From Candidatus Helarchaeota archaeon (GTDB lineage Archaea; Asgardarchaeota; Lokiarchaeia; Helarchaeales; RDOG01): a stretch of DNA of 64,000 nt. The position numbers and the translations under genes were made by a program. Positions 1 through 64,000 of the stretch are shown here, one piece after another. The first letter of the stretch is position 1; each line of letters starts with the position of its first letter. The stretch spans positions 320,001-384,000 of the forward strand of contig JAHPZH010000004.1 of the NCBI GenBank assembly GCA_019058315.1, in the 5' to 3' direction. Below the pieces are notes generated by a model. That model was not told where the DNA came from, searched no databases, and worked only from the letters and a program-made list of their open reading frames with translations.

Positions 1-464
1 TAGGTATTGACATAAGGATCACCTGTTGAACTTCCACTTCCATTAACCCCAAAAGCCATATAGTGATAACCCGTCAAATTAACAAATGCAGTCAAAGAGC
101 TATTTGATAGGAATGTTACATTTGTTAAAACCGTTGTATGATAAGATTCATTTCCGTAATGGTATAGTTCTATCGGTACGTTATCAAAATATGTGTTATT
201 TACTGAATCTTTTAGTCTAATCTTAGCTAAACCGTACGGCATTGCTGGTGGTTCTGGTTTTGGAAGCAACCCTTCAAGCAAATAGTAGTTAGTTGCATCT
301 TGGTACGCTTCTAATTGAGGGTTTAAAGCTACAATACCACCAACAACAGCTAGAGGAACTAAAACAATAAGTAAATAGGTTACATTCTTACGGGAAAGTA
401 TTTTATAACCATTCCCCGCCTTTTCAACCCCTTTAGATTTTTCTTTAGGTTCTGTTAAACTCAT
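1..464 (-). CDS. Membrane-anchored exported glycoprotein, 3'-truncated by window edge (not in ORF track)
   Basis: Own translation MSLTEPKEK...YLLIVLVPLAVVGGIVAL...; one N-terminal TM helix followed by N-glycosylation sequons (NNT, NES, NVT, NSS, NLT, NGS). ATG overlaps the stop of the upstream gene (TAATG). Confidence 0.8.
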   Translation of the reverse strand, partial: MSLTEPKEKSKGVEKAGNGYKILSRKNVTYLLIVLVPLAVVGGIVALNPQLEAYQDATNYYLLEGLLPKPEPPAMPYGLAKIRLKDSVNNTYFDNVPIELYHYGNESYHTTVLTNVTFLSNSSLTAFVNLTGYHYMAFGVNGSGSSTGDPYVNT

Positions 465-1288
465 TATAATTCCTCCCGCATTTCACCTTCTATTAATGTT
501 CGATATTCCTTTTTTCCAATATAGATCCTTCGAATAGCCATAGCAGATAAGTACCAAAAAGACCAAACAAACATTAGGACAACAAAGAATCCAGAACTTT
601 CGATTAAAAATAATTGCAACGCGGGTACGTTGGGGTAATAATACCATTCTAACCCTGTAAAAGTTAAATCTAAAGCAGAAACCACTAGTGCCGAAGCAAC
701 TAAAATTATTGACATTATACCCATGTATTTCGGTTTAAAATCCCTAACTCCTGCAACAACACCAAAAACAAATGTTACAAATGTTATTATTCCACCAAAT
801 ATAAAACCCCATTTCAAAATCTTATTTACAAAGAAAAACGAATATAGAACTTGATCCACTCTTAAAAAATAATGGGAACTTAAAATTCCGATGTAATAAA
901 GTCCAACGAATGTTATTGTCGAAGTTCTAGCTATTGGTTGCCTTATTCCTAATGTTAAAAGCATGACAAAAGAAAATATCCAACCGATTTCCGCTTTTGG
1001 TATGAACCAACTTGAAGCAAAGGTTATTATTGATATAAATATGATTAACCAATCTACTAAATGCTCTTTAGCAAACAAGTCTAACTTACCTTTAGTCTTT
1101 CCGTATTTTTTTTCCTCCAATTCGTCATCAATCATAGCTAAAGTTTCCATATCTGAAAATTCGGGTAAATCCTCACCTTTTTCCGAAGCTTTAATTATTG
1201 CTTTGGTTTGTTCTACCTCTACGTTCTCCATTGCTTTCTCTATTTCCTTTTTTTCTTTAATTTTTTCTTTTAAAAACATTTGATTCAC
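464..1288 (-). CDS. Multi-pass membrane protein with charged N-terminal domain
   Basis: 274-aa ORF with ~6 hydrophobic segments, translationally coupled to the downstream gene. Confidence 0.8.
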   Translation of the reverse strand: MNQMFLKEKIKEKKEIEKAMENVEVEQTKAIIKASEKGEDLPEFSDMETLAMIDDELEEKKYGKTKGKLDLFAKEHLVDWLIIFISIITFASSWFIPKAEIGWIFSFVMLLTLGIRQPIARTSTITFVGLYYIGILSSHYFLRVDQVLYSFFFVNKILKWGFIFGGIITFVTFVFGVVAGVRDFKPKYMGIMSIILVASALVVSALDLTFTGLEWYYYPNVPALQLFLIESSGFFVVLMFVWSFWYLSAMAIRRIYIGKKEYRTLIEGEMREEL

Positions 1289-1437
1289 CGAATCCTTGTC
1301 TTACTTATATTCGATTTTACAAAATAAAAAATAATATGGGGTAAAAATGGGTAAAATCCCCCCATTTTATACAAAAATACCCTAAAATACCATTTAATTT
1401 AGGTTACAAATAAATTGATAAAAACGAATTATGAATT

Positions 1438-1890
1438 ATGGTTTATTATTTATCTTACATTTTATCGCTATTAGGTATGATTGCTTGGATTATCTCAATT
1501 AAATTTTCAATATTTAGAACAAATTGGGTTTATATATTATTCATTTTCACATATATTTTATCAATTTTAAATTATATTTTTCTAATTTATGAATTAATCA
1601 TTTCTAAACAATTTAACATTCTCTATTTCTGGAGTTTTGAGGATTACATGAATGTTTTCTTGTTAAATATAACAACCTATATTTACATAGGAATTTTAGG
1701 GGTTGGATTGATAGTTATTAAATTGATACCTTATTCAATTAATAAAATGAAACAGATACAAATAAGAACTAGAAAAAAATTAAAAGAAACTAATTTAAAT
1801 GAAGAATTAATAGCAATCGGTACGCTCTACGGGTTTTATTTGGAATTGAAGGATGATTTAGAAGAACATAAGAAGAAAAAAAAAGTTTAA
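1438..1890 (+). CDS. Hypothetical membrane protein (3 TM)
   Basis: 150-aa ORF with three hydrophobic helices and a basic C-terminus. Confidence 0.65.
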   Translation: MVYYLSYILSLLGMIAWIISIKFSIFRTNWVYILFIFTYILSILNYIFLIYELIISKQFNILYFWSFEDYMNVFLLNITTYIYIGILGVGLIVIKLIPYSINKMKQIQIRTRKKLKETNLNEELIAIGTLYGFYLELKDDLEEHKKKKKV

Positions 1891-1930
1891 TTTCTTTTTA
1901 AATCATCTTTAATAACATTATTATTTTCCT

Positions 1931-2509
1931 TCACTTTTTCCCATATATTTTACCATTATGCTTTTTATCAAAACAATACAATTGCTCATCAATTTCGTGT
2001 AATGGTAAATTAATTTTGTCTTTTAAATCATAGATTTTTTTTGCATATTTTAAGTAAACATCTAAATCGTATTCATAATTCTGAATCGTTTTACCTGTCA
2101 AAGCCCTATTAGCCCTAACATCCAATATAGGAAAAATATCAGGTCTCAAGAACTTAAGAATCGTACTCGCCATTGGAACATTAACACCTTGACAATCAAG
2201 TAATTCAGATATGACTTTTTTAGTGTTTGAATCATCTATACTGAGTTTTTTAGATTTTGCTAATTTATCAAGATTTTGGATTACATTATCCGGAATATTC
2301 AATACTCTATTAATTTTCCATAAAGCGACTCTTCTTAAGTCATTAATAGATAATTTATTATTATTTCTTATTTCTGAAAACAATTCCTTCAAAGCATTTT
2401 TTTCCTCAAGATTGTAGTTATATGGAAAGTCTAACTTATCTTTTTTCGGATCATAAACCCTAATCTCATTTGAATTAACTTTTTTTTCTCCTTCCAATAA
2501 AAACACCAA
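1931..2509 (-). CDS. HhH-GPD superfamily DNA glycosylase-like protein
   Basis: HhH motif LLDCQGVNVPMASTIL followed by FPILDVRANRAL with a catalytic-type Asp. Confidence 0.7.
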   Translation of the reverse strand: MVFLLEGEKKVNSNEIRVYDPKKDKLDFPYNYNLEEKNALKELFSEIRNNNKLSINDLRRVALWKINRVLNIPDNVIQNLDKLAKSKKLSIDDSNTKKVISELLDCQGVNVPMASTILKFLRPDIFPILDVRANRALTGKTIQNYEYDLDVYLKYAKKIYDLKDKINLPLHEIDEQLYCFDKKHNGKIYGKK

Positions 2510-2651
2510 TAAAACTAAATTTATTAAATCAATCGTTAAATTAATTAATTCAGGATTATTTTTACTTTTTCAAAAATTGAAAAATAATCCAGGAAGAAAT
2601 ACTTAGATATTTTATGACTTTTTAGCTTAAAATTGTAAAAAGAGAAAAATA

Positions 2652-2942
2652 TCAAAAGGTGTTATATTTTTCTTTATTAGAATTTTTTTTCTTCTTTAAT
2701 TTTTCAATGGTCTTTTTATAAGAATCCAAATTCTCGTCAATGTGTTTAATTAGAATGATAAAAAGGTCAGTCCACGATAAGCTAGGCAATCCTCCAACAT
2801 CTTTAATCTTAGTCTTTCTAACATCAAAAGCATTGTAAATAGGAAGCGGAATATTTCTAATATCTTTCTCCTTAATATCCCAATTCTTATCTAAGTTAAA
2901 TTTCTCCTCATTAAATTCGGAAACCATTAAAATAAACTCCAA
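2652..2942 (-). CDS. Small putative DNA-binding protein (ribbon-helix-helix-like)
   Basis: Strand-helix-helix pattern DIRNIPLPIYNAF...SWTDLFIILI; likely start at the internal ATG (MVSEF). Confidence 0.4.
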   Translation of the reverse strand: MEFILMVSEFNEEKFNLDKNWDIKEKDIRNIPLPIYNAFDVRKTKIKDVGGLPSLSWTDLFIILIKHIDENLDSYKKTIEKLKKKKNSNKEKYNTF

Positions 2943-3159
2943 ATACTAATTTTGACGTATATTTCTAATAACGGAAATAAACCTATATTTATAATAAAAT
3001 TACTTAGCTTCTGACATAAAAACTTAATGTATTATTGGGATAATGTACAGTATTTTTACTGTTAAAAGGGGCAAAAATATCCAAAAAAACCACTTACAAA
3101 TTTAAAATGGGTAAAGCCATATAAAATAGTAGCTAAATTCATAATATCAACCTTAAGGA

Positions 3160-3444
3160 TTGATGAAATTGGTTAGTTATAAAGACTTAATGAAAGAAAA
3201 ATGGTTTTTAGAAGCTTTTTCAAAACTTAAACAAAGTCAGGGAAACGCTAAAGCTTGTGCAAAACTAGCTGAAAAATTAAACATTCCAAGTTCAAACCGA
3301 ATGGGTTTTACAATTGCATGTCTAAAACATCTTAAGGATTTCGGCAAAATGCCAACAGAAGCAGAAGCTAAAGGTTGGGGTTTGGGAACTCCAATAAAAC
3401 AAGAAGATTTAGAGAAAGCTTTAGCAGAACTCGCTACCGTCTAA
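3160..3444 (+). CDS. Small basic helical protein (possible virion/nucleocapsid protein)
   Basis: 94-aa ORF followed by a T-rich terminator; function speculative (see findings). Confidence 0.6.
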   Translation: MMKLVSYKDLMKEKWFLEAFSKLKQSQGNAKACAKLAEKLNIPSSNRMGFTIACLKHLKDFGKMPTEAEAKGWGLGTPIKQEDLEKALAELATV

Positions 3445-3487
3445 CTTCATTTTCCAATTTTTATTTTTTTTATATGGGATTTTCAAA

Positions 3488-4369
3488 TTGATGATAATAG
3501 AAGAATCAAAATTATTTATTAGTGTATTTTTAAATTATTTTTTCATAATTGCTTTCGCCATAGCTATTTCCTTATTCGTATTTTTCTTTATTATATATTA
3601 TAAATTCAGATATGACACATTAAAAAAGAAACTAAAAAAGAATAAGCATGTTATTTTAATGGATTTTATTGGAAATTGGGAGGATTTAGGGGAATACAAA
3701 AAAACTTCCTTATATAAAGGTGATTGGGCTATCTTTGTTGATAGACCTGAATATGAAACCTATAAAGGATATGTAATTGAGGTAGCAGATGGGGAATTGA
3801 GAAAATCAATGCTTGAATATGAAAATCATTATATTATTTTGACTGATTTTAAAGGATCTGATTTAGATAAAAGAAGGGTTAAGTGTCTAATTCACCAAGA
3901 TATTATTATTTGGGGTTTTAAAAAAGGAATTGAGAGAATTTATGAAAAATTAAATCCATTTATTCAAAAAATTAAGGATTTAGAAATAATTAACAAAGAA
4001 ATCAGCGATAGATATAATGTAACGGTAAAAAATGCCATATTAGACCGTTACATAACTACTAGAAAACAAGAAGATTCCATGCAACCATTCTGGAATGAAA
4101 TGGATAAAAGAATTTACGCCCCAAGTATAATAATAGCAGGAGAAATGAAAAAAGTAATGGATAAAGAAGAAAGTTTGTCAGAAGACATTATTAATGTTGC
4201 AAAACTGAAAGAAGAAGAAATTAACCCATTTAGGAAGCTAGAAATTAAAGAATCAAGCTTATCCAATTTAGAAGAAGTTAAGGAGTTAGAAATTGCCAAA
4301 AAAGAAGCAAAAACCAAAGAGAATAATAAAAAAAGTAAAAAAGATAAAAAAAACCATAAAGACAACTAA
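3488..4369 (+). CDS. Hypothetical protein with N-terminal TM anchor and coiled-coil C-terminus
   Basis: 293-aa ORF. Confidence 0.7.
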   Translation: MMIIEESKLFISVFLNYFFIIAFAIAISLFVFFFIIYYKFRYDTLKKKLKKNKHVILMDFIGNWEDLGEYKKTSLYKGDWAIFVDRPEYETYKGYVIEVADGELRKSMLEYENHYIILTDFKGSDLDKRRVKCLIHQDIIIWGFKKGIERIYEKLNPFIQKIKDLEIINKEISDRYNVTVKNAILDRYITTRKQEDSMQPFWNEMDKRIYAPSIIIAGEMKKVMDKEESLSEDIINVAKLKEEEINPFRKLEIKESSLSNLEEVKELEIAKKEAKTKENNKKSKKDKKNHKDN

Positions 4370-5885
4370 AAAATTAGAGTTTTCAACTGAACCTGACAAA
4401 ATAACTATTAAAAAAATTGAATTTGGGCTTAAAATTTTATCAGAAGATAGAATAACTTTCTTACATGCGATTACACACACCCAAAGAAATAAATATCTTG
4501 AACAAAGATACCCCGATTTTCCAAAACAAATTAAAATTGAAATTGCAAAGGCAATTCACGATGTAATGAACGGAATTATCCAGCATTTAAGCCAATTGAA
4601 TGTTTTTCTTGATGATTACAAAGATGATAAGGATATACCTTTTCTTCTTGAAAATATAAAAGAACATGCTAAAAATATAATTTCATTTGTTAATCTTTCG
4701 GGTTTTTCTATTTTAGATGATATGCAATTAAGGGCAAATTATTATCAAATTACATTTGATTTAATAAAGATTTTAGGATTAATTGAATGTTTAAAAAATC
4801 CTCAAGATAGTGAAATAGCTAAAATTTTCGATTTAAATTTAAGTTCAATCCGATTTAATGAGAAATTAATAATCTTAATTAGTGAAATAAACCAAGAATC
4901 GTTAAAAGATAACATTTTAATTGATAAATGGGTAATGGGGTTAGAAACAACTAATGAAATGATGATCCATTTTAAATACATGGTTAAAAACCTTAGTAGC
5001 TATTTTTTCCTTATTCGATCAAGCAATTACCCCATAAAAGAATATATCATTTCAGCAATTTTCAGGGTAATTTATTTTATTAATGAATTAATTTTACCAA
5101 TAAATTTTGATGAAGGAAGGGTTTATGTTTCTCCAAGAGATTACATTGAAATCTTTGCAAAATATGAAAATAATCTGAGGGAATTAATAGGTTTATTGGA
5201 AATATTTTTTCAAAACTTCAATCATTTAGCCATAAAACCAACTGAAAGTAATGTGATTGAATTATATGTTGCAAAAGATTGTAGATTATGCAAGATTTTT
5301 TTTGAAAACAAGTTATTTGAGTACATACAAAATATGTCTATTAATCTGGATAAAGGATTAGCAATTTACGACTCAACAGATGATATTAACGCTTTAGCTA
5401 GACGTTTCTTTTATACAATTAAATTTGTTCCTTCAATTAGATTTCCAAGCATTTCAAATAATTGGAAATGGTTAAATATATTCCCATTTAAAGATGAGGA
5501 ACAAGATGAAAAGTTAGATATTGCACCTTCAGAAGCTTGTAAAACTGCCACTATTGAAATAAATAATTATCTCTTTGGGGCTTTTTCAAATATCATTCCA
5601 ACTCTTAATAAAAGCAAAACTCAGAAAAAAGGAAAAAATAAGAATAGGGAAAAATATTTGGTTAAATTGAATAAAATAATGGAGATATTTCAAAAAGATC
5701 CTGAAACTCCATTAACAATTAAAGAAATTACTGATGAAATAAAAGAAAATTACAGCAATACTAATTATTTTTGTAAGAAATTAATCAAAAAAGGGATTTT
5801 ATATACCGAAGATCCGAAAAGTCTGAGGGTTAAAGCTTATAGATTAAATTTTGATAAATACAATTTCGAAGTTCAAAGGAGTTAA
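4293..5885 (+). CDS. Large helical protein with C-terminal winged-helix DNA-binding domain
   Basis: C-terminal PLTIKEITDEIKENYSNTNYFCKKLIKKGIL...KAYRL wHTH pattern; start uncertain (overlaps the previous gene). Confidence 0.65.
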   Translation: MPKKKQKPKRIIKKVKKIKKTIKTTKKLEFSTEPDKITIKKIEFGLKILSEDRITFLHAITHTQRNKYLEQRYPDFPKQIKIEIAKAIHDVMNGIIQHLSQLNVFLDDYKDDKDIPFLLENIKEHAKNIISFVNLSGFSILDDMQLRANYYQITFDLIKILGLIECLKNPQDSEIAKIFDLNLSSIRFNEKLIILISEINQESLKDNILIDKWVMGLETTNEMMIHFKYMVKNLSSYFFLIRSSNYPIKEYIISAIFRVIYFINELILPINFDEGRVYVSPRDYIEIFAKYENNLRELIGLLEIFFQNFNHLAIKPTESNVIELYVAKDCRLCKIFFENKLFEYIQNMSINLDKGLAIYDSTDDINALARRFFYTIKFVPSIRFPSISNNWKWLNIFPFKDEEQDEKLDIAPSEACKTATIEINNYLFGAFSNIIPTLNKSKTQKKGKNKNREKYLVKLNKIMEIFQKDPETPLTIKEITDEIKENYSNTNYFCKKLIKKGILYTEDPKSLRVKAYRLNFDKYNFEVQRS

Positions 5886-5980
5886 AAGTTTGAAGTACAG
5901 ATTAAAAGATTTTTCAAAAACCATTAATTTAATCTCGAACTTCTACCCACCAATCAATTCAAAATCTATCGAGTCAGGGA

Positions 5981-6574
5981 TTGAAATTGGAAATAAGTTA
6001 TAATCAATACGGATTGCAAATAAACAAGAAAGTTTTCAGCATATTACAATTTTACAGATTAGAAACCTTTAATACCGATTTATTAGAAATAATCAAAGAA
6101 TCCATTAAAGAAAAGAAAGCTAATTCAATAATTTTAAAAAATAATGCAGAAATTAAAGCTTATGAGAAAATAAAAACCGATAAACCAATAAAAAATCTTG
6201 GTTATACGAATATAGGGTTAAATGTTGAAAAAAATCTTTATCATTTATGTAATTTGACTGAAAATCATAAAGAACTAAATGAAAAGCTTATTTTATTAAT
6301 TAAAGACTCAATTAAAACGCTTAAAAATAACTCTATAATCCTAAAGAATGATAAAAAGATTGAAGCGATACATGAAAACATCTATAATGAAATTACAAAT
6401 GAATTATGTTGGGGAAAATTAGCTTATTGTTGTCATTGTAAAAAAGATGATTGCATCAGAGTTATTGTTCTTAAGGAATTGGGAATTTCTAATAAAGAAT
6501 ATACAGAAATTAAAGATAAAATGGAGTTGGAATTTCAAAAATTAGTTAGAAAAAAGAAACCCGAATGGTTTTGA
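5981..6574 (+). CDS. Protein with internal duplication and C-terminal Cys-rich module resembling the methanogenesis marker 9 repeat
   Basis: Two copies of I(KE/KD)SIK...NSIILKN; C-terminal CWGKLAYCCHCKKDDCIR...LGIS..EY.EIK. Confidence 0.6.
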   Translation: MKLEISYNQYGLQINKKVFSILQFYRLETFNTDLLEIIKESIKEKKANSIILKNNAEIKAYEKIKTDKPIKNLGYTNIGLNVEKNLYHLCNLTENHKELNEKLILLIKDSIKTLKNNSIILKNDKKIEAIHENIYNEITNELCWGKLAYCCHCKKDDCIRVIVLKELGISNKEYTEIKDKMELEFQKLVRKKKPEWF

Positions 6575-6616
6575 ATATTATAACAATTAATAATAAATGA
6601 AATTCTAACCTATCAA

Positions 6617-7591
6617 TTATTTTATCTCCAAATCTTTAAGAAATTCGTCTAAAAAAGAAAAATCTTGTTCAGTCGGTTTGTATTTTCGAGTAGGATGTTT
6701 CACATTATTTCTAAGGATGTTTAATTCATCAATACTTCTTAAAAATGCTTTTTTATTGCTTTGAAAGTTTGAAAATGGTTTTTGGTTTATAAAATGTTTC
6801 CAATTTTTATCTATAATTTCTTTTAATTCTACTATATCCGTATAGTCATATACTTTTCCTTGACCCTTAGCCTTCTCATATTTTTTACTACACTCTATTC
6901 TAATACGTTCAGGAATTCCTTCAAACCACCAATCCCGATTATCTGGGAATACATCTTTTAAAATTATTTCAATTTTTTTATGAATACAATTTTCAATTTT
7001 ATCCATTTTATCAATTGCTTGATGTTTCTCCACATCTTGTGGCTCGGTATATTTTTCTTTTTTTATTGATTTATTTTTAAATTCTTTTAAATAATTCCTG
7101 CCAAGATTTGAAATAGTCCAAAAATAATGATGCTTTCTATCAATCATCCCAAGATCTTCTAAATATCTCCCAATCCTCCAAAATAAAGCTGTTTTTATTT
7201 GTTCATCTTCCATTTCGTTAATTTCTTTTAAAAGTTTTTTATACTCCACATCGCATCTTGAAGGATTTACATTCCATTTATTATTCAGGATTTCTAAAAT
7301 TTTAATTCCCACACTAAAAAATAGTGGCTTTTCTAACGATTCTTCATGTATTAATATACCGATAGAGCCAATCTGTATATCTGCAAATTCCGTTCCCAAA
7401 TAACGTTTCCACCTAAAATAGTCTTTAGATTGTCCATCATAAAGTTCTTTTTTCAAGTTTTTTTCATCAATATTTTGATCAAAGTTTGATATTTTTGTTA
7501 AAAGTTCGTTAAATGATATAACCTCATCATTTAATTCATTTTGATATAAAATTTTTAAAATTACTTCTTGAATTACACTAGTTTCCATCAT
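6617..7591 (-). CDS. wHTH + Swt1-like HEPN domain protein
   Basis: C-terminal DWWFEGIP...YTDIVELKEII..NW..F...LNILRNNVKH (RxxxxH) signature; N-terminal winged helices. Confidence 0.7.
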   Translation of the reverse strand: MMETSVIQEVILKILYQNELNDEVISFNELLTKISNFDQNIDEKNLKKELYDGQSKDYFRWKRYLGTEFADIQIGSIGILIHEESLEKPLFFSVGIKILEILNNKWNVNPSRCDVEYKKLLKEINEMEDEQIKTALFWRIGRYLEDLGMIDRKHHYFWTISNLGRNYLKEFKNKSIKKEKYTEPQDVEKHQAIDKMDKIENCIHKKIEIILKDVFPDNRDWWFEGIPERIRIECSKKYEKAKGQGKVYDYTDIVELKEIIDKNWKHFINQKPFSNFQSNKKAFLRSIDELNILRNNVKHPTRKYKPTEQDFSFLDEFLKDLEIK

Positions 7592-7592
7592 T

Positions 7593-7889
7593 TTATGCGA
7601 CTTCTAAACCTGTTTTTCTCAATTCTTCACGTAATATTCTTAAAAATTGCGTTTTCAATTCAAATTTTGTTTGTTGATAGAATGAATCTTGAATAGATGT
7701 TTTTAAACTGACTGATATAGATCCAGATTCAAACTTAACTTTAATATCTAAATCTGAAAGTTTTGAAAACTTCGGATAGATATTCTTTACGATTAAGAAA
7801 AATTTCTTTTTAGCTGTTTCAACTGCATCATTAACCGCTTTCATTATATTTTGTCCACCGATTATATTGCCAGATTTCAATTTTATCAA
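7593..7889 (-). CDS. Hypothetical protein
   Basis: 98-aa ORF, co-oriented and abutting the HEPN gene. Confidence 0.6.
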   Translation of the reverse strand: MIKLKSGNIIGGQNIMKAVNDAVETAKKKFFLIVKNIYPKFSKLSDLDIKVKFESGSISVSLKTSIQDSFYQQTKFELKTQFLRILREELRKTGLEVA

Positions 7890-7918
7890 AATAATTCGCC
7901 TTGAGATTAATTATATTT

Positions 7919-8272
7919 TTAATATTGGGGAATAATTTCCATTTTTTTTAATTTTCTTCCATCAATTTCTTCTATGTCCCTAATGGTTTTTAATCTATTA
8001 GCCAAACCTTTGATTAATATACTATGACTGTTATAATCCGTTGTTACCTCTTCTCCATCATCAAATATCATCTTCAACTGAAATTTTACGGGTTCTTCTT
8101 CCTCTTTATCATCCAAAGCTTGTAATTCCCCACTCTCAAACTTTTTGACTTCTTCAGGTGTAGCTTTTCTAATCGTAACAGTTGTTGATCTCCTCAATTT
8201 TGGCTTATACACGTCTTTAACCCAATAATAATAATATTTTTTTCCCGATTTGATTTTTTTTATTCTTGGCAT
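7919..8272 (-). CDS. Small basic beta-rich DNA-binding protein of a type seen in archaeal MGEs
   Basis: N-terminus RIKKIKSGKKYYYYWVKDVY resembles K-x-x-G-x-x-Y-x-Y beta-hairpin domains of archaeal virus/integrase-associated proteins. Confidence 0.55.
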   Translation of the reverse strand: MPRIKKIKSGKKYYYYWVKDVYKPKLRRSTTVTIRKATPEEVKKFESGELQALDDKEEEEPVKFQLKMIFDDGEEVTTDYNSHSILIKGLANRLKTIRDIEEIDGRKLKKMEIIPQY

Positions 8273-8477
8273 TGATTAACCTATGGGAAGGAAGTATTTT
8301 AAAGTTCACATTCGACAAAATCAACCGACAATATGCGGAACTATTCTCTTATACTAAAATATTCGATAAATCTTTAATTAATTAAATAACCAATTAAAAT
8401 TATTGTCGGAAATTTGCGGAAAAAACCATCTCGAAAAAAGCTCAATTTCATGTTGTAATAGCAATATATCAAAAAAA

Positions 8478-8705
8478 TTAGTTTATTGGAATTGGTTCAA
8501 TTATTAATTTCCTATACATTCTTTTTTTTTGCATAAATTTATCTAATTTAAATAATCTGTTTACCAAAGCCCCCATACTTTTATAAGAAACTCTTTCAAG
8601 ATTCCCATTTCCCCAATTAATGATTAGCCGGTATTTCAAACCATCTTTTTTATTTTGCAAGTAATTGCCTCCTGAATGGAAACTGTATTTCAAATGAGAT
8701 CCCAT
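8478..8705 (-). CDS. Small hypothetical protein, apparent paralogue of the C-terminal half of 7919..8272
   Basis: LKYRLIINWGNGNLERVSYKS..ALVNRL aligns by eye with VKFQLKMIFDDGEEVTTDYNS..GLANRL. Confidence 0.45.
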   Translation of the reverse strand: MGSHLKYSFHSGGNYLQNKKDGLKYRLIINWGNGNLERVSYKSMGALVNRLFKLDKFMQKKRMYRKLIIEPIPIN

Positions 8706-8998
8706 CTTGGCATTAACTTCTTAATATTTTTATTGTAAATGATTCTAATATAAAAACTTTATATATAATCTTATTAGGTAACATACGGAAATTCTCATAA
8801 TCTTTATATAAATGATGTAGAAAACTTCTTATTTTACTTGACAAAAACGTAAGTTTAACTTTAATTGGTCTATTTTTGCTCTAATTACCGATAAATTAAG
8901 AATATAATTATATACTTATTGCTAACATAGTATTAATATTATAATACTCTCTATTTTTAGCCCTAACATGCAAAAAACCTTCATACCCATACTTTCTT

Positions 8999-9016
8999 AT
9001 TCCCGCCCTCCCACCC
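8999..9016 (+). other. Candidate attachment site (tRNA 3'-end-like remnant)
   Basis: ATTCCCGCCCTCCCACCC, a GC-rich island in very AT-rich DNA, followed by TTTT. It resembles T-stem/acceptor 3' strand + ACC but is one nt short of the canonical 12. Confidence 0.35.
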
Positions 9017-9075
9017 TTTTCAATGGGTAACAATTTTTGATTTAGTCATAAGGCGGTTTTAGAAACTTTTGAACC

Positions 9076-10083
9076 TTGTACTCTTCTAAATTTAACGGAA
9101 TGACGAAAAAAGTGTTGCATAGTTTATTTATACTTAGAGAAAACGGCATTTGTGTATTTGAGAGGCACTGGATTGAGACGGACATCGACGCACATCTGTT
9201 CTCTGGCTTTATAACTGCCTTAAGCGCCTTTGCAGTCGAATCTATGGGTAAAACATTCCAATCGCTGAAATTGGTTAAAGAGCAGAGACTTGCAATTTTA
9301 AAACATCCCTATGCACCTATTATAGGTGTCATAATCGCGGATTACAGGGATAATGGGTATTTATTAAATAAAATTCTTGAGAAAATTTTGAATAAGTTTT
9401 ATCAGATCTTTCAAACTGAAATAAAAATTGAAGATGCCTCATTAATTGGCAAAACAAAAGAGAAATTCCCACAAGAAATTGATATCATACTAAAAGGAAA
9501 AACTGCAGAGCGGAGTTTTGTTTCATTATTTATTGGTTTCTTAGCTGGGAGTGGTCTTTCAGTAATAATAATTCTATTTATTTTAAGTTGGGGAATAAAT
9601 TTTGCCTATGGGGGTGGAATACAAAATTTATTTTTTGCTCCTATTTTTATTAATCTATTTGATGGTATGCAACCCTGGGAATTTCTAGACATTCAACAAA
9701 TTGCTGTTATCGCTATGGGACTCGTTTTTGTATTTTTCCTTCTTACATATTTCGGTCCTGGTTTATTAGGCGCTTATATTGCTGGCAATCGGAAATTAGG
9801 GGTAATTAATGGACTATTATCTGTCATAGGAGGATTATTAATTGCCCTAATTTTTCAAAATATACAATTATTTCTATATTCAATTAATATGCTACCTGTA
9901 TTTGTTGGATTTTCTCCATTAATAATAATATTAAATATATTAACAGGATATTTTGGAGGTCTATTAAGAGAAATATATAGGTTATATCCCTTACCTGGGA
10001 AAGATATATCAGAAAAAGTAATGAAACATGTAACAATCTTAGTTAAAAAAACCTTTCCATCGTTAGATAAATCTGAAGATTGA
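9076..10083 (+). CDS. Longin-domain membrane protein (N-terminal longin + 4-5 TM)
   Basis: LHSLFILRENGICVFERHW...LFSGFITALSAFAVE longin pattern; hydrophobic C-terminal half. Confidence 0.75.
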   Translation: MYSSKFNGMTKKVLHSLFILRENGICVFERHWIETDIDAHLFSGFITALSAFAVESMGKTFQSLKLVKEQRLAILKHPYAPIIGVIIADYRDNGYLLNKILEKILNKFYQIFQTEIKIEDASLIGKTKEKFPQEIDIILKGKTAERSFVSLFIGFLAGSGLSVIIILFILSWGINFAYGGGIQNLFFAPIFINLFDGMQPWEFLDIQQIAVIAMGLVFVFFLLTYFGPGLLGAYIAGNRKLGVINGLLSVIGGLLIALIFQNIQLFLYSINMLPVFVGFSPLIIILNILTGYFGGLLREIYRLYPLPGKDISEKVMKHVTILVKKTFPSLDKSED

Positions 10084-11391
10084 TCATTTTTTACTTATTT
10101 CTAAAATTTTTAACGCTTCTTTGAATGAAACTGTTTTTTGTTCTCCACTTTTCATATCACGAATACCAAATTTATTATCCTTAAGTTCTTTAGGAGCTAC
10201 AATAATTACAAATCGAAAATGTTGAGAGTCTGCATATTGTAGAGCTTTTTTTAAATTATTTCTAACTATCTCCAATTCTATACATTTTCCATTTTCCCGA
10301 AATTGGTTTGATATTTCTATGGCTTTTAGCAACATCTCATCGTTAAAAGGAACTATTAAAATTTTATCAGGACTTAGAACAATATTTGAAAATATTTTTA
10401 TTTGGTCCATTGCTAATAGAATCCTATCTATTCCTAAAGCACATCCTACGGCAGGAGTCGGATTTCCACCAAATATTTCAATTAAGCGGTCATATCTTCC
10501 TCCTCCACCTACTGCTATATCTAAATCGGGTATAAAAATCTCAAATATCATACCGGTATAATATTCAAGTCCCCTGGCGAATCCTAAATTTAGATCGATA
10601 TAATTAGATATATTATTAATTTCAGCAAATTTAATTAACTCTTTCAAGTTTTCTAAAGATTTCATTGATTCACTATAATTAGATAATAATTTTGATGCTT
10701 GCTTAATTATATTTGATAAATTCTTACCTTTTAATTCAAATAATTTTTCTAATATATTCGAACAATTTTTGGAAACTTTTAATTCTATTAATATATCAAA
10801 AACTTGTTCTATTTCTCCTTTATCTATCAATCCAAAGATTCTATCTTGCTGATTTTCTTCTATATTTTCTTGCTTTAAAATATTTCTTAATATGCCTACA
10901 TGTCCTATTTTTATTGAAAAATCTTTAAAATTCAAATTTTTCATTAAATTACAACAAATTGTAATGATTTCTACATCACTAACTACATTAGAAGAACCAA
11001 TAAATTCAAACCCAGCTTGAAAAAATTCTCTATATCTACCAAATTGCGGATTATCATAACGGTAACATTGTCCGATATATCCCAATTTTACAGGTTTGGG
11101 TTGTGCTTTCATAAAATTTGATATATATGTTCTTGCAATTGATGCCGTCATTTCTGGTCTTAGAGCTAAAGTCCTTTCTGCTTTATCTTTAAATACATAC
11201 ATAGTTTTTCTGATTTCTTCACCTGCTTTTTCGGCAATTAAATCGAAATCTTCAACTATTGGCATATTAATTTCTTGATAATTATAAACTTGGAATAAGT
11301 CTCGAACTTTTTGAATAATATAATGAAATTTTTTAAAATCTAGAGGTAAAAAATCACGCATTCCTTTTACAGTTTGAAATTTCTTTGGCAA
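10084..11391 (-). CDS. hisS: Histidyl-tRNA synthetase
   Basis: KGMRDFLP, LALRPEMTASIAR, YRYDNPQFGRYREFFQAGFE, RGLEYYTG, GGGRYD; probable TTG start at 11391 (MPKKFQ). Confidence 0.97.
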   Translation of the reverse strand: MPKKFQTVKGMRDFLPLDFKKFHYIIQKVRDLFQVYNYQEINMPIVEDFDLIAEKAGEEIRKTMYVFKDKAERTLALRPEMTASIARTYISNFMKAQPKPVKLGYIGQCYRYDNPQFGRYREFFQAGFEFIGSSNVVSDVEIITICCNLMKNLNFKDFSIKIGHVGILRNILKQENIEENQQDRIFGLIDKGEIEQVFDILIELKVSKNCSNILEKLFELKGKNLSNIIKQASKLLSNYSESMKSLENLKELIKFAEINNISNYIDLNLGFARGLEYYTGMIFEIFIPDLDIAVGGGGRYDRLIEIFGGNPTPAVGCALGIDRILLAMDQIKIFSNIVLSPDKILIVPFNDEMLLKAIEISNQFRENGKCIELEIVRNNLKKALQYADSQHFRFVIIVAPKELKDNKFGIRDMKSGEQKTVSFKEALKILEISKK

Positions 11392-11410
11392 TTCATCACA
11401 TCTTATAATA

Positions 11411-12016
11411 TTATAAATCGACAGCGTTACATTTATAATACGTAACTTCACCTTGACGATCTATAACTGCTAGTACAAGATTTTTACGGATACCTTTCGC
11501 AGCCTTTACTATTTTCTCAAGGTCTGTTAAATTTAATGATATTCCTTCTGTTATAATGGAAACTACAAATTTAGAAGGATTTACACCAATTTTTGCACCC
11601 CGTCCATAAATTCGATAAGTTGATGATTCTCCAAACCCTGGACGGACAATATATCCCCGACTTCTTAAATCTTTATAAACTAGATAATTCACCCAAAAAT
11701 CTGGATTAGATTCAAGAAATTTATTTATCATTTCCTCATATAGATATTCTTTTCCAGCCTTATTTAGAATTCTAATTCGATTTCTCTCAAGAAGTAATAG
11801 GGTTTCAACTTGATCAAGAGTTAAAGAACCATTTTCTTGCTTGGTTCCGTAATAACCATGCTCAATAAAAAATTCTGCGTTATTTGGGGGAATTTGTATT
11901 TGCCCACCTTCATAAAGCGCATCTACAGTTTCAAATTCCCTTTTTTTTTCTAAATCTTCTTCCTCTTCTTCATTAGAGTTGATTTTTTCGTTTGGTTCCA
12001 AAAATATTTTCTCCAT
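11411..12016 (-). CDS. endA: tRNA-intron (splicing) endonuclease subunit
   Basis: LDQVETLLLLE, YLVYKDLRSRGYIVRPG, AKGIRKNLVLAVID..GEVTYY; catalytic Tyr/His positions look degenerate, so possibly a structural subunit. Confidence 0.85.
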   Translation of the reverse strand: MEKIFLEPNEKINSNEEEEEDLEKKREFETVDALYEGGQIQIPPNNAEFFIEHGYYGTKQENGSLTLDQVETLLLLERNRIRILNKAGKEYLYEEMINKFLESNPDFWVNYLVYKDLRSRGYIVRPGFGESSTYRIYGRGAKIGVNPSKFVVSIITEGISLNLTDLEKIVKAAKGIRKNLVLAVIDRQGEVTYYKCNAVDL

Positions 12017-12344
12017 ATAAGAATATCAAAGATATGAAACTCATTTAAAATAAAATTTCAGTAATTTTCTCTTAAATTTATGGTTTTTTCAATATTAAAT
12101 GATAGTAAAATTACTATATTATCAGAATTTATTTTTCTACAAATATTTATGGGAAAAACAAAAATTCTAAATATTCACTAATAAATTTATTCAATTTTCT
12201 TCTATTAATTACGAAATTTTCAATTTTTATCATATTAATTCAAATTCTTCGCATATTTGCTATAATATAAACATAGACTAAGAGAAAACCTTAAAATTGT
12301 TTTAAAAAATTGTTAATGATAATAAAAAAAAGAGAGGATAAGCA

Positions 12345-13499
12345 TTGCACACCTATGCTGAAATTCCTGATACAATGCGAACAAAGGCATTTTTGCCCTT
12401 TAATCGTCATTTATGGAAAGTTTACCAAGAATTAGGGTTAGAATATTATGAAAATACTCTTGATAGAATATCAGATGTGTTGATGTTCGACGTGATCTCA
12501 AGTCGTCTAGATGTGACAATTAAGACTGCTGGAGCTGTATTTAATGGTGAAATTGAACAGCCCGATAAGGTTCTATCTTATCTTCTATTTCCACCAGTTT
12601 TACCCATAAGAGGCGATTTAAGTCAAGGAGGTTTAAAGCTTGTTTATGGTGATTCGTGCGATATAACCTTTGTTATATGTGATGATATAAACCAAGAGGT
12701 TCTTCTTCTCCTTAATGGACATTGTGAAGATGGTATTCCCGTCGATTGGTGGCTTATTGGTCAAGATGATGAAACGATGGAACGGAGACATCAGAAGTAT
12801 GGGTATAAACTTAAAGAAATGCCGGGTCGATTTAAAAAGTTTTTTGATACGGGAGAAAAGTTAACAGACATATTAAAAGATATTCGCAACGAACGAACTC
12901 CACAATGGGCAAAATCTTCATATATTGTTTGTATGGTTTGGGGTAGTGCTCTTCTTAACTTACTTGAAGAATGTTCTAATTTCGAGCAATTTGGAACAAT
13001 TTGGGATGCCGCAAATCCAAAGAAATATGGTTTACCAGATAAATATTTTGGCTACATACCTTGGACTGCCACACTCAATATGCTTATGGTAGGTGGTAGG
13101 AATAAATGGACTATGGGATTGACCGGTATTACCACTGGACATCATGCATACTTTATGCCTTTAGAGGAAGCTGGTAGAGATTGGATCAAGGAAAATATAC
13201 CAGAATTCTGGGAAAAAGGCTTCCTCGATGCAAGAGCGGAAGGTATGCCATATCCATGGCAAAGTCTAGGAGTTACAATACCTAACTTTAAAAAGAAATC
13301 AACATATGAAAATGAAGCATTCGATTATAAATATCCATCTGGTGATTGGATTACTCCCGAAGCTTTGGGTTTAACTCCCGAAGAAACTTGTCAAGGAGTT
13401 TATCTAGATGTTAAACCTCAAACACCTAAAAATGAAAAAGTAAACAAATCGCACATTTTATCTATGGGAATTGGAATAGATACTGAATTTATGAGTTAA
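12345..13499 (+). CDS. Conserved hypothetical soluble protein (paralogue A)
   Basis: 384 aa; full-length similarity to 19215..20372 (EIEQPDKVLSY, NGHCEDGIPVDWW, RNERTPQWA). Confidence 0.85.
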   Translation: MHTYAEIPDTMRTKAFLPFNRHLWKVYQELGLEYYENTLDRISDVLMFDVISSRLDVTIKTAGAVFNGEIEQPDKVLSYLLFPPVLPIRGDLSQGGLKLVYGDSCDITFVICDDINQEVLLLLNGHCEDGIPVDWWLIGQDDETMERRHQKYGYKLKEMPGRFKKFFDTGEKLTDILKDIRNERTPQWAKSSYIVCMVWGSALLNLLEECSNFEQFGTIWDAANPKKYGLPDKYFGYIPWTATLNMLMVGGRNKWTMGLTGITTGHHAYFMPLEEAGRDWIKENIPEFWEKGFLDARAEGMPYPWQSLGVTIPNFKKKSTYENEAFDYKYPSGDWITPEALGLTPEETCQGVYLDVKPQTPKNEKVNKSHILSMGIGIDTEFMS

Positions 13500-13563
13500 C
13501 AGAATCTTTATTTAGATATTTTTACTAACTGTAAAAGAACCCGAAAAAAATGGAGATAAAACT

Positions 13564-14337
13564 ATGACAGTTTCTTTAGAATATTATCTTTATTTTATAT
13601 CGAGTAAAATAGCTGGAACTACTTTTTTCAACCAGCCATTCGAAATTCTTATGCTTGTTATACTTCTTATAGCTGCAGCTTTTTTAGTTGGGATAATTTA
13701 TGAATTATATAAGAATTATAAAAGGACTGAATCAACTGAGACCTTATTATTTTTGATAGGAATGATCTCATTGATACCCGCTAATGTTCTGCTTGTACTT
13801 ATGGGTTTATGCTATTCAGTATATGGATTATTTGAACTCGGAAAACTTATAATAATTCTTACACAAATTCCTGCTCAATTCACGTATTTATGTGTGAATT
13901 TATTTGCAATTCGGATGACTTTTCCAAAAAAATATAAAATAGTTTTAATTATTTTAGTAAGTCTATCAGTTTTATTAATAGGAACTGTAACTTGGGCAAC
14001 TCTTCAAGGAACTCCATATTTTCATTATAATTTTGGGGTAGTTTATTCTACTGAGATTCAAATTATTAGATTTATTTGTCTTATACCTATTGCAGTAATT
14101 CCAATCTCAGTTTTCTATTATTATGCTGTAAAAATTAGAGAAGAAAATAGAGCTAGAAGCAACCGTTCCTTATGGTTAGGGACAGGAATTTTATTTTTTT
14201 GTGTTATAATTATTTTAACATCAGTTGCAACTATATTTAGATTATCTCAGATATTATATGTTCCCTCTGCAATTATTTTGTATGTTTGTTTTTCAATGCC
14301 AGAATGGTTTAAAACTAGAATTGGTTGGACTGATTAA
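13564..14337 (+). CDS. Stand-alone 7-TM receptor-like protein 1
   Basis: Seven hydrophobic helices; C-terminal YVCFSMPEWFKxRIGW shared with four paralogues. Confidence 0.85.
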   Translation: MTVSLEYYLYFISSKIAGTTFFNQPFEILMLVILLIAAAFLVGIIYELYKNYKRTESTETLLFLIGMISLIPANVLLVLMGLCYSVYGLFELGKLIIILTQIPAQFTYLCVNLFAIRMTFPKKYKIVLIILVSLSVLLIGTVTWATLQGTPYFHYNFGVVYSTEIQIIRFICLIPIAVIPISVFYYYAVKIREENRARSNRSLWLGTGILFFCVIIILTSVATIFRLSQILYVPSAIILYVCFSMPEWFKTRIGWTD

Positions 14338-14464
14338 AAGTCATACAAAATTTTCATATTATAAAAATTTTTAAATAAAGTCACAAAAAATTCACATATT
14401 ATTATTAATTTATTTAGATTCTTATTCAAAATAAAGTTTAAATAAAATATAATGAGGAAAGAAT

Positions 14465-15241
14465 ATGGCAGTATCATGGATTTATTATATTGAATATATT
14501 TCAACTACCTTATTTGGAGTTGATATATATAGACAACCAATGCAGGTCTTTTTGCTCTTGATTCTTCTTATAGCTGGCTGTTTTTTAATTGGTATAATAT
14601 ATGAACTAAATAAAGATTATAAAAAAAGGCAATCTACTGAGACCTTATTGTTTTTAATAGGGCTTATATTTTTAATTCCTGTCATTATTCTTGGCATTAT
14701 ATCAGGTTTGTGTTATTCAGTTCTTGGTTTACCTGATCTCGGAATACTTTTAACAATAATTGGAATGTTTCCAGTTCAAATTACGTATTTATGTGTTAAT
14801 TTATTCGCAATTCGGATGACATTTCCCAAGCGTTATAAAGTAATATTAGTTATTTTGGTATTATTATCTGTTATTACAGTAGGATCTCAATTATGGGCAA
14901 TAGATCAAGGTCCCCCTCACTTTGATATTATCAATTTTGGAATAATTTATTCTTTAGAAGTTCAAATAGTGAGATTCACCGCTCTTATTCTTGCAGCAGT
15001 ATTTCCAATTTCGGTTTTTTATTATTATGCTGCTAAAATTCGAGAGGAAAATAAACCTAGAAGTAATCTCTCATTATGGTTAGGAACCGGAATATTATGT
15101 TTCGTTTTAGCCTTTCAAATTCCTACAATTGCACCCATTTTTAGAATTATTCAAGCCTTTTATCTCCCAGCAGCCATTATTTTTTATGTTTGTTTTTCAA
15201 TGCCAGAATGGTTTAAGAAAAGAATTGGATGGGTCGACTAA
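14465..15241 (+). CDS. Stand-alone 7-TM receptor-like protein 2
   Basis: Tandem paralogue with the same motifs. Confidence 0.85.
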   Translation: MAVSWIYYIEYISTTLFGVDIYRQPMQVFLLLILLIAGCFLIGIIYELNKDYKKRQSTETLLFLIGLIFLIPVIILGIISGLCYSVLGLPDLGILLTIIGMFPVQITYLCVNLFAIRMTFPKRYKVILVILVLLSVITVGSQLWAIDQGPPHFDIINFGIIYSLEVQIVRFTALILAAVFPISVFYYYAAKIREENKPRSNLSLWLGTGILCFVLAFQIPTIAPIFRIIQAFYLPAAIIFYVCFSMPEWFKKRIGWVD

Positions 15242-15325
15242 TCTCGTTCAATTCTTTACATTAGATTTATAAATAATATCATATGCAAATATAAAATAAA
15301 TAATGTAAAACAAAGAGGTAACACT

Positions 15326-16102
15326 ATGCCAGTTACATGGGAATATTATTTTCAATTTGTATCAAATAAGTTGTTTGGGCTTTCAATTTTTGAACAACCA
15401 TTTGAACTTATTCTACTCGGCGCACTTCTTATAGCTTTGGTTTTTTTACTTGGTATAATTTATGAATTGTATAAAGATTATAAAAAAACAAAGACCATTG
15501 AGACTTTACTATTCCTATTGGGCATGATAACTTTAATTCCTGCGAATATTTTTGGTATCGTTTATAGTCTATGTTATTCGACTTTCGGGTTGCCTGAATT
15601 AGCAGAATTTTTAATAATTTTCAATTTATTTCCAATGCAATTTACTTATTTGTGTGTTAATTTATTTGCAATTCGGATGACTTTTCCAAAACGATACAAA
15701 ATAATTTTAGTGATTTTATTAATCTTATCAGTTATTCTGATAGGAACTATGACTTGGGCGATTTTAAATGGTTCGCCATATTTTAGTATTGTTAATTTTG
15801 CACCAGTCTATTCTCTTGATATTCAAATAATACGATTTATCTGTTTAATCCCTGTAGCAGTAATCCCTATTTCAGTTTTTTATTATTATGCTACAAAAGT
15901 TCGTGAAGAAAATAGAGCCACCAGTAATCGCTCCATATGGTTAGGGACGGGAATTTTATGCTTTGCATTAGCAGTAATTGTTACTTCAGTAGCAACTGAA
16001 TTTAGAATGTTTCAGATGTTATATGTTCCTGCGGCAATTATTTTTTACGTTTGTTTTTCAATGCCAGAGTGGTTTAAAAGAAGAATTGGTTGGACTGAAT
16101 AA
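15326..16102 (+). CDS. Stand-alone 7-TM receptor-like protein 3
   Basis: Tandem paralogue with the same motifs. Confidence 0.85.
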   Translation: MPVTWEYYFQFVSNKLFGLSIFEQPFELILLGALLIALVFLLGIIYELYKDYKKTKTIETLLFLLGMITLIPANIFGIVYSLCYSTFGLPELAEFLIIFNLFPMQFTYLCVNLFAIRMTFPKRYKIILVILLILSVILIGTMTWAILNGSPYFSIVNFAPVYSLDIQIIRFICLIPVAVIPISVFYYYATKVREENRATSNRSIWLGTGILCFALAVIVTSVATEFRMFQMLYVPAAIIFYVCFSMPEWFKRRIGWTE

Positions 16103-16218
16103 AAATCTCCATACTTTTTTTTTTACAACTATAAAAAAGATTAAATTTTTAAATATTAATTTATAAGATTTGAATATTCAATTCATAAAATCTAATAATA
16201 AATTTAAAGTGGTAAAAA

Positions 16219-16995
16219 ATGGCTGTATCTTGGGAATATTATGTTCAAATTGCATTGAATTCAATATTCGGACCTTCTCCTTCTTTTCAACTTTTAAGTT
16301 TAATTTCGTTGATAATATTTATTATAGCTGGAGCTTTCTCAATTGGTATAATTAATGAATTATATAAAAATTATAAACAAAGGGCAACAGTTGAAACATT
16401 ATTATTTTTGATAGGAATAATTACACTTATACCAAGTAATATTTTTTTGGTTCTTGTAAATTTATTTTATTGGATTCTTGTTTTACCTGAAATCGCAGAA
16501 ATTTGTATTTTAATTACACTACTTCTTACTCAAGTCACAGTTTTATGTATAGATTTATTCGCAATTCGAATGACCTTCCCAAAGAGATATAAAATAGTTT
16601 TGTTTGTTCTATTATTACTTGCCGTTATTAATATAACCACTCAATATTGGGCAACGCTTCAAGGACCCCCATATCTCATTTTCTATGAATATACTACAAT
16701 ATATTCTATAGATATCCAAATAATACGTTTCATTACTCTTGTGCCAGTAATGGTTATCCCTATTTCTGTTTTTTATTATTATGCTGTAAAAATTCGAGAA
16801 GAAAACCGAGCTCAAAGTAATCGCTCTTTATGGCTTGGAACAGGAATTTTATTTTTCGCTTTTGCCCTTCTTATGCTCTCGATTGCATCTGTGACTAGAA
16901 TATTCGTAATTTTATTTATTCCTTCTGCAATTATTTTTTATGTCTGTTTTTCTATGCCAGAGTGGTTTAAAAGAAGAATTGGTTGGACTGAATAA
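16219..16995 (+). CDS. Stand-alone 7-TM receptor-like protein 4
   Basis: Tandem paralogue with the same motifs. Confidence 0.85.
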   Translation: MAVSWEYYVQIALNSIFGPSPSFQLLSLISLIIFIIAGAFSIGIINELYKNYKQRATVETLLFLIGIITLIPSNIFLVLVNLFYWILVLPEIAEICILITLLLTQVTVLCIDLFAIRMTFPKRYKIVLFVLLLLAVINITTQYWATLQGPPYLIFYEYTTIYSIDIQIIRFITLVPVMVIPISVFYYYAVKIREENRAQSNRSLWLGTGILFFAFALLMLSIASVTRIFVILFIPSAIIFYVCFSMPEWFKRRIGWTE

Positions 16996-17050
16996 AAATA
17001 CGTATTTTTTAGAAGTAAATCAGAAATAATTAAATATTTTTTAAGTAAAA

Positions 17051-17314
17051 TTATTTTTCATCCTTTGAGAGGTCGCCTTTTAAATTTTTGGCATAAAAAT
17101 TTGCTAGATTACAAGTTCTTATAACTATTTCGGTTAATTTTTTACTACTAAATAATATTTCTTCATTTTCCCCATCAAAATATAATTTAAAACACTCATA
17201 AACTTTATTTTTTTCATTCCATCTTATAGTTAGTCTAAATTCTTTCTGATTATCCCCCCAAACTCCATAATCTTTTTCTTTTCCCTCCTGAATTTCTAAT
17301 GAATCTAATTTCAA
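17051..17314 (-). CDS. Small hypothetical protein
   Basis: 87-aa ORF with plausible composition. Confidence 0.5.
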   Translation of the reverse strand: MKLDSLEIQEGKEKDYGVWGDNQKEFRLTIRWNEKNKVYECFKLYFDGENEEILFSSKKLTEIVIRTCNLANFYAKNLKGDLSKDEK

Positions 17315-17656
17315 CTTTTTATTCGCTTCAATTTATTATTTATAATAATTTTGTCGGTATAAATCAAATTATAACGTTATAATTTAATTATCCTTCCTCA
17401 TATATTACTTAATTGCTAAAAAAATTGAACAAGATAAACAAATATCACTTAATATATGAACATATTATTATAAAAAAAGATTATGTTTCAAATTTAATAT
17501 TGCAAATTTGCTATTTTTTTTAAAAATGAGTGATTTTACCAAATATTCTTGAATTTTTAAATGATCTTTATATTTCTATACCAAATTATTTATAAGGTCG
17601 TTGACCACTTTTTAGTCTAGTAAAGACCAATTTTCTACCTAAGAAAATTGTAGGAG

Positions 17657-19183
17657 ATGGATTTTATTTCAATAGTTCTAACTGCAGATCGTTCTCTTAT
17701 GAGTAATTATTCAAATAATATATATATTGGGTTTTTATCTTGTATTCCACACAATATTTGCCCCGATATACTTTATAATCGTTTTTGCCCTCCCGTTCCA
17801 GTTAATTCTGATGGAACTACATCTTATCCTATATTAGCACTTCGTACAGTTGAGTCTATTTGTAATCATGCAGGATTTAAAGATGTAAAAATAGCTCATC
17901 CTGATTGTCTTAATAAAGTAATTAACTTTAAAACAAAGATAGTGGGAGTTTCATGTGAAGATCCTTTAGGTATAGGACCTGCAACTACTTCATGGAGTTC
18001 CATTTTTCACGGGATTCCTCATAATCGAATAAAGTTTCTTCAGTTAATGAAAAATATTAGGCAATTAAAAGAAATATTCGATTTTAAAGTAGTGCTAGGG
18101 GGTCCTGGCTGTTGGCAATTTAATGAAGATAAGATGAAAATTTTAGGAATTGATTATCTTCTACCAGGTGAGGGGGAAAGATCGATACCACCTTTTTTTC
18201 AGTCCTTATTTGAGAGAGACTTTCCTTCCCAACTAATTCAGCCAGATTCCCCAACCCCAAATGCGGAAGAAATATTACCAATTCTTGGACCAACTAATTC
18301 AAACTTTATTGAAATTAGCCGTGGTTGTGGTAGGGGCTGCAAATTCTGCGCTCCTACAACCAGCGGACAAATGCGTAATTTTCCTATTGATAAAATAGTC
18401 ACAGATGCGAAAATGTATCTTAAATATGGAATTAAAAATATTGTCTTACAATCCGAAGATTCGCTACGATATGGTTCACTAAATAAAGATTTTTCAATTG
18501 ATATTGATATAATTTTAAATCTTTTTAGCACATTATTCTCTTTGGGTATGAAATCAATTGCAATTACACATGCATCTCTTATAAACTTTGCAGAACAACC
18601 CGAAGATATTATAAAATTCACTCGATTTCTTCGTAAAAATGGTATGCGTTATTATGGTTGTCAACCAGGAATAGAAACTGGTAGTCCTCGACTAATGAAA
18701 AAATATATGAAGGGTAAATGTTATCCGCATTCTCCTGAAGAGTGGCATGAAATTGTGATTGATGCACTTAAATTGATGAAAGAAAATCATTGGTATCCTG
18801 CATGTACTCTTATTATGGGTCTGCCGGACGAAGAAAATTATGATACTCAGTTAACACTTGAATTAATTCAAAAAATTGATGACTTTCCTGCTCTTTATAT
18901 TCCTCTATTTTTCGTCCCGATGAGTATGACAAGTTTAAGAGAGAGGGAGAAATTTATATCAGAAAAAATGACCGCTCTTCAATGGAAACTTTTACTTTCA
19001 TGTTGGAAACATAATCTAAAATATATCCTTAAATTGTATAACTTAGAAACAGCACCTAAAAAATCAATTCAAATATTAGTAAAGATATTAACTAGTGCTT
19101 TGAATTTTATAATACGTCATAAAGGTCCTAAAATGATTAATAGGAAGTTTTACGAAAATAAAAGGGCAATTATTGTAAAATAA
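17657..19183 (+). CDS. Radical SAM enzyme with B12-binding-like N-terminal domain, GDGT ring synthase (Grs/Gms)-like
   Basis: IVLTADRSLMS, GGPGCWQ, EISRGCGRGCKFC (CxxxCxxC), GIETGSPRL, LIMGLPDE, PLFFVPM. Confidence 0.8.
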   Translation: MDFISIVLTADRSLMSNYSNNIYIGFLSCIPHNICPDILYNRFCPPVPVNSDGTTSYPILALRTVESICNHAGFKDVKIAHPDCLNKVINFKTKIVGVSCEDPLGIGPATTSWSSIFHGIPHNRIKFLQLMKNIRQLKEIFDFKVVLGGPGCWQFNEDKMKILGIDYLLPGEGERSIPPFFQSLFERDFPSQLIQPDSPTPNAEEILPILGPTNSNFIEISRGCGRGCKFCAPTTSGQMRNFPIDKIVTDAKMYLKYGIKNIVLQSEDSLRYGSLNKDFSIDIDIILNLFSTLFSLGMKSIAITHASLINFAEQPEDIIKFTRFLRKNGMRYYGCQPGIETGSPRLMKKYMKGKCYPHSPEEWHEIVIDALKLMKENHWYPACTLIMGLPDEENYDTQLTLELIQKIDDFPALYIPLFFVPMSMTSLREREKFISEKMTALQWKLLLSCWKHNLKYILKLYNLETAPKKSIQILVKILTSALNFIIRHKGPKMINRKFYENKRAIIVK

Positions 19184-19214
19184 TTCGATGAAAAAAAGAA
19201 TAAATAATATTTAG

Positions 19215-20372
19215 CTATTTCAAATATTCTGTATCTCGTCCTATACCCATTGAAATTATATGATCCTTTGTTGCTTTTTCATTTTTTGGGGTATCGTGCG
19301 TTATATCTAAATAAATTCCTTGATAGGTTTCTTCTACAGTCTTATCCAGGGCTGTTGGAGTGATCCAATCTCCGGATGGATAGTTAAAGTCAAATTTCTC
19401 CTTCTCATAAGTAGATTTTTTCTTGAATTCAGGTAAGTTGACTTTGAGTGTTTGCCAAGGATAAGGAATTCCCATTTTACGTCCTTCAACTATGCCCTTA
19501 TCCCATAGTTCTGGAAATTGTGAACCTAGCCAATCTACTACCTTTTGCTCTAATGGCATGAAATAAATTTTATGTTCTGTAGTAAGACCACACAAACCTA
19601 AAGTCCATTTTTCTCGACCACCCATGAGTAACATATTGAGAAAACTGGGCCATGGAACATAACTCATCCAAGTATCAGGTAAACCTATTTTTTTAGCATT
19701 GATTCCATCAAAGATTCCAGCAAAAGCTTCGTAACTCGAGGGTTCAGAAACAAAATTTAAAACTCCACTTGCCCATACCATGCAAATAATATAAGAAGCG
19801 TCTGCCCATTGTGGAGTTCGTTCATTTCGCATATCTTTCAAAACGTCCGTTAATTTTTCGCCAGCTTTTATTAACTCTTTAAAACGTTTAGGCATTTCTC
19901 TAAGTTTAAATCCAAGTTTTAAGTGTCTTCTATCTAGAGTATCATCTTCAGGTCCTATGAACCACCAATCAACAGGAATTCCATCTTCACAATGCCCATT
20001 TAGGAGGAAAAAAATCTCCTCATCTAAATCATTAGCGCAAACAAAGGTCACATCAGTCGAACCTCCGTAAACTAATTTTGTCGAACCTTGGTTTAAATCA
20101 GCTCTAATTGGTACGACAGGAGGAAATAACATGTAAGATAAAACCTTATCTGGCTGTTCAATTTCACCATCTATAACATATTTTGCGGTTCTTATTGTAT
20201 CATCCATACGAATTCGAAAAAGGTCATAGAGGAAATCTCCAGATAGTTCTGCAATAGTATCTTCAACATAATCCATACCTAATTCCTTAAAAGATCTCCA
20301 TATATGTCTCCCTAAGGGCATATATGGCTTGGTTCGTATAGTGTCTGGAATTTCGCCATAATTATGGACCAT
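19215..20372 (-). CDS. Conserved hypothetical soluble protein (paralogue B)
   Basis: 385 aa, collinear with 12345..13499. Confidence 0.85.
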   Translation of the reverse strand: MVHNYGEIPDTIRTKPYMPLGRHIWRSFKELGMDYVEDTIAELSGDFLYDLFRIRMDDTIRTAKYVIDGEIEQPDKVLSYMLFPPVVPIRADLNQGSTKLVYGGSTDVTFVCANDLDEEIFFLLNGHCEDGIPVDWWFIGPEDDTLDRRHLKLGFKLREMPKRFKELIKAGEKLTDVLKDMRNERTPQWADASYIICMVWASGVLNFVSEPSSYEAFAGIFDGINAKKIGLPDTWMSYVPWPSFLNMLLMGGREKWTLGLCGLTTEHKIYFMPLEQKVVDWLGSQFPELWDKGIVEGRKMGIPYPWQTLKVNLPEFKKKSTYEKEKFDFNYPSGDWITPTALDKTVEETYQGIYLDITHDTPKNEKATKDHIISMGIGRDTEYLK

Positions 20373-20513
20373 TTTTTTTTCTCCATTGCTATAAATTCTT
20401 ACTATCTTATAAAATTATAAATTACGAATAAAGGAAAATATAAAAGAATAATTAAATAAATTTCTATTTCCTTTCATTCTTCCAGTTTGTTAACACTAAA
20501 CTCCAAAGTAGCC

Positions 20514-21107
20514 TTACTCAAAGTCTTCTGTATCAGCTAACGCGATTTCTATTATTCTTGGTAATTTCTCCACCCTTGCTATTAAGAAAACAATTTCATT
20601 ACTTAAGCCAAACAGTCTACTGACCCCCTTTCCAAGTAAACCGGAAAATGGAACTACTCTCTTTCCTTTTTCTTCCATTCTTAATTCATTTTCAACTAAA
20701 TTCCAAAAAAGGAAATCTTTTGGTGCTATATCTGAAATCGCATAAGAAACTACTGGAGCTCCTCTTTCTTCAAAAAATTCTGAAATAACAAATAAACGAT
20801 AGTAGCAAAACTTATCGTTACTTAATTGATAGACTTTTATATGTCCCATATTTTCCGTTGTACTTGATTTATCGTATACAATTTTACAAAGGTCTTTTAA
20901 ATCAATAAACTTCTCGAGATAGATTTCAACTTCTGATTCATAATCTTCCTCTTCTTCCTCTTCCTCCACCTCCTCTTCCGAACCCTCTAAATCTTTTACC
21001 AATTCTTCTACTTCTGGTTCCTCTATCTCTACTTTTGACTTTTTTGTTTTTTCGCTATCAATGTTCTCATCTTCAGACTTTTCAATATCCTCACTATTTG
21101 GATTCAA
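20514..21107 (-). CDS. Hypothetical protein with very acidic N-terminal region
   Basis: Poly-Glu N-terminus followed by a globular alpha/beta domain. Confidence 0.7.
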   Translation of the reverse strand: MNPNSEDIEKSEDENIDSEKTKKSKVEIEEPEVEELVKDLEGSEEEVEEEEEEEDYESEVEIYLEKFIDLKDLCKIVYDKSSTTENMGHIKVYQLSNDKFCYYRLFVISEFFEERGAPVVSYAISDIAPKDFLFWNLVENELRMEEKGKRVVPFSGLLGKGVSRLFGLSNEIVFLIARVEKLPRIIEIALADTEDFE

Positions 21108-21333
21108 TAAATCATCTCCATAGCTGAGTGTTTATAGTAATTTATTTCCATCATGTTAATATTTATGTAAGTATCAATATTGGATTAATTTTTTTTGGAA
21201 AATTTGAATTTTTGGACAATCTAAATAAGTTATTTATCCAATAAATTGAAAGAAAAAATCAAAAAAGGAAAAATTAAAAATAAAGGATATTGAAATCAAA
21301 ATAAATAATAATATTATAAGGTAGTGGTAAATC

Positions 21334-22470
21334 TTGACAGAAGTTGATTATTACGAAAATGTAAGACAAAAATTATCTCTTGGAAGATTTGTTACTCCAA
21401 AACACGATAAAATAATTGAATTATTAAAGATTTTTTGGGATGAAAAAACTATAGAAATCCTTAATCATTTCCCAAATGCTGGGAAATTAATTACTGTAAA
21501 AGAATTAGTTGAAAAAACAGGAAAACCAAAGAGTGAAATTAAAACGCTTTTGAAAAAAGCGGTGAAAAAAAGAACAATAGCAAAAATTGGACGTAGTTAT
21601 GGATTAGTACCCCTCTTACCCGGTGTATTCGAAGCTTATTATGTTAACCAGCAAGATTCTGAAGAAAATCTTAAAGAAGCTGCTAAAATATACCGGTATA
21701 TCTTCGAAACTGCTTTGGTATCTCGTGCTAGAGAACAAATTAAAGATGAAGAAAGAGGATTTTTCGAATTTACTCCCTTACTTCCCCTCGAAGCCAAAGA
21801 AAGACTGATTAAAATTGATGAAACGGTGGATTTTGAATCACAAATCCTTTCTTATGAATTAGTAGAAGAAATGATTAATAGAAATGAAGCTTTTGCAGTT
21901 ATTCCATGCCAATGTCGAATAATTGGGGAATTAACTGGGGAGCCTTGTAGAGTGCCTTCTGAGATGGGATGCTTTGCTGTTGGACTTTTAGCAAAAGGGT
22001 TCGTAAGTATGGGTGTTGGTAGAGAATTAACTAAGGAAGAAGCAATTGAATTCATTAAAGAAACCGAGAAGGAAGGACTTGTCCACAACGTTACAGCTGC
22101 AACTGTTACAGATAATATAATTATTTGCAATTGTTGCAATTGTCATTGCGGGGCCCTCTTACCAATGAAAAAATTCCAAATAAAATCAGTCAGACAAAGC
22201 AATTTTGCACCTAAAAATGATCCAGAGCTTTGCGTTTTATGTGAGACATGCCTAAAAATTTGCCCTGTGGAAGCAATTTCTCATGCATCAGATGATAAAA
22301 TGATAACAAACTATGATATGTGTATAGGTTGCGGTTTATGCGCTTCAAATTGTCCAGAAAACGCGATCAAGATGGAAAAAGTTCGTTCTAAAATTCGTAA
22401 ACCAAGTGATCAACAAACTGAAGAAGTTAAGTTTGCAGAACTTTTTAGTGGTCTTCTAACCGGAAATTAA
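21334..22470 (+). CDS. Fe-S protein with N-terminal HTH and C-terminal 2x[4Fe-4S] ferredoxin domain
   Basis: PCQCR, GLVH, ICNCCNCHC, CVLCETCLKICP, CIGCGLCASNCP. Confidence 0.85.
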   Translation: MTEVDYYENVRQKLSLGRFVTPKHDKIIELLKIFWDEKTIEILNHFPNAGKLITVKELVEKTGKPKSEIKTLLKKAVKKRTIAKIGRSYGLVPLLPGVFEAYYVNQQDSEENLKEAAKIYRYIFETALVSRAREQIKDEERGFFEFTPLLPLEAKERLIKIDETVDFESQILSYELVEEMINRNEAFAVIPCQCRIIGELTGEPCRVPSEMGCFAVGLLAKGFVSMGVGRELTKEEAIEFIKETEKEGLVHNVTAATVTDNIIICNCCNCHCGALLPMKKFQIKSVRQSNFAPKNDPELCVLCETCLKICPVEAISHASDDKMITNYDMCIGCGLCASNCPENAIKMEKVRSKIRKPSDQQTEEVKFAELFSGLLTGN

Positions 22471-22517
22471 TATTAATTTTTTTAAAAAAATGAAAAAATT
22501 AAGGTAACACTTTTATT

Positions 22518-22787
22518 TTATCCAAAAGTATATTTTTTTCTGATTTTTTTCTTTACATCCCACGTGCACTTTAGTCCCTTTGGGAATGTGACTAAATCAC
22601 CTTTATTGATCTCCATTTCTCCAGTAGGGGTTTTTACTATTACTTTGCCTTCTAGAACAAAGGCTGTTTCCTGAGTATCGTATTCCCAATCAAATATACT
22701 TGGGTCACATTCCCAAGGACTCCAATTCTCGATTTTTAATGATTCTAATTTTTCTTTTGATGGTTTTTCTTTCTTAATTTCTGACAT
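22518..22787 (-). CDS. Cupin (DUF861 / Cupin_3 type)
   Basis: WSPWECDPSIFDWEY..ETAFVLEGKV...GDLVTFPKG..CTW. Confidence 0.9.
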   Translation of the reverse strand: MSEIKKEKPSKEKLESLKIENWSPWECDPSIFDWEYDTQETAFVLEGKVIVKTPTGEMEINKGDLVTFPKGLKCTWDVKKKIRKKYTFG

Positions 22788-22999
22788 AAATATCTGACCT
22801 CAATTTTAATCTATCATTTTAGCTTTATCTTATTTTAATTGAGCGAATAAATAATGGAATATCCCTTAAAAGGGTGACATCTAAGATAATTCTCTTTCTG
22901 AATTTATCTAAATTGGAATGATAAGATAGATAATAATATTGTGGTAAGGTAATGGTGAATCTTACCTGAAGTTGATTATTAGCAAAAAAAGATTTTAAA

Positions 23000-25816
23000 T
23001 TAGATTTTTTTTGTCTTTTCTTTTTTTATTTGAGAAACCTGCTTTTTTTCGATTTTTGCTGAAAGTTCCTTAATTGTTCTATTTTTATTGACGTTGGATC
23101 TTACTGCAATAATTGCTATGGCTGATATTGCCACAATGCCTGCTATTAATCCCAAACCTACTGGAGACAACAAGAAATCCATTATATTCGTGGTGCTTAT
23201 TGGAGGAATAAACGGAACGTTGTCATCTCCCGATCCTGGTCCTGGGTCATTAGGATCGGTGCCTGATAGAATCTCATCATAATCATTAACTCCATCTCCA
23301 TCTGTATCTTGTAAAAACGGATGTGTAAAATACACAAAAAGTTCATCGTAATCATTCAAACCCTCACCGTCAGTATCGCTATTTGTTGCATTAGTTAGGT
23401 AGAGAAAAAGTTCATCGTAATCATTTAATCCTTCGCCGTCCGTATCGTTATTTGTCGCATTTGTTTGATAAACCATTATTTCATCGTAATCATTCAAACT
23501 ATCAGCATCAGTATCGTTATTCGTCGCGTTTGTATGATACACCAGAATTTCATCGCCGTCAATCAACCCATCGCCTTCCGTGTCGTTATTTGTTGCATTA
23601 GTAATATAGACAAAAAGTTCATCATAATCATTTAAGTTATCGTCATCCGTATCGGAATCGGTTGGATCAGTAGGATAGATAAAAAGTTCAGCGGAATCAT
23701 TTAAGTTATCGCCATCCGTGTCGTTAGTTGCTGGATTAGTAAAATAGATAAAAACTTCATCGCCATCATATAAAGTATCATCATCCGTGTCATTATCATG
23801 TGGATCTGAATCATATTCCCATATTTCTTGTATGAATGTTAGACCATCCGAATCAAAATCATCCGAATTTCCCTCTCTAATTTTGATGCATCGCAAGCCT
23901 TGATCATAATCTCCAACGTATGCCACGTTTCCTGCGACAACTATGCCGAGTGCCTCTCCCGTGGTGTTATAAAAGTCGATTTCAGAGGGACTGGTAGGAT
24001 CGGATATGTTCACACACCGTAAACCCTGAAAATCATTCGTAACGTACGCTAGGTCTCCCGAGACAGCCACTTTAAATGCATTTCCCGGGGTGATGTAATA
24101 GCCTATCTCGGAGGGGGTGGTAGGGTCGCTTATGTCGACACACCGCAAACCTTGGGCAGCAGAGGCAACGTATGCTACGTCTCCCGAGATTGCCACTCCT
24201 ATTGCCATTCCTGGGGTGGGGTAATAACCTATCTCGGAGGGGTTTGTAGGGTCACTTATATTCACGCACCGTAAGCCTGAAGTAAAACCAGCAATGTATG
24301 CTACATCTCCCGAGATTGCCACATCACGTGCTTGTCCTGGAGTGTTATTATATCCTATTTCGGAGGGATTGGTCGGGTCACTTATATCAATGCACCGCAA
24401 ACCTTGCGTATTATCAGCAACGTATGCCACGTCTCCCGAGACCGCCACTCCAAATGCATATCCAGTGGTGTTGAACCAGCCTATTGAAGAGGGATTGGAG
24501 GGGTCGCTTATGTTCACGCACCGCAAACCTTGGGTATTATCAGCAACGTACGCCACGTCTCCCGCGATTGCTACATCACGTGCATATCCAGTGGTGTTGT
24601 AGGAGCCCATTAAAGAAGGGTTGGTAGGGTAACTTATATTCAGGCATCGTAAGCCTTCCCAACCATATGCAACGTAAGCCACATCTCCCGAGACTGCCAA
24701 TTCATTTGCTTCACCAGAGGTATTATAGTAACCTATTTCAGAGGGACTGGTAAAGTCGCTTATATCGATGCATCGCAAGCCTGCACCAGAAGCAGCAACG
24801 TATGCCACGTCTCCTGAGACAACCACTTTTGAAGCCCAATTCGGGATGTTACAAGAGCCTATTAAGGAAATACTGGTTGGATCGCTTATATCAAAGCAGT
24901 GCAAACCATCAGAACCATCTGCAACGTACGCCACGTTCCCCGAAATCGCCACTCCACCCGCCCCTCCTGGTGTGTCGTAAGAGTCTAATGAAGAGGGGCT
25001 AGTAGGGTCGCTTATATTGATGCAGCGAAAGCCGCCTGAATACCAATCGGCAATGTACGCCACATCTCCTGAGACTACTACATCGTATGAATTTCCTGGA
25101 GTGATTAAAAAACCTATTTCAGAGGGACCAGTAGGGTCGCTTATATCGATGCAGCGTAAGTTTGAACTGAAATCGGCGACGTATGCCACGTCTCCCGAGA
25201 CTTCTACGGCCCTCGCATTTGTCGTGTCATTAACTCCTATTGGAACGGGGTTGGTGGGGTCGCTAATATTAACGCACCGCAATCCTTGAGAACCGTCGGC
25301 AACGTATGCCACATCTCCCGAGATTGCCACATCCATTGCATTTCCTGGTGAATTATATCTTCCTATATAAGAGGGGTTGGTAGGGTCGCTTATGTCTACG
25401 CAATGCAAGCCTGATGCCGCATCAGCAACATATGCCACGTCTCCAGAGACTGCCACTCCTTGTGCTCCAAAAGTATTATCCAGTGTGTCGTACCAGCCTA
25501 TTGGATAGGGGTTGGTAGGATCACTTATGTTTACACACCGTAAACCTTGAATACCATCTGCAACGTATGCCACGTCTCCAGAGATTGCTATATCATTTGC
25601 AGATCCTGGCGTGTCATAATACCCGAGCTCCGCCTCTGCGGGTTGGAGCTCTAAAGGAATAGATGGAATGATTGTTTCTTGGTTAGAAGTATTACTAAAC
25701 CAACTCGGTGTTATCAAATCTGAATTAATAATAGAAGAAGTCGTTAACATGAAAAATATCGAAAATAAAGTTAATATTGTTAAGATCTGAAATTTCTTTC
25801 CTTTATTAAGGTTCAT
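23000..25816 (-). CDS. Cell-surface protein: 14 LVIVD repeats + Asp-rich TSP3-like Ca-binding repeats + C-terminal TM anchor
   Basis: Signal peptide; repeats GxYxTxGxAxxVAxSGDVAYVAxxxxGLRCxxISDPTxP; DTDxDxLxDxDE repeats; TM near the C-terminus. Confidence 0.9.
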   Translation of the reverse strand: MNLNKGKKFQILTILTLFSIFFMLTTSSIINSDLITPSWFSNTSNQETIIPSIPLELQPAEAELGYYDTPGSANDIAISGDVAYVADGIQGLRCVNISDPTNPYPIGWYDTLDNTFGAQGVAVSGDVAYVADAASGLHCVDISDPTNPSYIGRYNSPGNAMDVAISGDVAYVADGSQGLRCVNISDPTNPVPIGVNDTTNARAVEVSGDVAYVADFSSNLRCIDISDPTGPSEIGFLITPGNSYDVVVSGDVAYIADWYSGGFRCINISDPTSPSSLDSYDTPGGAGGVAISGNVAYVADGSDGLHCFDISDPTSISLIGSCNIPNWASKVVVSGDVAYVAASGAGLRCIDISDFTSPSEIGYYNTSGEANELAVSGDVAYVAYGWEGLRCLNISYPTNPSLMGSYNTTGYARDVAIAGDVAYVADNTQGLRCVNISDPSNPSSIGWFNTTGYAFGVAVSGDVAYVADNTQGLRCIDISDPTNPSEIGYNNTPGQARDVAISGDVAYIAGFTSGLRCVNISDPTNPSEIGYYPTPGMAIGVAISGDVAYVASAAQGLRCVDISDPTTPSEIGYYITPGNAFKVAVSGDLAYVTNDFQGLRCVNISDPTSPSEIDFYNTTGEALGIVVAGNVAYVGDYDQGLRCIKIREGNSDDFDSDGLTFIQEIWEYDSDPHDNDTDDDTLYDGDEVFIYFTNPATNDTDGDNLNDSAELFIYPTDPTDSDTDDDNLNDYDELFVYITNATNNDTEGDGLIDGDEILVYHTNATNNDTDADSLNDYDEIMVYQTNATNNDTDGEGLNDYDELFLYLTNATNSDTDGEGLNDYDELFVYFTHPFLQDTDGDGVNDYDEILSGTDPNDPGPGSGDDNVPFIPPISTTNIMDFLLSPVGLGLIAGIVAISAIAIIAVRSNVNKNRTIKELSAKIEKKQVSQIKKEKTKKI
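23240..23865 (-). repeat. About nine 23-aa (69-bp) Asp-rich coding repeats
   Basis: DTDxDxLNDYDELFxYxTNATNN units. Confidence 0.85.
23870..25630 (-). repeat. Fourteen ~126-bp coding repeats (LVIVD blades)
   Basis: Recurrent gtatgccacgtctcccgaga / gggtcgcttat motifs at ~126-bp spacing. Confidence 0.9.
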
Positions 25817-25970
25817 AAATTATCTCTCCTTAAAACACAATTAAAAAATTCATGATTTATATAATTATTTATAAAATTTATTTTGAAATTTAATTTTAAT
25901 TATTTTTTACTTAAAATAAAAGATAAATAATATTGATGGTGAATTTAAAAAAATTATTTATGAGTTTATT

Positions 25971-27560
25971 CTAACTTTGTCTAATATTAATTGATCGAAT
26001 AAAAGAGGGAATATCTCTTAAAAGTGCAACATCTGACATTATTCTTTTTCTGAATTTATCTAAATTAGAATTTCCCCATCTGTATTTAAATAAATAAATT
26101 CCTCCAAAAACAAATCTAGTAAGCAATTCTAACGATTTACTTTTCAACCATTCTTTTTTCATGATATGGAAGTTATATTCCCAGCATCTAGTAAAGAATT
26201 CCATCTGTATATCACTCATCTCATCAAAATTAGGTCTTCTTTCTTTCCTTAACATACATTCATGGAGATTAGCGAAGAGTAGAGGGACAAGAAAAACTTT
26301 ATAATTAAACATTTCATCAACAAGCTCAATGGACTTAATACAGTCTTCATCAGTTTCACCAGGCAGTCCAGTTATTAAAGTTGCCACAAGATTCCAATTA
26401 TTATCATTTAAAATACCGATCCCTTGTGTGACTACTTCCGGCCATTCTTTTGGGGTAAAAGGCAGCGGTTTACCACGCATATATTTTTCTATAAGTCGTG
26501 GACTGGCAGTTTCAATTCCTGTTTCTGCAGCTATAATTCCTTTTCCGCCATAGTGGAATCGGCAATAATCTTGCATTATATGTGAAATTTCAGATACCAT
26601 TTCTGGATCTGCCACTGCAGGGGCTAGACTTATATGTGCTGGTTGAACCCCTTTAACTCCTGGAACAGATGTAATCTCTTTAATTAGTTTATGGACTGCG
26701 AGTCCATTAGGAATAAATTTACCATCCATTTTACATCCATATAAAAATAAATCTTCAGTTGCCAAAGTAATTAAACCAGTTCCATTTCGAACATTGATCT
26801 CGACTTCTTTTTTAACCCTATCAATTGGCAAATCCCGTTTTTTCCGCATTGTTGGGGTGCAAAACTGGCAATTTCTTCCGCAACCTCTCGAAATCTCAAC
26901 TGAGCCATGAATTGCACTATTTCTGATCATAGGGATTTCTTCAATTTTTGGGGATTTTCGAACTTGGACTATTGGAGGAAGTTGTTCTCCTTTAACAGCC
27001 TTTTCAAACAATTTTGGAGCAATTACATCCCCTTCACCAATAACTACACAATCTATTCCAAGCTTTTTCATCGCTTTCTTTCCAACTTGCCACGCACCTG
27101 GTCCTCCTAAAATAACCTTAGGTTTATACTTCTTAAAACATTTATTTTTAAAAATTTTTAGAAAATAATATTGTGTTGATGACATTGATCCAAAAGCTAA
27201 AGAAGAATAAGTAAAACTTACATATGCTAAACCAAGAGGGTCCATGGAAGATATTCCAATAACTCGGGTTTCAAGTCCGACAAATTTCTTTAAATGTGCT
27301 GGAGTAGTCACGACTATATCATTTGGGTCGAAACCATATTTGATTAATGCAGCTTCTATTTTTCTCAAACCATAAGGTGCCAATTTTGCTGTATAATCTT
27401 CATGTACTGCAGTAGTAGGATAGAAGAAACTTTTCCAAGACCAAATTGGAATTCTATGTGAGAAGCTAGCCGAAAATGCAACAAAAGGATTATCATTAAA
27501 ATCACTCATTTCAACTTCAGAACTGGTTAAAACAATCTTTTTTCCCCTAATCTTTGCCAT
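25971..27560 (-). CDS. Radical SAM enzyme, GDGT ring synthase (Grs/Gms)-like, paralogue of 17657..19183
   Basis: APYGLRKIEAALI, GGPGAWQ, EISRGCGRNCQFC, GIETASPRL, LITGLPGETDED. Confidence 0.82.
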   Translation of the reverse strand: MAKIRGKKIVLTSSEVEMSDFNDNPFVAFSASFSHRIPIWSWKSFFYPTTAVHEDYTAKLAPYGLRKIEAALIKYGFDPNDIVVTTPAHLKKFVGLETRVIGISSMDPLGLAYVSFTYSSLAFGSMSSTQYYFLKIFKNKCFKKYKPKVILGGPGAWQVGKKAMKKLGIDCVVIGEGDVIAPKLFEKAVKGEQLPPIVQVRKSPKIEEIPMIRNSAIHGSVEISRGCGRNCQFCTPTMRKKRDLPIDRVKKEVEINVRNGTGLITLATEDLFLYGCKMDGKFIPNGLAVHKLIKEITSVPGVKGVQPAHISLAPAVADPEMVSEISHIMQDYCRFHYGGKGIIAAETGIETASPRLIEKYMRGKPLPFTPKEWPEVVTQGIGILNDNNWNLVATLITGLPGETDEDCIKSIELVDEMFNYKVFLVPLLFANLHECMLRKERRPNFDEMSDIQMEFFTRCWEYNFHIMKKEWLKSKSLELLTRFVFGGIYLFKYRWGNSNLDKFRKRIMSDVALLRDIPSFIRSINIRQS

Positions 27561-27735
27561 TTCTATTACATCTCATATATTATTTTAGAATTAATTACTA
27601 AGTGGTAATAAAAAATATGGCTTTTTGTTTTAAAAAAGATAGGTCTTATCGATGTCTTTTTATCTTTTCAATTAGTTTCTTATTAAGAATATCAACAATT
27701 TATATTCCTAAAAATGAAGAATTTTTGATTTTAAA

Positions 27736-28503
27736 ATGAAATTGAATCCTACGTTTAAACGAGCAATCACCAAGACATTTTCTCGGTATATTGAAATTAA
27801 TATGCTCACAATTTTAAAATTTTTTGAAAAAATTACCAGAATTAATTTCCTTCCTTATGTAACTCGTGCCCTAAAACACAGTTTTGGGGGTAAAGTAGTT
27901 CCGATTAACACTGCAATCCATCCTTCAGTGCAGGTAGCTAGAAATCAAGATATTATAGAAATTGCTAAAAGTTCTAATGTATATGGAATTGGGAAATGTT
28001 ACTGCAGATCCTTTCCTTTTTATCATAATAAAAAGTGTAATGCGCCAAAAGAAACATGTATCTATATAGGAGATCCGGAATTCTTGGATGAAATTGAGAA
28101 AAAAGGATATATTTCAAAAGTTCCATATAAAAAAATCGAAGAAACAATCCGAATGGCGGATAAGATGGGGCTTGTTCATCAACTTATCTATTTTCCTCAT
28201 CCTAATTTATATTATGTTATCTGCAATTGTTGTTCTTGTTGCTGTGCAGTTATAAGCACATATAAGAAATTTAAAAATACCGTACCTTATCTTGTAATTC
28301 CCTCTGATTTTATAGCGCGAGTCGATAAGAGTTTATGTACTAATTGTGGTGTTTGCGTCGAAAGGTGCCACTTTGGAGCCAGAATAAAGGGTAAAAATAA
28401 TAAAATCATATTTATTGAAGAAAACTGTAAAGGTTGTGGGCTTTGCGCTACAAAATGTCCTAAGGAAGCCATAAAGTTAGTTCCCAGAACAAAGAAAAAT
28501 TAA
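27736..28503 (+). CDS. Fe-S protein with 2x[4Fe-4S] ferredoxin domain
   Basis: CYCR, GLVH, ICNCCSCCC, CTNCGVCVERC, CKGCGLCATKCP. Confidence 0.85.
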   Translation: MKLNPTFKRAITKTFSRYIEINMLTILKFFEKITRINFLPYVTRALKHSFGGKVVPINTAIHPSVQVARNQDIIEIAKSSNVYGIGKCYCRSFPFYHNKKCNAPKETCIYIGDPEFLDEIEKKGYISKVPYKKIEETIRMADKMGLVHQLIYFPHPNLYYVICNCCSCCCAVISTYKKFKNTVPYLVIPSDFIARVDKSLCTNCGVCVERCHFGARIKGKNNKIIFIEENCKGCGLCATKCPKEAIKLVPRTKKN

Positions 28504-28716
28504 AAAATAAAAATTTTTAATTTAAGCCACTTATTTCATCTTGGGAAATCGATTTTAAATCAATTATATTCTTTTCTCCTTTTAAGCATTAAATTCAAAT
28601 TATCATTTTGTTAATTTAGTTTAAAAATAACCAAATATTGTGAATTATAGTAAAATTTCATTAATACACTATAAAATTAAGAGAATTAATTAAATAAAAT
28701 AAAAAATGGTGATAAA

Positions 28717-30261
28717 ATGGTTGAATCATTCCCTTGGTGGACTGAAGAAAATAAAAAACTTGCTAAAGACTTAGAAACATTTGTGCTTAATCATTATGAA
28801 GAAGCTGAACGCCATTATTTTATGAAAAAATTTCCGCACGGCATCCTCAATGAACTCAAAGAATTAGGATATTTTGGAGCCGGAGTCCCAAAAAAGTATG
28901 GTGGAATGGAATTAGGTGCAACTGGAGCTTGTATAGTAGCAGAACAGTTAGGCAGACTTTATTGTGTAGGGCACTGTTTCACTGTTTCAATGTTAGGGGG
29001 TCTCCATCAGCTTATTGAGTTTGGGACTGAAGAACAAAAAGAATATTGGTTGACAAAGATTGCAAAAGGGCAATTAGGTGCTGTTTGTATAACAGAACCT
29101 TTCGCTGGGTCAGATGCAGCTAATGTATATACAAGTGCCGTGAAAGATGGTGATGAATGGGTAATAAATGGTAAAAAGAGATATATTACGAACGCTGGAA
29201 CAGGTCATCGATATTTTATGTATATTAAAACTTCTGATGACCCAAAGGATAGGGCAGCATATAGACATCTCTCCACATTTGTTTTTGAACGAGGAACAAA
29301 AGGATTTTCTCTAGAAAAAATTAATGATTTAATAGGTTTTGATAACGTTCCAAATGGATATTTGAATATGAAAGATGTTCATTTACCTGAGAGTGCAATG
29401 GTCGGAGAACAAGGACAGGGTTGGGAAATAATGATGTCCGGTCTAAACTTTGAACGAATGATTGGCTCTGCTGGAGTAGGTGGTTCACTCCTTGATGCTG
29501 CAAGATTATTGCATTTTCATTCTCAAAGACGTATTCAATTCGGAAAGCCACTTAAATTCATAGAAAATGTCTCTTTTACACTTGCTAGATTAGTTGCTCG
29601 ATTGAAATATGCAAGATTAATGTCTTTTTATACTGCATATCTACTAGATTTAGGTAAACAACCAATTATCGAATCTTCCATCGCAAAATGGTTTAATGTG
29701 GATTGGGCTATGCAATCTGGAATTGAAACTGTGCAAGCGATGGGTGGTGATGCTCTAACAAGATTCTATCCCGTTGAAAGAATGATAAGAGAAGCTAAAA
29801 TTGGACAATTGGTTGCGGGAACTAATGAAGTGATGGCATATCTCGTTTATAGAGTAGCCACATCTATGGCGATGACAAAAGAACTTGAAACTCCTTTTAG
29901 ATTTAAGATGGATGAAGAGGCTGGTTATCCAATTGCAACATTAGATAAAGGTCCATATGTAGAGCAAGAAGCAACATCTGAATTGGTCTTAAAAATCCTT
30001 GCAGAGGATTATAGGGTTAATCCATCTTTATATATGATGATTGATGACATTAAAAAACAATGTAAAGGTAGCAGAAAGAAAATTAGGGAAATTTGCAAAG
30101 AACTGGAAAATAATGGCTTGGTTGTTGCATTTTATGATAGAAAAGGCGAGATTAAAATGGTAAAAGCCAATTATAAAGGTCTTGATAAAGCATATCCGCC
30201 AGAACACTACAGATGGTTTCCTGATTGGTATGATATTGAAAGAGACGCATTTTTTGGCTAA
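28717..30261 (+). CDS. Acyl-CoA dehydrogenase with C-terminal winged-helix-like extension
   Basis: ITEPFAGSDA, INGKKRYITN, RIQFGKPL, AMGGDA...PVERMIRE; extra ~125-aa C-terminal domain. Confidence 0.9.
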   Translation: MVESFPWWTEENKKLAKDLETFVLNHYEEAERHYFMKKFPHGILNELKELGYFGAGVPKKYGGMELGATGACIVAEQLGRLYCVGHCFTVSMLGGLHQLIEFGTEEQKEYWLTKIAKGQLGAVCITEPFAGSDAANVYTSAVKDGDEWVINGKKRYITNAGTGHRYFMYIKTSDDPKDRAAYRHLSTFVFERGTKGFSLEKINDLIGFDNVPNGYLNMKDVHLPESAMVGEQGQGWEIMMSGLNFERMIGSAGVGGSLLDAARLLHFHSQRRIQFGKPLKFIENVSFTLARLVARLKYARLMSFYTAYLLDLGKQPIIESSIAKWFNVDWAMQSGIETVQAMGGDALTRFYPVERMIREAKIGQLVAGTNEVMAYLVYRVATSMAMTKELETPFRFKMDEEAGYPIATLDKGPYVEQEATSELVLKILAEDYRVNPSLYMMIDDIKKQCKGSRKKIREICKELENNGLVVAFYDRKGEIKMVKANYKGLDKAYPPEHYRWFPDWYDIERDAFFG

Positions 30262-30470
30262 ATAAAAAAAAGATAATAACATTATCCTTTCTTTTTTTCC
30301 TATTTTTTCAATAAAAAGTTTTATTTTTTTTTCAAATTCAAATAAAATTCAAAAATATTATAAAATTTAGTAAATCAATTTTCCATAATATAAAATTTTA
30401 TAATTTATCAATTCCTTTTTTAACAAAATAAAATTAAAAATTAAAAATAAATTAATTAAGAGTGAATTAA

Positions 30471-31370
30471 ATGCCAGAACCATCTAACCGTCTAGGAGAT
30501 TTGGATTTATGCTTCATGGTAGACGAAACAGGTAGTATGGGTCCGTATATAAACACAGTAAAACAAAAAATTTTGGAAATTATTCACAATATTCGTTCAA
30601 AGGAGCTTTGTTCTTCTTTAAAAATAGCTTTAGTTGGGTACCGTGACCATCCTCCAGAAGATTCTACTTTTGTAACCAGAGTCTCTCGATTTAATGAGAA
30701 TGCAGAGGAAATAAAAAAAGATGTGCTTAAAATGGCAGCATCAGGTGGAGGTGATGGTCCAGAAGCAGTTACAGATGGACTTTATGATGCTAATCGTTTA
30801 AGTTGGCGAGAGAAAGCAGCAAAAATTATCATTTGGATGGGAGATGCACCCCCGCACGGAGTGGAACCATCAGGAGATAATTTCAAGAAAGGTTGTCCGG
30901 ATGGCAAGGATTGGAAAAAAGAGGCAAATTATTCTTATGACAGGGGCATTTTAATCTATCCTGTTGGATGTTATCCTGAAATTCAAAATTATAAAAAAGC
31001 TATAAAAGTATATAAGAAAATTGCTGAAATAACCAAAGGAAAATTTATTCCCCTTGAGAAAGCCCATCTCCTTGTTACCCTAATTACTGGTGTGGCAGAA
31101 AGTGAGCTTGAAAAATTAAAAATAGAAGGATTAGTCGCTCAGGAAATGCAAGAAGTAATGACCGCAGCCCCTTCAGCTAGTGCTGCAGAAGTAGAGGAAA
31201 TGGTTTATAAAAGACTTAAGAAAAAAGATATTAGCTTGAGATCACTGTCTGCAGCTAAATTAGGAGCAGGTGCCCCAGTCGAAGAAGAAGATCTCAAAGT
31301 CGAAAACCGCAAACTTGAAAAAGATGATGTTAAAGAAGCAATTAGACAAGCTAAATTAAAAAAATTATAG
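30471..31370 (+). CDS. von Willebrand factor A domain protein
   Basis: DLCFMVDETGSM (MIDAS), YRDH, GGGDGPEAV, GDAPPHG. Confidence 0.9.
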   Translation: MPEPSNRLGDLDLCFMVDETGSMGPYINTVKQKILEIIHNIRSKELCSSLKIALVGYRDHPPEDSTFVTRVSRFNENAEEIKKDVLKMAASGGGDGPEAVTDGLYDANRLSWREKAAKIIIWMGDAPPHGVEPSGDNFKKGCPDGKDWKKEANYSYDRGILIYPVGCYPEIQNYKKAIKVYKKIAEITKGKFIPLEKAHLLVTLITGVAESELEKLKIEGLVAQEMQEVMTAAPSASAAEVEEMVYKRLKKKDISLRSLSAAKLGAGAPVEEEDLKVENRKLEKDDVKEAIRQAKLKKL

Positions 31371-31504
31371 AATAATTTATATTCTCTTAACCCCCTCTCA
31401 TTTTTTTAAAATTATTTTTACAAAAGGAAAAAATAGTATAATAAAATAGTTTAATAATATTAATCATTATAAATTTGCAAATCGAAGGAGCGTGCAATTA
31501 AAAA

Positions 31505-32980
31505 ATGGAAGGTGAAGCTAAAAATTTATATAAACAAGCAAAAGAAGACATGGATGAAAGAGATTATGATAAAGCAATTGATCGTTTAAATAGAGCTTTA
31601 GAGATTTTTAGAGATTTAGGAAGACAAAAAGATGTCACTAAATGTGCAAAAGAATTAGAAAAAGCATATGAAAAACAAGCAGATGCCATTAATAAAATTG
31701 CCGATGAATTATTTAAACAGCAAAAATATGAAGAAGCTATTACCTATTACCGACAATCTGTTGAACTTATCAAAGAAACTAGTAAAAAGAAAGATCAAAG
31801 CAAATATGATAAAGAACTTCGAAAATCTTATGAAAAATTTGCCCAAGAAATAAATAAACAGGCTGATCAATTAAGGAAAGAAAAAAATTATGATGAAGCA
31901 ATTGAGCTATATCATAAAAGTATCGATTTAATGAAAAAATCTTATAACTCGGATAAAGTAAACGATTTTATGAAAGAATTAGGAAAATTGGCTGGAGAAT
32001 ATGCAAATGATCTTAATAAACAGGCTGATAGAGAATTTAAACAAAAAAATTATAAAAAATCCCTTGAAATATATGAAAAATCAGTCGAAGTTGCCGATAA
32101 ATCAAATAACGCAAAATTAATTAAAGATATGACTAAAGATTTACACAAAAATTACGAAACACTAGCCGATAATCTCGAAGAATCTGCTGAAAACTTGATT
32201 GATGAAGGTCAGTTAGATGATGCTATTGATAAACTCAGTAATGCCTTGCGCTTTATAGAAAAGACTCAAGATGATAAAAAAGTGGAAAAAATAAGGAAGA
32301 AAATTTCAAAAGTCTATGAAGATAATGCAGAAAAAATAAATAAAGCTGGAGACGAAGCATTTAAGCGAAAAGACTATGAAAAGGCAATAGATATCTATCA
32401 TAGCAGTTTAGAAATGGCTAAGGAATCGCAAAATCAAAAAATGATTGAAAATTACTCAAAGGAATTAAATAAATCATTTGAAAAACATGCAGAAGAAGTG
32501 AATAAGCAAGGGGATGAAGCGTTTGAGGCGAAAGAATATGAAAAAGCTGAAATGATTTATATCAAATCTCTTAGCCTAGCTACAGAAAGTGCAAAAGACT
32601 CTTTGATAAATAAATACTCCAAAGAATTGAGAAAAACGCAGGAAACATGGGCTAAAAATATTAAAGAAGCAGCTAAACAAGCTTTGGAAGATCGCCAATA
32701 TGAAATTGCAATCAAAAATTTTGAAGAATCTCTTGAGATTATCAAAAGAACAGAGGATGATGATGAAATTAAAGAATACTTAGAGGATCTTCAAGAGGCC
32801 TATGAAGATTGGGCTGACAAATTGAATAAACGAGGAGATAATGCATATGATGCAAAAAATTATGAGCAAGCTGTTGAATTATACACTAAAGCCTTTGACT
32901 TAATTGAAAAAACAGAAGATGAAGGCAAAATCAAAAAATATCGAAAAGATAGAGATAAAGCTATGAAAAAAATGACCTAA
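31505..32980 (+). CDS. All-helical protein of ~9 tandem 54-aa TPR/MIT-like repeats
   Basis: Unit LxKxYExxAxxINKxADxxFxxKxYxxAIxxYxxSLxxxxxT repeats every 54 aa. Confidence 0.85.
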   Translation: MEGEAKNLYKQAKEDMDERDYDKAIDRLNRALEIFRDLGRQKDVTKCAKELEKAYEKQADAINKIADELFKQQKYEEAITYYRQSVELIKETSKKKDQSKYDKELRKSYEKFAQEINKQADQLRKEKNYDEAIELYHKSIDLMKKSYNSDKVNDFMKELGKLAGEYANDLNKQADREFKQKNYKKSLEIYEKSVEVADKSNNAKLIKDMTKDLHKNYETLADNLEESAENLIDEGQLDDAIDKLSNALRFIEKTQDDKKVEKIRKKISKVYEDNAEKINKAGDEAFKRKDYEKAIDIYHSSLEMAKESQNQKMIENYSKELNKSFEKHAEEVNKQGDEAFEAKEYEKAEMIYIKSLSLATESAKDSLINKYSKELRKTQETWAKNIKEAAKQALEDRQYEIAIKNFEESLEIIKRTEDDDEIKEYLEDLQEAYEDWADKLNKRGDNAYDAKNYEQAVELYTKAFDLIEKTEDEGKIKKYRKDRDKAMKKMT

Positions 32981-33099
32981 AAACTCTTTTAATTTTCTTT
33001 CATTTTGTTCATTCAATAATCTTATTAGAATAATTCTACCTTTTTTTACGTCAAAGAATGGACTGATTAACAAATAAAAAAAATGAATAATAGAATTGG

Positions 33100-33894
33100 C
33101 TATTCAGTCCAACCAATTCTTCTTTTAAACCACTCTGGCATTGAGAAGCAAACCCAGATAATATACGCCGAAAGGACGAAAAATATACGAAACGGGATAG
33201 CTAATGCTCCTAGAAAAGGAGCCACTTCAGCGATATAACCAATAGCGAAAAATAAGAGACTTATTCCCATCCAACGGGATCGACGTGAATTTGGTGGGTT
33301 TTCTTCTTTCGTTTTAGAAGAGAAATAAAAGAATATTACTGGACCTATTAAACTAATTGGCGTAAGAGTACAATAAACGATTATATCCGTGGTAGGTTGA
33401 TAAACAAGCTCATAATTGACGACATCAGCATAAGGATAACCAAGAATTATTGAATACACCAAAACTCCAACGTAAATTGCTGTTATAATAGAAACAAACA
33501 CTGTAAGTATAGCTACTTTATCTGGATAAGTTGTATGAAAAGAAAAAATATCAAAGCATACTATGGCAGCACCACTAAAAATTAGTGCAATAATAGCTGT
33601 TATATCCCCAAGAGCACGATTTCCTAAGGTTGAATAACTGACTTTCTCTATAATAAGAGATATAACTGCTATTAATAGAAATATAAATGCCAATGCCCAA
33701 TATAGAGTTGCAACCATTCTTGTCTTCTTATAATTTACACTTAATTGATAAGCTAAAATGGTAACAAGAATTATAGCAATTAATATAAGTCCAAGACCAA
33801 ATAGTTCCAAAGGATTCTTAAGAACTGAATAACCTGCAAGACGATTTCCTAAAAATTCAAAATCATATAATGAAATCATTTTAGTCCCACACAC
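33100..33894 (-). CDS. Stand-alone 7-TM receptor-like protein 5 (divergent paralogue)
   Basis: Ends WVCFSMPEWFKRRIGWTE; 7 TM; probable start MISLY at 33879. Confidence 0.85.
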   Translation of the reverse strand: MCGTKMISLYDFEFLGNRLAGYSVLKNPLELFGLGLILIAIILVTILAYQLSVNYKKTRMVATLYWALAFIFLLIAVISLIIEKVSYSTLGNRALGDITAIIALIFSGAAIVCFDIFSFHTTYPDKVAILTVFVSIITAIYVGVLVYSIILGYPYADVVNYELVYQPTTDIIVYCTLTPISLIGPVIFFYFSSKTKEENPPNSRRSRWMGISLLFFAIGYIAEVAPFLGALAIPFRIFFVLSAYIIWVCFSMPEWFKRRIGWTE

Positions 33895-34092
33895 AAAAAA
33901 ATCTTAAAAAAAAAACATATCAAATAATGTTTTTAATATATCAATTTATGATATTTTAGGTAATTAAGAATTTTTATTTACATGTTAATTCATAATATAA
34001 AATCAGAAATTTTGATTTTTATCAGAATAGGGAAAGAATATTATAAGGAATAATAAATAAATTTATTAGATAATTATGCTTGGAATATTAAA

Positions 34093-35562
34093 ATGAGTTC
34101 TGCAATGTATGATATTGTAAAAAATATTTCAGGAAAAATGGGTCAACTTGTTGGAGTTAAGGTATATGTAGCTGTAACTGGTAAGGATGGAAATTTTATT
34201 TATTCTGATGATGTATTTGATGATTATAAAGATTTTATAAAGAGATTCGTAGAAACCAATTTTAATTACCTTCATCAAGGAGAACATTCTATTCCTTTAA
34301 GCTCAGAAAACATAATTTTCTTTAAAACCACAGAAAATACTATGACGATATTATATAATCCAAAAGGTAAAATTGGCCAATTATTAGCTTTTAAAAGTTT
34401 GATGCGGAATTATTCAGAGCCAATTGAGAATTGCTTGGCAACAGCAGAAAGCGGGGCAATTGAGATAATCGAGGAAACCGCAGCTTCCAAACTTGCGGCC
34501 CAGAAAATGGAAGAGTTAGGCATCGTATCCCGAAAGGAAGAATATTATCACAAAATTAAGCCAATTCTACGCAGATCTCTTAAGAAAAAAGATAAATTTA
34601 ACCTTATTGAAAGTACAATTCTTAATAAATGTGATGGAAATACCACCTTATTTAATATAATACGAGCTGTAGATGTAAGTGGTTTCCAAGTTATAGATAC
34701 CTTATATAAGTTTTTTGAAAAGAAGCTCATTGAGTTTGAAGATTACGAACTTTTTAATATTTCTTGTCCAGAGTGTAAGAATTCGGTAAAATATTTCATT
34801 CCCAAATTTATGTTAGAAAAAAGTGAGAAAGGTATAAGAGTTCAACTTTTTCCTGAGGGCTGTGATCATACTTTTATAGTATTCATTGATAAAAAATTGA
34901 AAATTAAGACCAAATCTGTTGAAAGATTACTAGAATTCAAAGATATATTAGATCTTAGAGAACTTTCAATAGGAAATTTAATTTCTTTTTTTGGACAAGA
35001 TGTATTTTTCAACATTTTCCACGCAATATTCTTCCGATTTTATACAGTCTTCATTGGAAAAGAGGATATAGTTAATATAATGACAGAATTTTTGAGGAAG
35101 ATCTTCACACAACTAGAATATGGACGTCATATATTCGCTATTGATCAAGAAGAATTTGAAAAAAATACCAAAAAATATAATGATTTTCTAATCATAGATT
35201 TCTATTCTAATTCAGTCATTGACCCCTATGATGAAGAAGAAGAAATATTTGACTTTGAATTTAAGTTATTTAAAAAAGTAATACAAAATCCTGATCAAAA
35301 CGTTCAAATTTTAAATACCTATTCCGAATTTGAACGCTTAATACTACTCACCGATACAATATTAAAAGAACTCGAACCTATAAAACAAATTTCAGAAGAC
35401 GACCTTATGAAAGAATTAGACGAAAAATACCAGATGAAAATAAAGCGATATGAAATACCGATTATTAAAAAATTATCCGAAATCTACTATGGTACAGATA
35501 TCTCAAAGAAAGTTACACGTACTGTTGTTGGACAAATGAGCAGTTGGTTTGAAAAGATCTAG
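34093..35562 (+). CDS. Multidomain hypothetical protein (N-terminal roadblock/longin-like?, wHTH, Zn-ribbon, C-terminal alpha/beta domain)
   Basis: CPEC...GCDHTFIVFID Zn-binding motif; other domain calls tentative. Confidence 0.6.
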   Translation: MSSAMYDIVKNISGKMGQLVGVKVYVAVTGKDGNFIYSDDVFDDYKDFIKRFVETNFNYLHQGEHSIPLSSENIIFFKTTENTMTILYNPKGKIGQLLAFKSLMRNYSEPIENCLATAESGAIEIIEETAASKLAAQKMEELGIVSRKEEYYHKIKPILRRSLKKKDKFNLIESTILNKCDGNTTLFNIIRAVDVSGFQVIDTLYKFFEKKLIEFEDYELFNISCPECKNSVKYFIPKFMLEKSEKGIRVQLFPEGCDHTFIVFIDKKLKIKTKSVERLLEFKDILDLRELSIGNLISFFGQDVFFNIFHAIFFRFYTVFIGKEDIVNIMTEFLRKIFTQLEYGRHIFAIDQEEFEKNTKKYNDFLIIDFYSNSVIDPYDEEEEIFDFEFKLFKKVIQNPDQNVQILNTYSEFERLILLTDTILKELEPIKQISEDDLMKELDEKYQMKIKRYEIPIIKKLSEIYYGTDISKKVTRTVVGQMSSWFEKI

Positions 35563-35705
35563 TTTTTCTATTTTTGACTTAATTTTAGAATATTTCAATA
35601 TAATTTGTCCTTATTTCAATTCAGAAAATATATTATTAAGCTTATTAAATTAATAAACTTTTTATGAGATTGTGAGTTCAATATTAATAAAGGACAGTTT
35701 AAATA

Positions 35706-36668
35706 ATGTTAGAGTCTAAAATTAAATTAAAGGGTAAAAGTAAAGTTGAACTAATAATGAATAGGATAACTGTTGAGCAGATAAAGAAGGGCCATGAAGT
35801 AAATTCATTCAAATTACAAATAAGAAGAAAAACAAAACAATTTTTTCCATCAGGTGCAAAATCCATTGATTATGATCTAGGAGACGCTACAGGAGTTTTG
35901 AAAGGAAGAAAATTTTATGATGACAACGATGATATTAAAAGTTTTTATGATGACATAAAAATTGGAGATATATGCGAAATAACTGGTTCTTATTCCCTTA
36001 AATTCAAATCAATCACTATTGATACACTTAAAAAAACTCAAGATATCGATTTAGAAGAATTTGTTAAAATCCCAAAAATCGATGAAAAGCAATTAATGAA
36101 TGAAATAACGTCAGTAATTGAAGGATTAAAAAACATCCATTTAAAAAATTTATGTAAACTGGTTTTTCAAGATGAAGAACTTATAAAAAAATATAAAAAT
36201 ATTCCTTCTGCAACAAAGTATCATCACTCATATCCAAAAGGGAATCTTGAACATATTGTTGGTGTTCTTAGAATTTGTAAGACATTATTGAACTTATATA
36301 AGCCCTATCAAAATTCGAATATTAATAAGGATCTTCTTTTAACAGGTGTTATTTTCCACGATATTGGGAAAGCTTTTACTTATACATTACATAATAGAAT
36401 CGCAACTGTTACAGAGATGGGTGCTAAAATTGATCATATTGTCCTAGGTAATAATTATATCTTAAAAATGATTGAAAATTTTGAAGATTTTCCTGAGAAA
36501 TTGAAAATCGATCTTACGCATTTACTTTTAAGCCATCATGGTAGAAAAGAATGGGGATCTCCAGTAACTCCTAAAACACCAGAGGCTGAAATCCTCCATC
36601 TAGCTGATTTATTGGATTCGAGATTTAAAAAAGCATTAGAGGGAAAATTTGTAATAGATTCCCTCTAA
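35706..36668 (+). CDS. OB-fold + HD domain 3'-5' exoribonuclease YhaM-like
   Basis: PSATKYHHSY.GNLEH, FHDIGK, LSHHG..EWGSP..PKTPEAEILHLADLLDS. Confidence 0.88.
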   Translation: MLESKIKLKGKSKVELIMNRITVEQIKKGHEVNSFKLQIRRKTKQFFPSGAKSIDYDLGDATGVLKGRKFYDDNDDIKSFYDDIKIGDICEITGSYSLKFKSITIDTLKKTQDIDLEEFVKIPKIDEKQLMNEITSVIEGLKNIHLKNLCKLVFQDEELIKKYKNIPSATKYHHSYPKGNLEHIVGVLRICKTLLNLYKPYQNSNINKDLLLTGVIFHDIGKAFTYTLHNRIATVTEMGAKIDHIVLGNNYILKMIENFEDFPEKLKIDLTHLLLSHHGRKEWGSPVTPKTPEAEILHLADLLDSRFKKALEGKFVIDSL

Positions 36669-36734
36669 AATCCCTAATAAATTCCCCTTTTTTTAAATAG
36701 AAATGAATAAAAATAATGTTGAACTCTTGTAGAT

Positions 36735-38186
36735 TTATTTTTTAGATTTTCTCTTTGATTTCTTTTTAGTTTTCTTTTTAGATTTTACCTTAGATTTCTT
36801 AGTTTTTCCTTCAGGTTTTTTCTTAGCTGCAGATTTAGGTTCTTCCTTTACTTCTGGTTTCTTAATTTTATCAATATATTTTACAACTTGTGGTAAGATC
36901 TTTAAACGTGAATAGAAATAATCGTTGACTAATTTTACTACTTGTAACCTAGATTCATCAATTAGTCTATCCCATTCTTCGTCAGTAATTTTAGTAAAAC
37001 CAATGATATCATCTCTAAGACGGAATAAAGCTTCTACAATCTCAGTCTCTTCAGGTCCTTCACAAATTCTAACAATATCAATAATCAATTTTTTTGCTTG
37101 TTCTGCAAGTGTTCTTTTATCAATCCCAGCAGCATGTTTTTTTCCTGCATCAAGTGTTTCAATTAAAGACCAAACTTGATATAAACATGCAGCAGGTTCA
37201 TCGAATAATTCGCGTATAAACATAGCTTCTTTATGTTGACCCGTTAATCGAAATATATTATATAATCTCTTAGCAACCTTTCCGTAATTTTCATGGCCTA
37301 TTTCGGTATATTTAACTACTTGTCCTTCTAACGCTGTTACATAACTATCGAGTTTATCTGGGGTTAAATTTTCCTTTAATTTTGTAAAGAGTGGTATACT
37401 TCCAGCTTCTATATAAACTTCCTGAAAATAAGGATCTAATTGACCGTCTAATGGAATAATATTGCCGTCCGGTCCTTCCCAAGTAACATCTAACATGTTT
37501 GAGACACAAACAGTTCTACCAAGATCTTTTTCAAAAATAATCCAATCAAGTTTGCACCAACCTGGGTCTTTTTCGCCATATTCCCAGTCAATTCTTACAG
37601 GATTTCCCTTTTCATCTTCAACGTCCATATATCCTTGCCTAATTTCATTAGCATCCCAAGAAACTGGTGATTCAGCTTTTATTAATTTACCACCTTTTAC
37701 ATAATTTTCCTTAAATGTACCCCATTTTATTTCGATTAATTGGTAACTTGTAGAACAAAATGTTTCAAGACCTTTTTTTCTCATTACTTCACCAATAATT
37801 TTACAAGCTTCTTCTTTAGTAGGTGCTATTATGTTAACTCTTTCAAAATAGTCTAGATCACCAGGATATCTTTGAACTTTACCTTGTGCTGCTGATCCAG
37901 ATAAAGATAAGGCTGTTTCGACCACCCCTTTAGTATCTGGTAGTCCGACGATATCTGCTATTTTTTTAATTCTATCTAAACCTTCAGCATCAAAATCAAG
38001 AAGAGATACTTTATGTCCATATACTCCTTTTTCTTCATCAATAGAAAGATCATCTACACAAATTTCTGAAGATGACATATCAGCAAGCCACTTTATCGCT
38101 TTCTCTTCGTCAATATCAACACCTAATCTTCGTCCAGCTTTGATTATTTGCTGAATTTCATCTTTATCCTTTTTTGCTTTTGGCAT
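36735..38186 (-). CDS. Putative Pol-beta-superfamily nucleotidyltransferase with Lys-rich tail
   Basis: LSGSAAQGKVQRYPGDLDYF (GS...DxD); helical C-terminal domain. Confidence 0.55.
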   Translation of the reverse strand: MPKAKKDKDEIQQIIKAGRRLGVDIDEEKAIKWLADMSSSEICVDDLSIDEEKGVYGHKVSLLDFDAEGLDRIKKIADIVGLPDTKGVVETALSLSGSAAQGKVQRYPGDLDYFERVNIIAPTKEEACKIIGEVMRKKGLETFCSTSYQLIEIKWGTFKENYVKGGKLIKAESPVSWDANEIRQGYMDVEDEKGNPVRIDWEYGEKDPGWCKLDWIIFEKDLGRTVCVSNMLDVTWEGPDGNIIPLDGQLDPYFQEVYIEAGSIPLFTKLKENLTPDKLDSYVTALEGQVVKYTEIGHENYGKVAKRLYNIFRLTGQHKEAMFIRELFDEPAACLYQVWSLIETLDAGKKHAAGIDKRTLAEQAKKLIIDIVRICEGPEETEIVEALFRLRDDIIGFTKITDEEWDRLIDESRLQVVKLVNDYFYSRLKILPQVVKYIDKIKKPEVKEEPKSAAKKKPEGKTKKSKVKSKKKTKKKSKRKSKK

Positions 38187-38230
38187 ATTTAATCGCCTTG
38201 AGATTTTCTTAATTTATTTTATATAAATTT

Positions 38231-39289
38231 TTAATGAAATCCAATCTTTATTAAATATTCTTTAAATATTTTTGCCAGTTCTTCAGGTCTTTGACTTATA
38301 ATATTACCATACATAAGTCTTGGGATGAACCACATGTCATTAATATAAACTTTATTTATGTTTGGGCGACGAATGATTGAAAAATTTAACCAATAATCAT
38401 CCAATTCTTCACCTAAAGGTCCCGAATAAAATACAAAATTAAAACTTGATTGTTTTTGTCTTTTATAAAACTTTAAAATTATTGCAATAAATCTTGCAAA
38501 ATTTTTTAAATCATTTTCTGATAATTCCAAAAAATTTGATTTGTTAATAATCCCCTGAATATTAAAATTTCCTATTGGAGCAAAAGGAATTAACCAATGT
38601 ATTCCCTCTGTTTCTGATATATATCTTTCTGAGCTTATTTTCTCTGTTTTGATAAGTTCTGACCAAAAATTAACTTTATTCTCTTCATAATATCTCTTAC
38701 TATTATCTAATAATAATTTTGAATAACAAAAAGGATATTCACCTGCTGTAATCTGGAGATGGGGATGAACAAGACTAGATCCAGAAGGAAATAAATAATT
38801 AGCACCCAGTACGGCATATTTTACTTTATCAATTTCATAAATCCTCTTTAAATAAATTAATGCTGCTTTAAGGGCATCAAAGAGTAACTCAGAGCTATAG
38901 TTTTCTAATGATAAAAAATGTGAGCGTGATAGGATTACAACGGCTGAATGTTCTAAATAAGGAAATAAATTAGGAATGATTACAGCTTCTCCAACTTTTA
39001 ATCTACCATCCGGAAAAATATCTGCAGTAAATTTTGGAGTAGCCGAATCTATCTTTTCTGGACAAAAAAAACAATTCTTTTTTGTTTTTGCACAAATATC
39101 ATCAAGTAGTTCATTATCTAATTTTTTATGAACTCTACTTATTTTCTTTTTCTGACTGCTAGGACATAAACTCAAGTGACCTAAAAGTGGATCAATTCTA
39201 TATTCGACCTCTTGTTCATCCAGTTCGAAATTGATTAACGGAGAATGTAATTTTGCGACTTTTATTTTCTTCTCAAAATGAATTGGCAT
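38231..39289 (-). CDS. galT: Galactose-1-phosphate uridylyltransferase (HIT family)
   Basis: EYRIDPL, CFFCP, PNLFPY, GSSLVHPHLQ. Confidence 0.85.
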   Translation of the reverse strand: MPIHFEKKIKVAKLHSPLINFELDEQEVEYRIDPLLGHLSLCPSSQKKKISRVHKKLDNELLDDICAKTKKNCFFCPEKIDSATPKFTADIFPDGRLKVGEAVIIPNLFPYLEHSAVVILSRSHFLSLENYSSELLFDALKAALIYLKRIYEIDKVKYAVLGANYLFPSGSSLVHPHLQITAGEYPFCYSKLLLDNSKRYYEENKVNFWSELIKTEKISSERYISETEGIHWLIPFAPIGNFNIQGIINKSNFLELSENDLKNFARFIAIILKFYKRQKQSSFNFVFYSGPLGEELDDYWLNFSIIRRPNINKVYINDMWFIPRLMYGNIISQRPEELAKIFKEYLIKIGFH

Positions 39290-39395
39290 AATAAATGAAA
39301 ATAAATTTTGAATTTAATAATATATTTTTGCAAAAAGATAAATGCGAAAAAATTTATGTGATCTTACAATAAGTCTTTAATTAAGGAGATTAAAG

Positions 39396-39911
39396 TTGAC
39401 TGAGACACATTACGTATATAAGGTGGTAATAATAGGGGATTTCGCAGTGGGAAAAACCAGTCTTATAAAAGAATATATGGAGAAAACGTTCCAATACGAT
39501 TATAAACCCACTATAGGTGCTAATATAGCTAAGAAAGATTTTGAGATTCCTAAAAGTAAAGCTGTGGCATCAGTCAATTTTTGGGATATTGCAGGACAAA
39601 AAATGTTCGCTACTCTTCACCGTCCATTTTTTGAAGGTGCAAATGGAGTCTTAATAGTCTATGATGTCACCCGACCAGATTCTTTTAATAATCTAGGTAA
39701 TTGGTTTAATGATTTTAAGAAAATCGTAAAATCTGATATTCCAGGAGTTATTGTTGGGAATAAAATTGATTTGAAACGGGAAGTAAAAACCAAACAAGGA
39801 AAAAAATATGCAGATTCCATAGGATTTTATTTTATTGAGACATCTGCAAAGGAAAATAAAAATGTAGAAGACGCGTTTCGATATATTTTATCAAATATAT
39901 TACCAAAATAA
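39396..39911 (+). CDS. Rab-like small GTPase 1
   Basis: GDFAVGKT, PTIG, WDIAGQ, GNKID, ETSAK; no C-terminal prenylation Cys. Confidence 0.95.
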   Translation: MTETHYVYKVVIIGDFAVGKTSLIKEYMEKTFQYDYKPTIGANIAKKDFEIPKSKAVASVNFWDIAGQKMFATLHRPFFEGANGVLIVYDVTRPDSFNNLGNWFNDFKKIVKSDIPGVIVGNKIDLKREVKTKQGKKYADSIGFYFIETSAKENKNVEDAFRYILSNILPK

Positions 39912-39929
39912 ATAAAATGAGGAAATATA

Positions 39930-40445
39930 ATGAGTTATAAAAAATTTACATTTAAAATAACCCTTATCGGGGATGGAGCAGTTGGCAAAACTAGCTTAAT
40001 AACCGCCTACATAGAAAAAAGGTTTAAATTCGATTATTTGCCTACCTTTGGCGCTAATATTATGAAAAAAGACTTTGCAATTCCTGAAAAAAATGCGGTA
40101 GCTAGTATAAATTTCTGGGATATTGCAGGGCAACCTTCTTTTAAATCTCTTCATAAAACATTTTTTGGAGGATCAAACGGAACTCTCCTTGTCTTTGATG
40201 TAACACAACCACATACGTTTGAGAGTTTGGCAGAGTGGCATAAAAGATTTAAAAAATTTGGATCTAAAAAAGCTCCTGGAGTAGTTGTAGCAAATAAAAT
40301 TGATTTAAAGCGAAAAATAAAAACCGATCAAGCGAAAGCTTTTGCAGATAAAATTGGTTATTACTATATCGAAACCTCTGCACTCCAAAATCGCAATGTC
40401 ACGGAGGCATTCCAATATTTATTAGATAATTTATTACCAAAATAA
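39930..40445 (+). CDS. Rab-like small GTPase 2 (tandem paralogue)
   Basis: GDGAVGKT, PTFG, WDIAGQ, ANKID, ETSAL. Confidence 0.95.
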   Translation: MSYKKFTFKITLIGDGAVGKTSLITAYIEKRFKFDYLPTFGANIMKKDFAIPEKNAVASINFWDIAGQPSFKSLHKTFFGGSNGTLLVFDVTQPHTFESLAEWHKRFKKFGSKKAPGVVVANKIDLKRKIKTDQAKAFADKIGYYYIETSALQNRNVTEAFQYLLDNLLPK

Positions 40446-40660
40446 TAAATTTCATTTAAAAATCTCCCTTTTCTTTTCAACAATTGTCATATCTAGTTTA
40501 ATTACCCTATCCAAGGATTATAAATCATATTTTATTAACGAAAAAAAATTCCATCATTGAAATTTGATTGTAAATACAATATTTATATAAAATAGAAAAG
40601 TATATAAAGACAAAATCCATATTTTAATTAATCAAAAAAGAAAAAGTATGGATGAAAAAA

Positions 40661-40825
40661 ATGGATAGTTTAAGTATTAGTAAAAAAAGAATCATTAATT
40701 TAGGAAGTAATTGCGATTTAGGTTGTAAATACGCAAAAGATTTATTTTTCGGTAAAATTTATTGTAAAAGATATGGATGGATATCTAAAAACGTTAATTG
40801 CAAACATTATAAGCCAAGGAGATAA
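40661..40825 (+). CDS. 54-aa Cys4 microprotein (not in ORF track)
   Basis: Own translation MDSLSISKKRIINLGSNCDLGCKYAKDLFFGKIYCKRYGWISKNVNCKHYKPRR. Confidence 0.6.
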   Translation: MDSLSISKKRIINLGSNCDLGCKYAKDLFFGKIYCKRYGWISKNVNCKHYKPRR

Positions 40826-40845
40826 ATTTTAAGGAAGGGTAATAA

Positions 40846-40992
40846 ATGTTAAAATGTGTATCTTGCAGTAAAAATCTATCAGAAGAAGAATCTAAATCAA
40901 CTGATTCGATTTTTCCTACTTGTAGTGCATGTAACAATTTTGAGAAGTTGAATTTATTCGGATCTAAACAAATCAACTATATTTCTTTGTAA
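40846..40992 (+). CDS. 48-aa zinc-ribbon microprotein (not in ORF track)
   Basis: Own translation MLKCVSCSKNLSEEESKSTDSIFPTCSACNNFEKLNLFGSKQINYISL; CxxC-x18-CxxC; purine-rich RBS aaggaagggt. Confidence 0.65.
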   Translation: MLKCVSCSKNLSEEESKSTDSIFPTCSACNNFEKLNLFGSKQINYISL

Positions 40993-41006
40993 TAAAAAAG
41001 ATTATC

Positions 41007-41077
41007 GAATCTTTCCCTCGCTAACTTTACTTTTTCGTCCCTCCCCCCAAAACTCCCTCCGTTGCGAGGGAAGATTC
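41007..41077. ncRNA. GC-rich long hairpin, candidate structured RNA or regulatory element
   Basis: Arms GAATCTTTCCCTCGCTAAC / GTTGCGAGGGAAGATTC enclose a C-rich loop. Confidence 0.4.
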
Positions 41078-41384
41078 ACCCTTAAATTAAATGAAATGAA
41101 ATCTATTTAATTTGAATTAAGATTATAATAAGTGTTAAATCTTGATCAAAAATTTTTACAATTATAAAATTTTGAAATAGCTACCTCTCCAAAAAACTAT
41201 GACAAAAAAACTGACTTCTGAATATGAAAATTTTGTGTTGACATTTTGAGTAAAATAATTCAATTATATTATGTTCATATAAATTATTTTTCAGTGCTCA
41301 TATAGTCGACGAAAAAGCAATATCTTTATAAAAACTAAATGAAAATAATAAAATAACCAAAATTAAAATTTTGAGGAGAAAAAT

Positions 41385-41600
41385 ATGGCAAAAAAAAGAT
41401 ATTTCGCTTGGAGCCCACTTAGAAAAGTCATGGCTGATGCTGGAGCAAAAATCGTTGCAAGAGATGCACTAGGCACTCTTATTGCTTGGTTACAAGATGA
41501 AGCAGTAAGAATTTCAAAAAGAGCTTATGTTTTAGCTAAACATTCTAATCGAAAGAAAATTACAAAGGGCGATATAGATCTATCAATAAAAGGATATTAA
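41385..41600 (+). CDS. Archaeal histone
   Basis: FAWSPLRKVMADAGAKIVARDA...AKHSNRKKITKGDI histone fold; GAGGAG RBS; T-tract terminator. Confidence 0.92.
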   Translation: MAKKRYFAWSPLRKVMADAGAKIVARDALGTLIAWLQDEAVRISKRAYVLAKHSNRKKITKGDIDLSIKGY

Positions 41601-41706
41601 ACAATCCATTAAACTTTCTCTTTTTTTTTTATTTTAAAAATTTTAAGTATTTTTTTGGACATTTTTATTCAAAATTTTTTTATAATTTAGTATTATTTCT
41701 TTTCTG

Positions 41707-42507
41707 GTGAAATTTTTCATGAGCTCAATTCGAGAATCATTAAGTGCTCTCAAAAAGGTTTTTTTTTCAACTCGGAAAATGAAAATATTCTCGCTGTGGC
41801 TTATAATCGCTGTATTGCTAGAAGTGCTAATAATTGGAGCATCAAGAAATGAATTATTTATAGGATTTGTTAATTTTAACTTTGTAATTAAAGAGATTAA
41901 AAACCAAACTAACCAACTTATCGTTTTTATTTCAGTTATCTTATGTGCTATAAGCATGCTCGTATTTTGGTTGATTAGAGAAAAATTAACAAAATCAATT
42001 GAAAAGTGGGAAAAGAAACCAAGAACAAAATTTATACTCTTTGGAAGTTTAAGTGCATTATGGGTGGAATTCATTTTTTGGTTAGTTGAAAAATTATTTA
42101 GAACTGAGGGAGTGGCAGCAAGTCCAAATCTAATTCTGGATTGGTTAGTGACCATGCCTTGGTACATAATGATGATTACTTTGATTTGGAAGATCAATAC
42201 TCGTTATAAATATTCATTAATTGAACTTGCAGTATTTGGTGGTATATATGAATTAGCTGCAGATGGAGTGCTAGGTTTAATTTTTCAAGGACAACCTGCT
42301 CAAATTATTCTCCTCCCACTGGTATTTCCTATTTTTGTTATTGTATATTCTTATATGATACTACCCCCCACCATTTTAACCCGAAAAGAAATAGAAATGA
42401 CGAATTCTGTTCATTTAGATAGAGAAGATTCAAGAAAATTTAAATATGGACTTCTTCCATTATTGGGATTGATTCCTTATATCTTCTTGTTTATACTTAT
42501 GATCTAG
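41707..42507 (+). CDS. Multi-pass membrane protein
   Basis: ~7 hydrophobic segments; GGIYELAADG motif. Confidence 0.75.
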   Translation: MKFFMSSIRESLSALKKVFFSTRKMKIFSLWLIIAVLLEVLIIGASRNELFIGFVNFNFVIKEIKNQTNQLIVFISVILCAISMLVFWLIREKLTKSIEKWEKKPRTKFILFGSLSALWVEFIFWLVEKLFRTEGVAASPNLILDWLVTMPWYIMMITLIWKINTRYKYSLIELAVFGGIYELAADGVLGLIFQGQPAQIILLPLVFPIFVIVYSYMILPPTILTRKEIEMTNSVHLDREDSRKFKYGLLPLLGLIPYIFLFILMI

Positions 42508-42527
42508 TCAAAATGTACATTAATCAA

Positions 42528-42902
42528 TTATAAAGAAATTATTAATTGTCCTTCTTCTTGATATTCGAGCAAGAGATCGGCTACTTTGAAACTTGGTTCT
42601 AGTTTCACACCTTTCATTAACTCACTTTTATCAAGACCAATTATTTTAGCTGCAAGATCGCAGCATGTGAATTTTATTCCCATCTCAATGCATTCTATCA
42701 TTTCTTCTTCATATTGCATCCTGCCAACTTTTCCTTTCTTACCTAACAAAATGCCCATTGGTCCCCATAAAACAACGTGGACATCGAGCCCTTTCTTTTT
42801 ATAATATTTTGCAAAGCGTACTATCTCCATCGGGCTCGTGGACTCGTAAACCATGTTTTTTAACAATAGTAATACTTTAGTAACCTTTCCCAATTTTATC
42901 AA
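42528..42902 (-). CDS. DsrE/F-like protein
   Basis: VHVVLWGPMGI...GIKFTCCDLAAKIIG. Confidence 0.75.
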   Translation of the reverse strand: MIKLGKVTKVLLLLKNMVYESTSPMEIVRFAKYYKKKGLDVHVVLWGPMGILLGKKGKVGRMQYEEEMIECIEMGIKFTCCDLAAKIIGLDKSELMKGVKLEPSFKVADLLLEYQEEGQLIISL

Positions 42903-43002
42903 AATCCTATTTGCATCTTATTAATTTCATAAATAATAACTAATTTTTTATAATAATTATAAATAAATTATTTCGCATAGTTTAATTTCAATTTTTTATT
43001 AG

Positions 43003-44157
43003 GTGTTGAATTTGGAAGAATTTATTTTTTCAAAGGAAGAACTAGAATTCAGGAAAAACGTGATTGAATTTTCAGAAGAAAATATAGCCCCTCATGCACG
43101 AGAAATAGACGAAAAAAACGAGATTCCGCAATTAATTTTTGATGCTATGGGAAAACAAGGTTATTTTGGTTTAACAGTCCCAAAAGAATATGGTGGACTT
43201 GGAAAAGGTGTATTTTATCATTGTAATGTTACTGAAATTCTTGGTAAATATTCAGGTGCTGTCAGTATGGCTAGAAATGCCACCGTTTACTCCCTTACAC
43301 CTATTCAGATGTACGGTACACCGGAACAGAAGGAAAAATTTCTTCGCCCTTTAGCAGCAGGTAAATCATTAGGAAGTATTTGCATAACAGAACCTGAAGT
43401 CGGTTCAGATACGGCTAGGATGGAAACAAAAGCCGTTTTGGAAGGTGATGAATGGGTCATAAATGGTAAAAAACGATTTATTACTAATGGTGGACAAGGA
43501 CAGCATATAGTTTGGGCAATAACAAATCCAAATGCTGAACGACCACAAAAGGGAATGAGTTGTTTTATTGTACCTAAAGAAACGAAGGGATTAAGTGTAG
43601 AAAAACGCCATGACCTGCTTGGCATGCGTGGTGTTCATAATGTACAATTAAAATTTGAAAATGTAAGAATTCCCAAAGAACATTTGATAGGAAAAGAGAA
43701 TGAGGGATTTAATATTTTGATGAGAATGTTTGTAACGGAGAGAGCCACTGCAACAGCTGAGGCTACTGCTTTTATGTTAGGTGCAATAGAAACAGCTAAA
43801 AAATACTCTAAAGAAAGAGTTCAATTCGGTAGGCCAATAGCAAAATTTCAAGCCATTCGTTTCATGATTGCTGATATGGTGACGATATGCTATGCAGCTA
43901 GATTAATGTTATGGAATTTATGCAGACAAATAGATGCAGGTGGTAATCCTTTTAAGGAAGCAGCTATGTCGAAACTTTTTGCAAGTTCTCAAGGGATACA
44001 AATATGTCTTAATGCACTCCAAATATGTGGGGGAGACGGTTATACTAAAGAATATCCTGTTGAGCGATATTTAAGAGATATGAAGCTTATGCAAATCGGT
44101 GGGGGCACAGATCAAATTCAAAAACTAATAATAGCTAGAGAAGAGCTGGGAAGATAA
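43003..44157 (+). CDS. Acyl-CoA dehydrogenase
   Basis: ITEPEVGSD, INGKKRFITNGG, RVQFGRPIAKFQAI, GGDGYTKEYPVERYLRD. Confidence 0.95.
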   Translation: MLNLEEFIFSKEELEFRKNVIEFSEENIAPHAREIDEKNEIPQLIFDAMGKQGYFGLTVPKEYGGLGKGVFYHCNVTEILGKYSGAVSMARNATVYSLTPIQMYGTPEQKEKFLRPLAAGKSLGSICITEPEVGSDTARMETKAVLEGDEWVINGKKRFITNGGQGQHIVWAITNPNAERPQKGMSCFIVPKETKGLSVEKRHDLLGMRGVHNVQLKFENVRIPKEHLIGKENEGFNILMRMFVTERATATAEATAFMLGAIETAKKYSKERVQFGRPIAKFQAIRFMIADMVTICYAARLMLWNLCRQIDAGGNPFKEAAMSKLFASSQGIQICLNALQICGGDGYTKEYPVERYLRDMKLMQIGGGTDQIQKLIIAREELGR

Positions 44158-44167
44158 AAAAGAGAAT

Positions 44168-47100
44168 TTATAAATATTTTTCTACGAAGGTTTTAAATTC
44201 ATCCACATCTTTGAGAACATCAAAGTCAGGGTCTTCCATTGCTTGCTTTGCAAATTTAGGATTTAAATCTATTGCTTTTTTAATATAAGGCAGGGCGTGT
44301 TCCGGCTCATTTTTTAATGCATAAATACATGCGATATTATAATGTGCTGAACTATTAGTTGGCATCAGTTTAACTACTTCTTGAAAATCATTCATTGCTT
44401 CATCCAATTTATCCAAATTTAATAGATTGTAACCTCTTTCGAATAATGCTTTAGTATTTGTGGGATCTATATCAATCGCTTTAGTCCAACTTTCAATGGC
44501 TTCTTCTTTTCTATCTAATTTGACCAGCACAAAAGCTTTATTCGACCATGCTAATGCGTAGTCATTGTTAATCTCTATAGCTTTCTTATAACTATCAAGA
44601 GCTTCATTATATTTATCTAGATTTTCCTGACACACACCAAGATTATTCCAAGCTTTGTCATATTGAGGATTGAGCATTACTACTTCTGCAAAATCCTCTA
44701 ATGCAAGTTCATATTGTTTTAAATTCAAATACTGGAATCCTCTATCAAATATAGTTCGATAATCAGATGGATTGAGTGCTATTGATTTAGACCAACTTTC
44801 AATTGCCTCTTCTGGCTTGTCTAATGACAATAATGCATACCCTCGATTTGCCCACCCCAGAGCATAATCTTGTTTAATTTCTACTGCTTTATCATATGAT
44901 TTCAAAGCGTCTTCAAACTGTTTCATTTTCTCAAATGCATAACCACGGTTATTCCAACAAATATAATCATTTGGATCTATTTCTAATATTCTATCATAGA
45001 CCTTAATAGCCTCTGTGGCTTTTCCAGTATCTTCTAATACCGCCGCTTTGTTCAACAATGCTTTTGTATATTCTGGAAATATTTCTAATGCTTTGTTAAA
45101 TAATTCCAATGCTTCATCGAATTTTTTTTGTTTATGTAAAATAAGCCCCATGTTATTGTAGCCTCTGTAATAATTTGGATCAATTTCTATGGTCTTTTTA
45201 TAATTATCAAATGCTTTATCGAAATCTCCTAATTTCTCTAATAATATACCATAATTATTTAGAGCCGCTGTATATGATGAATTTAATTCTATACTTTTTT
45301 CATAGTATATTCTAGCTTCTTGTAATTTTCCTAAACGGACAAGCGCTTCTGCTGTATCATACCATGTATAGGAATCATTTGGATATATTTCCAGAGCTTT
45401 TTTAAATAACTCTAATGCTTCTTCCAAGTTTCCAAGGTCTTTCATAATGTAACCTTTGTCTATATATAATAAATCGTCTTTTGGATATTTTTCAATTAGA
45501 TTATTCAGAATTTGTAGCGCTTCATCTCTTCGGTTCATTTTTGTAAATATTTGAGCCTTGGTTCTCAAAGCAGCTTTATAATCCGGGTTAATTGTAAGAG
45601 CTTGTTCTATAAAATCTAATGCTTCATCTGTTTTACCCATTTTAAATAGTACAAATCCTTTGTTATATAGCGCAGCTGCATCTTTCGGTAAAATTTTAAG
45701 CCCTTGATCATATAAATCTAAAGCCTCTTCGTATCTTCTTAAATTTTGAAGGGTGAGAGCTTTATTAAAGTAATTAAAAGGTGCATTTGGTTCGAGCTCA
45801 ATACATTTCGTAAAGCATTTTAATGCTTCATCAAAATTCTTTTTGAAGTTTAAATACAACAATCCTAAATCATGATAGGCATATTTATAATTTGGATTTA
45901 GTTCTATTGCTTTTTTATAATTTTCAATCGCTTTATCTTTTTCTCCCATCCCATCAAGAGTAACTGCCTTATTATAATACGCAAAATCGCTATTGGGGTT
46001 CAATTCTAGAGCTTTTTCATAGGATTTTAAAGAATTTTCAGGTTCCTTAAGATCATCTAATACATTACCTCTATATACCCAAAATAAATCATCATCTGGA
46101 GCAAGTTCTACTAATTTTTCAAAAATTTCTAATGCTTCTCTTTTTTTATTACTTTTATTAAAAGCAAGAGCCTTGGCAAATAAAACTTCAATATTTTCTG
46201 GCTCCAATTTTAAAGCCTTATCATATAAAGCGATTGCTTTATCAATCTCACCTAAATCAATTAAAATCCTTCCTTTATTGATATATGCTTGAGTATTTGC
46301 TTCAGCATTAATAGAATCATCTAAATATTTTAAAGCCTCTTTTTTCATATCGAGCTCTGATAGAATTTTAGCTTTATAATTTAAAGCAAAAGTATATTTT
46401 GGGTTAATATTTATAGCTTCCTCTATGCATTTTAAAGCTTCATCTGTCTTTTTCAAATATTTATGTAAAAGACGCCCTTTATTGTACCAAGCAACATGAA
46501 AATGTGGATCTAGTTCTAAAACTTTATCATACATTTCAATAGACTCATCTATCTTTTCTTGACAGTCGAGTGAATAGGCTTTACGGAATAAAGTTTCTTG
46601 ATGATTTGGGATTCGTTTTAAAACTTCATCATATGCCTTTATTGCTTCCTCAAATTTTTCGCCAAGTTCTTGGCACCATCCTAAATTAAACCAAGCTTCA
46701 GCATAATCTGGGTTATTCTTTACTGCGTTCTCGTAGTATTTAATTGCCTCATTACAATTTTTTTCATCAAAATAGATGTTACCAATATTATAATAAGATA
46801 TATCATAATCGGGTTTAATTTCAATTGCTTTATTATAACATTCAAGAGCTTTCTCCTTATTATTTTGCCTGTAGTAAGCTAATCCCAAATTATTCCAAGC
46901 ATTATGAAATTTGGGATCAATTTCAATCGCTTTTTTACTGAATTCAATTGACTCTGCATATTTTTCTAATTGGATCGCTACATAGCCTTTTTTAAACCAG
47001 ATCAAAGCAGGATCTTTTGCTTCTTCCTCAGCCAAACTCTTATCTAAACAGGTCATTGCACCTTCAAAATCTCCTGTTTTTATACAATTCTCTGCTGATA

Positions 47101-47305
47101 CTAACCAAGCCTCTGAACTCTTATCATCTGGTAATTTCAAGGCTGCTAATCCTCTAGATAAAATATCAGTTGAAGTTTTCAAGCTTTCAGGTGCTGTTTT
47201 TTCCCAATCAAGATTTGCTGATATTTTATATTTCAATTGATCTCTAGGATGCCAAAATTTTTCCTTGATCTTAGCTCTTTCTTTTTCTTTTTCTTCCTCG
47301 CTCAT
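44168..47305 (-). CDS. Large TPR-repeat protein
   Basis: >25 canonical 34-aa TPRs; C-terminal AHYNIACIYAL...DPDF capping unit. Confidence 0.92.
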   Translation of the reverse strand: MSEEEKEKERAKIKEKFWHPRDQLKYKISANLDWEKTAPESLKTSTDILSRGLAALKLPDDKSSEAWLVSAENCIKTGDFEGAMTCLDKSLAEEEAKDPALIWFKKGYVAIQLEKYAESIEFSKKAIEIDPKFHNAWNNLGLAYYRQNNKEKALECYNKAIEIKPDYDISYYNIGNIYFDEKNCNEAIKYYENAVKNNPDYAEAWFNLGWCQELGEKFEEAIKAYDEVLKRIPNHQETLFRKAYSLDCQEKIDESIEMYDKVLELDPHFHVAWYNKGRLLHKYLKKTDEALKCIEEAININPKYTFALNYKAKILSELDMKKEALKYLDDSINAEANTQAYINKGRILIDLGEIDKAIALYDKALKLEPENIEVLFAKALAFNKSNKKREALEIFEKLVELAPDDDLFWVYRGNVLDDLKEPENSLKSYEKALELNPNSDFAYYNKAVTLDGMGEKDKAIENYKKAIELNPNYKYAYHDLGLLYLNFKKNFDEALKCFTKCIELEPNAPFNYFNKALTLQNLRRYEEALDLYDQGLKILPKDAAALYNKGFVLFKMGKTDEALDFIEQALTINPDYKAALRTKAQIFTKMNRRDEALQILNNLIEKYPKDDLLYIDKGYIMKDLGNLEEALELFKKALEIYPNDSYTWYDTAEALVRLGKLQEARIYYEKSIELNSSYTAALNNYGILLEKLGDFDKAFDNYKKTIEIDPNYYRGYNNMGLILHKQKKFDEALELFNKALEIFPEYTKALLNKAAVLEDTGKATEAIKVYDRILEIDPNDYICWNNRGYAFEKMKQFEDALKSYDKAVEIKQDYALGWANRGYALLSLDKPEEAIESWSKSIALNPSDYRTIFDRGFQYLNLKQYELALEDFAEVVMLNPQYDKAWNNLGVCQENLDKYNEALDSYKKAIEINNDYALAWSNKAFVLVKLDRKEEAIESWTKAIDIDPTNTKALFERGYNLLNLDKLDEAMNDFQEVVKLMPTNSSAHYNIACIYALKNEPEHALPYIKKAIDLNPKFAKQAMEDPDFDVLKDVDEFKTFVEKYL

Positions 47306-47481
47306 TTATTATCAACTACCATTTCAATTTTCATGATTTAATTAGAATATCAAAATTTTTTCTTATAATATTTCTTTCTTTTTCTTAGTCGTAAATTAAA
47401 AAACATTATTTTTATTATTATGTCATTCATTTAAAGGATTTTAATTTTTGAGTTTTCTTAAAAACAAAATGAGGAAAATTA

Positions 47482-48840
47482 ATGGAATTCGATTTGATAG
47501 TTGCTGGAGCTGATTGTACAGGAAGTACGGTTGCAAAATTAGTTGGAGAATCAGGATATTCCGTTTTATTAATTGATGAAAAAAGTGAGGAGGAATTAGG
47601 TAGACCATGGCATGATGCTGTATTTCCCTTTGTATTCGAAAAAATTGGTATAAAACCATTTGGGAAAGAACGTAAGGCAGCTAAAACTAAAATTTTTTCT
47701 CCAAATCAAAAGATCTCTGGTATTGTGGTTGGAGGAAGTGATTATTTAATTTCTCGTAAAGAATTATCAGCAAAACTGATTGGTTCGATTAAAAAAATGG
47801 ATAATATTGTTTTCAAGGATAAAACCGAAGTAATAAGACCTATTTTAAAAGATAATTCGGTTGTTGGTGTTGAACTCAATGAGATGGGAACAGTAAAACA
47901 ATATAAAAGTAACATTACAGTTGATGCAACGGGTTTTAAATCAGTCCTCAGAAAACAAATGCCAATAGAATCGGGCATAGATTCGAGTGATGTCGAAGAT
48001 TATGAATTATGTGTTGCTACGAAACAAATTCGAAAACGTAAAGAGGAGGATGTTGTTGGAGAATCTATTTGGGGTGTATATGGAGGTGGTATGTGGGTTA
48101 ATAATGATAGACCTGGAATTAGTGAAGTAGGGTTGAGATATCGAGGGGATCTAGATGTTAATATTAATGAAATATTGAATGAATTTAGCAAAAGTCGAAA
48201 ATATATAGATGATAAAATCATCACAGCAAGGACTGAATTGATACCAATGCGACGTAGTTACGATCAGCTAGTATCTGAAGGTTTTATGCTGGTTGGTGTT
48301 TCAGGCTGTCAATCCGATGCAATGTCAGGGATGGGCGTTTCTGCATCAGTATTAGCTGGAAGTTTAGCAGCCAAGACAATTATTAATGCAATTAAAGAAG
48401 AAAAATATGATATCAGAACGCTTTGGCCTTATCAGGTAGATTATATTAAAGAAAAGGGAGCTGAATATTCAGGATTAGATATAATGAAAAAGTATTTCCA
48501 ATATATTAATGAAGATGAATTTAATTTCCTATTTGAAAAAGAAATTGTAACTTTTGAGATAATTGAATATCTTGGAGGGAAAAAAGAGGCTACAGCAGAA
48601 ATTTCTTTTCGCCAAATATTTTTAAAATTTATGAAGGGGATGATGTATCGACCAAGATTAATGAATAGACTTCGAAAAGCTATTTCACAAGGCGAAAAGA
48701 TGAGAAAAATTTACGCGAAATTTCCAGAAAAATATGATAAACCCTTATTTGACAAATGGAAATTCAAAGTAGATAAATTAGTAAAGAAAGTTAAGAAAGA
48801 TTGTGGCAAGTTAGATGATGAGATCGAATATAAATCCTAA
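47482..48840 (+). CDS. Geranylgeranyl reductase-family flavoprotein (degenerate motifs)
   Basis: DLIVAGADCTGS, VDATGFKS, IPMRR...GFMLVG, GMGVSAS. Confidence 0.75.
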   Translation: MEFDLIVAGADCTGSTVAKLVGESGYSVLLIDEKSEEELGRPWHDAVFPFVFEKIGIKPFGKERKAAKTKIFSPNQKISGIVVGGSDYLISRKELSAKLIGSIKKMDNIVFKDKTEVIRPILKDNSVVGVELNEMGTVKQYKSNITVDATGFKSVLRKQMPIESGIDSSDVEDYELCVATKQIRKRKEEDVVGESIWGVYGGGMWVNNDRPGISEVGLRYRGDLDVNINEILNEFSKSRKYIDDKIITARTELIPMRRSYDQLVSEGFMLVGVSGCQSDAMSGMGVSASVLAGSLAAKTIINAIKEEKYDIRTLWPYQVDYIKEKGAEYSGLDIMKKYFQYINEDEFNFLFEKEIVTFEIIEYLGGKKEATAEISFRQIFLKFMKGMMYRPRLMNRLRKAISQGEKMRKIYAKFPEKYDKPLFDKWKFKVDKLVKKVKKDCGKLDDEIEYKS

Positions 48841-48852
48841 AAATAAACTAAT

Positions 48853-50238
48853 TTATTCTTTTTTAATTGCAATTTGATAATAATACCATTCTATAATAGG
48901 CATATCCGGATCTTGGGGATTATTTTCGTATATACAATCTATTAATCCAATTTGTCTCATCCAAGGACAAATTACCACACCCACTTGAGGAATCAGTTGA
49001 AAATCGATAGGATCTGGTTTCAATTGATATTTATTATAAATGGTATCAATTTGCTTTTTTAATAAGGACCATTTTTCTAGGTTTTGTTTAACTAATACCG
49101 ACATGACTTCCTTTAGAACTGTTGGGTAGGAAATTGAAATACTTATAGCTTTAAGAAGAAACTTAATTTGATAAATTTCAAATTTGCGTAAAAATGCTGC
49201 TAAGTGAAGCATATCATTCCAATTAAGGTTTGTATTCAATGATAAATATTCGAAAATTGAGAGAGTAGCGGTAAGCTTCAAATGACTTAATTTATCACCA
49301 GATGAATAAATAGGAAAACTTTTATATGGATGTGAATGAACAAAACCTATTATTTTTTCACCAATATTTTCAAGTTCTAATATATTATTAATTAGATTTT
49401 TGTAATTTTGAGCAGTTACCATTTCTGCTCCAATTGAAAGTGGTTTATAACTATTTATTTCTTTTATAGACATATCAGAATTACGTTTACCTATCAAATA
49501 ACCACTACATTCGCGATCCCCCGACTTACGTGCATGTTCTGAAATTTCCGTTAAAATTTTTTTACTAAATACTAAATAACCCTTGGTTTTTATGTCAAAA
49601 TGCTTTTTATTAGTTACTTTAATTTGCAGACCTACTGGTACTAATTTATCAAAACCAACTATTGATTTATTAAAAGAAGAGATATCTGTTAGGTTTGAAT
49701 AATAACATTCAATAATTTTCTGTAAGGATAATTTATCAAGGGGGATCTGATAATATTCACTTACTTCTTTCATCCGCTTTAACGGATTTCCAAACATACT
49801 CAGCCAATACCAAACTCCTTCAATTAGACGATGTTTTAGCATTGGTCTCATTTTTCTAATTAAATTTATCCCACTTGGATTGCTCATTATAAATTTTTTA
49901 AGTATCAATTCATTATGCTGATCATAATTTTCATCTAGATTTAAGTAAGATTTAATTAATTTGTTAATTGATGAGGATATAATATTATTATCTAATATAA
50001 TTTCTCCATTTGAGGGGTAATAATAGTTGTTAGTAGTCGATTGATTAGTTAATACCATCTCTTTACTAGTTTCTGATGGTGGAGACGTGATTTGGGATAT
50101 TTTTTCATCAATTGTCCCATTACAGTTATGATTTATAGGTTGTCTATGTTTAAAACAGAAATCCCGATTACATTTTTTACAATGAAAAATTATATTAACT
50201 GATGTGTTGCAAAATTGACAATTTGTCACTATAAGCAT
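48853..50238 (-). CDS. AN1-type zinc finger + JAB/MPN+ (JAMM) metalloprotease fusion
   Basis: CQFC-x9-CKKC-x4-CFKH-x5-HNC; RECSGYLIG and GFVHSHP...SSGD. Confidence 0.85.
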   Translation of the reverse strand: MLIVTNCQFCNTSVNIIFHCKKCNRDFCFKHRQPINHNCNGTIDEKISQITSPPSETSKEMVLTNQSTTNNYYYPSNGEIILDNNIISSSINKLIKSYLNLDENYDQHNELILKKFIMSNPSGINLIRKMRPMLKHRLIEGVWYWLSMFGNPLKRMKEVSEYYQIPLDKLSLQKIIECYYSNLTDISSFNKSIVGFDKLVPVGLQIKVTNKKHFDIKTKGYLVFSKKILTEISEHARKSGDRECSGYLIGKRNSDMSIKEINSYKPLSIGAEMVTAQNYKNLINNILELENIGEKIIGFVHSHPYKSFPIYSSGDKLSHLKLTATLSIFEYLSLNTNLNWNDMLHLAAFLRKFEIYQIKFLLKAISISISYPTVLKEVMSVLVKQNLEKWSLLKKQIDTIYNKYQLKPDPIDFQLIPQVGVVICPWMRQIGLIDCIYENNPQDPDMPIIEWYYYQIAIKKE

Positions 50239-50347
50239 TCTCCCTAATTGATTTCAATATTATTTTAAATTTTTAAAATAAATGTGTTTTTCATATAAAA
50301 ATTAGTTCTATTATTTCTTTTATTTTAAAAAAAATAAAAGTTCAACA

Positions 50348-51127
50348 TTAAAAATCTTCATTAATATCCATCGAAATAACTCGTGAGGCATATCTAGCAA
50401 GCTGTGAACTCTTAAAATTTGAATTTAAATCTTTATCCTCTGGATAACCAATAAAGGGGCTTACTGATTTATCTTCTATATCCACAATCCAGACAAACTC
50501 TTGATTTAATAAGATTTTATTTGCATTAACCTTATAAAAATTTAAATAAGGTCCTGGAGAATTTCCTGTGGGTACAGCAAAAACTTGATTTTTTTCCCTA
50601 TGTAAATCCTTAATCTTATCATCTAAAATTAAAATTGATGGATAAACCAAAATTACATATTGTGAATTGCCTTTTATTGCTAAAATTTCGCGATTGATTG
50701 AATCCTTAATTTCAGCTGGTTCATAACCGCTTTTATTTAGAAATGTGTAAAGAATTTCTCTCATCTTTTCATTTTTGAATTTATATACCCTTTTACTTGC
50801 TTGTTCTAATATTTTCTCATCAGTACCAAATGTATGTCCAAAATAAAACGTAATATCTTTATAATTAATATGTTCAATTAACGAGGGTGCATTAATGGAG
50901 TCAGGAATTTCTTTTATACTTCCTAAAAAAATGTAATTCAAAGGTGTTGATTCATAATTTTCTTCTATATATTTTTCTTCATCTTTGGTTAGGGAAATTT
51001 CCTGTAATAAGTCCTTTATTTTTTCTCTTAATTCAGCCCTAGAAATGATTTTATATTCATCTGCAAAAATTTTTAATTTTTTATAGATAGAATTGATCTT
51101 TTCAAATAATTTTGATTCTGAATTCAA
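50348..51127 (-). CDS. Hypothetical protein
   Basis: 259-aa ORF; conserved-looking SVSPFIGYPED. Confidence 0.7.
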   Translation of the reverse strand: MNSESKLFEKINSIYKKLKIFADEYKIISRAELREKIKDLLQEISLTKDEEKYIEENYESTPLNYIFLGSIKEIPDSINAPSLIEHINYKDITFYFGHTFGTDEKILEQASKRVYKFKNEKMREILYTFLNKSGYEPAEIKDSINREILAIKGNSQYVILVYPSILILDDKIKDLHREKNQVFAVPTGNSPGPYLNFYKVNANKILLNQEFVWIVDIEDKSVSPFIGYPEDKDLNSNFKSSQLARYASRVISMDINEDF

Positions 51128-51266
51128 TTTAAGCCCAAATCTAATCGATTATCATAAAATTTCTAAATCGAAATATTAATTTGTTCAATAAAAATCTAAT
51201 TTTGAAATATAAAAAATTTAAAAATAATCATAAAGAATTAAAATTGAATAAATTAAGTGTGAAAAT

Positions 51267-51650
51267 ATGAATGCAAATAAAATATATTCAATCATTGGGC
51301 TTGGATCGTCCATTTATGTTTTAATATCTCATTTCTACATTTATAATCTTTTTTTTCAAGTAATTTCCTTCGCTTTATATATTTTATTAATCGCCATTTT
51401 TTGGCCTTATACTATAGATCAAGAGTTTAGTAGCGGTACGGAAAAAAAAATAGTCTCTATAGTTTTCATCTTAATAATCGCTTCGGGAATTGCTTATATT
51501 CTTCTTATTATTGATATTGGGGGCGGATCCATAATAATCCAAAAACAGGGAATATTTTATTTTATATCTTATTCCATTACAGCTGCCCTCCTCATTTCAA
51601 GTGTATTATTAATAATTGTTGTTTTCTTTCTTAAACCAGAATCTTCTTAA
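51267..51650 (+). CDS. Small 4-TM membrane protein
   Basis: Hydrophobicity pattern. Confidence 0.7.
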   Translation: MNANKIYSIIGLGSSIYVLISHFYIYNLFFQVISFALYILLIAIFWPYTIDQEFSSGTEKKIVSIVFILIIASGIAYILLIIDIGGGSIIIQKQGIFYFISYSITAALLISSVLLIIVVFFLKPESS

Positions 51651-51702
51651 AAAAATGACAACAATTGAAATATCATTAAAATAAGTAAAGGTTTGACTAT
51701 TA

Positions 51703-52278
51703 GTGAGCTCAATAAAATCATTTATCGAAAAATATACGAAAAAAATAATGCTTAAAAATGGTACTGAAGCATTATTAAGACCAATTAAAGATACAGATAG
51801 TCAATTATTGTATAATTTATTTCATTCTTGTTCATATGACACACTTTTTTATCGTTTTATGAGTTCATCAGTTTATTTGAATTTACAAAAAGGAAACACT
51901 TCTTTTGTTATGAAGACAGTGAGACGATTCACTCAAATTGATTATGAAAATCAACTCTCGATTGTTGCTATAAAAAAAGAAAATGATAAAGATATAATAG
52001 TATCTGAGGGCATGTATGTCAAAACGGGACCAAATCGTGCTGAAGTTGGTGCTTTAACCGGGGATGAATGGCAAAGACAAGGTCTCGCTACTAATATTGG
52101 TACCTTTTTGATGGAAATTGCTAAAACAAAGGAAATAAAATTCTTTGAAGGAGAAATTCTATTGGCTAACTTTAAATTAATAAATTTAATGAAAACCATG
52201 AAAATAAAATATAATAAGGTTATAAGTCATGGGACGTTACATTTCGAGATTGATTTAGACGAACCTTTTTATGAATAA
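51703..52278 (+). CDS. GNAT family acetyltransferase
   Basis: LLRPIK..D, TLFYRF, IDYENQLSIVA, AEVG...DEWQRQGLAT. Confidence 0.85.
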   Translation: MSSIKSFIEKYTKKIMLKNGTEALLRPIKDTDSQLLYNLFHSCSYDTLFYRFMSSSVYLNLQKGNTSFVMKTVRRFTQIDYENQLSIVAIKKENDKDIIVSEGMYVKTGPNRAEVGALTGDEWQRQGLATNIGTFLMEIAKTKEIKFFEGEILLANFKLINLMKTMKIKYNKVISHGTLHFEIDLDEPFYE

Positions 52279-53512
52279 TAAAAAAAAGATGATAATTTTG
52301 GAAGTTGATAATGTTAAACAGATTGAAAATGCTAAAAAAATGCTAGAAGCAATTGTACATGAAACTCCTTTAGAATATAATACAACTTTTAGTGAAGTCT
52401 CAGGAAACCAAATTTATCTTAAATTAGAAAACCTACAGAAAACTGGATCTTTTAAAGTTAGAGGCGCATTTAATAAAATAATGAAATTGAGTGAAAAAGA
52501 AAGAAAAAATGGAGTAATTGCTGCTTCTGCAGGGAATCATGGACAAGGTGTTGCTTTAGCAGCAAAGAAATCCGGAATAAAATCTACAATAGTTGTGCCT
52601 AAAGGTACACCCATAATTAAAATACAAGCAATAAAAAGTTATGATGCCGAAGTTATTGAATATGGTAAAAGTTTTGATGAAGCCTACCAAAAGGCTTTAG
52701 AAATTCAAAAAGAAAAAAAAATGACCTTTATAGAACCCTTTAATGATATGGATATTATTATTGGGCAAGGCACAATAGGATTAGAAATATTAAAACAATT
52801 ACCTGATGTTGATATTATAGTTGTTCCAATTGGAGGCGGAGGAATAATTTCTGGTATTGCTTTATATTGTAAAAGAGTTAATCCTAAAATTAAAATTATT
52901 GGAGTCCAATCTGAGGGTGTTAAGACTTTATATCACTCATTTAAAAAAGGAAAATACGAAATTCCAGAAATAAAGGATACTATAGCAGAAGGTATCGCTG
53001 TTAAGAGACCAGGAGATATAACTTTTAAAATAATTAAAAATACTGTGGATGATATAGTCACCGTAAATGATGATGAAATTGCAAATGCTATTTTAATGTT
53101 GATGGAAAGGGCTAAACTTATAGTTGAGGGGGCAGGAGCAGTTCCTCTAGCAGCAATTTTAAATAACAAAATACCTGCTAAAGATAAAAAAATAGTTTTA
53201 GTGTTATCTGGCGGAAATATTGATGTAAATTTAATAAATCGAATTATATTAAAAGGTCTTATTAAAGCTGGGCGTCTGTTAAAAATTGTAACTAAAATTA
53301 AGGATATACCAGGTAGTCTTTCAAAAATTCTACAAATAATTGCAGAAGAAGGTGGCAATATAATCACAATAGAACATAATAGAGCAAAAATCGACTTACC
53401 ATTTAAAGAAGCTGAAATTGAAATTGATTTGGAAACAAGAGATAGTTCTCATATTTCTAAAATTTTAAAACGTCTGAAGAAAGAGAATTACCTAATAGAA
53501 GTCGAGGAATAA
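52271..53512 (+). CDS. ilvA: Threonine ammonia-lyase with C-terminal ACT domain
   Basis: KLENLQKTGSFKVRGA, ASAGNHGQG, PIGGGGIISG, LSGGNID, ACT domain. Confidence 0.93.
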   Translation: MNNKKKMIILEVDNVKQIENAKKMLEAIVHETPLEYNTTFSEVSGNQIYLKLENLQKTGSFKVRGAFNKIMKLSEKERKNGVIAASAGNHGQGVALAAKKSGIKSTIVVPKGTPIIKIQAIKSYDAEVIEYGKSFDEAYQKALEIQKEKKMTFIEPFNDMDIIIGQGTIGLEILKQLPDVDIIVVPIGGGGIISGIALYCKRVNPKIKIIGVQSEGVKTLYHSFKKGKYEIPEIKDTIAEGIAVKRPGDITFKIIKNTVDDIVTVNDDEIANAILMLMERAKLIVEGAGAVPLAAILNNKIPAKDKKIVLVLSGGNIDVNLINRIILKGLIKAGRLLKIVTKIKDIPGSLSKILQIIAEEGGNIITIEHNRAKIDLPFKEAEIEIDLETRDSSHISKILKRLKKENYLIEVEE

Positions 53513-53552
53513 TCCTGATAAGTATAATTTAAAAAAAAGAGAAAGAGAAATA

Positions 53553-54131
53553 TTATTCTTGCATTTCCATCAATTTTGAAATTAATGCTATAGTAAAACC
53601 TTGAAATGTTAAAGCTATTCCTAGTATAAATCCAGTTATTGGAGCACTCACGAAAAAATACAGTCCAACAAATCTATTTACCGGGTTTACATTTACCAAT
53701 CCAGCAAGACCTATTAGATAGGATAATGTCATTGCATTAAAATTCGCCCGAAAACCTATTAACATTATAATAGGACCCGCTACACTTAAACCTACACCAA
53801 CCCATAAAAGATATAATTGTAATGAATAAGTAATTCCTTCGTCAATCACCGAATAGACAAATAAGAAAGTAATCAAACCGACTCCAACTAATGATAAAAC
53901 CGTACCTATAAATATACCTGATACATTTAATTTAATCATTATTAAAAACGAGATTTGCCAGATATTATTACCAAACGAACCCATTCTACTTGCAAACGCA
54001 ACTATCATAGCTAAAAATACTTGATCATAATAATTACCAAATGCTAATAGAGCTAATATTGGTCCTACTGCTATTAATGCTATTCCTGCCCAAGTTATAA
54101 TCAATTTTATTTTTTCAGGAATTTCAAACAT
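53553..54131 (-). CDS. Membrane protein with internal duplication
   Basis: WAGIALIAVGPI vs WVGVGLSVAGPI halves. Confidence 0.7.
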   Translation of the reverse strand: MFEIPEKIKLIITWAGIALIAVGPILALLAFGNYYDQVFLAMIVAFASRMGSFGNNIWQISFLIMIKLNVSGIFIGTVLSLVGVGLITFLFVYSVIDEGITYSLQLYLLWVGVGLSVAGPIIMLIGFRANFNAMTLSYLIGLAGLVNVNPVNRFVGLYFFVSAPITGFILGIALTFQGFTIALISKLMEMQE

Positions 54132-54235
54132 TTAATTCCTCCAAATGCGAAGTATAAATAATTATTAAATCTTACACTTTTTTATCATTAATTTAAATCT
54201 TATCTCAAGTAAATATTATTAAATGGTGAAAGATT

Positions 54236-55396
54236 ATGAGAAAAGTTGCAATAGTAGCTGCTGGAGAATCCAAATTTGGAGATCGAGTTGGTAAAGAATA
54301 TGAAGAACTCATATCCGAAGCATATCTTGAAGCAATGTCAAGTGTGAATAATATAGAACCTAAGGATATCCAAGAAGCTTTTTGGGGATCGTTGGCCTTT
54401 GGTGGATCTCAACTAGGAAATATGAGTGCGCTTCTAGTTGATGGTATAAATATCATGGGTATACCTACTTCTCGGATTGAAAATGCTTGTGCGAGTAGTG
54501 GTTACGCCTTGAGATATGCTTTTTTTTCTATCGCTGCGGGAATAAATGATATTGTTATTGCTGGAGGGGCAGAAAAGATGCAAGATATTTCGCGAGCTAC
54601 AAGATTATATTGGTTCGGAGTGGGTGGAGATATTAAATGGGAACGCTTATCTGGAATGACATTTCCAGGGAATTATGCACTTATGGCTTCCAGACATATG
54701 CACGAATTTGGAACTAAAAAAGAAGATTTAGCACAAGTTGCTGTAAAAAACCACAAATTTGCATCAAATAATCCTAAAGCACAATTTCAAAAGGCTATAA
54801 CTTTAGAACAAGCGATGAAAGCTCCAATGGTAGCATATCCTCTCAATATTTTTGATTGTTGTCCTTTAACAGATGGTGCATCTTGTGTTATTCTATGTCC
54901 TGCTGAAGATGCTAAAAAATACACAGATACTCCAATTGAAATTATTGGTGCAGGGGCCGGAAGCGATCATTTAGCTTTATATCAAAGAGAATCATTAACT
55001 AGAATAGAAGGGGCAGTTAAAGCTAGTAAAATGGCTTTTGATATGGCAAAAATGACTCCAAATGATATAAATGTCGCTGAAGTGCATGATTGTTTTACAA
55101 TAGCTGAGATTCTAGCTTACGAAGATGTAGGTTTTTGTAAAAAAGGAGAAGGCGGTAAATTTATTTCTGAAGGTTTATCTGATATTGGTGGAAAAGTCCC
55201 AATTAACTCAGGAGGAGGATTGAAAGCAAAAGGTCATCCAATTGGAGCCACAGGTACTGCTCAAGTTTATGAAATATTTCATCAATTAAGAGGAGAACAT
55301 ATAAATCAAGTTGATGGTGCAGAAACTGCCCTAACTCACAATGTTGGGGGAACAGGGTCATCTTGTACTGTTCATATTTTTAAAAGGATGAGGTGA
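54236..55396 (+). CDS. Archaeal-type (SCP2-like) thiolase / acetyl-CoA acetyltransferase
   Basis: ENACASSG, AEVHDCFTIAE, GHPIGATG, HNVGG. Confidence 0.93.
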   Translation: MRKVAIVAAGESKFGDRVGKEYEELISEAYLEAMSSVNNIEPKDIQEAFWGSLAFGGSQLGNMSALLVDGINIMGIPTSRIENACASSGYALRYAFFSIAAGINDIVIAGGAEKMQDISRATRLYWFGVGGDIKWERLSGMTFPGNYALMASRHMHEFGTKKEDLAQVAVKNHKFASNNPKAQFQKAITLEQAMKAPMVAYPLNIFDCCPLTDGASCVILCPAEDAKKYTDTPIEIIGAGAGSDHLALYQRESLTRIEGAVKASKMAFDMAKMTPNDINVAEVHDCFTIAEILAYEDVGFCKKGEGGKFISEGLSDIGGKVPINSGGGLKAKGHPIGATGTAQVYEIFHQLRGEHINQVDGAETALTHNVGGTGSSCTVHIFKRMR

Positions 55397-55400
55397 AATT

Positions 55401-56429
55401 TTGAAATCAAAACTTAAAATTCTTGGATATGGAAGTTATATACCACGGTTTCGAATTAAAAAAGAAGAGTACGTTAAGACATGGGGAAGTTTTCAAGGTA
55501 AAATTCAAGAAAAATCTGTAATTGGTTATGATGAGGATACCTTGACCATGGCTGTTGAAGCTGGAAAAAATGCTTTAAAAAATTCAAAGGTAAAAAGAGA
55601 AGACATAAAAGTGATTACAGTAGGATCAGGATCTCCTCCTTACGCACTTCGTTCAATGTCCTCAGAAGTCGCCATGGCGATCGGTATACCTTTGGATATT
55701 GTTTTATTAGATTTTAAGGAATCTGAAAAGGCAGGAACAACTGGTCTATTAACTAGTATCGATATTTTATCTAATCGAGGAGGAACTGGTTTAGTAATTG
55801 GAAGTGATTCTCCTCTTGCAAAACCGAATGATGAGGTTGAACATACATTTGGGGCAGGGGCGGCTGCTTTAATCGTTGGAAAAAATGGTGGAATTGCTGA
55901 TATAGAGGGATATAGTTCTAACAATGTATCATTTATGGCTGATCGTTTTAGAAAAGATGGGGATACGACAATTCAAGATTTATCAATTGCATCTTATAAA
56001 AAATATGCCTATCAGAATTCAATATCTGGAGCGGTTACTAAATTAATGGATGAACTTGGACTAAAATCTGATGATTTTAATCACGCTTTTATTCAAGGGC
56101 ACGATAGTCGAGAACCTACTCGCGTTATACCGAAATTAATTGACAAAAAGAAGATCTATACAGAAACATTAAATGTTTTAGGTGATACTGGTGCTGCATC
56201 AGCATTGATTGGAATGATTGGAATATTAAGCAAAGTATCGAAGCCTAATGATAGAATCTTATGTGTATCGTACGGCTCTGGAGCAGGAAGCGAGGCTTTC
56301 AGTATATTGGTTAAAGATAAACAAGTTAATGATCCAGAAACACCTGATTTTGAGATGTATCTGAACAATAAAAATTATTTGGATTATAGTCAGTATATTA
56401 AATTTCGAGAATTAATAGATTTGGAGTAG
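55401..56429 (+). CDS. HMG-CoA synthase-like protein lacking the catalytic triad
   Basis: GYGSYIPRFRI, DEDTLTMAVEA, GAGAAA, SYGSGAGS; Glu/Cys/His motifs read GSGSPPY, SEKAGT, IQGHD. Confidence 0.85.
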   Translation: MKSKLKILGYGSYIPRFRIKKEEYVKTWGSFQGKIQEKSVIGYDEDTLTMAVEAGKNALKNSKVKREDIKVITVGSGSPPYALRSMSSEVAMAIGIPLDIVLLDFKESEKAGTTGLLTSIDILSNRGGTGLVIGSDSPLAKPNDEVEHTFGAGAAALIVGKNGGIADIEGYSSNNVSFMADRFRKDGDTTIQDLSIASYKKYAYQNSISGAVTKLMDELGLKSDDFNHAFIQGHDSREPTRVIPKLIDKKKIYTETLNVLGDTGAASALIGMIGILSKVSKPNDRILCVSYGSGAGSEAFSILVKDKQVNDPETPDFEMYLNNKNYLDYSQYIKFRELIDLE

Positions 56430-56861
56430 GTGAATTATATGGCACATGTTTCAGTTCCAAAATATTGGAAAATTTTACCCCAAAAATATAGATTAGTTGC
56501 AGGTAAGTGTAAAGAATGTGGACACTTAAATTTTCCACCTAGACCAATATGTGAAAAATGTAGCAAAACCGATACTCAAGAAGATGTTGAATTAAAAGGT
56601 CGTGGAAAAGTTTATACGTTTACAATTATTGGACGTGGAGCAGCCCCTCCTGAGTTTGCAAAGATGCAGAAAAAATGCGGACCTTATGCTATTGCAGTAG
56701 TGGAATTGGAAGAAGGTCAAAAAATCAATGTCCAATTAACAGATTGTGATCCGTTTGAAATTAAAATTGGTATGCCAGTAACTGCAGTTTTTCGACAAAT
56801 TTACGAACAAGAATCGGTAATTCGTTATGGACTTAAATTCAGACCCGCTTTAAAAAAATAA
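56430..56861 (+). CDS. DUF35 Zn-ribbon/OB-fold protein
   Basis: CKECGHLNFPPRPICEKC, GKVYTFTII, AVVELEEG, YGLKFRP; probable start ATG at 56439. Confidence 0.93.
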   Translation: MNYMAHVSVPKYWKILPQKYRLVAGKCKECGHLNFPPRPICEKCSKTDTQEDVELKGRGKVYTFTIIGRGAAPPEFAKMQKKCGPYAIAVVELEEGQKINVQLTDCDPFEIKIGMPVTAVFRQIYEQESVIRYGLKFRPALKK

Positions 56862-57071
56862 TGAAATAAAACTTTTAATCTATCTTTGTGGATTTTTTTC
56901 AAGTTCCTTTCTTAAACCTTTAACAATTCGACTCATATTCTGTTCGCCTTTTTTTTCTCTAAAATAGAAATCTTATTCACTTTAAAATCTTGCCAAAGAT
57001 ATTTAAATTATGATTTATCATTCATAACTACAAATAATAGGGTTAAATATTATTTATTTGGAGGTTTTATA

Positions 57072-57611
57072 ACGGTTAAAATATTAATTACAAAAGATTC
57101 TTGGCTTAGTGAATTTAAAAAAGATAAAAATTATGGTGCTGGAAAAGGATGGAAAGAAAATTTTAAAGAAGGACGTCCTGCCTTGTTTCTCGGGTTCGGT
57201 GGTAGAGATAAAAAGATAGTTGTACTTGGCTTTGACACAGATGAGTTGAAGGGAAAAGATATTAAAAAGGCAACATTGAAATTAGCTGTTGTTTATTCTG
57301 GTTCTGCCAAGGAAATGGTACACGAAGCAAAAGCTATATTGGAAGATTGGGACCAAGATAAGGTGACTTGGAACAATTTAAAAAAGTTTGGGCCAGTAAT
57401 ATCTACCGCCACGATTAAGGGTTCTTGGAACTATAACGCTAAACCTAAATGGATTGAATGGGACATTACTTCAATCGTCAAAGATTGTGTTGCTGGAAAA
57501 GCCTTTGGTATTGCTATAGATACTCAAGGAAGTGCAGGAGTTGATAGACAAGTCGAGCCTAGTGAGTCTGAAAATGCCGACCTACGTCCCTATATCGAAG
57601 TGGAGCTATAA
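57072..57611 (+). CDS. DNRLRE/CBM96-like domain protein (start extended to putative ACG)
   Basis: In-frame upstream KDSWLSE..DKNYG, then IKKATLKL, W...VTWNN, EWDITSIV, SE....RPYIEV. Confidence 0.75.
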   Translation, partial: TVKILITKDSWLSEFKKDKNYGAGKGWKENFKEGRPALFLGFGGRDKKIVVLGFDTDELKGKDIKKATLKLAVVYSGSAKEMVHEAKAILEDWDQDKVTWNNLKKFGPVISTATIKGSWNYNAKPKWIEWDITSIVKDCVAGKAFGIAIDTQGSAGVDRQVEPSESENADLRPYIEVEL

Positions 57612-57751
57612 AAAAAAATAATTTTTATTATTTTTTGATGATTATAATAAAAAATGAATAGAGAATCCAAAAAGTGATTGAATTAATGTTTCAATTTCAA
57701 AAATTAAAAAAATCTAGATTATAGAAATTTTAACTAATAAAGAGGATAATA

Positions 57752-58885
57752 TTGAATCAGTTGATATCATTTCTAGTAATTTTAATAATGATTTCAATAT
57801 TATCCGTATTTTTAAAATATTCAATCGGTGTTTTAAAAAATAGAACTCAAATAAATCAATTATTTATCCTTTCTTTCATTTTTTTCGGATTTGGAATACT
57901 CTCTGACCTCATAAGAATTTTAGAAATTATATTTTTGGGAACTATCAATGAAAATATAGATAAAATTGTCTTTATCTTGAAAGTATTTCTTTATTTCTTT
58001 GGAACTTCCACTATTATTTATATTATGCAAATATTAAGCAGACAAAGTGGTCATCATACGAAAAAAGATACTGCAATAAGTACATCCTATTATATTTTAA
58101 ATCCATTTATCTCAATTTTAAATAGTTATACATTTATTAAAACAAATATTAACGAATATGGATTTTATTTTTTTCAAATCAATCCTTTTGTATTTTTATT
58201 AACTTTAGCAATATTATCTCCTCTTTTTGCTTATGTTTTTTTTAAAGTTAAAGTTCTTAAAAGCGAGATTAAAAGTGAACTAACGAGAAAACAAGTAGAT
58301 GTCTGTATAACTGCTTTTATATTAATTGAAATTAATTGTACAACAATTCTTATATTTTATTCATTGTTTAATAATTCGATTTATATCCTAATTACAAATC
58401 TTTTGATATTATTAACGTCTACTTATGTTTTTACTTTTTCATTATTTCGAAAATATCCAGATTTTTTAAATGCTGTAAGTACTTATTATTCTATCAGATC
58501 TATCTATATAATAGGAGGTAAAGGTGTTATTATTTATGAGTATGATTTTCAGAAAGAATCTTTAAAAGATCCTCTATCTACAAGAGAGTTATTATTAGGA
58601 GGTTTTTTATACATAATAGATAGTGGTTTAGTTACATTATTCGACGCAAAAGAGGATATTAAGTCAATAAATATTGGAAATATGAATTTAATATTTACTC
58701 ATGGAAAATATGTTTTTGGATTATTATTAACTACAGATTATACTTTTGTTATGGCTCGTAAATTAAATAATTTTGTTGAAAAATTTGAAAATAATTATAA
58801 GAATATACTTGAAAATTGGTCAGGTGAAATTACAGAATATAATTCAGAAATTATTCAAAATTGGATAGATGAATTTTTTAGATAA
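57752..58885 (+). CDS. 7-TM + C-terminal longin-domain protein 1
   Basis: Seven hydrophobic helices, then IRSIYIIGGKGVIIYEYDF...LLGGFLYII...FVEKFENNY...NWSG. Confidence 0.8.
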   Translation: MNQLISFLVILIMISILSVFLKYSIGVLKNRTQINQLFILSFIFFGFGILSDLIRILEIIFLGTINENIDKIVFILKVFLYFFGTSTIIYIMQILSRQSGHHTKKDTAISTSYYILNPFISILNSYTFIKTNINEYGFYFFQINPFVFLLTLAILSPLFAYVFFKVKVLKSEIKSELTRKQVDVCITAFILIEINCTTILIFYSLFNNSIYILITNLLILLTSTYVFTFSLFRKYPDFLNAVSTYYSIRSIYIIGGKGVIIYEYDFQKESLKDPLSTRELLLGGFLYIIDSGLVTLFDAKEDIKSINIGNMNLIFTHGKYVFGLLLTTDYTFVMARKLNNFVEKFENNYKNILENWSGEITEYNSEIIQNWIDEFFR

Positions 58886-58900
58886 ATTTAGAATCTATAA

Positions 58901-60049
58901 ATGGGTAAGGATTTAATGATAAGATATATAGTTGAAATATTAGTTCATGTAGTTATAATATTCTATTTAATCTCTTTATTACGAGTAATTATAGAATATT
59001 TAAAAAATAGAACAAACATTAATCAAACATTTGTAATAATGTTCTCAAGTATCGGATATGGAGTATTATACGATTGTATTCGAATTCTAAACTTTCTTGT
59101 TTCTGGTTATTTTAATGTATATTTCGATAAAATCAGCTTTCTTTTTAAGTTACCTACAGTTCTTATAGCGTATTCTTTTTTAGCACGAATATTGTTTAAA
59201 TTTATGGAAGTAAGCGGTTATAACATAAAAAAATATATTCCTATTAGGATATTTTTCCTTGGAATGTTCATTATATTATCATTTTTAAATTTATTTACAT
59301 ATTATCAATCTTATTTTTATGATCTATTTGGATTTTATATGTATATGGTTAATCCAATACTTCGCATTATTATATATTTCTTGTATACTCCTTTTTTTCT
59401 AATTTTAGGAATTAAGGGTATGAAGCTCTTATCCGAAATAGAAAATAAGGTTATAAAAAGGAGAATAACTTGTATGTTCACCTTTTTTGGAATTCTAATC
59501 ATGGGACGATTATACAATTTGGGATATTTTTCTCCATTCTCTAATTATATGTCCACATACATAATAGACTTTTTAATAATATCAATAAGCTTATTTTGCC
59601 TGTGTAGTTTTGCTATTAAATACCCTGAACTGCTTCAATTAATTAGTACATATTTTTCTGTAAAATCTGTTTATATAATTCAAAAAAATGGCACTTTAAT
59701 ATTTGATCATGATTTTAAGGAAGAAATTTCTCAGCACCCAATCTCTCCAAAACAAATCCTATTAGGAGGATTTATTTATGCAGTTAACAAGGGCTTAAAA
59801 TCATTTTTTGATCTAACAGGAGAAATTAATGTTATAAATTTTGGAAAATTAATTGCTTTAATTAAACATGGCAAATATATATTCGTTATATTGTCCGCTT
59901 CAGAAAATACTCCTACAATACAACAAAAATTAAACTTATTAATTGAAAAATTTGAGACATTATATGAATATGAACTTGAAAACTGGACAGGACCTTCCAT
60001 ATTTAAATCTGAAGATGTTAAAAAATTGATTTATGAGAGTTTCAGATAG
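58901..60049 (+). CDS. 7-TM + C-terminal longin-domain protein 2 (tandem paralogue)
   Basis: Same architecture: VKSVYIIQKNGTLIFDHDF...LLGGFIYAV...LIEKFETLY...NWTG. Confidence 0.8.
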   Translation: MGKDLMIRYIVEILVHVVIIFYLISLLRVIIEYLKNRTNINQTFVIMFSSIGYGVLYDCIRILNFLVSGYFNVYFDKISFLFKLPTVLIAYSFLARILFKFMEVSGYNIKKYIPIRIFFLGMFIILSFLNLFTYYQSYFYDLFGFYMYMVNPILRIIIYFLYTPFFLILGIKGMKLLSEIENKVIKRRITCMFTFFGILIMGRLYNLGYFSPFSNYMSTYIIDFLIISISLFCLCSFAIKYPELLQLISTYFSVKSVYIIQKNGTLIFDHDFKEEISQHPISPKQILLGGFIYAVNKGLKSFFDLTGEINVINFGKLIALIKHGKYIFVILSASENTPTIQQKLNLLIEKFETLYEYELENWTGPSIFKSEDVKKLIYESFR

Positions 60050-60161
60050 AATCACCTCAAAATTTTAAGAAAATCCAAGCAGAATGTTCTATTTAAAAAG
60101 GTTTTGTTTTTTTGGAATTACAAAACATTTATAAATAAAATCAAGAACCCTCTTCCTTTTC

Positions 60162-62117
60162 ATGCCTAAAACAAATTATATAATTTGCACACATAACGAC
60201 TTAGATGGGTTCTGTTGTGGTGCAATTTTATTAAATGAATTTCCCTATGCTACAATTTCCTTTGGAACTTCAAAATCTATACATAGAAAGATGTATTATA
60301 TTAGGAAATATTTGAGTGATAACTCAAAAAATTATCTATTTATTTGTGATATCAGTCCTAAAGCTGGTAATATCAGTAAAATCAATAAAATCATATCAGA
60401 TTTTAAAACAAATTTTAATTTGCAGGTCATTTGGTTTGATCATCATCAATGGCCAAATAATGCTAAAATTTTGAAAGGTATAGAAATAATCCATGATGAT
60501 AAGAAAAAATCTGCTGCCAATCTGGTTCAAAAATATGTGGATCAAACTACATTTAGCTATTTTTCAAAATTAGCTGAGTGGTTACCTGTAGAAGATGCAG
60601 AATATTGGAAGACAGTTATTCGAAATGCGGGTAAAATTCCGCTGTCTGATGAAAGGTTGAAAAGACTTCTTCATTATTTTAGTAAATTAAAGCAGTCGGA
60701 GCTTACAGAAGAATTCTATAAAAGTTCACAAAAGCTAACATCTAAAGAACTAGATAGCATTAGCTTGTTTGATACCATTGACGGCAAAAGATTCGCAATT
60801 CTTGATTTACGTAAAATATTTCATGATATTGATTATTACGCAGAAAAAAAGCGTATAACAAAAACGTATTCATGTGATTTTGTCTGTATCATTAAAAGAA
60901 AGAACGGAATTTCAATATATAATGAAAATGAAGTGGATCTCTCATTTTTAAAGGAGTTGGGAGTTGAAGGACATGTCAAAACAGGTGCGATTGTCATTCC
61001 AAGACCTTACATCAATTGGCCCAATTCTAAATTTCATCGTCCTTTAATTGAAGAGGAACTTATTGATATACTTATAGAAAAAAAGATAAAGAATTTAGAC
61101 TATGAAGGACAGCAACGCACTTCACATTATCATAAAGATGAAATTACCCAATTAAAAGAATTGCCAAGCATGGATTCAGACTTATTTAATCTACTCAATG
61201 AAAATAATATCAAAAATGTCTCTGATTTATCTAATTGTGAGACTTATTTACTGGAAGACCTTGACATTTCCAAGGATCTGGCTAAATGCTTAATTCGAGA
61301 GGCAGAAGCATCATTGGAAAGAAACCGATCTTGGTCTACTGACGGATTTGGTAGACCAAATTTGAAATTTAAAGAAAATCAAAAATATTTTGATATTTTA
61401 TGGGAATTTAATAAAGGTTGGACCATGACCAGCGGTTGTCAAAGTTTAGATGCATTTTTATTGAGTGATGGATTTAAAACTAAGGATATTTATGAATTCT
61501 ATGGGTTATCTAAAGTAGGTAAGACTTATTTGATACATCAACTTCTCTGCAGAGGCGTCTTGCCTCTTGAGCAGGGAGGTCTCGGAGGTATGGCTATATA
61601 TTTCGATACAGAACATAATTTTAATAAAGATATTATCCGAGCAATAGCACCTAGATTCAATCTAGAACCGGAATATGTTTTTCAAAACATGGCGAGACGT
61701 GAAACTGTTTCTACGAATGACCTGCTTTCGGGAGTTGAAAGAGAACTTCCTAAATTTATAAAAAGATATGAGGTAAGATTAATTATTGTTGATAATCTAA
61801 TTGAACATTTTTTAACCGAATACCCAAATCCAGATAATCCAGAACGTGGAAATAAAATAGCAAGAGTATTTGATACTTTAAAAGCTATTTCGCGTAATTT
61901 TAATGTGGTTGTAATTTATACTAATCATATTGTGAGTCTTCAAACGGATTATCAAAGAATAATGGATATTGAACATACAGGAGGAGTGTTACTTAACCCT
62001 AATGTTCGAATAAAAATCCAATTTGTTTATGATGAAATAGATATAAGGGAATTTTATATCTCAAATGAAAAACCTTGTGTCTTATCTATTTCGAGTGATG
62101 GATTTCATGATGTATGA
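60162..62117 (+). CDS. DHH phosphoesterase fused to HhH + RadA/Rad51-like ATPase
   Basis: THNDLDG, CDIS, FDHH, EGH; GCQSLDAFL, EFYGLSKVGKT, LPLEQGGLGG.AIYFDTE, LIIVDNL. Confidence 0.85.
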   Translation: MPKTNYIICTHNDLDGFCCGAILLNEFPYATISFGTSKSIHRKMYYIRKYLSDNSKNYLFICDISPKAGNISKINKIISDFKTNFNLQVIWFDHHQWPNNAKILKGIEIIHDDKKKSAANLVQKYVDQTTFSYFSKLAEWLPVEDAEYWKTVIRNAGKIPLSDERLKRLLHYFSKLKQSELTEEFYKSSQKLTSKELDSISLFDTIDGKRFAILDLRKIFHDIDYYAEKKRITKTYSCDFVCIIKRKNGISIYNENEVDLSFLKELGVEGHVKTGAIVIPRPYINWPNSKFHRPLIEEELIDILIEKKIKNLDYEGQQRTSHYHKDEITQLKELPSMDSDLFNLLNENNIKNVSDLSNCETYLLEDLDISKDLAKCLIREAEASLERNRSWSTDGFGRPNLKFKENQKYFDILWEFNKGWTMTSGCQSLDAFLLSDGFKTKDIYEFYGLSKVGKTYLIHQLLCRGVLPLEQGGLGGMAIYFDTEHNFNKDIIRAIAPRFNLEPEYVFQNMARRETVSTNDLLSGVERELPKFIKRYEVRLIIVDNLIEHFLTEYPNPDNPERGNKIARVFDTLKAISRNFNVVVIYTNHIVSLQTDYQRIMDIEHTGGVLLNPNVRIKIQFVYDEIDIREFYISNEKPCVLSISSDGFHDV

Positions 62118-62203
62118 ATTAAAAAATAAATTAATAATTTAATTTATTTTCAAACTTAACTTTCCTTATATTAAATTGGAGAGATTCAAGTAGAGATTAA
62201 TAT

Positions 62204-62953
62204 TTAGATTTTATATTCCACCATTTTATCATTTAACTTTTCTTTATATTTTTCTTCATATTCATTTATATCTTTAGAATAAAAATCCTCTATATTTTTA
62301 ATTAAATTATCATAAATTCTTAATATTTCAGTCTGATAATTATCAATTAATTCTCTAATATTAATGTCTAAACCTTTTTCAACAAATTTCTTTGAACTTC
62401 CCTTCCAACCACTCCATTTTTTTAATTCGTCATTTGATAATAATATATATTTAGATATTTCTCCATTATCTTTAACTTTAAGACCAAACGCTATAATGGG
62501 TAACATATAATGTTGAGTATAATCTCTTAATTTTTGAATAAAATGAATTTTTTCGTCGCGTTCCAGTTGTTTAAATTTAGCCTGCCAGAGAGAAGAAAGT
62601 TTAGAATTGTTCAGCTTTTTTAAAAAAACTCTAGTATGACCAATCAGAGATTTAACACTTGCTAAATAATTATGAATTAAACTAATAAACTCATTTTGAA
62701 AATCCGAAACGTGATCTCTAACACCATTCCAGAGACGTACACCAAATCCTTTACCATCATTTACTATTATAATGGTTTTTTTAAATAATTTAATGCCTTC
62801 AATTAATTTATTATAATTAGTTTTTAATATGAATATTGATGAAGTTAAAAATTTTAATAATTTTTTAACTCTCCAACCTTCCATTTCATCCAATTCATTT
62901 CTAATTTTTTCAAGTTGCTCCTGTGTAATATTTTTTGTCAAAATTTTTACCAT
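62204..62953 (-). CDS. Putative HEPN-superfamily protein
   Basis: Helical protein with HNYLASVKSL and IQKLRDYTQH (RxxxxH). Confidence 0.6.
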   Translation of the reverse strand: MVKILTKNITQEQLEKIRNELDEMEGWRVKKLLKFLTSSIFILKTNYNKLIEGIKLFKKTIIIVNDGKGFGVRLWNGVRDHVSDFQNEFISLIHNYLASVKSLIGHTRVFLKKLNNSKLSSLWQAKFKQLERDEKIHFIQKLRDYTQHYMLPIIAFGLKVKDNGEISKYILLSNDELKKWSGWKGSSKKFVEKGLDINIRELIDNYQTEILRIYDNLIKNIEDFYSKDINEYEEKYKEKLNDKMVEYKI

Positions 62954-62955
62954 TT

Positions 62956-64000
62956 TTAATTTTTTAAATCAATTAATCCCTTTGTATTTAAAATCTTTTC
63001 AATAATGTAATTTTTATCAACTCTTTTCTCCGAATGTTTATTATAAAGTAAAAATAAGTCCCACGTAGTCATTAAGCAAATGTTATAATCTACAGCCAGT
63101 TTTATTGCATCTCTTGAAAAAGGGGGATCTCTAAATTCTGGATCTATTTCACGATAATGATTCACGATAAAAAAGCCTTTAATCCTTCCCTTTTTTTCCT
63201 GAATTCTTAAATAATTTAAATATTTTGGGTTGAAATGCTTTGCTTTTGCAAGCTTAGTTAATCCTTTTACTTCTCCTATGCCTACTACTCCATTTAAATC
63301 GAGTGCAATGTCAAATTCTCCCTCTTCTTCCTTCCAGTCGGATTTTATACCCATTTTTTCAAATATTTTAGATATTGATTTAGATAGAGATTTATCATAA
63401 CCATAAAGGATATTTTTTAATTTTCTCTCCTCTTTTAATGAAGCCTTATATTGCTCAATATCTTTGAACAGCTTTAATTCATTTTCCGTTTGATATTTAT
63501 TAATCCAATCAGGGGTATATTGTATAATATCTATTATGGTTCTTGCAAATTTTCCAAAAATCTCACCATCAACATCATATAAATGTGGAAATACAAATAT
63601 TCTTGATTTTTTTAATTTATCACTTTTATTATCTATTGTATGCAAATAATTCTCAGGTTTAATTGCATATGAAATAATAGAACCCACTGTATTTGTTGCT
63701 ATTATTAAATTATCGTTCAATTCTTCTTCTAGTATCCAATTCCAATTAAATTTGCCCTTAATCTTGTCAAAAACTTGTGCTAACTCGTGTTTTTTATTAG
63801 GATTAATGCGAAATCCAGATTGATTAGTGAGATTCTCTTTAACTCGTGGAACTTTAAAAGAAAAGATATTTTGAATAATATTTGGATTGCCTGTTAAGAC
63901 CATAATTCCCCCATTCAAAAAAAAGCCCTTGATTTGATTTTTTATAAGTTCCCAATCCGGTTCTTTACGTCCTCTAATTAAGTTTTTAGAACATTCAATG
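62956..64000 (-). CDS. Protein with C-terminal PD-(D/E)xK nuclease-like domain, 5'-truncated by window edge
   Basis: GEFDIAL...GIGEVKG, FFIVNH; frame stays open from 63918 to the window end (IECSKNLIRGRKEPDW...). Confidence 0.7.
   Translation of the reverse strand, partial: IECSKNLIRGRKEPDWELIKNQIKGFFLNGGIMVLTGNPNIIQNIFSFKVPRVKENLTNQSGFRINPNKKHELAQVFDKIKGKFNWNWILEEELNDNLIIATNTVGSIISYAIKPENYLHTIDNKSDKLKKSRIFVFPHLYDVDGEIFGKFARTIIDIIQYTPDWINKYQTENELKLFKDIEQYKASLKEERKLKNILYGYDKSLSKSISKIFEKMGIKSDWKEEEGEFDIALDLNGVVGIGEVKGLTKLAKAKHFNPKYLNYLRIQEKKGRIKGFFIVNHYREIDPEFRDPPFSRDAIKLAVDYNICLMTTWDLFLLYNKHSEKRVDKNYIIEKILNTKGLIDLKN

Follow-up and report, generated by a model that had tools for sequence, protein, structure and literature searches.

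ORF A and ORF B, two adjacent genes in a window of 64,000 nucleotides from the genome of Candidatus Helarchaeota archaeon (contig JAHPZH010000004.1), encode receptor-like membrane proteins from a large and fast-diversifying family of Asgard archaea. Structure modelling and the distribution of charged residues show these proteins as N-out, C-in bundles of seven transmembrane (TM) helices with the fold of GPCRs and, probably, of prokaryotic 7TM sensors, carrying an outward-facing hairpin and followed by a predicted cytoplasmic longin domain. All members that we have seen are annotated as "hypothetical protein", we found no description of a 7TM-longin fusion in the papers that we searched, and the family is apparently undescribed so far. 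The interpretation that we favor, with roughly even chances of being right, is that of a receptor-like 7TM sensor that passes a signal to a longin domain, which in turn recruits or regulates a Rab-like GTPase or a longin/roadblock partner.

The gene pair and its family

An earlier note on this DNA had described two neighboring paralogues, each with seven TM helices joined through a KYP(D/E)..L..(V/I)STY(Y/F)S linker to a complete longin-type domain, and this description was borne out in all its parts. Both genes lie side by side on the plus strand (Table 1), and their products align end to end with 33% identity (E 5e-62). The linker motif is present in both ORFs and reads KYPDFLNAVSTYYS in A and KYPELLQLISTYFS in B, while the two-part architecture is seen in an AF2 model of B with Foldseek and PDB matches for each half and, for ORF A, in a longin profile match that covers residues 237-377 (E 3e-52). 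Judging from the sequence, the two ORFs are probably co-transcribed. A listing of sequencing runs contained DNA runs from sediment and soil metagenomes, one of them being the likely source, and no RNA run. Orthologues in other MAGs, i.e., P0006 for ORF A (66% identity) as well as P0004 (84%) and P0005 (68%) for ORF B, indicate that both are genuine conserved genes and not chance ORFs. The A and B clades received SH-aLRT support values of 97 and 99, respectively, in a quick tree for which SH-aLRT was the only support measure.

Table 1. Features of the 7TM-longin gene pair (positions are those of the window)
Feature	Position	Strand	Description	Basis
AGAGG, Shine-Dalgarno-like	57741-57745	+	6 nt 5' of the ORF A TTG start	read from sequence
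ORF A	57752-58885	+	377 aa, TTG start; 7TM-longin protein, A clade	
ORF A residues 1-232	57752-58447	+	predicted seven-TM bundle, N-terminus out	hydropathy, K/R distribution, alignment to modelled B
ORF A residues 233-377	58448-58882	+	RKYPDFLNAVSTYYS linker helix and longin domain	profile match, alignment to B
A-B spacer	58886-58900	+	15 nt	sequence
ORF B	58901-60049	+	382 aa; 7TM-longin protein, B clade	
ORF B residues 1-240	58901-59620	+	predicted GPCR-like 7TM bundle	AF2 model, Foldseek, VIA-align
ORF B residues 241-382	59621-60046	+	predicted linker helix (244-253) and longin domain (254-381)	AF2 model, structural matches

The 5.8-Mb genome holds 41 7TM-longin genes at 31 loci, including arrays of 2, 3, and 6 genes, and at least 9 further GTDB families of the Asgard phylum have proteins with this architecture. 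Median pairwise identity amounts to 14.9% for the TM half compared to 22.2% for the longin half, with the longin half being the more similar one in 93% of pairs. The same type of longin domain is also carried by 11-12-TM (MFS-like) proteins and by long soluble TPR/MIT proteins. Relatives of around 550 aa had been considered as candidate 7TM-longin-GTPase fusions, but this assignment was rejected because they are 11-12-TM proteins with a longin domain.

The tandem of an A-clade and a downstream B-clade gene was found in three genomes including this one, and the gaps between the two genes are 30-33 nt in L061 and L064. The proposal that A and B work as a heterodimeric pair is therefore upheld only as far as this tandem goes: Its presence in three genomes is compatible with a heterodimer, but most members of the family are encoded singly or in arrays of 3-6 genes.

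Fold and topology of the membrane half

The AF2 model of B (pLDDT 88.2, pTM 0.83) comprises seven long helices (residues 2-36, 39-68, 73-104, 110-133, 152-179, 183-206, and 216-240) and a beta-hairpin (residues 135-149) between TM4 and TM5; ORF A presumably adopts the same fold given its gap-poor full-length alignment to B. Lysine and arginine residues of both proteins cluster in ICL1, ICL2, ICL3, and behind TM7, i.e., where a cytoplasmic location is predicted; none lies in the three outer loops of B, and a single one in those of A. By the positive-inside rule, this distribution argues for an N-out, C-in orientation and thus for a cytoplasmic longin domain.

Nearly all of the best 50 PDB matches that VIA-align reported for B residues 1-247 are GPCRs (Z 12.2-14.8), and these span classes A, B, and C. 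Z values of 12-15 lie only just above those that helical bundles can attain through a general likeness of arrangement. Foldseek matched the 7TM half of B to class A GPCRs with an E-value of 8e-5. No GPCR Pfam family was matched by sequence even at E-values up to 1-10, and the DRY motif after TM3 as well as the NPxxY motif in TM7 are absent from both A and B. Similarly, HisKA_7TM (PF16927) gave no sequence match in 40 family members and, in a whole-genome scan, none on these genes; language-model features of B residues 1-245 reached 0.84-0.86 to clusters partly labelled HisKA_7TM, which we treat as a lead only. Assignment as a microbial rhodopsin was rejected because TM7 of A and B, in the middle of which rhodopsins have their retinal-binding lysine, contains no lysine, and the lysines nearest to it (K234 in A and K240 in B) belong to the KYP motif, which lies on the side of the cytoplasm.

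The sole transporter among the best 50 structural matches of the B bundle is the GPCR-fold protein OST-alpha (9unv_A, Z 12.7), which raises the very unlikely alternative that the 7TM half moves a small solute and that the longin domain regulates or reports this transport. Such a view could draw on the 11-12-TM MFS-like domains that are joined to the same longin domain, a parallel architecture that recalls nutrient transceptors, but GPCRs fill the structural matches, no transporter Pfam family was matched, and 41 divergent copies would be unusual for a single type of transporter.

It also seems unlikely that the 7TM half serves only as a constitutive tether, i.e., that it keeps the longin domain at the membrane as an invariable docking site for GTPases or other longin/roadblock proteins, comparable to LAMTOR1-Ragulator or SR-beta/SR-alpha, and that no signal gates it. 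Longin/roadblock platforms tethered to membranes are well documented (PMC10933270), and the longin domain looks like a portable adaptor due to its additional occurrence on 11-12-TM and soluble TPR/MIT proteins. However, one or two helices suffice for an anchor, yet a full GPCR-like bundle with buried D/R/K residues and an outward-facing hairpin has been kept. The subfamily conserves these buried polar residues (D58 and R61 in TM2, D76 and K83 in TM3), an observation that speaks against an inert anchor, and a family that has grown to 41 copies while its TM half diverges fast shows the pattern that would be expected of sensors.

The window further encodes stand-alone 7TM proteins at 13.5-17 kb, and a possible link between them and the pair had been suggested in the earlier note. 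The structural side of this suggestion stands, since the GPCR-like fold, the TM4/TM5 hairpin, and the top two PDB hits are all as in B, but a sequence relation to the 7TM-longin family was not found (hhalign probability 0.8%). By shape, the model of the window's stand-alone 7TM protein matches HisKA_7TM-type clusters (TM 0.62-0.69). Elsewhere in the window, an Rfam scan of 20-30 kb, directed at a GC-rich stretch, returned no match.

The longin domain and its possible GTPase partners

DSSP analysis of the AF2 model resolves the C-terminal domain of B into the strand/helix order of longin domains, b-b-a-b-b-b-a-a (E254-261, E266-271, H283-303, E311-314, E317-323, E327-333, H338-360, and H370-381), with the linker helix as an extra element ahead of b1. 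The best solved match to this domain (B residues 253-382) is 7q3d_C, the N-terminal longin of CPLANE chain C (Z 12.4, rmsd 2.9 A, 117 residues). Foldseek additionally matched it to longin subunits of TRAPP (7e2c_E, 3cue_A, and 3cue_C; TM by target 0.56-0.60, E ~2e-3), the roadblock protein MglB (TM 0.46-0.57), and the zeta-COP longins 2hf6 and 5mc7, and ESM-Atlas clusters labelled Fuz_longin_1 match as well. At the level of sequence profiles, Sybindin (PF04099) was hit (E 4.5e-4) with 18.3 bits by the whole protein and with 20.7 bits by the domain alone, in both cases over profile positions 2-43 only and below the gathering threshold of 25 bits for Sybindin/TRAPPC4 membership; the same weak match was seen in 5 of 40 family members. 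A sequence profile search of the PDB gave nothing significant, with Trs23 at E 0.4. The three tandem longin domains that characterize tri-longin Rab GEFs are absent, as a single longin domain of around 130 residues follows the 7TM half, and no catalytic-type residue is conserved in this domain among the 41 paralogues.

Longin domains are established as GEF, GAP, or platform modules for GTPases (PMC10933270, PMC11188069), and our analysis supports the broader notion that A and B link a receptor-like module to a domain of the GTPase-regulator type. Coupling of A and B to a GTPase is an inference; GEF activity in particular is unsupported, since no feature separates a GEF from a GAP or a passive platform. 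It is, on the other hand, quite unlikely that the longin domain operates without any GTPase, either in receptor oligomerization or with a coat, adaptor, or SNARE-like partner in the manner of zeta-COP, sigma-adaptin, and longin SNAREs, so that the proteins would be cargo receptors or assembly factors. Some longin domains do work without GTPases (PMC10933270), the zeta-COP structures are among the Foldseek matches, and most 7TM-longin loci have no adjacent GTPase gene. Against this, the closest structural matches are the GTPase-regulating longins of CPLANE and TRAPP, the longin profile also detects three proteins in this genome that are fusions of a longin domain with a Ras-GTPase, and adjacency to GTPase genes is enriched in this genome, where one lies within 250 bp at 5 of the 31 7TM-longin loci compared to a background of 3.3% (binomial p=0.003).

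The genome encodes around 54 stand-alone small GTPases. With regard to a GTPase partner of the putative sensor, one GTPase subfamily has four members (C11:127048, C11:130125, C5:1291696, and C5:1292456), and each of them adjoins a 7TM-longin gene. GCA_013375355.1 has, in this order, genes for a Rab-like GTPase, an A-clade protein, and a B-clade protein; the orthologue of this GTPase in our genome (92% identical) lies directly upstream of the closest paralogue of B, and the same is true for the orthologue (87%) in GCA_048940975.1. The most likely cognate GTPase would be found in the orthogroup of the Rab-like G000:C5:426972-427469 and not among the two GTPases of the window. Those at 39.4-40.4 kb, with which the earlier note had tentatively linked the pair, belong to a different GTPase subfamily that has no 7TM-longin neighbor anywhere in the genome, and this part of the proposal is unsupported. 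No GTPase gene lies within 17 kb of A and B, and none was found within ~4 kb at any of 18 7TM-longin loci in 17 other genomes. Four loci of relatives more distant from the candidate GTPase (identity 54-72%) likewise have no 7TM-longin neighbor, so that the linkage may only mirror synteny among close relatives. Complex prediction with three chains that each had their own alignment (full-length A, full-length B, and the candidate Rab-like GTPase P0155) yielded ipSAE values of 0.11 and 0.05, with the A-B interface unscored; this outcome speaks neither for nor against a complex.

Under the favored reading of a 7TM sensor with longin output, the bundle would sense a ligand or the state of the membrane, and a conformational change would reach the longin domain by way of the KYP..STY(F/Y) helix. 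Acting singly or as an A/B dimer, this domain would then recruit or regulate a small Rab-like GTPase at the membrane, where another longin/roadblock protein is the other possible target.

Comparison with known systems and implications

Prokaryotic 7TM sensors such as the HisKA_7TM kinases and the 7TM-GGDEF proteins DgcT/CdgI of E. coli, for which a GPCR-like fold has been described (PMC10760455), resemble A and B in combining an N-terminal GPCR-like 7TM domain and a cytoplasmic output on one polypeptide. They differ from A and B, which do not match PF16927, in that the output of the latter is a longin domain and not a kinase or cyclase, and in that the 7TM-longin family is, as far as seen, confined to Asgard archaea. 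Eukaryotic GPCRs have the seven-helix fold, the N-out/C-in topology, the TM4-TM5 hairpin, and a short helix after TM7 in common with A and B and, like the 7TM-longin family, form a large, fast-diverging, and partly tandem-arrayed group. Unlike GPCRs, however, A and B show neither sequence homology to them nor their DRY and NPxxY motifs, the presumed transducer-binding module is covalently fused, and any GTPase partner would be monomeric and Rab-like instead of a heterotrimeric G protein. As modelled, the likeness of A and B to GPCRs is one of fold and topology and need not reflect common descent.

The longin fold and its b-b-a-b-b-b-a-a order are common to A, B, the TRAPP core (Bet5/Trs23), Mon1-Ccz1, and Fuzzy-Inturned (CPLANE), but tri-longin Rab GEFs (Mon1-Ccz1, Fuzzy-Inturned, and HPS1-HPS4) have three longin domains whereas A and B each have one that is fused to a 7TM domain. 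In Ragulator-Rag with SLC38A9 and in the SRX domain of SR-alpha with SR-beta, a membrane-held longin/roadblock platform positions or regulates a small GTPase, and one of these platforms includes a multi-pass sensor; sensor, anchor, and platform are separate in these systems but form one chain in A and B. Longin SNAREs (Ykt6, Sec22, and VAMP7) also carry both a longin domain and an anchor to the membrane on the same polypeptide, though in reversed order with an N-terminal longin and a single C-terminal anchor, and their SNARE motif has no counterpart in A or B.

A more far-reaching version of the proposal, which we regard as improbable, is that of a ligand-gated 7TM domain of GPCR fold whose A/B longin heterodimer acts directly as a GEF (or GAP) on Rab-like GTPases, amounting to one-polypeptide signalling in Asgard archaea. 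If true, Asgard archaea would possess a prokaryotic version of the eukaryotic logic by which a receptor activates a G protein, and perhaps its evolutionary forerunner, with dozens of receptors per genome. Asgard genomes encode many small GTPases and longin/roadblock proteins of which few are operon-linked, and a GPCR-shaped sensor joined to a longin domain would represent an input layer for this GTPase network. The 7TM-longin family would also give a testable model of receptor-GTPase coupling before eukaryotes and, going by the predicted structures, it reveals a GPCR-like fold that occurs in abundance and is diversifying among the archaea most closely related to eukaryotes.

Fold and topology of the gene pair

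The adjacent paralogous ORFs A and B share 33% identity across their full length (pairwise alignment, E 5e-62) and follow each other on the same strand at so short a distance that they are probably co-transcribed. An earlier note had described both as seven TM helices joined to a complete longin-type domain via the linker KYP(D/E)xLxx(V/I)STY(Y/F)S. This motif was found in both proteins, and the architecture was borne out by a confident AlphaFold2 model of B (40-sequence alignment; pLDDT 88.2, pTM 0.83) and its structure matches, including a Foldseek run. The model comprises seven long helices, with a beta-hairpin (residues 135-149) linking helices 4 and 5, and after helix 7 a short helix (244-253) followed by a b-b-a-b-b-b-a-a domain. 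In A and B, Lys and Arg are concentrated in the loops following TM1, TM3, TM5, and TM7, with none (B) or one (A) in the three opposite loops, a distribution that predicts an N-terminus outside and a cytoplasmic C-terminal longin-type domain.

For residues 1-247 of B, class A, B, and C GPCRs made up nearly all of the best 50 matches in an all-against-representatives structure search (Z 12.2-14.8), and Foldseek concurred (endothelin receptor B, E 8e-5). The matches also included OST-alpha (Z 12.7), a transporter with a GPCR-like fold. Because these Z scores barely exceed the level that helical bundles reach by arrangement alone, we regard the modelled 7TM half of B as GPCR-like at the level of fold and do not claim homology. 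For residues 253-382, the search gave the N-terminal longin domain of human CPLANE chain C (Z 12.4, rmsd 2.9 Å over 117 residues), and Foldseek added TRAPP longin subunits, MglB, and zeta-COP. At the sequence level, the sole Pfam signal was a sub-threshold one for Sybindin; a PDB sequence profile search gave no significant match, and Pfam and PF16927 scans matched none of the GPCR, rhodopsin, or HisKA_7TM models to the 7TM-longin proteins. A retinal protein was ruled out, since TM7 has no lysine.

In the databases, the window's proteins come closest to MAG proteins that carry the labels Hodarchaeota, Helarchaeota, or Promethearchaeota, which makes the host an Asgard archaeon; its assembly is probably of sediment origin. 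GC content is around 30% and rises to 0.44 at 24001-26000 (vs ~0.30 elsewhere); an Rfam scan of 20-30 kb, around this stretch, gave no match.

Features of the window that are discussed in the text
Feature	Position	Strand	Remarks
Four tandem stand-alone 7TM proteins	13564-16995	+	257-258 aa; 59-68% identical
938-aa ORF	23000-25816	-	contains the GC-rich stretch
Two tandem Ras/Rab-family small GTPases	39396-39911, 39930-40445	+	
Thiolase, HMG-CoA-synthase-like, DUF35/OB-fold gene cluster	54236-56861	+	immediately upstream of A-B pair
142-aa ORF between DUF35 gene and ORF A	57183-57611	+	CBM96 carbohydrate-binding-module match, E 8e-14; place taken by an OsmC gene in GCA_048940975.1
ORF A	57752-58885	+	377 aa; TTG start; AGAGG 6 nt upstream of start
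ORF B	58901-60049	+	382 aa; start 15 nt past stop codon of ORF A
651-aa ORF	60162-62117	+	N-terminal DHH phosphoesterase domain and Rad51/RadA ATPase domain

An expanded family and an old tandem

The longin-half profile, run over six-frame ORFs of the whole genome (G000; 5.79 Mb, 12 contigs), matched 114 ORFs: 41 of 320-400 aa with at least 5 crude TM segments before a C-terminal longin domain, 31 long proteins (at least 600 aa) with C-terminal longin domains, 22 short stand-alone longins, and 3 fusions of longin with Ras-GTPase. The 41 7TM-longin genes occupy 31 loci, including arrays of two (A-B among them), three, and six genes. An exhaustive profile search returned 358 relatives, mostly of 340-390 aa (53 with E < 1e-30); the architecture recurs in other genomes at 18 loci (17 genomes, at least 9 other GTDB families of the phylum), and three ESM-Atlas clusters match by shape, with 79-313 members that come almost all from archaea, chiefly Promethearchaeota.

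Pairwise identity among the 41 genes has a median of 14.9% for the TM half and 22.2% for the longin half, which is the more alike in 93% of pairs, and a TM-half profile recovers only the five nearest paralogues from the genome. Within the A/B subfamily, D58/R61 (TM2) and D76/K83 (TM3) are conserved. Taken together, the rapid divergence of the membrane half, the conservation of the cytoplasmic half, the high copy number, and the tandem arrays form the pattern expected of sensory receptors.

The long longin-ended proteins (~31 ORFs, 600-2600 aa; e.g., C3:1294819-1298187 and C11:691678-695091) have relatives with weak TPR/MIT signals; a ~750-aa form scores best in most of the phylum's genomes, and matches at E 1e-10 occur in 253 of 301 genomes. 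The same C-terminal longin also ends ~550-aa proteins with 11-12 TM helices and a weak MFS_1 signal (G000:C5:824007-825629 and loci L074-L079; several genera), which suggests a possible transceptor-like architecture.

Neither A nor B is the other's closest paralogue: for B this is C5:425650-426768 (41%), for A it is C5:320202-321341 (38%), and a quick maximum-likelihood tree gave SH-aLRT values of 97 for the A clade and 99 for the B clade. In GCA_048940975.1 (locus L061), the A orthologue is preceded by the same thiolase, HMG-CoA-synthase-like, and DUF35 genes, and a B orthologue, cut off by the contig end, begins 30 nt after it; in GCA_013375355.1, an A-clade gene precedes a B-clade gene by 33 nt. 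This shared order shows that the A-then-B tandem predates the three genomes. Its recurrence would fit the A/B heterodimer proposed in the earlier note and does not prove one; most family members are unpaired.

Proximity to small GTPases

Longin domains are established regulators of, or platforms for, GTPases (PMC10933270, PMC11188069), and the longin profile also picks up the longin-GTPase fusions of this genome. Gene neighborhoods point the same way: 5 of the 31 loci have a Ras-like GTPase no more than 250 bp away, vs 3.3% of other genes (binomial p=0.003), and one GTPase subfamily has four members (59-72% mutual identity, at most 42% to the rest), every one of which adjoins 7TM-longin genes. 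These four sit at G000:C11:127048-132965 and G000:C5:1284350-1292965, where one is followed by a same-strand 7TM-longin pair and two are convergent to the six-gene array. Furthermore, a 167-aa Rab-like GTPase immediately precedes the A-clade/B-clade pair in GCA_013375355.1, its orthologue here (G000:C5:426972-427469; 92% identical, next paralogue 48%) is followed 201 bp downstream by the closest paralogue of B, and GCA_048940975.1 has this latter arrangement as well. This GTPase (87-92%) is thus far better conserved than the adjoining receptor-like genes (38-67%).

However, no GTPase lies less than 17 kb from A and B, none was found within ~4 kb at the 18 7TM-longin loci in other genomes, and the candidate GTPase's more remote relatives have no 7TM-longin neighbor. 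The coupling to the window's own tandem GTPases that had been proposed was not supported, as these (58% mutual identity, no more than 43% with the other 112 GTPase matches in the genome) belong to a different subfamily without 7TM-longin neighbors. Reasoning from both sides, we give GTPase coupling of the 7TM-longin proteins, whether as GEF, GAP, or platform, roughly even chances.

Stand-alone 7TM proteins and a longin output

The suggested link to the window's stand-alone 7TM proteins stands at the level of fold: their AlphaFold2 model (pLDDT 80) has seven helices, a TM4-TM5 hairpin, and a short terminal helix as in B, and its top two PDB matches (8jmt_A, Z 15.2; 8ikj_R, Z 14.6) are common to B. 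At the level of sequence profiles, no similarity to the 7TM-longin family was found (hhalign 0.8%), nor any Pfam match. The four proteins have additional paralogues on contigs C3 and C5, as well as orthologues, likewise in tandem, in Helarchaeota and Hodarchaeota MAGs. The stand-alone model resembles Atlas clusters of HisKA_7TM-type sensors, 7TM-HisKA and 7TM-GGDEF proteins (TM 0.62-0.69), and language-model features offer, as a lead only, a similar likeness for B's 7TM half.

A full-text literature search on Asgard, longin, 7TM, and GPCR turned up no report of 7TM and longin joined in one protein. In the asCOG survey there are 130 roadblock/longin asCOGs, along with longin fusions with two-component domains, and its passages on longin and roadblock leave 7TM fusions unmentioned; among the Asgard-eukaryote families of a 2026 preprint are "7TM proteins" and a cluster of "class C GPCR", with no tie to longin. 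Bacteria are already known to have GPCR-like 7TM sensors fused to outputs (PMC10760455, PMC13581589), and the new part is therefore the output module on a known fold. Most simply, Asgard archaea would be reusing the general prokaryotic 7TM sensor fold with a longin output replacing the kinase or cyclase, which would give a known regulator fold a new membrane input.
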